From a bacterium (GTDB lineage Bacteria; Hydrothermota; Tepidihabitantia; Tepidihabitantales; Tepidihabitantaceae): 26,075 nucleotides of DNA. A program made the position numbers and the translations under genes. The notes below the pieces were generated by a model. The model did not search any database. It was not told the DNA's origin and saw only the letters and a program-made list of their open reading frames with translations. The DNA lies in contig JAWOHE010000101.1 of the NCBI GenBank assembly GCA_046485285.1, positions 1 through 26,075 of the forward strand. The letters are read 5' to 3'. Below are positions 1 to 26,075 of this stretch, piece after piece; the first letter of the stretch is position 1; each line of letters starts with the position of its first letter.

Positions 1-195
1 TGACGGCTACGCCCCGCCGACGGCAGACCTCTGCAACGTTGCCGGTCGTTGCGCCCTCGAGCAGTATCTCCAGCTTCTCACGCGGGCTGAAAGCCCGTCC
101 TGCAGCTCTCGGTTCCTGGTCCATTTTGACCTCGCTATGCCATCATAACCCTCCCCAAACCAAAAGCCACTTTTGTCCCACTCTCTGTGAAACAT

Positions 196-319
196 TTCAT
201 TCTCAACTCACCCTTCGCTCCGCACCCTTCGCAATTCCACCTTCCCTTCTCACCCTTCCCCATCCGCCTTCGTGCCGAATCCCTCTCCTGACTCTGCAAT
301 CCGCACTCGGCAATCCGAC
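196..319. repeat. 7-bp-period pyrimidine-rich repeats (ACCCTTC-type at 196-265; CTCTGCA/ATCCGCA-type at 292-319)
   Basis: ACCCTTC recurs at 210, 224 and 252 in a 7-bp register. CTCTGCA ATCCGCA CTCGGCA ATCCGAC runs from 292 to 319. Confidence 0.7.
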
Positions 320-500
320 GTCCGAGGCCGCTTCTCACCTATCCTCCTCCCCGGCCCCGATGCCGAAGCCATCCCGGCGGACCGCAATCAGCACCTCTGG
401 GTCAAGGCCCTGGCGAGCGCAGTCGGGCAGAAGCCGCCCGCAGGCCCTGTTTTCGGGCACCCAAACGTAAGTCACACACCGACAGAGCTTTGACGGCAGG

Positions 501-822
501 GGGGGATATCCCCGGGGATATCCCCGGGACGGTTCCGGGGGCCGCCCCGGGGGCCGTCCCGGGAGCCGCTCCGGGGGCCGTCCCGGGAGCCGCTCCGGGG
601 GCCGTCCCGGGAGCCGCTCCGGGGACCGCTCCGGGGACCGCTCCGGGGACCGCTCCGGGGATGCGGGTGGGGATAGGGGTTGTCGTCCGACTCTCCCTGC
701 AAGTTCGGGGCAGTCAGGAGCGCTCTGGGGGATATTGGGGAGACGGTTCCCGGGGCCGCACGGGGGACCACTCGGGCAGCCGCTCCCCGGACCGCTACCG
801 GAGTGCGGTAGGGGATGGAGTG
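501..822. repeat. 12-bp tandem repeat array (about 15 units at 501-680) plus a degenerate second block (727-822)
   Basis: Units such as GGGGGCCGTCCC, GGGAGCCGCTCC and GGGGACCGCTCC lie in exact 12-bp register. GGGGATATCCCC occurs twice at 502-525. Confidence 0.9.
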
Positions 823-830
823 ATGCCTGC

Positions 831-858
831 TTGACAGGCGCGGCCCGGCCGGTATAAC
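831..858 (+). promoter_or_regulatory. sigma70-like promoter for the membrane protein gene
   Basis: TTGACA (831-836), 16-nt spacer, TATAAC (853-858). Confidence 0.65.
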
Positions 859-897
859 AAGCAGAACGTGCCCGCGACAAGAACGGAGAACAGCCTG

Positions 898-1323
898 ATG
901 AGCGAAGACCCAGCGAGCCCGCCGCCCGAAGCCAACGTCCGGCCCGTCCCTGCGGCGGCCGGCCCGGACAAGCCGAGCCAGCTCCAGACGCTCGGCATAC
1001 TCCGGCTCATTTCCGGCATCGTGAACTGCCTCATCGGCCTCAGCCTGATGTTCACCGTCATCTGGATACTGCCGGCGGCCTTCGGCATCGTCGTCGGCAT
1101 ACTTGAGATCATCAACTCGACCAGACTGATGGCCACCCCGGTCGGGCTTGGCCGGTTGCCCCGGCACCTCGCCGTTCTTGAGATCATCGCCATCATCAAC
1201 GGCTCGGTGTTTTCGTTGGTCGTCGGAATCCTCGCCCTCGTCTGGGAGAACGAACCCCGAGTTCGCGACTACTTCGCCGTGCATCCTCTGGCCGCCGGAA
1301 GCCGCACCTTCGGCGTCGAGTAG
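898..1323 (+). CDS. small integral membrane protein of unknown function
   Basis: GGAG at 885-888 precedes ATG 898. Pro-rich N-terminus followed by 3-4 hydrophobic segments (LGILRLISGIVNCLIGL..., FGIVVGILEII, VFSLVVGILALVW). An alternative GTG start lies at 868. Confidence 0.8.
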   Translation: MSEDPASPPPEANVRPVPAAAGPDKPSQLQTLGILRLISGIVNCLIGLSLMFTVIWILPAAFGIVVGILEIINSTRLMATPVGLGRLPRHLAVLEIIAIINGSVFSLVVGILALVWENEPRVRDYFAVHPLAAGSRTFGVE

Positions 1324-1365
1324 AGCAGGAGCTTCTTCCGGGCTCCGGAACTGGCGCCTGGCGCA

Positions 1366-1395
1366 CGCAGGGGCGGCCGCAGGACCGCCCCTGCG
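1366..1395. terminator. GC-rich hairpin between convergent genes, probable bidirectional terminator
   Basis: CGCAGGGGCGG (1366-1376) pairs perfectly with CCGCCCCTGCG (1385-1395). There is no clear U-tract. Confidence 0.55.
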
Positions 1396-1413
1396 CAATC
1401 CTGCAAGACCGGC

Positions 1414-3165
1414 CTACCGCAGAACCAGCGACCTCGTCGCGGTCCCGCGGTCGGTCGTCAGGCGAACCAGGTAGATGCCGGCCGGGACCGGACGGCCCGT
1501 ATCGTCCCGCCGGTCCCAGGTCGCCGCGCCGCCGACCGGGCGGTCGAACCGGCGCACGAGCCGGCCGGTGCCGTCATAGACGGCCAGCGCGTCCGCGCTC
1601 CCGTCCCAGTTGAACCGGGCGGCGCCCGCGACCGGGTTCGCGTTGACCCGCAGGGCCACCGGTGGTGCTACCGGCACGTGCGGCTCGGCAACGCCGACGC
1701 CGTTCCACGGCCCGTTCCAGACGAAATCACCCGGCGCGTCGTACTGCACGAAGACACAGCTCCCGCCCGTGGCGGGCGCGCCGGGCGAGTAGACGAGCAG
1801 CGGCTTCATCTCGCGCGTGCGGAATGCCTGCGTCGAGTTGATGCGCAGTGTGTCCGACCAGTTGTCCGGGGTCGGCGCGTTGGCGTAGCGGCGGAACAGA
1901 CGGCGGTAGCCATCGCGGAGGCTGACGTAGGATACATTCATGTAGGTGTTGCCCGGCGCGTGGTAGCTCTTGAGGTCCGGCCACGCGTCAACCGTCCCGG
2001 CCTCGCTCGCGATCCTCTGCCGCGCGCTCCAGCTCGCAATGCCGTTGCTCGAGTAGTGGGTCATTATGCTGTAGCCGCTGCCCGTCTCGTCCTTGTGGCA
2101 GTAGGCCAGCCAGGTCACCGCGCTCGTCTCCGGGGTCGTGAATGCCGGGCACATCACCGGCTCCTCGACGTAGAATGTGTCGGGCCACACGTTGGTCTCG
2201 AACCAGGAGGACGGGTTGCCGTAGTTGTGGTTGGTGAGCGTGTTGATCCGGCCCTTCCCGCCCGCCAGCCGCACCGCGGCCGCCAGGTACTGCCAGCGCC
2301 CGGCGCCGTTCTGGTAGGAGACGTGGTTGAGGTTGCTGAAGGTGTTGGTCACTGCCCAGGTCACGCCGAGATCGGTCGAGCGGAGCATCTTGCCGTTGGC
2401 TGGTCCGCTCGTCCGGGCGGTGCTGTAAGCGGTTCCGTAGAGGTAGTACCAGTCGTCGAAATCGGCGGTGAACGCGATGTCGCCGACCGTGTCCGCGCTG
2501 ATGTGCACCCCCGCAAACCCGAGGTAGGTTCCGTCGAGCCCGAACCGGCCGGAGTAGACGTCGCCGTACCCGGTGGGGTGAATCAGGAAGAGGTGGATGC
2601 GGGCCGAGTCGCCCCGGGTCACGCAGAGCGCGATGCGCCGGTAGAGCGCGCGCGGGCTGGGCTGAAGGCCGTTCACGTAGCTCCACGTTTCGCCGTGGTC
2701 GGTCGAGCGATACACCCGGACGCTAGAGTCGGGCAGGCCGCAGGCCGCGTACATCGTGCCGTCCATCGAGTAGTCGGCCGCGGTGCTGAGTATCGGGCCC
2801 CCGGTGATGCGGATGTCCGGCCCGACGAAGTCGGCCCCGGCCGGCGGCTCGGGCAGTTCGACCGCTGACACCGTCGCCTCCTGCGGCGGCTGGCTGAGCA
2901 GGTACAGCTCCTGGATCAGGGCGTGGACCCGCTTCATCGCCTCGACGTCACCGGTCGGGGTGACGCGGGCGAGCTCGGCGTTCAGCGCCTTGAGCTCAGG
3001 GGTGTTCTCGATCGGGTCGAGCGGCCCGAGCGTGGTCGGGCTTGTACCGGACCGCGCCGCCTCGCTCCGGGCCTCATCGGCAGGGTTGTCGCTTGTCGGT
3101 GTCCGGGCCGCGGCCGGCACTGCCAGCAGCAGTCCGACGGCTGCGACGATGGCCATTGTCTTCAT
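1414..3165 (-). CDS. secreted BNR/Asp-box (sialidase-like propeller) protein with C-terminal FlgD-Ig/T9SS-CTD-like domain
   Basis: SD GAGGAGGAG precedes MKTMAIVAAVGLLLAVPAAA (signal peptide). Asp-boxes RSTDHGETW and RSTDLGVTW. C-terminus NP...VYDGTGRLVR...WDRRDDTGRPVPAGIYLVRL. Confidence 0.85.
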   Translation of the reverse strand: MKTMAIVAAVGLLLAVPAAARTPTSDNPADEARSEAARSGTSPTTLGPLDPIENTPELKALNAELARVTPTGDVEAMKRVHALIQELYLLSQPPQEATVSAVELPEPPAGADFVGPDIRITGGPILSTAADYSMDGTMYAACGLPDSSVRVYRSTDHGETWSYVNGLQPSPRALYRRIALCVTRGDSARIHLFLIHPTGYGDVYSGRFGLDGTYLGFAGVHISADTVGDIAFTADFDDWYYLYGTAYSTARTSGPANGKMLRSTDLGVTWAVTNTFSNLNHVSYQNGAGRWQYLAAAVRLAGGKGRINTLTNHNYGNPSSWFETNVWPDTFYVEEPVMCPAFTTPETSAVTWLAYCHKDETGSGYSIMTHYSSNGIASWSARQRIASEAGTVDAWPDLKSYHAPGNTYMNVSYVSLRDGYRRLFRRYANAPTPDNWSDTLRINSTQAFRTREMKPLLVYSPGAPATGGSCVFVQYDAPGDFVWNGPWNGVGVAEPHVPVAPPVALRVNANPVAGAARFNWDGSADALAVYDGTGRLVRRFDRPVGGAATWDRRDDTGRPVPAGIYLVRLTTDRGTATRSLVLR

Positions 3166-3261
3166 CGACTCCTCCTCTGTTGGAGCCGGTCCCTCGCGTA
3201 CCGCGCACCTTGCTCGGGTCGTTGCCCGGTGGCACGGCGATGCACCTCCGTGTCGCAGATT

Positions 3262-3290
3262 ATGGTAGAGCGGTGGCCACCGCCTGTCAA
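3262..3290 (-). promoter_or_regulatory. sigma70-like promoter for the Asp-box protein gene
   Basis: Minus strand TTGACA (3290-3285), 17-nt spacer, TACCAT (3267-3262). Confidence 0.7.
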
Positions 3291-3445
3291 TGGCCGGCAG
3301 CGACGGCCCCACGCAGCCTGAGCCTGACCCGTAACGACCGTGGCATCAAGGGCTGTGACGCCAACCGTTCCGGCTGGACCGCGCGACACGCCGCGTCAGG
3401 CTGACCGGGGCGGGATGGCCTCGCGCCGGGACCCGGAGTCGGCCC

Positions 3446-4759
3446 TCACGCCCCGGACCGGCCGTGTGCCGCCGCCGGCTCGCCGGGCGTGACCCGCAGG
3501 AAGACATCGACCGAGAGCGGCAACCGGCCGTACTCCGCCCGGAGCGCCGGGCCGACGAAGTTGACGGTGGCCTGCGCCCCGACGCGGAGGGCGCTCGAAA
3601 CCGCCCTGAGCACCGCGACCGAGCCGCCCAGGGTCAGCGCGCTCACGAGGTGGACGTCGTGTCCGTGTTCGCCGTCAAGGTCGAGCTCGCTCGCCGTACG
3701 CTGGAGCAGTTCGGCGCGGAGGTGCCCGCCGAAACGGCCCGCAACCGCGGCCTCGACCAGCAGCGAGCTCAGCCCCGGTCCTTCGGTCGGGTCGTTGCGG
3801 CCAAAGACCAGCGCCGCCGAAAGCGTCCGTTCGCGACCGAACCGGCGGGAGAACAGCGCCGAGGCGGTGGTCTTCCGGACGTCAACGTCCTCGTGGCCCG
3901 GCTCGGGGCTGCGGGCAAACGCGTGTGATACCTGCAGGGCCCAGGCCTCGCCCGGGTTCCACGACAGCCTACCCGACCAGGAGTCGAAGCGCGGCCGGTC
4001 GATGTTCCAGCGGTTCTCGTCCGGCTCGCGGCCGGTGAACAGCGAGGCGTCGAGCTTGAACTGACGGAGCCGCGCCCCGATGGTAGCGACACCGAAGATG
4101 ATGTGGGTCGCGTCCTGCAGGTGGTGGCCGAGCGGCGCGGCGGGGTTGTCGCCGGCGGACGGCCGGTGGATGAACGCGGGCGGACCGAACGCCGGCTCGC
4201 CCGGCAGCCCGGCGTACGCGAACAGCCCGGCATCGGCCCCGAGCGCCCGGCCGTAGGCCAGCGCCAGCTCGCCGAGGAAGTCGTGCGGGTGCTGACGGTC
4301 GACCAGCTCTCTGCCCTGCCAGGTCTCGCCGCTCTGGAACAACAGCGGGTAGCCCGCCCCGCCGACGGTCAGCGGGTCGAGCGACAGCATCGTCCGGCCG
4401 CTGAGCCGGCCCGCGCGGCCAACCGGCATCCCGGCCATTCCCATCAGCCAGTTCGGGCCATCAAGACGGCTCGCCCCGCGCGTACCGCGACGCAGGACGT
4501 CCTGGCTCGTGAACCGCGCGAACCCGCTGTAGTGCAGCATCAGGTCGAGATTCGCCGCCCGGCCGTGCACGGCGCTCACCGGCGCCGCGTCCGGCAGCCA
4601 GGCCGTGCCCGAGCCGTCGCGGGTCATTGGCACGCCGGGCAGGAGGCCGCCGTCGACGGCCGCAGGCATCCCGGCCCCTTGCCGTTCATGGTGCTCGTGC
4701 TGGGCAGTTGCGACGGCGACCACTGCCGCCAGTACCAGCAGGATCATTCGTCTGCTCAT
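3446..4759 (-). CDS. conserved secreted His-rich hypothetical protein, probable outer-membrane beta-barrel
   Basis: SD AAGGAGG precedes MSRRMILLVLAAVVAVATA (signal peptide), then QHEHHER. Motifs SGTAWLP, QHPHDFLGEL and APLGHHLQDATHI. Amphipathic beta-strand pattern. Confidence 0.8.
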   Translation of the reverse strand: MSRRMILLVLAAVVAVATAQHEHHERQGAGMPAAVDGGLLPGVPMTRDGSGTAWLPDAAPVSAVHGRAANLDLMLHYSGFARFTSQDVLRRGTRGASRLDGPNWLMGMAGMPVGRAGRLSGRTMLSLDPLTVGGAGYPLLFQSGETWQGRELVDRQHPHDFLGELALAYGRALGADAGLFAYAGLPGEPAFGPPAFIHRPSAGDNPAAPLGHHLQDATHIIFGVATIGARLRQFKLDASLFTGREPDENRWNIDRPRFDSWSGRLSWNPGEAWALQVSHAFARSPEPGHEDVDVRKTTASALFSRRFGRERTLSAALVFGRNDPTEGPGLSSLLVEAAVAGRFGGHLRAELLQRTASELDLDGEHGHDVHLVSALTLGGSVAVLRAVSSALRVGAQATVNFVGPALRAEYGRLPLSVDVFLRVTPGEPAAAHGRSGA

Positions 4760-4851
4760 TGTTCCTCCTTCTTCATCCCGCGACCGCGCAGCCGGCACCG
4801 GCATGCCGCGGCACCGCGTTCGCGCCGGGCCGGTCGCCTGCTCACGCGCTG

Positions 4852-4938
4852 AGGATATCGCCGGCAAGCGCGGCCGTCAAGTGCGCGTCGCCGACAGGGG
4901 TCCCGCCTTGACACCGCCGCCGGGCGGCCGACCATCTT
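4852..4938. promoter_or_regulatory. divergent promoter pair
   Basis: Minus strand TTGACG (4880-4875), 17 nt, TATCCT (4857-4852). Plus strand TTGACA (4908-4913) with a weaker -10 (GACCAT or CATCTT, 4930-4938). Confidence 0.6.
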
Positions 4939-5017
4939 GCCGATACCGGGCCGGACCCGGGTGCCGCCGTCGGGGCACGGCCGGCCGGGTGGGCAGCTGA
5001 CCTGGGGAGGTGACGCA

Positions 5018-6049
5018 ATGTCTGCTTCGACTGTCTCGGGCTACGCGGCGCGGGCGGCAGGCCGGCCGCTCGAGCCCTTCGCCTGGCAACTGCCGGAACT
5101 CGGCGAGCACGACGTGCGGGTCGCGGTGACGCACTGCGGGCTGTGTTACTCGGACGTCCAGGCAATTGACGACTTCTACGGGGTGACCGACTACCCGTTC
5201 GTGCCCGGCCACGAGATTGTCGGGCGCGTGTCGGCCGTTGGCCGGGCCGCGACCGGCCTCAAGGAGGGCGACCGGGTGGGCATCGGCTGGCAGGGGCGGT
5301 CCTGCGGGCGTTGTGAGTGGTGCCTGCGCGGCGAGGAGCAGTTGTGCCGGGACATCGTCAACTCGGGAACCTGGGTGCCCTACGGCGGGTTCTCATCGTC
5401 CGTGGTCGTCGACAGCCGGTTCGCCTACCCGCTGCCGGACAAGATGCCCGCCGAGACGGCCGCGGTGCTGCTGTGCGCGGGTATCTCGGTCTATGCGCCG
5501 CTGCGGTCACAGGCCGCGCGGGGCGCGCGGGAGATCGGCATCATCGGCGTCGGCGGCCTGGGCCATCTCGCCATCCAGTTCGCGCGCGCCCTCGGCTGCA
5601 GCGTGACGGCCATCTCCTCCTCGGCGGCGAAGAAGGAGCAGGCGCTGGCCTTCGGCGCGACCGAGTTCATCGCCGACGACGACAAGGCCGCTCTGCGGCA
5701 GGCCGAGTTCCGCTTCGACACGCTGCTCTGCACCGCGCACGGGGACGTCCGCTGGGGGCCGCTGCTGGCTACCCTGAAGAGGCGGGGCTCGCTGATGCTG
5801 GTCGGCTTCCCGGAGATGGCGTTCAACCCGACCGAGCTCGTTGTCCACGAGCTCTCGATAACCGGCTCCTTCATCGGCAACCGGGACACGATGAAGGAGA
5901 TGCTCTCCTTCGCACAGGAGTACGGAATCGCGCCCTGGACCGAGCTGATGCCGATGTCACAGGTGAACGAAGCCATCCGGCGGGTGAGAGAGAACAAGGC
6001 CCGCTACCGGGTTGTGCTGACCAACGACCTTGCCGGCGCAGGTGGGTAA
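5018..6049 (+). CDS. NAD(P)-dependent Zn alcohol dehydrogenase/aldehyde reductase (CAD/Ahr-like, MDR family)
   Basis: SD GGAGGTG precedes ATG 5018. Motifs CGLCYSD, PGHEIVG, structural Zn site CGRCEWC...C, LLCAG and GVGGLGHLA. Confidence 0.95.
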   Translation: MSASTVSGYAARAAGRPLEPFAWQLPELGEHDVRVAVTHCGLCYSDVQAIDDFYGVTDYPFVPGHEIVGRVSAVGRAATGLKEGDRVGIGWQGRSCGRCEWCLRGEEQLCRDIVNSGTWVPYGGFSSSVVVDSRFAYPLPDKMPAETAAVLLCAGISVYAPLRSQAARGAREIGIIGVGGLGHLAIQFARALGCSVTAISSSAAKKEQALAFGATEFIADDDKAALRQAEFRFDTLLCTAHGDVRWGPLLATLKRRGSLMLVGFPEMAFNPTELVVHELSITGSFIGNRDTMKEMLSFAQEYGIAPWTELMPMSQVNEAIRRVRENKARYRVVLTNDLAGAGG

Positions 6050-6105
6050 CCGGCGCAACTTGTTGCCTGACTACTCCGCGCTGACTGACCGGCGCCCGAT
6101 CCGAC

Positions 6106-6180
6106 ACCAAGCCACAAAGCCAGAGGACTCCGGGGTCCGACCCCGTGACTGCTCTCCTCCTCCGTGCCTTTGTGGTTGGT
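6106..6180. repeat. intergenic inverted-repeat element between the convergent dehydrogenase and acpS genes
   Basis: ACCAAGCCACAAAG (6106-6119) pairs with CTTTGTGGTTGGT (6168-6180), with two unpaired bases in the left arm. Inner hairpin CGGGGT-CCG-ACCCCG (6131-6145). Confidence 0.65.
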
Positions 6181-6220
6181 ACTGTCCGCCCGCCGGCCCG
6201 CGCGGCCCGGGCGGCGGCCC

Positions 6221-6592
6221 TCAGTCCTCGATGACGACGACTGCGGCGGCGTAGCCGGGGAGGTGGGTGACGCTGAGGTGGACCCGGCGGCCGGCGAGGT
6301 ACCTGGCCGCGCGGCCAGCCGCCCGGATCGTCGGCCGGCTGCGCTCGTTGTCGCAGACCTCGACCTCGCGCCAGGCGATGGCCCCGCGCAGGCCGGTCCC
6401 GAGCGCCTTGGAAAAGGCCTCCTTGGCGGCGAAGCGGGCCGCGTAGCTCGCGGCCGGGTCAGGCCTGGCGTCGCAGAACTCGACCTCGGCCGGCGTGAAG
6501 ATGCGGCCGCGGAAACGGCCCGGGAAGCGCGCGAGCGCCGCGCGGATGCGCGGCACGTCACATAGGTCGAGGCCGAGACCGAAGACAGCCAT
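6221..6592 (-). CDS. acpS: holo-[acyl-carrier-protein] synthase
   Basis: Motifs GLGLDLC, RIFTPAE, AARFAAKEAFSKALGTG and VHLSVTH. 123 aa. Confidence 0.95.
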   Translation of the reverse strand: MAVFGLGLDLCDVPRIRAALARFPGRFRGRIFTPAEVEFCDARPDPAASYAARFAAKEAFSKALGTGLRGAIAWREVEVCDNERSRPTIRAAGRAARYLAGRRVHLSVTHLPGYAAAVVVIED

Positions 6593-6607
6593 CAGCAGGG
6601 ACCGGGC

Positions 6608-6635
6608 GGTTCAGGGTTCATGGTTCAGGGTTCAG
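6608..6635. repeat. 4 x 7-bp tandem repeat GGTTCA(G/T), overlapping the HAD gene stop
   Basis: GGTTCAG GGTTCAT GGTTCAG GGTTCAG. Confidence 0.85.
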
Positions 6636-7332
6636 CCTTCCCGGCTTCGTCCTGCGCGTTGATGCTCTCGATGAACGGGACTATCTGGAGCGGGTCGGTG
6701 ACCTCGATGTCCGCGCCCGAGTGGATCGTCCCGAACTCGTCGCCGTACCGGGCGAAGACGGTGTGCATCCCGATTTCCTTCGCCCCGACGATGTCGCGCT
6801 CTGCCCAGTCGCCGACCATCACCGCCTCGCACGGCTCGACCTTGAGCAGTTCGAGCGCCTTCTGGAACGGCTCGGGCGCGGGCTTGTGCCGACCGGTGTC
6901 GTCGAAGGTAACGACGACGTCGAAGTAGTCGGCCATCCCGAGCGACGCCAGCCGCATCCACGCCGGCAGGCGGGGGGCGTCGGAGACGACCCCGAGCTTG
7001 AGCCCCATCCGCGCGAGCCGGACCAGCGTCATCCTGACGTGCGGGTAGCTGACCAGCACGCCCTCGCGCGCCCGGCGGTAGGCGATGATGCCGCTCGAGA
7101 GGATCCGGTAGTCGACGTAGCCGATGACGTCGCGCAGGAACTCGTCGAACACCAGCTGGAACTCGATGCCCTTGGCGTCGTAGATCTCGAATACCCGCCT
7201 GCGCGCCTGGGCCGGCGTCAGGTCGAGCCCGGCGTCGATCATCGCGTCGACCGCCGCGTCAACCGAGGCGCGCTTGAACTTCATGAAGTCGACGAGCGTG
7301 TTGTCGACGTCGAAGATGACGGCCTTGATCAC
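6625..7332 (-). CDS. HAD-IA family hydrolase
   Basis: GTG start overlaps the galT stop (GTGA). Motifs IKAVIFDVDNTL, VVSD, KPAPEPF and MVGDWAERDIVGAK. Confidence 0.92.
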   Translation of the reverse strand: MIKAVIFDVDNTLVDFMKFKRASVDAAVDAMIDAGLDLTPAQARRRVFEIYDAKGIEFQLVFDEFLRDVIGYVDYRILSSGIIAYRRAREGVLVSYPHVRMTLVRLARMGLKLGVVSDAPRLPAWMRLASLGMADYFDVVVTFDDTGRHKPAPEPFQKALELLKVEPCEAVMVGDWAERDIVGAKEIGMHTVFARYGDEFGTIHSGADIEVTDPLQIVPFIESINAQDEAGKAEP

Positions 7333-8327
7333 AGCGCCTCGCCGAGTAGCTTGACCGCCTGTTCCGGCGGCACCGGGTTGATGAAGAACCCCGAGCCCCA
7401 CTCGAACCCGTCGGTGCGCCGGACCCGCGGGATGACCTCGAGGAACCAGTGGTAGTCGTCGCGGACCGTCTCCCAGTAGCCCTTCTGGGGCAGGAGGTTC
7501 GGCGCGGTGTGGAGGACGAGGTTGAAGGGCGGGTCGTCGAGCGCCCGGCGCAGGGCTCCGAGCGTCCGCCTGAGCACCGCCGCGAGGTCGCGGAAGTCAT
7601 CGTCCGACGCCTCCGCGTAGCTGAACCGGTGCCGCCGCGGCATCACCCGCAGTTCGTACGGCAACCGCGAGGCGTAGGGTGCGAAGACGACGAACCACTC
7701 GGTCTCTACGAGGACCCGCTCGCGCGCCCGGAGCTCGTCCTGGAGGATATCGCAGAAGATGCAACGCTCCTTGTACTCGTAGTACGCCTGCGCGCCCTCG
7801 AGCTGGTCCTTGACCCGGCGCGGGGTCGCGGGCAGGGCGATTATCTGCGAGTGGACGTGCTCGATCGTCGAGCCGCCCGCGAGCGCGCCGTGGTCCTTGA
7901 AGACGAGCACGTAGCGGAACCGGCTGTCACGGTAGAGGTCGACGAGCCGGTCGCGCCAGGTCCGGAGCACCAGCTCGACCTGCTCGTCAACAAGCGCCGA
8001 GAAGTCGGTCTCGTGGCCGGGCGACTCGATGACGACCTCGTTGGCGCCGATGCCGGTGACCATGTCGTGGATGCCGACCCCGATCCGCTCGAGCCGCCCC
8101 TCGATGCGGAGCACCGGGTGCCGGTCCGGCACGACCCGCACCCGCCAGCGCCCGTCGCCGTCCCGGGCCGCGGTGATCTCGGGCGGGGTCATTGCCTCGT
8201 TGCCGGCGCAGAACGGACAGGCCGGCGGCCGGCGCACCGCCTTCGCGCGGCATTGCTGGCCCTCGGCCCGGTCGGTCTCGACGATGACCCAAGTGTCGGT
8301 GACGATATCGCGCCTGACCTCAGACAT
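7329..8327 (-). CDS. galT: GalT-family sugar-1-phosphate nucleotidylyltransferase
   Basis: Motifs SEVRRD...WVI, CPFCAGNE, catalytic HVHSQ (HxHxQ), CIFCD and GFEWGSGFFINPVPPE. Substrate is uncertain. Confidence 0.85.
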   Translation of the reverse strand: MSEVRRDIVTDTWVIVETDRAEGQQCRAKAVRRPPACPFCAGNEAMTPPEITAARDGDGRWRVRVVPDRHPVLRIEGRLERIGVGIHDMVTGIGANEVVIESPGHETDFSALVDEQVELVLRTWRDRLVDLYRDSRFRYVLVFKDHGALAGGSTIEHVHSQIIALPATPRRVKDQLEGAQAYYEYKERCIFCDILQDELRARERVLVETEWFVVFAPYASRLPYELRVMPRRHRFSYAEASDDDFRDLAAVLRRTLGALRRALDDPPFNLVLHTAPNLLPQKGYWETVRDDYHWFLEVIPRVRRTDGFEWGSGFFINPVPPEQAVKLLGEAL

Positions 8328-8405
8328 TGGCAGGCTCCTGCCAGCCCCGGCAGCCTCCCACCGGCGGGCCGCCGCGCCTCAGGTGCGGGGAAAAGGAGAA
8401 TTCCA

Positions 8406-9005
8406 TCAGGCTTCCGGTGCGGACTCCCGGCGCGCGCTGCGCCAGCGGTTCCTGGCGCCGGGGGCCGGTTCTGCCGGCCCTCGCTTCGCGGTCCGTTTGC
8501 CCGCAGCCGCCGCCATCAGCGGCCGGAGCCGCCGCCAGGTCCCGGCCAGGTGCTCGCTCACGACCTTGGTCTCGGCCAGCGCGGGCATGAAGTTGGTGTC
8601 ACCGTTCCAGCGCGGCACGACGTGGACGTGTAGATGGGTGTCCTCGCCCGCGCCCGCGACCCGGCCGAGATTCATCCCGACGTTGAAGCCGTGCGGCCGG
8701 CAGTCGCGCCTGAGGGCCCGGAGCGCGCGCTGGACCAGCCGGTCAACCGCCGCGGCCTCGTCCGGCCGGAGCCGGGCGTAGTCGGCGACGTGGCGATTGG
8801 GCGCGACCATCAGGTGGCCATTGTTGTAGGGGAACCGGTTGAGCACCGCGAAGGCCAGCTCCTCGCGGCAGAGCACGAGGTTCGCCTCGTCGTCGCGCTC
8901 GCGCCGGAGCCGGCAGAAAAGGCAGGCCTTTCGTCCCGCCGCGCACTCGGCCGAGGCCGCCCGGATGTACTCCCCGCGCCAGGGCGCCCAGAGCCTGCCC
9001 GTCAT
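8406..9005 (-). CDS. HIT family hydrolase (Ap4A hydrolase/phosphorylase-like)
   Basis: Motifs LWAPWR, CLFC, NRFPYNNGHLMV, GFNVGMNLGRVAGAG and HLHVHVVPRWNGDTNFM. Confidence 0.93.
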   Translation of the reverse strand: MTGRLWAPWRGEYIRAASAECAAGRKACLFCRLRRERDDEANLVLCREELAFAVLNRFPYNNGHLMVAPNRHVADYARLRPDEAAAVDRLVQRALRALRRDCRPHGFNVGMNLGRVAGAGEDTHLHVHVVPRWNGDTNFMPALAETKVVSEHLAGTWRRLRPLMAAAAGKRTAKRGPAEPAPGARNRWRSARRESAPEA

Positions 9006-10271
9006 CTAGAAGAGCCCGAGCTGCCGTTCGCCCTCGGCCGCGGCCGGCGGCTCATCCGCCCGGTCGGGCCGCCTCGAGCCGGGCAGGACGCTGATTGTGC
9101 CGAACACGCCGTCGTAGCCGGGCGTCTTCTCGACCTCGCCCCGGCGCATCCGCTCGACGCCGAGCGCGACCCGCTCGCCGGCGACCCGCTCGATGTCCGC
9201 CGCCGGCGCGTCGAGCAGCACCGCGAACTCGCTGCCGAGCTCGGCGCAGAGCGCGTCGTAGACCGCCTGGGTCGCCTGGGTGTCGCGGCCCTTCTCGAGC
9301 GCCTCGGCGACGACCTCCTCGAGCGGCACGAGGCTCCGGTACGGGATGACGTCGGCCGGCACCTCGTCCGGCCGCCGGTCGGCAAGCTGCTCGACGCGGT
9401 GGAGCACGCCGATCGTCAGCTTCCGCCCGCACATCGGGCAGAGGTCGCCGCTCGCCCGCGCCTGCTCGGGCGGCATCACGACCTTGCAGTTCCGGTGGCC
9501 GTCGTAATGGTACTTGCCCTCCTCGGGGAAGAACTCGATCGTGAACAGGAACCGCCCACGGTCCTTTCGGCGAAGCACGTCAAGGATGGCGTCGTAGGAG
9601 AGCTCGCAGTCGAAGACGTTGGCCTCGCGGCCGAGCCGCGACGGCGAGTGGGCATCGGAGTTCGAGACGAGCGTCCGCCCGTCGAGCGCTGAGAGCCGCC
9701 AGTTCATCGGCGGGTCGCTCGACAGCCCGGTCTCGACCGCGAAGATCCGGTCGCTCAGGTCCCCGAAGCACTCCTCGATGGTGTCGAACCCGGAGTTCGA
9801 GCCGTAGAGCGAGAACCAGGGCGTCCAGATGTGCGCCGGGATGAGGAACGCCCGCTCGTCGAGATCGAGCAGCCGGGCGAGCATCTCGTAGCTCGACAGC
9901 CCGACCGTCGGCCGGCCGTCGCTCTCGAGCTTGCCGTGCCGGCCGAGCATCGCGTTGAACTTCTCGGCGGTCTCGAAGCCGGGGACGAAGACGAGGTTGT
10001 GGATGCGGCGCAGGCGGCCGTGGGCGGAGTAGATGCTTGACACCTCGACGTTGAGGATGAAATGCGTTTCGCCGTGCCGGAACAGCCCGTCGCCCGCCGG
10101 CTCGAGCTGCTCGCGAAGCAGGCGCAGGTACTCCGGGTGGGTGAAGTCGCCGGTCGCGCACAGCGCGATGCCCTTCTCCCGGCAGTGGCGGTCGAGCGCC
10201 GGCACTTCCATCTCCCGGCTGGTCGCGCGCGAGTACCGGCTGTGGATGTGGAGGTCGGCGATGAGACGCAT
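9006..10271 (-). CDS. endonuclease Q-like PHP-domain protein
   Basis: Motifs ADLHIHSRYSRATS, TGDFTHP, PAHIWTPWFS, ETGLSSDP, SNSDAHS, EEGKYHYDGHRNC, CPMCG and PGYDGVFG. Confidence 0.92.
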   Translation of the reverse strand: MRLIADLHIHSRYSRATSREMEVPALDRHCREKGIALCATGDFTHPEYLRLLREQLEPAGDGLFRHGETHFILNVEVSSIYSAHGRLRRIHNLVFVPGFETAEKFNAMLGRHGKLESDGRPTVGLSSYEMLARLLDLDERAFLIPAHIWTPWFSLYGSNSGFDTIEECFGDLSDRIFAVETGLSSDPPMNWRLSALDGRTLVSNSDAHSPSRLGREANVFDCELSYDAILDVLRRKDRGRFLFTIEFFPEEGKYHYDGHRNCKVVMPPEQARASGDLCPMCGRKLTIGVLHRVEQLADRRPDEVPADVIPYRSLVPLEEVVAEALEKGRDTQATQAVYDALCAELGSEFAVLLDAPAADIERVAGERVALGVERMRRGEVEKTPGYDGVFGTISVLPGSRRPDRADEPPAAAEGERQLGLF

Positions 10272-10280
10272 CTCGGCCTG

Positions 10281-10349
10281 ATTCTAGGACCGGCCCCGCG
10301 CCAGTCAAGGCGGCCCGGCCTTGACCCGCCTCCCGCCCGCCCTTATCCT
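10281..10349. promoter_or_regulatory. back-to-back sigma70-like promoters, both (near-)leaderless
   Basis: Minus strand TTGACT (10308-10303), 16 nt, TAGAAT (10286-10281), with ATG 9 nt further on. Plus strand TTGACC (10321-10326), 17 nt, TATCCT (10344-10349), with GTG 6 nt further on. Confidence 0.75.
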
Positions 10350-10355
10350 GTCAGC

Positions 10356-11150
10356 GTGAAGACACTTCTCATCGCCCTGCTCGCCGCCGCGCCGGCGCTC
10401 GCCGACTACTGCGAAATCGGCGGCTCGGGCACGATAACGACCAACCGGCCCTTCTGCGGCTCCTGAGGGAGCTCGATCCGGCACCAGGTCCTGGTGCTTT
10501 CCACCGAGCTCGCCGGCCCGGCCGACCTCAGCCGCCTCGAACTGCTCTGCGCCAGCGCCGAGTACGACAGCGGCGTCTACCACAACTTCCGCCTGCTCCT
10601 CTGCCTGACGTCGCGGGCCGAGCTCATCGACAACTACGCCGACAACTACGACGGCAACGCACCGATGCTCGTCCGCGGCGACGACCTGCTCGAGGTCGGC
10701 TGGGTCAACGGCGAGTGGGACGGCTTCGACTTTGACTCGTCGTTCGCCTACGACGGCGCGTCGAACCTGCTCATCGAGTTTCGCTGGCAGGGCACCGACG
10801 GCCGGGCGGTCTACGACCGCGGCTGGTATCCGCCGGGCGGCAACCGCACCCTCGACGGCTACTCGCTCACGAGCCCGACCGGCGAGCTCCGGCCCTACTC
10901 GGTCTGCCTGCGCGTCCACTTCCTGCCCGCCGGCGTCGCGGAGCGGCCGGCGGCCGGCGGCGCGGCCCCGCTGCCGACGGTCGCCCGAGGCGCGCTGTTC
11001 CTCGCGGGCGACCGGCCCGCCGAACTGCGCGACGCCGCGGGCCGGGTCGCCGCGCGCCTCGCGCCCGGCGCCAACGATGTCTCCCGGCTCGCGCCCGGCG
11101 TCTACTTCGTCGCGGCCGGCGCCCGGGCGCGGCGGCTCGTCATCCCCTAG
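10356..11150 (+). CDS. candidate secreted selenoprotein (CxxU; TGA 10464-10466 read as Sec) with C-terminal T9SS-CTD-like domain, 264 aa
   Basis: ORFs 10062-10466 and 10494-11150 share one frame, interrupted only by one TGA. The joined protein reads MKTLLIALLAAAPALA|DYCEIGGSGTITTNRPFCGS-U-GSSIRHQVLVLSTEL...GANDVSRLAPGVYFV. A SECIS-like hairpin follows the TGA. Confidence 0.8.
10467..10511 (+). promoter_or_regulatory. putative bacterial SECIS element
   Basis: Lower stem GAGCTCG (10469-10475)/CGAGCTC (10505-10511). Upper stem GCACCAG (10481-10487)/CTGGTGC (10491-10497) with apical GTC. The CAGGTC apex matches that of the E. coli fdhF SECIS. Confidence 0.72.
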
Positions 11151-11914
11151 CGGGCGACGACCATCATCCGGACCGTCAGCGGCCCGACCGGCAGGAAGCC
11201 GCCGTGCGTGAAGAAGTGCACCCGGCCGAAACCGACCGCCTTGAGACAGCGCTTGACCTCGTGCCGGGTGTAGGCCCGCTCGCGGTGCTCCTCGTCGAAC
11301 CGGGCCAGCCCGCCGTCCGGCGCGGCCTCCCAGAACGACAGCTTGAGCGTCGAGACGCGGGTCTCCGGGTCGTAGCTATTGTCCCAGACGCTCCGGATGC
11401 CGCCGGCCTCGCGCGGCGCAACCCGGTTGCCCCAGAACACCGACAGCGAGTAGACCGTGTTCATGTCGAAGGCGAACAGCCCGCCCGGCGCGAGCGCCCG
11501 GCGCACGCAGGCGAAACAGCGCCCGAGGGCGTCCTCGGTCAGCAGGTAGTTGACCGAGTCGTAGAGGCTGATTGCCGCGTCCGCCGGCTCGGCCAGACTG
11601 AAGTCGGTGATATCGGCACGGACGAGCCTTATCGGCAGGTCGCCGGCCTTCCGCCGGAGCACGGCCAGCATCTCCTCGGAACGGTCCACGCCCGTCACCC
11701 GGTAGCCGCGCCGGGCGAGCAGGACCGACGGGATGCCGGTCCCGCAGGCGACGTCAAGCACCGTCCGCGGCTCGACCCGGAACCGTGCGAATATCCGCCC
11801 GACATAGTCCACCCAGCCCGGGTAGTCGACGTAGTGACTCATGAACCGGTCGTAGTGACGGGCGAACTCCTGGAAAGGCCGGGTGGTGGTTTCGTCGCCG
11901 GCTTGGGGCGCCAT
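11147..11914 (-). CDS. class I SAM-dependent methyltransferase
   Basis: Motifs FARHYD...DYPGW, VLDVACGTG, GVDRSEEML, DSVNYL and LAPGGLFAFDMNT. The stop shares CTAG with the convergent gene. Confidence 0.93.
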   Translation of the reverse strand: MAPQAGDETTTRPFQEFARHYDRFMSHYVDYPGWVDYVGRIFARFRVEPRTVLDVACGTGIPSVLLARRGYRVTGVDRSEEMLAVLRRKAGDLPIRLVRADITDFSLAEPADAAISLYDSVNYLLTEDALGRCFACVRRALAPGGLFAFDMNTVYSLSVFWGNRVAPREAGGIRSVWDNSYDPETRVSTLKLSFWEAAPDGGLARFDEEHRERAYTRHEVKRCLKAVGFGRVHFFTHGGFLPVGPLTVRMMVVAR

Positions 11915-11922
11915 CTGGCCTG

Positions 11923-11991
11923 ACTATAGGACCCGGCCCGGCGCTGTCAAGGCTCCGGCCCGATTGACCGCCCGGGCCCGGCCACTATCAT
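11923..11991. promoter_or_regulatory. back-to-back sigma70-like promoters (methyltransferase / glgB)
   Basis: Minus strand TTGACA (11950-11945), 16 nt, TATAGT (11928-11923). Plus strand TTGACC (11964-11969), 16 nt, TATCAT (11986-11991). Confidence 0.75.
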
Positions 11992-12001
11992 CAGCGCACT
12001 G

Positions 12002-13915
12002 ATGACAGCGGAACCGGTCGTCCACGGCCCGAGCCTGCTCTCCGAGCTCGACGTCTGGCTGTTCCGGCAGGGCGCCCACTACCGGCTCCAGGACCACCTC
12101 GGCGCCCACCCGATGACCGTCGACGGCCGGCCCGGGGCGCTCTTCGCGGTCTGGGCGCCCTCAGCCGCCGGGGTCGCGGTCGTCGGCGACTTCAACGGCT
12201 GGGACCCGGCCGCGTCGCCGCTCGCGGTGCGCTGGGACTCCTCCGGCATCTGGGAGGGCTTCGTCCCCGGCGCGGCGTCCGGCGCGCGCTACAAGTACCG
12301 CATCGAGCCCGGCCGCGGCGGGCCGGCGCTCGAGAAGACCGACCCCCTGGGGTCCTGGTTCGAGCCGCCGCCGGGCAACGCCGCGCTCATCCACGAGCTC
12401 GGCCACGACTGGCAGGACGACGACTGGCTCGCCGCCCGGCTGGAGACCGACCAGCACCGCCGGCCGCTGGCCATCTACGAGCTCCACGCTGGTTCCTGGC
12501 GCCGCGGCCCGGGCAACCGCCTGCTCGACTGGGCCGGGCTCGCCGACGCGCTCGTTCCCTACATCCTCGACGCCGGCTTCAGCCACGTCGAGCTCCTGCC
12601 GGTGATGGAGCACCCCTTCCGCGGCTCCTGGGGCTACCAGGCCCTCGGCTACTTCGCGCCCGCCGCCCGCCACGGCGCGCCCGGCCAGTTCTGCGCCTTC
12701 GTCGACCGGCTCCACCGCGCCGGCATCGGCGTCATCCTCGACTGGTCGCCCGCCCACTTCCCGGACGACCTGCACGGCCTCGCCCGGTTCGACGGCACCT
12801 GCCTCTACGAACACGAAGACCCGCGCCGCGGTCGCCACCCGGACTGGCACACCTGCATCTTCAACTACGGCCGGCCCGAGGTCGCGTGCTTCCTCATCTC
12901 CAGCGCGCTCTTCTGGCTCGACCGCTGTCACGCCGACGGGCTCCGCATCGACGCCGTCGCCTCGATGCTCTACCTCGACTACTCCCGCCCGGACGGCGAG
13001 TGGTTGCCCAACCCCTTCGGCGGCCGGGAGAACCTCGAGGCGATGGAGTTCCTGCGCAGGCTCAACACCGAGGCCTACGCCCGCTGCCCGGGTACGTTCA
13101 CCGTCGCCGAGGAATCCACCGCCTGGCCCGGCGTCACCCGGCCGGTCCACCTCGGCGGCCTCGGCTTCGGCTACAAGTGGAACATGGGCTGGATGCACGA
13201 CACCCTCCAGTACTTCGGCCGCGACCCGGTCCACCGCCGCTGGCACCACGACGAGCTCACCTTCGGCCTCAGCTACGCCCACTCCGAGAACTTCATCCTC
13301 CCGCTCTCCCACGACGAGGTCGTCCACGGCAAACGAAGCCTGCTCGAGAAGATGCCCGGCGACGACTGGCGCAGGTTCGCCGGGCTCCGCCTGCTTCTCG
13401 GCTGGCAGTACTGCCACCCGGGCGCGAAGCTCCTGTTCGGCGGCGGCGAGTTCGGACAGCGTCGGGAATGGGACCACGACTCCTCGCTCGACTGGCACCT
13501 CCTCGACGCGCCCGCGCACTCGGGCGTCCTACGCTGGGTCCGCGACCTCAACCGCCTCTACCGCGACCACCCGGCCCTCCACGCCCTCGACCGCGACCCG
13601 GCCGGCTTCCGCTGGGTCGTCGCCTCGGACTCCGCCAACAGCGTCTTCGCCTTCCTGCGCCGTGACGGCACGGGCCGCGACCTGCTCGTCGTCGCCAACT
13701 TCACCCCGGTGCCCCGGGCCGGCTACCGGGTCGGCGTGCCCGCGGCCGGTCGCTGGCGCGAGCTCCTCAACAGCGACGCGGCCGACTACGGCGGCTCTGG
13801 GCTCGGTAACCTCGGCCGGGTCCGGGCCGAAGCCGTGCCCTGCCACGATTTCCCGCACTCGCTGGACCTGGACCTGCCGCCGCTCGCGCTCGTTGTCCTG
13901 GAGCCCGCCGGATGA
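12002..13915 (+). CDS. glgB: 1,4-alpha-glucan branching enzyme (GH13)
   Basis: Motifs FAVWAP, IYELHAGSW, MEHPFRGSWGYQ, DGLRIDAVASMLYLDYSR, AEEST, KWNMGWMHD and LSHDEVVHGK. Confidence 0.97.
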   Translation: MTAEPVVHGPSLLSELDVWLFRQGAHYRLQDHLGAHPMTVDGRPGALFAVWAPSAAGVAVVGDFNGWDPAASPLAVRWDSSGIWEGFVPGAASGARYKYRIEPGRGGPALEKTDPLGSWFEPPPGNAALIHELGHDWQDDDWLAARLETDQHRRPLAIYELHAGSWRRGPGNRLLDWAGLADALVPYILDAGFSHVELLPVMEHPFRGSWGYQALGYFAPAARHGAPGQFCAFVDRLHRAGIGVILDWSPAHFPDDLHGLARFDGTCLYEHEDPRRGRHPDWHTCIFNYGRPEVACFLISSALFWLDRCHADGLRIDAVASMLYLDYSRPDGEWLPNPFGGRENLEAMEFLRRLNTEAYARCPGTFTVAEESTAWPGVTRPVHLGGLGFGYKWNMGWMHDTLQYFGRDPVHRRWHHDELTFGLSYAHSENFILPLSHDEVVHGKRSLLEKMPGDDWRRFAGLRLLLGWQYCHPGAKLLFGGGEFGQRREWDHDSSLDWHLLDAPAHSGVLRWVRDLNRLYRDHPALHALDRDPAGFRWVVASDSANSVFAFLRRDGTGRDLLVVANFTPVPRAGYRVGVPAAGRWRELLNSDAADYGGSGLGNLGRVRAEAVPCHDFPHSLDLDLPPLALVVLEPAG

Positions 13916-15318
13916 CCGCGCCCCGGGTCTGCCTCCACGGCCACTGCTACCAGCCCGACCGCGCCGACCCCCACACCGGCTGGGTCCCGGCCGACGCCGC
14001 GGCCGTGCCCTTCCACGACTGGAACCGGCGCATCACTGCCGAATGCTACGCGGCCAACCTCCGCGTCGGCAACTACGCCCGCACCAGCTTCAACTTCGGC
14101 CCGACCCTCCTCGCCTGGCTCGAGCGCGAGTCGCCCGCGGACCACTCCGGCATCATCGCGGCCGACCGGCACGGCCGCGCCCGCTTCGGCGGCCACGGCC
14201 CGGCCATCGCCCAGGCCTGGGGCCACAGCATCCTCCCCCTCGACACCGACCGCGACCGCCGGACCCAGGTCCGCTGGGGCGTCCGCGACTTCGAGCACCG
14301 CTTCGGCCGGGAGCCCGAAGGGATCTGGCTTCCCGAGACCGCGGTCGACCTCCCGACCCTCGAAACCGTCGCCGATGCCGGCATCCGGTTCACCATCCTC
14401 GCCCCCCACCAGGCCGGGCACGGACCGGGCGCGTACCGATGCCCCTTGCCCTCGGGCCGCGAGCTCGCGCTCTTCATCTACGACGCCGCGCTCGCCGGCG
14501 ACATCGCGTTCGGCGGCCTGCTCGCCGACGCCGGCGACTTCGCCCGCCGCCTGCTCTCGGCCGGGGGCGACTTCGTCAGCGTCGCGACCGACGGCGAGAC
14601 CTACGGCCACCATCACCCCCACGGCGAACTCGCGCTCGCCGGCTGTCTCGACCGCCTCGAGGCCGCCGGCGCCCGGCTCACCACCTACGGACAGGAACTC
14701 GCCGACCACCCGCCCCGGGAGAACGCCGCGCTCGTCGAGCGGACCTCCTGGAGCTGCGCCCACGGCGTCGAGCGCTGGCGCCGCGCCTGCGGCTGTTCCA
14801 CCGGCCGCCACCCCGGCTGGCGGCAGGACTGGCGCGCGCCGCTCCGCGCCGCGGTCGAATGGCTGCGCGACGCCATCGCGCCGGCCTGGGAACAACGGCT
14901 CGCGCCGCTCTTCCACGACCCGTGGGCCCTGCGCGACGACCACATCGAAATCATCCTCGACCCCGGCTCGGCCCCGGCTGTTCTCTCGCGCCACGCCCGC
15001 AGGGTCCTCGCCGGGTCGGACCGGGCGCTGGCCGCCGGTCTGCTCGAAATCCAGCGCCGGCTCCTGCTCTCCTTCACCAGTTGCGGCTGGTTCTTCGACG
15101 ACATCACCGAGCCGGCCTCGGTCCAGGTCATCGGCTCGGCCGCGCGGGCGGCCGAGCTCGCGCGCCAGCACCTCGGGCTCGAACTCGAAGACGGCCTCAC
15201 CGACATCCTCCACAACGCTCGGAGCAACCGCCCGGAAGTCGGCACCGGGGCGGACATCTACCGGCGCGGACAGGAAGCAATGCCGGGTGCAGATTGCAGG
15301 ATGCAGACATCAAAGTGA
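13912..15318 (+). CDS. GH57-family glycoside hydrolase with DUF3536-like C-terminal region
   Basis: ATGA overlap with glgB. Motifs HGHCYQP, SFNFGPTLLAWLE, GIWLPETAVD, ATDGETYGHH, SWSCAHGVERW and FTSCGWFFDD. Confidence 0.9.
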   Translation: MTAPRVCLHGHCYQPDRADPHTGWVPADAAAVPFHDWNRRITAECYAANLRVGNYARTSFNFGPTLLAWLERESPADHSGIIAADRHGRARFGGHGPAIAQAWGHSILPLDTDRDRRTQVRWGVRDFEHRFGREPEGIWLPETAVDLPTLETVADAGIRFTILAPHQAGHGPGAYRCPLPSGRELALFIYDAALAGDIAFGGLLADAGDFARRLLSAGGDFVSVATDGETYGHHHPHGELALAGCLDRLEAAGARLTTYGQELADHPPRENAALVERTSWSCAHGVERWRRACGCSTGRHPGWRQDWRAPLRAAVEWLRDAIAPAWEQRLAPLFHDPWALRDDHIEIILDPGSAPAVLSRHARRVLAGSDRALAAGLLEIQRRLLLSFTSCGWFFDDITEPASVQVIGSAARAAELARQHLGLELEDGLTDILHNARSNRPEVGTGADIYRRGQEAMPGADCRMQTSK

Positions 15319-15374
15319 TGAAACGGCCAGGCTCGGGAATTCTGCAATCTGCCATCTGCAATTCGCATTCTGCA
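15288..15374. repeat. inverted arrays of TGCAGAT/ATCTGCA-type heptamers
   Basis: TGCAGAT TGCAGGA TGCAGAC (15288-15308) and TTCTGCA ATCTGCC ATCTGCA ATTCGCA TTCTGCA (15340-15374). Confidence 0.85.
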
Positions 15375-16862
15375 ATGGTCCGGTTCGTCCCCCGCTCCGC
15401 CGGCGTCCTCCTCCACGTCACGAACCTGCCCGGCCCGCACGGCATCGGCGACTTCGGCCCCGCCGCGCGCGCTTTCGCGGACTGGCTCGCCGCCGCCGGC
15501 TTCCGCTGGTGGCAGGTTCTGCCGCTCAACCCGACCGACCCCTACTACGGCAGTTCGCCCTACCGGAGTCCCTCCTCGGCCGCGCTCAGCCCGGGCTTCC
15601 TGAGCCCGGACCTGCTCGTCACGGACGGCCTGCTCGAACCGACGAAACCGCGCCGGGCCTTCCCATCCTCCCGCGTTGACTACCCCGCCACCCGGCACTG
15701 GAAGGATCATCTGCTTGACCTCGCCTGCGCGCGCATCGTCCCCGCACCCGGCTTTCGCCGGTTCCGCGCCCGCGAGGCCGACTGGCTCGACGACTTCGCG
15801 CTCTTCACTGCGCTCAAAGGCCGCTTCGGCCAGCGGCCCTGGACCGACTGGCCGCCGCCCCTGCGCGACCGCGACCCGGCCGCGCTCGCCGACGCCCGTC
15901 GTACGCTCGGCCCGGAACTGCGCCGCACGGCGCTCGGCCAGTATCTCCTCGACCGCCAATGGCAGTCCCTGCGCGCGCACTGCCGCCGGCTCGGCATCGG
16001 TATCATCGGCGACCTGCCCATCTACGCCGACCCCGACTCGGCCGACGTCTGGGCGCACCGGGAGTTCTTCCTGCTTGACCGCCTGGGCCGCCCCCGCTTC
16101 GCGGCCGGCGTCCCGCCCGACGCATTCTCCGCAACCGGCCAGCTCTGGGGCAACCCGGTGTACGACTGGCCGGCACTGACCCGGGATGGCTTTCGCTGGT
16201 GGCTTGACCGCGCCGGTCGGGCGCTCCGGCTCTTCGACGTCGTGCGGCTCGACCACTTCCGGGGCCTGGTCGCTTACTGGCAGGTGCCGGCCGGCGCGCC
16301 GACCGCCGAGCGCGGCCGCTGGGTTCGCGCGCCCGCGTCGCGCCTGCTCGCCGCGCTGCGCGGTCGGTTCCCGGACCTGCCCTTCATCGCCGAGGACCTC
16401 GGCTTCATCACTCCCGACGTCGAGCGCGCGCGCCGTCACGCCGGCCTGCCCGGGATGAAAGTCGCGGTCTTCGGCTTCGGCACGGATGACAGCATCCACC
16501 GGCCCGACCGCGCCGGCCCCGGCTCGGTGCTGTACTCCTCCACCCACGACACGGACACGCTCCGGGGCTGGCTCGAGACCGAGGCCCGGCCCGATGAGCT
16601 CCACCGGCTTCGCTCCTGGCTCGGGGACAACACCACCGGCAGACTGCTCCGCGCGTGCTTCGAGGCCCCCGCGCCGCTCGTCATCGTGCCGGCGCAGGAC
16701 CTGCTCGGGCTCGGCAGCCGGGCGCGGATGAACCGGCCGGGCACGACCGGACGCAACTGGCGCTGGCGGCTCCGGCCGGGTCAACTCACAGCCCGCCTCG
16801 CTGCCCGCCTGCGCCGCCGCCTCGCCGCGGCGAACCGCCTGACGGTCAGTCCCGGACCGTGA
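15375..16862 (+). CDS. malQ: 4-alpha-glucanotransferase (amylomaltase, GH77)
   Basis: Motifs RSAGVLLHVTNLPG, WQVLPLNP, GDLPIY, GVPPDAFSATGQLWGNPVYDW, RLDHFRG, IAEDLG, THDTDT and RMNRPG. The real start is ATG 15375, not the 13662 start in the ORF track. Confidence 0.96.
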   Translation: MVRFVPRSAGVLLHVTNLPGPHGIGDFGPAARAFADWLAAAGFRWWQVLPLNPTDPYYGSSPYRSPSSAALSPGFLSPDLLVTDGLLEPTKPRRAFPSSRVDYPATRHWKDHLLDLACARIVPAPGFRRFRAREADWLDDFALFTALKGRFGQRPWTDWPPPLRDRDPAALADARRTLGPELRRTALGQYLLDRQWQSLRAHCRRLGIGIIGDLPIYADPDSADVWAHREFFLLDRLGRPRFAAGVPPDAFSATGQLWGNPVYDWPALTRDGFRWWLDRAGRALRLFDVVRLDHFRGLVAYWQVPAGAPTAERGRWVRAPASRLLAALRGRFPDLPFIAEDLGFITPDVERARRHAGLPGMKVAVFGFGTDDSIHRPDRAGPGSVLYSSTHDTDTLRGWLETEARPDELHRLRSWLGDNTTGRLLRACFEAPAPLVIVPAQDLLGLGSRARMNRPGTTGRNWRWRLRPGQLTARLAARLRRRLAAANRLTVSPGP

Positions 16863-18780
16863 CCTTGCGCGTCAGCGTCCCGCCCCCGGCCTGCAGGCTC
16901 AGCCAGTAGACGCCCGGCGCGAGCCCGCGCACGTCGAACCGGAGCTCGTGGCGGCCCGCCGCCCGCTGCCCGGCGAACAACACTGCCGCCCGCCGCCCGC
17001 CCGCGTCGTAGAGCATGACTTCGACCGGGCCGGGAGCGGGCAGGGCAAAGCGCACCCGGCCAGTGCCAGCAAGCGGATTCGGCCGCACCCCGTCGAGCCC
17101 GAGCGCAAACCGTGCCGGTTCGCCGCCGATGCCGCTCCCCGGCACGACATACACCGAGTCCTCGACCTTGTCGTCGGTCGGATCGTCGTCGCCGGCGAGC
17201 TCGGTCGAGCAGCGGGTCGGGTGGGTCCCCAACGCGAGCGCGGTCCATGGCGTGAAGTCAACCGTGTCGGTCGCCCCGGCGGCAAGCGTCACCGGCTGCG
17301 GGTCTGAATAGCCCGTGCCGATGCCGAACCGAACCGTGAACACTTCACTGCGGTCCCCGGTGTTGCGGACGATTGCCCGCGGCACGACCACCGCGCCCGA
17401 GTCGACCGTGTCCCGCGGCGCGAGGATCGCCAGCGCCGCGACGTTGTGGAGCGCAACCCGGGTCGTACAGTAGCGCGCGTCATTGGCCGGCGTCATGTCG
17501 CCCGCAAGCCGTGTCGAGCACGACACCGGGTAAGGGCCGGGCTGGGCCGGCGCCATCCAGGGCGGGAACCCGAGCGCCACTGGCGCCCCGGGCGCGTGCC
17601 CGGTGACGCCAAGCGTCGAGTCATACGCGGCGCCGATGCGCAGGCGGACTGTGTAGCTCTCGGGCGAGTTGCCATAGTTGTAAACGGTGCAGAGCGGCGC
17701 GACGATGAGCCCGCGGTCGACCAGCGCCGGCATCACCAGCGCGCTGACCCCGACGTCGTGGCGGGGCGGCGGGTTGTTGATGACCCTGACCGTCATGCTG
17801 TCCGTGACGGTGTTACCGTACTGGTCCGACGCGGTGACGAACACCCGGTACCGGCCGTCCGCGACCGCGGTGGTGTTCCAGCTCGCGAGCGAGTCGGTCG
17901 CCTCGATTGTCGAGTCGCCGTCGGTGTTGGTGAAGATGTAATAGAAGCGCCGGTTGAGCGAATCATAGTCGCACCGGGTCGGGCAGGTCGCGTCCTGCTT
18001 GTAGACCACGCGGGCCTGGGTCGCGGTGTAGGCGTCGAGCGAATCGCAGAACTCGAAGCCCCGGGTCGGCGGCACGACCGTGGCGCCGAGGCTGTCGCGG
18101 ATCGTGAAGACGATCTTGTAGACCGCGACCTTCCAGAGCCGGTGGTTGATGCGGTCTTCGAGCCGGCAGATCAGGTCAACGCTCCCGTGGACGCTGTCCT
18201 TGCTCTGGTAGTTCGGGCTGTTGTTGGCGCAGATCGCGAAGCGCTGGCCGGGGTAGGCGTCGAGGAAATTCGGCACGACCGAGTCGTTGTTCGGGACGAG
18301 GTCGAGCAGCGGGTTGCGGAAGAACCCGCCGTAGCCCTGCCAGATGACGCCCGAGTTCCGGTTCCAGGAGAAGTGATTGTGGTGGAAGCTCGCCACCGGC
18401 CAGTTCGAGACGAGGCCGAGGGTGTCGCCGACCCGGACCGTGTCGCCGTCCTGGACCCGAATCGTCGTGTTGTCGAGGTGGTAGTACATCAGCGCGTTGC
18501 AGAACCCCGCCCCGGCCGAGTCGCCGACCGTCACGCCATTGTAGAGCGGGCTCCCGCCGTACCACACCCGCTTGACGTACCCGGCCTTTATCGCGACGCA
18601 GGGCGCGAGCGAGGCGGTGATGATGTCCTGGCCGTTGTGGAGGTAGGGGAAGCCGCTGCCGTAGTACTGATAGCTGCCCCAGGCGTTGCCGATGTGGTGG
18701 GGGCTGTTCATCGGGTGGTGGGGCCAGGGCAGGCCGAGCGCCGGCCCGGCCAGGGCTGCCGCGAGCAGTGCCGCGCGCAT
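16846..18780 (-). CDS. secreted multidomain protein: M23-like metallopeptidase region, Ig/CARDB-like repeats, T9SS-CTD-like domain
   Basis: Signal peptide MRAALLAAALAGPALG. HNGQD (HxxxD), YYHLD...VQDGDTVRVGDTLG and HNH (HxH). Two HDVGV/HNVAA...VxNxG repeats. C-terminus PNP...LYDAGGR...LAPGVYW. Confidence 0.82.
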   Translation of the reverse strand: MRAALLAAALAGPALGLPWPHHPMNSPHHIGNAWGSYQYYGSGFPYLHNGQDIITASLAPCVAIKAGYVKRVWYGGSPLYNGVTVGDSAGAGFCNALMYYHLDNTTIRVQDGDTVRVGDTLGLVSNWPVASFHHNHFSWNRNSGVIWQGYGGFFRNPLLDLVPNNDSVVPNFLDAYPGQRFAICANNSPNYQSKDSVHGSVDLICRLEDRINHRLWKVAVYKIVFTIRDSLGATVVPPTRGFEFCDSLDAYTATQARVVYKQDATCPTRCDYDSLNRRFYYIFTNTDGDSTIEATDSLASWNTTAVADGRYRVFVTASDQYGNTVTDSMTVRVINNPPPRHDVGVSALVMPALVDRGLIVAPLCTVYNYGNSPESYTVRLRIGAAYDSTLGVTGHAPGAPVALGFPPWMAPAQPGPYPVSCSTRLAGDMTPANDARYCTTRVALHNVAALAILAPRDTVDSGAVVVPRAIVRNTGDRSEVFTVRFGIGTGYSDPQPVTLAAGATDTVDFTPWTALALGTHPTRCSTELAGDDDPTDDKVEDSVYVVPGSGIGGEPARFALGLDGVRPNPLAGTGRVRFALPAPGPVEVMLYDAGGRRAAVLFAGQRAAGRHELRFDVRGLAPGVYWLSLQAGGGTLTRKVTVRD

Positions 18781-19718
18781 CACTCCTCCTCCAGCCGCCA
18801 GGTCTCGACCTCATCCGGCCACTCGACAGCGAAGGTCCGCCCGGCGCCGAAGCGGACCCGCGGGGTCCGCGCGTTCCAGTTCTCGCGTACGGACTCGCTC
18901 CGCCACCGCTCGGCCCCGTCCGCGCCGAGGAGCAGGACCGCGCACCGGCCCTGGCTCTTGCCCAGCCCGACCAGCACTGGCCCGCCCGGGCCGGCGAGGT
19001 CGAGGCTGACCGGCTCCGGGTCGGTCGCGACCGGTCGCCAGTCCGCGACCTCGGCAAGGTCATCGGTCCGGAGCACCCGGAGGCCGTGGCGTTCGACCCA
19101 GCCGACGAGCCCGCCGTCCGGCGAGAGCGCGAGTTCCCGGATGAACCGCGTCGGCAAGGCCGCCCGGCCCCGGAGCTCGCAGTCGCGGTACAGCGCCAGC
19201 GTGTCGCCGCGTGTGACCGCGACCAGCCCGGCGTCGGCCGAGGCCGCGAACCGGTACGCCGGGCCGAGGTTGCCGAGCTCGCGCCCGGCCGCGCTGAACA
19301 CCACGAGGCCGGCCGCGCCGTCGTTGACGAGGAACCGGCTCCCGTCGGCCGAGAACGCCCGCTCGCCGTAGAAGCCGACCTCGGCCGTCCCGGTCTCGGT
19401 CCCGGCCGGGCCGAAGAACCTGAGCTGCGCCCGGCCCGACACCGGCCCGTCGAACGCCGCGCCGACGACCGCGCCCTGGTCGCTGATGTCGAGCACGGTC
19501 AGCCCCTCGCCGGGCCGGGAGTAGACCAGCCGGCCGCCGGCGTCGCGGAGCTCGAACCGCCGGAAGGGCACGAAGTCGCCGAGCCGGGCCTCGTGCTCGA
19601 CCTCGGCCCGGAACCGGCGCGACGGGGAATGAAACGTGCGTCCGTCAGCGGCCAGCGGCGCCCGGCCGACCGGCACCGGGCTCGCCGCCATCGCCGCGAC
19701 GATGATGAGTGCTGTCAT
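18780..19718 (-). CDS. secreted hypothetical protein, probable beta-propeller
   Basis: SD GAGGTGG precedes MTALIIVAAMAA. Repeated FSADGS/ASADAG/LSPDGG turns. TGATG coupling to the downstream gene. Confidence 0.75.
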   Translation of the reverse strand: MTALIIVAAMAASPVPVGRAPLAADGRTFHSPSRRFRAEVEHEARLGDFVPFRRFELRDAGGRLVYSRPGEGLTVLDISDQGAVVGAAFDGPVSGRAQLRFFGPAGTETGTAEVGFYGERAFSADGSRFLVNDGAAGLVVFSAAGRELGNLGPAYRFAASADAGLVAVTRGDTLALYRDCELRGRAALPTRFIRELALSPDGGLVGWVERHGLRVLRTDDLAEVADWRPVATDPEPVSLDLAGPGGPVLVGLGKSQGRCAVLLLGADGAERWRSESVRENWNARTPRVRFGAGRTFAVEWPDEVETWRLEEE

Positions 19719-19737
19719 TGGTGCCACCTCTCGGGAG

Positions 19738-19803
19738 ATTGTCGGCCGTTTGGCGGATTCGTCAAGCGGCGGTTCTTGACCCGCCCGCACCCGGCCGTAG
19801 GAT
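19738..19803. promoter_or_regulatory. back-to-back sigma70-like promoters
   Basis: Minus strand TTGACG (19765-19760), 16 nt, GACAAT (19743-19738). Plus strand TTGACC (19776-19781), 16 nt, TAGGAT (19798-19803). Confidence 0.7.
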
Positions 19804-19839
19804 GATGGCCTGTTTCCCGACCCGAAAGCGAGGCAGTTG

Positions 19840-21273
19840 ATGACGACAACCGACAAAGGCCTGCGGCGGATCCGCGCGCTCCGGCAGGAACTGGTCGGCC
19901 TCGACGTCGAGGTGCCGGTCCTCGGCGGCGGCCTGCGGCGCTACGTCACGCTCGACAGCGCGTCCTCGACCCCGACTTTCCGACCGGTGCTCGAGAAGGT
20001 CGACGAGTTCCTGCGCTACTACTCCAACGTCCACCGCGGCGAGGGCTACAAGAGCCAGTTCGCCTCGTGGGCGTTCGAGGAGGCGCGCGGCATCGTCGCC
20101 CGCTTCGTCGGCGCCGACCCGGACCACGACACCGTCATCTTCACCAGGAACACCACTGAGTCGATCAACAAGCTCGCCCGCATCTACCCGTTCCACAAGG
20201 ACCCGGTCGTCCTGACGACGCTGATGGAGCACCACTCCAACGACCTGCCGTGGCGCCGCCGCGCCGAGGTCGTCCACGCCGGGCTCAGGCCCGACGGCTC
20301 GCTCGACCTCGACGACTTCCGCGCCAGGCTCGCGCGCTGCCGCGGCCGGCTCGACCTCGTCGCCGTCACCGGCGCCTCGAACGTCACCGGCTGGGTCAAC
20401 GACATCCACCTGCTCGCCCGCCTCGCCCACGAGGTCGGCGCGAAGATCGTCGTCGACGCCGCCCAGCTCGGCCCGCACCGGCCCGTCGCGATGAAGCCGG
20501 CCGGCGACCCGGAGCACCTCGACTTCGTCGCCTTCAGCGGCCACAAGCTCTACGCGCCCTACGGCGTCGGCGCGCTCGTCGGCGACCGCGCCGCCCTGCT
20601 CGCGGCCGAGCCCGATAACGTCGGCGGCGGCACCGTCGACATCGTCACCACCGACTCGGCCTCGTGGCGGGACCTGCCCGAGCGCGAGGAGGCGGGCACA
20701 CCCGACATCGTCGGTGCGGTCGCGCTCGCCGCGGCAATCCGGCTCATCGAGTCGCTCGGCTGGCCGGCAATCATCGCGCACGAGGAGCGGCTGACGCGGC
20801 GCCTGCTCGAACGCCTCGCCGCCGTCCCGGGCCTGCGCATCCACGGCAAGACCCTCGCACCCGACATCTCCGACCGGCTCGGCGTCGTCGCCTTCAACCT
20901 CGGCGACCTGCCCCACGCCCTGGTCGCCGCCATCCTCAGCTACGAAGGCGGCATCGGCGTCCGCAACGGCTGCTTCTGCGCCCACCCCTACGTGCTCTGC
21001 CTGCTCGGGGTGTCCGAGGGCGAGGCCGAGGCGGTCCGCCGCGAGATAATCGGCCGCGACCGCAGCCGGGTGCCGGGCGCGGTTCGCGCGTCGATCGGCC
21101 TCCAGAGTGATGAGTCCGACGTCGACGCGCTCTGCGACTGCCTCGAGATGATTGCCGAAGACCGTCACGCCGGCCGCTACGAACTCTGCTGCGAAACCGG
21201 AGCCTGGCGACCGGCCGGCGAGCCGTGCTTCCGCTTCGCGGACCGCTTCTCGTTCGACCCGCGCCTGCCCTGA
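19840..21273 (+). CDS. aminotransferase class V PLP enzyme (SufS/CsdA-like cysteine desulfurase or selenocysteine lyase)
   Basis: Motifs LDSASSTP, YSNVHRG, NTTESIN, MEHHSNDLPW, ASNVTG, VDAAQ, SGHKLYAP (PLP Lys), EAGTP and RNGCFCAHPY. Confidence 0.92.
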   Translation: MTTTDKGLRRIRALRQELVGLDVEVPVLGGGLRRYVTLDSASSTPTFRPVLEKVDEFLRYYSNVHRGEGYKSQFASWAFEEARGIVARFVGADPDHDTVIFTRNTTESINKLARIYPFHKDPVVLTTLMEHHSNDLPWRRRAEVVHAGLRPDGSLDLDDFRARLARCRGRLDLVAVTGASNVTGWVNDIHLLARLAHEVGAKIVVDAAQLGPHRPVAMKPAGDPEHLDFVAFSGHKLYAPYGVGALVGDRAALLAAEPDNVGGGTVDIVTTDSASWRDLPEREEAGTPDIVGAVALAAAIRLIESLGWPAIIAHEERLTRRLLERLAAVPGLRIHGKTLAPDISDRLGVVAFNLGDLPHALVAAILSYEGGIGVRNGCFCAHPYVLCLLGVSEGEAEAVRREIIGRDRSRVPGAVRASIGLQSDESDVDALCDCLEMIAEDRHAGRYELCCETGAWRPAGEPCFRFADRFSFDPRLP

Positions 21274-21288
21274 ATCGCGCCGCCCGCG

Positions 21289-22962
21289 CTAGCGGGCGAC
21301 GACGACCGGCACGGCCCCGCCGCCGGCGCTCGCCCGGGCGTAGTAGACGCCCGCGGGCGCGAGCAGGCCGCGCTCGTCACGCCCGTCCCAGGTCGCTCGG
21401 CCCTTCCGCGCCAGGAGCGCCCGCACCAGCCGGCCGCAGGCGTCGCGGACCTCGACCCGGTTCTCGCGGCCAGCCGCGTGGATAACCAGCACCGACCCTC
21501 GCCGCACCGGGTTGGGGACCGCCGCGAGGTCGGCCCGCGCCGCCGGCCGGCCCGGCGCGGTCTCGACCGACTGGGGATACTGCTCGATCGGCCCGCGGGA
21601 CAGGAGCTCCCTGCCGGCGAGACCCGGGTAGTCGGCCTGGTAGCGGCGGACCTTGAACACCGAGTTCGAGTTGAGCGGTATCCGCTCGAACTGCCGCATC
21701 GGGCCGCGACTGTTGACCGGGCTGATGTAGCGCCAGACGACCCGGCCGTCGGGCGTCCCCTCGAAGAAATCGCCGGTCTCGCCCGAGCATATCAGCGTGT
21801 TGCCCGACGGCAGCCGCTGACAGCCGGATATCGTCGAGGAGTAGAACCGGATCGAGTCAGGGTCCCGGTAGGTCCAGACCGGCGCCGCCGGCCCGTAGGG
21901 CGCGCCCGGCTCGATGGTGTAATGCCCGGTCGAGTCGCAGGGCGGGACAATCTCGATGACCTCCGAGAAGGGCCCGGGGAAGCGACCGTAGCCGTTGTTG
22001 AATATCAGGATGTTCCCGGCCCCGGGCAGGCCGGGCGCGATCCACTCGATGTCGTGCGGGCCGTAGAGCTTCTCGTCGGACGGCAGGCCCCGCCGGTACG
22101 CGAACGGGTTGCCCCACCGGTAGAGCAGGTCGCCGCGGCGGCGCGCCTCCTCGGTCGTCGTCGAGTGGTCGATGACCCAGAGCTCGGAAAGCTGGCGGAC
22201 GCTGATGATCACCTGGTCGAGCTCGGCGTTGTAGGCCACGCTGTTCGAGTGGTTCCAGTCGGCGGGCGCGAACGACGAACCGTTGATGAAGTTGACGTCG
22301 ATCAGCTCGGGGTGGGCGGCGACGTCGCCGTAGTTCTCCCTGGTCGAGTCGAAATCCTGGATCAGGTGATCCCAGACGTGCCACTCCCAGACGATGCCGT
22401 TGGCCTCCGGGTCGAACTCGATGACGTGGTCCGGCCAGAGGCAGTTCTGGCTCAGCCGGGCGGGGTTGCGGCCGGCGGCCAGCGCCTCGTCGCGCGTCTT
22501 GTACTCCCAGGCCAGCATCAACACGTTGCCGTTCGGCAGTCGCGCGATGTCGTGGTGGAGGCAGTGCTGGGTGTTCGAGTAGTCGAAGGACCAGGCGACT
22601 TCGCCGTCCCAGTCGCGCGCCTCGACCCGGCCGCCCCTGCCGCCGCCGTAGAACGTCAGGTTGCCGAGGTCGTTGGTCCGGAGCAGGAGCCCGTCCTCGC
22701 CGAGGTACGCGGCGAGGCCGGGCTTGAGCGTCCCGGGCCAAGACTGGACGAGGTCGCCGTCCGGGTCAATCAGGTAGCTCTCGGTGTACGGCATCGGCGC
22801 GAAGAGCGTGTAGCCTTCCGACGCCTCCGCCTCGCGGAGAATCAGCCCCATCGTCCGGTCCTGGGCCCGGGCACTGCCCGGGACCGCCGCGAGCGCGGCA
22901 AGCAGTGTCAAGCCGAGGCAGACTGCGGCGGGCGTGCCGGTCATCGCCGGGCGTCCTCGCAT
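21289..22962 (-). CDS. secreted arylsulfotransferase (ASST)-family beta-propeller with FlgD-Ig/T9SS-CTD-like domain
   Basis: SD AAGGAG precedes ATG 22962, followed by a signal peptide. Motifs GYTLFAP, HHDIARLPNGN, WEWHVWDHL, DWNHSNS, IDHSTTTEEA, GDLLYRWGNP, FNNG and QRLPSGNTLI. C-terminus PNP...WDGRDERG...AGVYY. Confidence 0.88.
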   Translation of the reverse strand: MRGRPAMTGTPAAVCLGLTLLAALAAVPGSARAQDRTMGLILREAEASEGYTLFAPMPYTESYLIDPDGDLVQSWPGTLKPGLAAYLGEDGLLLRTNDLGNLTFYGGGRGGRVEARDWDGEVAWSFDYSNTQHCLHHDIARLPNGNVLMLAWEYKTRDEALAAGRNPARLSQNCLWPDHVIEFDPEANGIVWEWHVWDHLIQDFDSTRENYGDVAAHPELIDVNFINGSSFAPADWNHSNSVAYNAELDQVIISVRQLSELWVIDHSTTTEEARRRGDLLYRWGNPFAYRRGLPSDEKLYGPHDIEWIAPGLPGAGNILIFNNGYGRFPGPFSEVIEIVPPCDSTGHYTIEPGAPYGPAAPVWTYRDPDSIRFYSSTISGCQRLPSGNTLICSGETGDFFEGTPDGRVVWRYISPVNSRGPMRQFERIPLNSNSVFKVRRYQADYPGLAGRELLSRGPIEQYPQSVETAPGRPAARADLAAVPNPVRRGSVLVIHAAGRENRVEVRDACGRLVRALLARKGRATWDGRDERGLLAPAGVYYARASAGGGAVPVVVAR

Positions 22963-23061
22963 CTCTGGCTCCTTGTGGTTCGGTCAGCCGGCAGTCGCCC
23001 GCCCCGGGCCCGGCGCGCCGGAAGATTCCGGGGCGACGAGCTCCGGACAGATGGCCGCCTC

Positions 23062-23092
23062 AAACAACGAGCTGCGCCGTGCCGCGCAACTC
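23062..23092 (-). terminator. intrinsic terminator-like hairpin downstream of the VIT-vWA gene
   Basis: Minus strand GAGTTGCGC-GGCACG-GCGCAGCTC followed by GTTGTTT. Confidence 0.6.
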
Positions 23093-23104
23093 CACTCCTG
23101 ATTG

Positions 23105-23132
23105 ATTATCCCGGCCGGGGCCGCCCTGTCAA
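23105..23132 (-). promoter_or_regulatory. sigma70-like promoter overlapping the VIT-vWA stop codon
   Basis: Minus strand TTGACA (23132-23127), 16 nt, GATAAT (23110-23105). Confidence 0.55.
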
Positions 23133-25471
23133 TCACTGCCGCCCGACCAGGCTCGGAACGCCAGCACGACCTCGACGCTCGCCCCGCGGCCCGACCGGTT
23201 CTCGACCGCGAGCCCGCCGAGGATGCGCTTCATCGCCTCGCGCAGGCCCCTGCTCAATCCCGGCTTCGGGAATTCGATCCTCGTCACCTTGCCGTCCGCG
23301 CCGAATGCCAGCCGCACCGCCAGTTCGCCGGCAAACCCCGGCTGCGCCGCGAGCTCGGCCGCGTACGCCGCCTCGAGCTCGGCCAGCACCGCCTCGACCG
23401 CCGCCCTGACCCCGGCCTCGAGCCCGGCCGCGCCGACCGCCCCGACGCCTATCACCTTGACGCTCTTGACCGCCACCGCGCGTGCCGCGTCGGCCTCGGT
23501 CCGCTCCGGCTCGGCCGCGTCCAGCGGCCGGGCGGCGAGCCCGCCCCGCATCATCATCCCGGGCGCCAGCCCCATCTTGACCGACCCGCTGCCGACCGCG
23601 TAGTCCGACACGCCCTCGGGCAGCGGCAACGGCTGCCTGACTACCTCCGGCCGGCCGCCCCCGGTCCGCGCCTTCGTGTCAATCGCCACGAACGAGGTGT
23701 ACCGGGTCAGCAGGTTGTACTTGAGCCCGAGCGCGGTCACCTCCTTCGCCCGCTTGTCGTCGGACCGAATGTTGTCGTAGTCGCTGAGGAGCTGGATGCG
23801 GTGGCGAGCCCAGAGATAGCGCAGCGCCGCGTTCTTCGCGCCCGACGCGAACCGGCTCACCTCGAGCACCTGCCGGTAGCCGCCCCCGCCGCTCCGCCCG
23901 CTGACGACGATTCTTCCCTGCGGCCGGCCCCGGTACTTCCCGAAGACGATGACCGGCCGCTCCGCGAATACGTCCGGGACCCCGGCCGGCTCCACGTCGT
24001 AGACATCAAACCCCTCGAACCGGACCCGGACCCCGGTCAGCACCGGCGACGCGACGTACTTCCGGAACCGCTCCGCCTCGGCCGGGGCCGACCGCTCGTC
24101 GAGGACCACGAACGGCTCGCCCATCCCGACCCGCGCCATCCCCTCGACCAGGTGCCGGTTCACGCCCGAGCCGATCCCGAACGCGAACAGGTTGGCGTCG
24201 CCGAGGCTCTGCCGTATCAGGTCGAAAGCCTCGGCCTCGACGTCGACATAGCCGTCGGTCACCACGACGACCGAGCGCGACACCCCCGCGGCCCGCTCGA
24301 GGGCCAGCGCCCGCCTGAGCGCGGGCAGGAGCTCGGTCCCACCCCCGCCCCGCTGCTCCTCGATCAGCGCCAGCGCCCGGGCGACGTTCGCCTCGTTCGC
24401 GGCCGCCGACTTCTCGCCCATCACCGAATTGCCGCCCGCGAACAAGAGGACGTTGAACCGGTCGGTCGGCCGGAGCCCGGTGATCAGGTCGCGCAGCAGC
24501 TTCTTCGAGACCTCGAGCGGGAAGCCGTACATCGAGCCGGAGACGTCGACGATGAAGACGTACTCCCGGCCCGGGATGTTCTCCTTCGCGACCCGCCTCG
24601 GCGGCTGGACCATCGCCAGGAACAAGCTCTCCTCCTTGCCCGGGAACAGGAGCAGGCCGCTCTCGACCTTGCCCCCGGCCAGCCGGTAGCGCAGGACGAG
24701 ATCGCGGTTGCCGCCGTCCCTGCCGTCGCCGGCCAGCCGGCAGGTCGCCGTCGCCGGCCCGGCGTAGCTGATCTTCGTCCGGTGGCTCGGGCAGGTCATC
24801 TCGGCAATCGCCATCCCGGCCTCGAGCCTCACCCCGACGTCAAACCGGTACGGCGCGGCCTCGCCCTCGTGAAGGTGCGGGCTCTCGACCCAGCGGTCCG
24901 CGTCGCCCGCGCCCTTCGCCGGCTTGTTCGAGTAGCGCGGCCCGACCACCGCCGGATAGACGAACTCGTACACCCCCTCGACCGGCACCAGCAGCTCGGT
25001 GTAGGACAGCTCGACGACAATTGTGTCCCCGGGCAGGATGTTGCCGACGCTCATCTGGAAGACGTTCGGCCGCTCCTGTTCGAGCAGTGACGCGGTCCGG
25101 CCCTGCTCGAGCGCCTGCTCGTAGCTCTGCCGGGCCTGCTCCCGCTCCTGCACCTCGGCGACGATGACCCGCTCGCCGATGGTCATCTTCATCCCGTACA
25201 CCGCGGCCCGGGTCGAGGCCGGGAATACGTAGACCGCCTCGATCGGCTTCTTCCCCCCGTTCCGGTACTTCTGCACGACCCGCACGTCGGCAATCACGCC
25301 GGCGATGTCCGCCTCGGCGCTGGTCGAAATCAGCGGCAGTTTCTCGGTCGCGGAGTCTCCGCCCTTGACAACGAAATACGGTGAGAGCGTCCGGTCCTCA
25401 TCCGGCCCCGGCCCGGCGCTCACTGCGCCGGCGAGGGCCAGCGCGACGGCGAGCATCAGCGTCTTCGACAT
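23129..25471 (-). CDS. secreted VIT + von Willebrand A domain protein with C-terminal AgmX/PglI (TonB-C-like) domain
   Basis: SD GGAGG precedes MSKTLMLAVALALAG. VIT motifs IEAVYVFP and SLLEQERPNVF. MIDAS motifs DVSGS, GGGTE and TDGY. LLTRYTSFVAID. C-terminal GELAVRLAFGADGKV. Confidence 0.92.
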   Translation of the reverse strand: MSKTLMLAVALALAGAVSAGPGPDEDRTLSPYFVVKGGDSATEKLPLISTSAEADIAGVIADVRVVQKYRNGGKKPIEAVYVFPASTRAAVYGMKMTIGERVIVAEVQEREQARQSYEQALEQGRTASLLEQERPNVFQMSVGNILPGDTIVVELSYTELLVPVEGVYEFVYPAVVGPRYSNKPAKGAGDADRWVESPHLHEGEAAPYRFDVGVRLEAGMAIAEMTCPSHRTKISYAGPATATCRLAGDGRDGGNRDLVLRYRLAGGKVESGLLLFPGKEESLFLAMVQPPRRVAKENIPGREYVFIVDVSGSMYGFPLEVSKKLLRDLITGLRPTDRFNVLLFAGGNSVMGEKSAAANEANVARALALIEEQRGGGGTELLPALRRALALERAAGVSRSVVVVTDGYVDVEAEAFDLIRQSLGDANLFAFGIGSGVNRHLVEGMARVGMGEPFVVLDERSAPAEAERFRKYVASPVLTGVRVRFEGFDVYDVEPAGVPDVFAERPVIVFGKYRGRPQGRIVVSGRSGGGGYRQVLEVSRFASGAKNAALRYLWARHRIQLLSDYDNIRSDDKRAKEVTALGLKYNLLTRYTSFVAIDTKARTGGGRPEVVRQPLPLPEGVSDYAVGSGSVKMGLAPGMMMRGGLAARPLDAAEPERTEADAARAVAVKSVKVIGVGAVGAAGLEAGVRAAVEAVLAELEAAYAAELAAQPGFAGELAVRLAFGADGKVTRIEFPKPGLSRGLREAMKRILGGLAVENRSGRGASVEVVLAFRAWSGGSD

Positions 25472-25535
25472 TGGTAGCCTCCGGTTATGCCTGATATACC
25501 GGCCCTGTCCCCGGCCTATTCCGACGCCGTCCACC

Positions 25536-25782
25536 GTCATTTCGACCGAGCCCGAAGGGCGAGTGGAGAAATCCCTTTCCTGTCCCGGTTCCTAGTCCTC
25601 GTAGGAGCGACATCCCTGTCGCGATTCGGGGGACGCATTGCGGGCAGGACGAACATCTCGGCTGGAAGCCGCTCCCACATCCGATTCGCACCTTACGCGA
25701 GAGCCCGCACTCCGCAGGATGTCGCCGCCGCCCGTCATTCCGACCGAAGGGCCGCAGGCCCGGAGTGGAGGAATCCCTTTCC
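25536..25782. repeat. REP cluster: two GTCATT-type palindromic repeats flanking an inverted GTAG/GTGG REP pair (REPIN-like)
   Basis: GTCATTTCGACCGAG...GAGTGGAGAAATCCCTTTCC (25536-25580) and GTCATTCCGACCGAA...GAGTGGAGGAATCCCTTTCC (25734-25782). GTAGGAGCGACATCCCTGTCGCGA (25601-25624) and, on the minus strand, GTGGGAGCGGCTTCCAGCCGA (25678-25658). Confidence 0.8.
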
Positions 25783-25798
25783 GGCCCGTGCGGGCCGT

Positions 25799-25847
25799 GG
25801 TTCAAGGTTCATGGTTCAAGGTTCATAGTCCGGGGTTCATCGTCCAG
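25799..25847. repeat. 7-bp tandem repeat GGTTCA(A/T)
   Basis: GGTTCAA GGTTCAT GGTTCAA GGTTCAT AGTCCGG GGTTCAT CGTCCAG. Same family as 6608-6635. Confidence 0.85.
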
Positions 25848-26075
25848 CGCTCTCCCTTCGTCCCTTCCCTCCTCCACTTCCTTCCTCGTGCCCTTTGCGC
25901 CTTCCTCCTCGGCTTCGCTCCCGGCCCGAAGCCGCAACCCGCGTGACGCCGCACCCGGCGCAACCGTCTCGCCCGGTCTGAAGCCGGCCACCTTCGCATC
26001 ACTATCCATAGCCCATGTTAGTAGAAACTAACGACCCGGCCAATCGGGAAATCGTCGCAATCGGTTGAAAAATCA

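Follow-up and report, generated by a model that had tools for sequence, protein, structure and literature searches.

A conserved in-frame TGA probably encodes selenocysteine in a new family of predicted exported bacterial proteins with a predicted lectin-type fold

The locus considered here lies in a window of 26,075 nucleotides (the whole stretch of DNA that was analysed; contig JAWOHE010000101.1 of assembly GCA_046485285.1), and its features are collected in the table below. A GTG start opens the reading frame MKTLLIALLAAAPALA-DYCEIGGSGTITTNRPFCGS, which is interrupted at codon 37 by a single in-frame TGA; the same frame then continues as GSSIRHQVLVLSTEL... to a TAG at 11148-11150. Under translation table 11, the gene caller recovers only the downstream portion, 10494..11150 (218 aa, GTG start), and lists the upstream piece as 10062..10466, the 5' part of which overlaps the minus-strand frame 9006..10271. 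TGA is nevertheless a normal stop in this organism: it closes 520 of 901 open frames of 500 codons or more in the genome (TAG 327, TAA 54), although in a 69% GC genome some of these frames are not genes, and 6 of the 12 genes that we translated end in TGA themselves. Genome-wide reassignment of TGA is thus rejected.

Features of the predicted selenoprotein locus (positions are those of the window).
Feature	Coordinates	Strand	Description
Promoter-like site	10321..10349	+	TTGACC, 17 nt, TATCCT; ends 7 nt before the GTG start
Probable selenoprotein gene, complete	10356..11150	+	264 codons plus the TAG stop, with one Sec-UGA
Signal peptide (cleavage inferred)	10356..10403	+	Residues 1-16; K2, hydrophobic core LLIALLAAAP, A-L-A before Asp17
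Predicted lectin/CBM-like beta-sandwich domain	10404..10946	+	Residues 17-197; carries the Cys-Sec pair
Cys34 codon	10455..10457	+	TGC; partner of Sec37
Sec37 codon (proposed)	10464..10466	+	TGA
SECIS-type hairpin	10480..10498	+	GGCACCAG-GUC-CUGGUGCU; 8-bp stem, 3-nt loop starting with GU, 21 nt between the UGA and the loop, -11.4 kcal/mol
C-terminal sorting-type domain	10911..11147	+	About residues 186-264

The promoter-like site matches the consensus at 9 of 12 positions, where shuffled sequences gave a mean of 0.0 sites; this is a consensus match only and not evidence of function, but if the site is real, the mRNA has little or no leader. The signal peptide was read directly from the sequence, and the same N-terminal pattern is seen in all 13 orthologues.

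To determine whether the TGA is maintained among relatives, we compared the region around the site across several sets of homologues. All 13 full-length matches at E<=1e-47, found in 12 genomes, have exactly one TGA, always in the context P-[FY]-C-G-[SGT]-U, and Cys34 is invariant among them. The TGA is likewise present in 12 of 12 loci from species-representative genomes, of which five are new (Hyd24-12, two uncultured bacteria and two Acidobacteriota). Of 81 HMM-aligned rows from 79 metagenome loci, 71 cover the motif, and 61 of these have the TGA (55 as CxxU, 2 as CxU and 4 as CU), while 1 has CxxC and 9 have neither. The scan pattern that found these loci lies about 100 codons from the site, and the other pattern required a Cys codon there and so could not select for TGA. 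Sequence is conserved on both sides of the TGA down to about 25% identity, and retention of the codon at the same position in every close orthologue and in dozens of distant ones is far beyond chance. Homologues with Cys aligned to the proposed Sec do exist, but we found only two, designated L091 (P-F-C-A-G-C) and P0179 (P-F-C-G-D-C), against 74 unique Sec rows, which is unusual for selenoprotein families. In addition, one ENA protein, designated P0003, has Arg at the site despite being 98% identical (178 of 181) to a locus with TGA.

The genome encodes the machinery needed for selenocysteine insertion, with all scores above the curated cut-offs. A tRNA-Sec scores 73.2 bits (cut-off 47) and is called by ARAGORN as SeC with anticodon tca, and we identified selB (357.5 bits), selA (537.7 bits) and a Sec-type selD (334.8 bits) that has its own in-frame TGA. 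More broadly, selA is present in all 12 genomes that hold a TGA form among the 61 searched, and in 5 of 5 distant carrier genomes.

A hairpin that starts 13 nt after the TGA fits the published bacterial SECIS (bSECIS) model, for which we took the constraints from the Fig. 2 legend of PMC13188914 (loop of 3-9 nt with G then G/U, spacing of 16-37 nt, <= -7.5 kcal/mol). The stem is fully paired in 12 of 12 orthologues (96 of 96 cells, compared with 18-54% in controls in which the pairing partner was slid by 1-3 columns), with compensatory changes in 2 of its 8 pairs, although covariation rests on two pairs among related sequences. The hairpin is more stable than synonymous-codon shuffles in 54 of 57 unique Sec genes (mean z -1.34), whereas the figure for non-Sec homologues is 9 of 19 (mean z -0.35) and the CxxC form L091 gives z +1.2. 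The bSECIS constraints are met by 52 of 71 unique Sec genes, but by only 1 of 19 non-Sec homologues and at 25 of 608 other in-frame places in the same genes; the remaining 19 of 71 Sec genes fail our strict, perfect-stem version of the model, and 6 of 71 still fail at -5 kcal/mol. The loop is formed by the Gln-Val codons of the conserved R-[HY]-Q-V-L-V-L stretch. That the hairpin overlaps a peptide motif (R.Q.L) that is also conserved in non-Sec relatives counts against it as evidence, but also offers a clean case of how a SECIS can arise inside existing coding sequence. An Rfam search over 10300-10700 found nothing meaningful, with a best match of 17.8 bits against a 36-bit cut-off.

We next asked what kind of protein carries the Cys-Sec pair. 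A first structure model, built from 13 sequences, was poor (pLDDT 66) and its Foldseek search was uninformative; an AlphaFold2 model built from 81 sequences is confident (pLDDT 95.6, pTM 0.91) and shows an all-beta domain with one short helix, in which Cys34 ends strand 2 and Sec37 sits in the turn to strand 3. Foldseek on this model gave no hit at E<=0.001, and a PDB sequence-profile search gave 0 hits at E<=1. Structural alignment with VIA-align, however, revealed the same overall fold (Z 9.7-11.5, rmsd 3.2-3.6 A over 141-156 residues) in lectin-like or CBM-like beta-sandwich domains, namely the Cwp84 lectin-like domain (4ci7), the N-terminal domains of acetyl-xylan esterase PbeAcXE (7tog) and polyvinyl-alcohol esterase (9kqz), the mycobacteriophage Bxb1 tail-tip domain (9d93) and PHR domains (3gbw), with Z 10.2-11.5 over 144-156 residues for 9d93, 9kqz, 7tog and 4ci7. 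Most of these are surface or ligand-binding modules, but sequence identity is only 6-8%, none is known to carry Sec, no Pfam CBM model matches, and a shared fold does not show a shared ligand.

The C-terminal stretch matched 58 other places in the same genome at E<=0.001, and is of a kind carried by many other predicted exported proteins of this genome. Among the 13 orthologues, the C-termini match TIGR04183 (7 of 13), PF18962 (5 of 13) and PF13860 (4 of 13), but the window protein's own C-terminus does not reach E<=0.01 with any curated model. T9SS machinery was not shown either: searches with SprA_N and TIGR04189, whose controls were silent, found nothing, and PorV gave only sub-threshold matches of about 20 bits in this 88% complete genome.

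Taken together, these findings are most consistent with a single gene for a 264-residue exported selenoprotein, in which SelB with Sec-tRNA(Sec) is recruited by the hairpin and the UGA at codon 37 is decoded as selenocysteine. In the absence of read data for this organism, and of direct evidence for translation through the UGA or for selenium in the protein, we place the probability that this is a genuine Sec-decoded selenoprotein gene at roughly 0.88, a figure that does not extend to the chemistry proposed below. The original prediction, that an exported CxxU selenoprotein with Sec near its mature N-terminus had been split by the gene caller, and that its motif lies in a non-thioredoxin, beta-rich domain, is therefore strongly supported, whereas its association of the domain with T9SS cargo is only partly supported. 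Public gene calls likewise start just after the TGA and lack a signal peptide, with dozens of records of this family truncated at the TGA and called 'hypothetical protein'; in a mixed set of database hits, 37 domain rows begin at profile positions 40-66. Recognising the Sec codon restores the signal peptide and the first two strands of the fold.

The function of the Cys-Sec pair can only be inferred. Our tentative view is that it forms a reversible selenenylsulfide and acts as an extracytoplasmic redox or thiol/chalcogen-capturing centre, presented on a ligand-binding scaffold. Four metagenome relatives carry an adjacent Cys-Sec pair (P-F-G-C-U) at the same turn, three of which read G-C-U-G, an arrangement that can form a selenenylsulfide, although the window protein has CxxU spacing. 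On the other hand, there is no obvious reductant outside the cell, the spacing of Cys to Sec varies among relatives, and gene context gives no functional lead: the window has a convergent SAM methyltransferase and glycogen-metabolism genes, and the neighbours of five orthologues share no family across all loci, with only two sharing a downstream 4Fe-4S protein.

The main alternative, which we consider less likely, retains the gene and its Sec decoding but treats the Cys-Sec pair as a binding site for a soft metal or metalloid (for example Cu, Hg, Zn, Ni or As) on a surface scaffold. The C-G-x-U-G turn at a beta-hairpin may resemble a metal-binding knuckle, the variable Cys-Sec spacing is shared with several metal-related selenoprotein families listed with CU motifs in Table 1 of PMC13188914, extra Cys65 and Cys83-His84 are conserved in the WOR-3 clade, and an exported protein has no evident reductant. 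However, only Cys34 and Sec37 are conserved across all clades, Cys65 and Cys83 are lost in other Sec clades, so that a four-ligand site is not general, and no metal-transport or resistance genes lie nearby. It is much less likely that the UGA is read through by something other than the Sec pathway (near-cognate Trp, Cys or Arg, or a lineage-specific suppressor), with the hairpin merely slowing the ribosome. Selenium has not been measured, and P0003 shows that an ordinary residue can be encoded at the site in a near-identical strain; nevertheless, 17 of 17 carrier genomes tested have selA, the hairpin meets the SelB-type bSECIS constraints (including G-U at the start of the loop and a 19-24 nt spacing), a Cys always lies within 3 residues before the UGA, the only ordinary residue that recurs at the site in homologues is Cys, and TGA stops the same genes. 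Termination at the UGA, giving a 36-residue stub plus an independent 218-residue protein, or a pseudogene or assembly error, is what table 11 gene callers produce and would fit the use of TGA as the commonest stop in the genome, but even without reads or proteomics it is very unlikely given the conservation of the TGA across at least three labelled phylum-level groups, the specificity of the hairpin to TGA-bearing members, and the absence of strands 1-2 and of any signal peptide from the downstream piece.

Comparison with known systems indicates both what is shared and what appears to be new. Bacterial CxxU/UxxC selenoproteins decoded through a bSECIS (for example SelW-like, AhpD-like and GrdA; Table 1 of PMC13188914) likewise have an in-frame UGA within a Cys-x-x-Sec motif and a stem-loop directly downstream, but here the predicted fold is a lectin/CBM-like beta-sandwich rather than a thioredoxin-like or AhpD-like fold, the protein is predicted to be exported and has a C-terminal sorting-type domain, and Cys forms are rare. 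An extracytoplasmic selenoprotein with an outer-membrane barrel architecture shares the local motif F-C-x-x-U (as given in the same table), but has no sequence relation to the window protein (no NCBIfam hit at E<=1). No Pfam or NCBIfam model matches the joined protein at E<=1, only C-terminal sorting and FlgD-type models hit across the 13 orthologues, and none of the 119 families in this 2026 review fits, although families given only CDD or PANTHER ids there could not be scanned. Literature searches for selenoproteins in WOR-3, or with Por_Secre_tail, T9SS or C-terminal sorting domains, returned no paper describing a family of this kind, although the supplementary tables of BSepDB and deep-Sep, which we did not see, might list further families. 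Current selenoprotein finders require Cys homologues, as stated in PMC12013277; this family has almost none.

It is possible, though not established, that this is the first recognised member of a large, multi-phylum family of extracellular or cell-surface selenoproteins on a lectin-type scaffold, seen in WOR-3 (where 57 of 61 searched genomes carry selA), Hyd24-12, Acidobacteriota and many metagenome lineages, in which Sec is nearly obligatory and which escaped discovery pipelines that rely on Cys/Sec pairs. Its Cys-Sec turn would act outside the cell as a covalent capture or redox site for thiols, polysulfide or chalcophile metals, a use of selenium outside the cytoplasm and without a thioredoxin fold.

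Non-Sec paralogues of the same domain (for example, the loci designated L030-L035 and about 1,200 database representatives) share conserved P32, R42, Q44, N97-Y98, W121, Y132, N137-L138, E141 and R164, and often occur with the same C-terminal sorting domain, in tandem triplets, or in giant surface proteins alongside CBM96, PKD or FGE-sulfatase domains. These have Trp or other residues at position 34 and a variable residue at 37, with no TGA. In a tree restricted to rows with at least 150 of 196 profile columns (147 of 482 rows kept), strict Sec monophyly does not hold: all 74 Sec rows sit on one side of a split (support 0.78), but 15 non-Sec rows sit there too.

As the original prediction had stated, a single reading frame opens at a GTG codon with MKTLLIALLAAAPALA-DYCEIGGSGTITTNRPFCGS, encounters an in-frame TGA, and then continues as GSSIRHQVLVLSTEL... 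to a TAG stop, for a total of 264 codons. Under translation table 11, only the downstream piece of 218 codons is called as a gene, and this is also the form in which the protein and its relatives appear in public databases, where they are listed as "hypothetical proteins" of 218-242 residues that begin just after the TGA, in MAGs labelled candidate division WOR-3. The coordinates of the features discussed here are collected in the table below.

Features of the window, of its source genome (G000, contigs C37, C80 and C88) and of two orthologous loci (L056 and L059)
Feature	Location	Strand
Long open frame upstream of the gene	window 8634-9692	plus
Long open frame upstream of the gene	window 9006-10271	minus
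Promoter-like -35/-10 pair	window 10321-10349	
GTG start of the joined frame	window 10356	
In-frame TGA	window 10464-10466	
Hairpin	window 10480-10498	
Piece called under table 11	window 10494-11150	
TAG stop of the joined frame	window 11148-11150	
SAM-dependent methyltransferase gene	window 11147-11914	minus
Glycogen-branching-enzyme-like gene	window 12002-13915	
4-alpha-glucanotransferase gene	within window 13662-16862	
Adjacent selD and selB (loci L009, L015), same strand	G000:C37:9674-12542	
Second match to the tRNA-Sec model	G000:C88:32589-32674	
Recurrence of the C-terminal domain (example)	C80:21254-21469	
Recurrence of the C-terminal domain (example)	C37:3311-3541	
Orthologous locus with downstream 4Fe-4S ferredoxin-domain protein	L056:3761-5049	
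Orthologous locus with downstream 4Fe-4S ferredoxin-domain protein	L059:3820-5114	

To establish whether this organism could decode UGA as Sec, we searched its assembly (2.34 Mb in 102 contigs, 88% complete, 69% GC) for the required machinery, and found the full set of Sec genes, all above the curated cut-offs. A tRNA-Sec scores 73.2 bits against a cut-off of 47 and is also called SeC with anticodon tca by ARAGORN, while selB scores 357.5 bits, selA 537.7 bits, and selD 334.8 bits. A second match to the tRNA-Sec model falls exactly at the gathering score (47 bits), with a 42.7-bit match beside it; these are probably long-arm tRNAs (Ser or Leu) rather than a second selC. The selD gene lies next to selB and itself carries one in-frame TGA, and the organism therefore has at least one other selenoprotein, a Sec-type SelD. 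TGA is not reassigned in this genome: it closes 520 of 901 open frames of 500 codons or more, and ends 6 of 12 translated genes.

We next examined conservation of the TGA by searching 61 genomes of the same class in six frames with stops read through. All 13 full-length matches at E<=1e-47 (the window plus 12 places in 11 other genomes, at 39-54% identity) contain exactly one TGA, and upon translation all 13 read P-[FY]-C-G-[SGT]-U at the same place, with Cys34, Gly35, Sec37, and Cys65 invariant. In contrast, weaker full-length matches (about 30-37% identity) have no stop and read P-F-W-G-x-[TNQ...], and are thus non-Sec paralogues; two other weak matches hold mixed stops (TAG plus TAA in genome G002, and TGA plus TAA on contig C226 of genome G025). 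A scan of one genome per prokaryote species returned 12 loci, all 12 of which have the TGA motif; five of these are new, comprising one labelled Hyd24-12, two labelled uncultured bacterium, and two labelled Acidobacteriota. A metagenome scan returned 79 loci, which after alignment to the family profile gave 81 rows, 71 of them covering the motif. Of these, 61 have the in-frame TGA (55 as C-x-x-U, 2 as C-x-U, and 4 as C-U), 1 has C-x-x-C (locus L091), and 9 have neither. We note that the metagenome scan could not have selected for TGA, as its effective pattern lies about 100 codons downstream and its other pattern demanded a Cys codon at the site. The selA gene is present in all 12 carrier genomes among the 61 relatives and in 5 of 5 distant carriers, although its presence in 57 of the 61 relatives overall makes the co-occurrence only weakly informative within this lineage.

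Downstream of the UGA, beginning 13 nt after it, lies an 8-bp hairpin, GGCACCAG-GUC-CUGGUGCU. In 12 orthologues this hairpin is paired in 96 of 96 cells, compared with 18-54% for controls in which the pairing partner was slid by 1-3 columns, and two pairs change on both sides (C-G to U-A at two positions), one of which couples a His-to-Tyr change with a synonymous Val change. The element also meets the published bSECIS constraints (a loop of 3-9 nt with G in its first two places, a stem of at least 4 bp, a spacing of 16-37 nt, and an energy of -7.5 kcal/mol or lower; PMC13188914, Fig. 2 legend), having a GUC loop, 8 bp, a spacing of 21 nt, and -11.4 kcal/mol. With perfect stems only, 52 of 71 unique Sec genes pass these constraints, and 65 of 71 pass at -5 kcal/mol, whereas only 1 of 19 non-Sec homologues passes at the equivalent codon and only 25 of 608 other in-frame places in the same genes pass. 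Against synonymous-codon shuffles, 54 of 57 unique metagenome Sec genes are more stable than expected (mean z -1.34), compared with 9 of 19 non-Sec homologues (mean z -0.35); the Cys form L091 gives z +1.2. The loop is made from the CAG-GUN codons of a Gln-Val pair, of which the Gln is conserved in the whole superfamily, and distant clades use another register (CUACC-AGGU-GGUAG) that still places GGU at the apex. No Rfam model matches the element.

At the protein level, no Pfam or NCBIfam model hits the joined protein at E<=1. A profile of the N-terminal domain nevertheless finds 1,231 representatives at E<=0.001, 35 of them at E<=1e-30, in which the domain occurs alone with a sorting tail, as tandem triplets in proteins of about 560 residues, and in giant surface proteins with CBM96, disaggregatase-repeat, and PKD domains. 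In one case, a non-Sec relative of 547 aa (P0064) with Cys at position 34, Pro at 37, and both Cys65 and Cys83, it is fused to an FGE-sulfatase (formylglycine-generating enzyme-like) domain. Upon re-alignment of database hits to the profile (354 rows), 109 rows cover positions 34 and 37; position 37 is variable among them, and only one protein (P0179) has C-x-x-C. A further 37 rows begin at profile positions 40-66, as expected for genes cut at a TGA.

A structural model built from 81 sequences is confident (pLDDT 95.6, pTM 0.91), and predicts an all-beta sandwich in which Cys34 ends strand 2 and Sec37 sits in the turn to strand 3. The nearest solved structures, which share 6-8% sequence identity with it, are the mycobacteriophage Bxb1 tail tip (9d93, Z 11.5), the N-terminal domain of polyvinyl-alcohol esterase (9kqz, Z 10.4), the N-terminal domain of acetyl-xylan esterase PbeAcXE (7tog, Z 10.4), the Cwp84 lectin-like domain (4ci7, Z 10.2), and a PHR domain (3gbw, Z 9.7); Foldseek gave nothing at E<=0.001, and no PDB sequence is related. 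The C-terminal stretch of about 75 residues matches 58 other places in the same genome, where this domain of roughly 70 residues recurs at the ends of other open frames, several of them in clusters on contigs C33, C53, and C62, suggesting a large set of proteins that share one sorting signal. In orthologues this stretch matches TIGR04183 (7 of 13), PF18962 (5 of 13), and PF13860 (4 of 13), but the window copy itself gets no hit.

In a tree of 147 domain rows with the motif columns masked (retaining, out of 482, only rows covering at least 150 of 196 profile columns), all 74 Sec rows lie on one side of a split with support 0.78. Fifteen non-Sec rows lie there too, including both CxxC forms and P0003, a database protein, while the other 56 non-Sec rows lie on the far side. 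P0003 is the only sequence with Arg at the site, and is identical at 178 of 181 positions to a locus with TGA (L062); it therefore represents a strain-level change or an error, not a conserved state.

While Sec insertion itself can be inferred with high confidence, the chemistry of the protein is a more tentative inference. Only the Cys-Sec pair is conserved in every Sec clade, whereas Cys65 and Cys83-His84 are clade-specific. The spacing of the pair ranges from adjacent to C-x-x-U: among distant metagenome relatives that keep the in-frame TGA, four loci (L126, L127, L130, and L117) read P-F-G-C-U and two (L099 and L103) read P-F-C-H-U. All of these arrangements can close a selenenylsulfide, and three of the four C-U forms read G-C-U-G, apparently the motif of animal thioredoxin reductase, where the adjacent Cys-Sec pair likely closes such a bond. 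Our best reading, to which we assign a probability of about 45%, is an exported selenenylsulfide/selenolate centre on a ligand-binding scaffold; a soft-metal site is the main alternative, though we consider it less likely.

Among the 119 prokaryotic selenoprotein families and subfamilies listed in a 2026 review (PMC13188914, Table 1), none has this architecture, and the Pfam and NCBIfam models named there do not match this protein. The BSepDB paper describes 111 families taken from earlier reports, and the deep-Sep paper lists nine new families, none like this one (the supplementary tables of either paper aside), and states that its method may miss selenoproteins without Cys homologues. Full-text literature searches likewise found no description. 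We therefore regard this as a new selenoprotein family: its decoding mechanism is already known, whereas its predicted fold, its inferred cellular location, and the near-absence of Cys forms are new.

Gene neighbourhoods give no help in assigning a function. The methyltransferase gene converges on the selenoprotein gene and overlaps it by 4 bases at the stop codons, with the two glycogen-metabolism-type genes of the table lying downstream, while the long open frames just upstream of the gene have no Pfam match. In the two orthologous loci L056 and L059, the selenoprotein gene is followed by an open frame of about 150 residues and then a 4Fe-4S ferredoxin-domain protein, an arrangement not seen in the window or in the other loci checked. 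Immediately upstream of the gene itself, the promoter-like -35/-10 pair ends 7 nt before the GTG start and no Shine-Dalgarno sequence is visible; the mRNA may be leaderless or nearly so.
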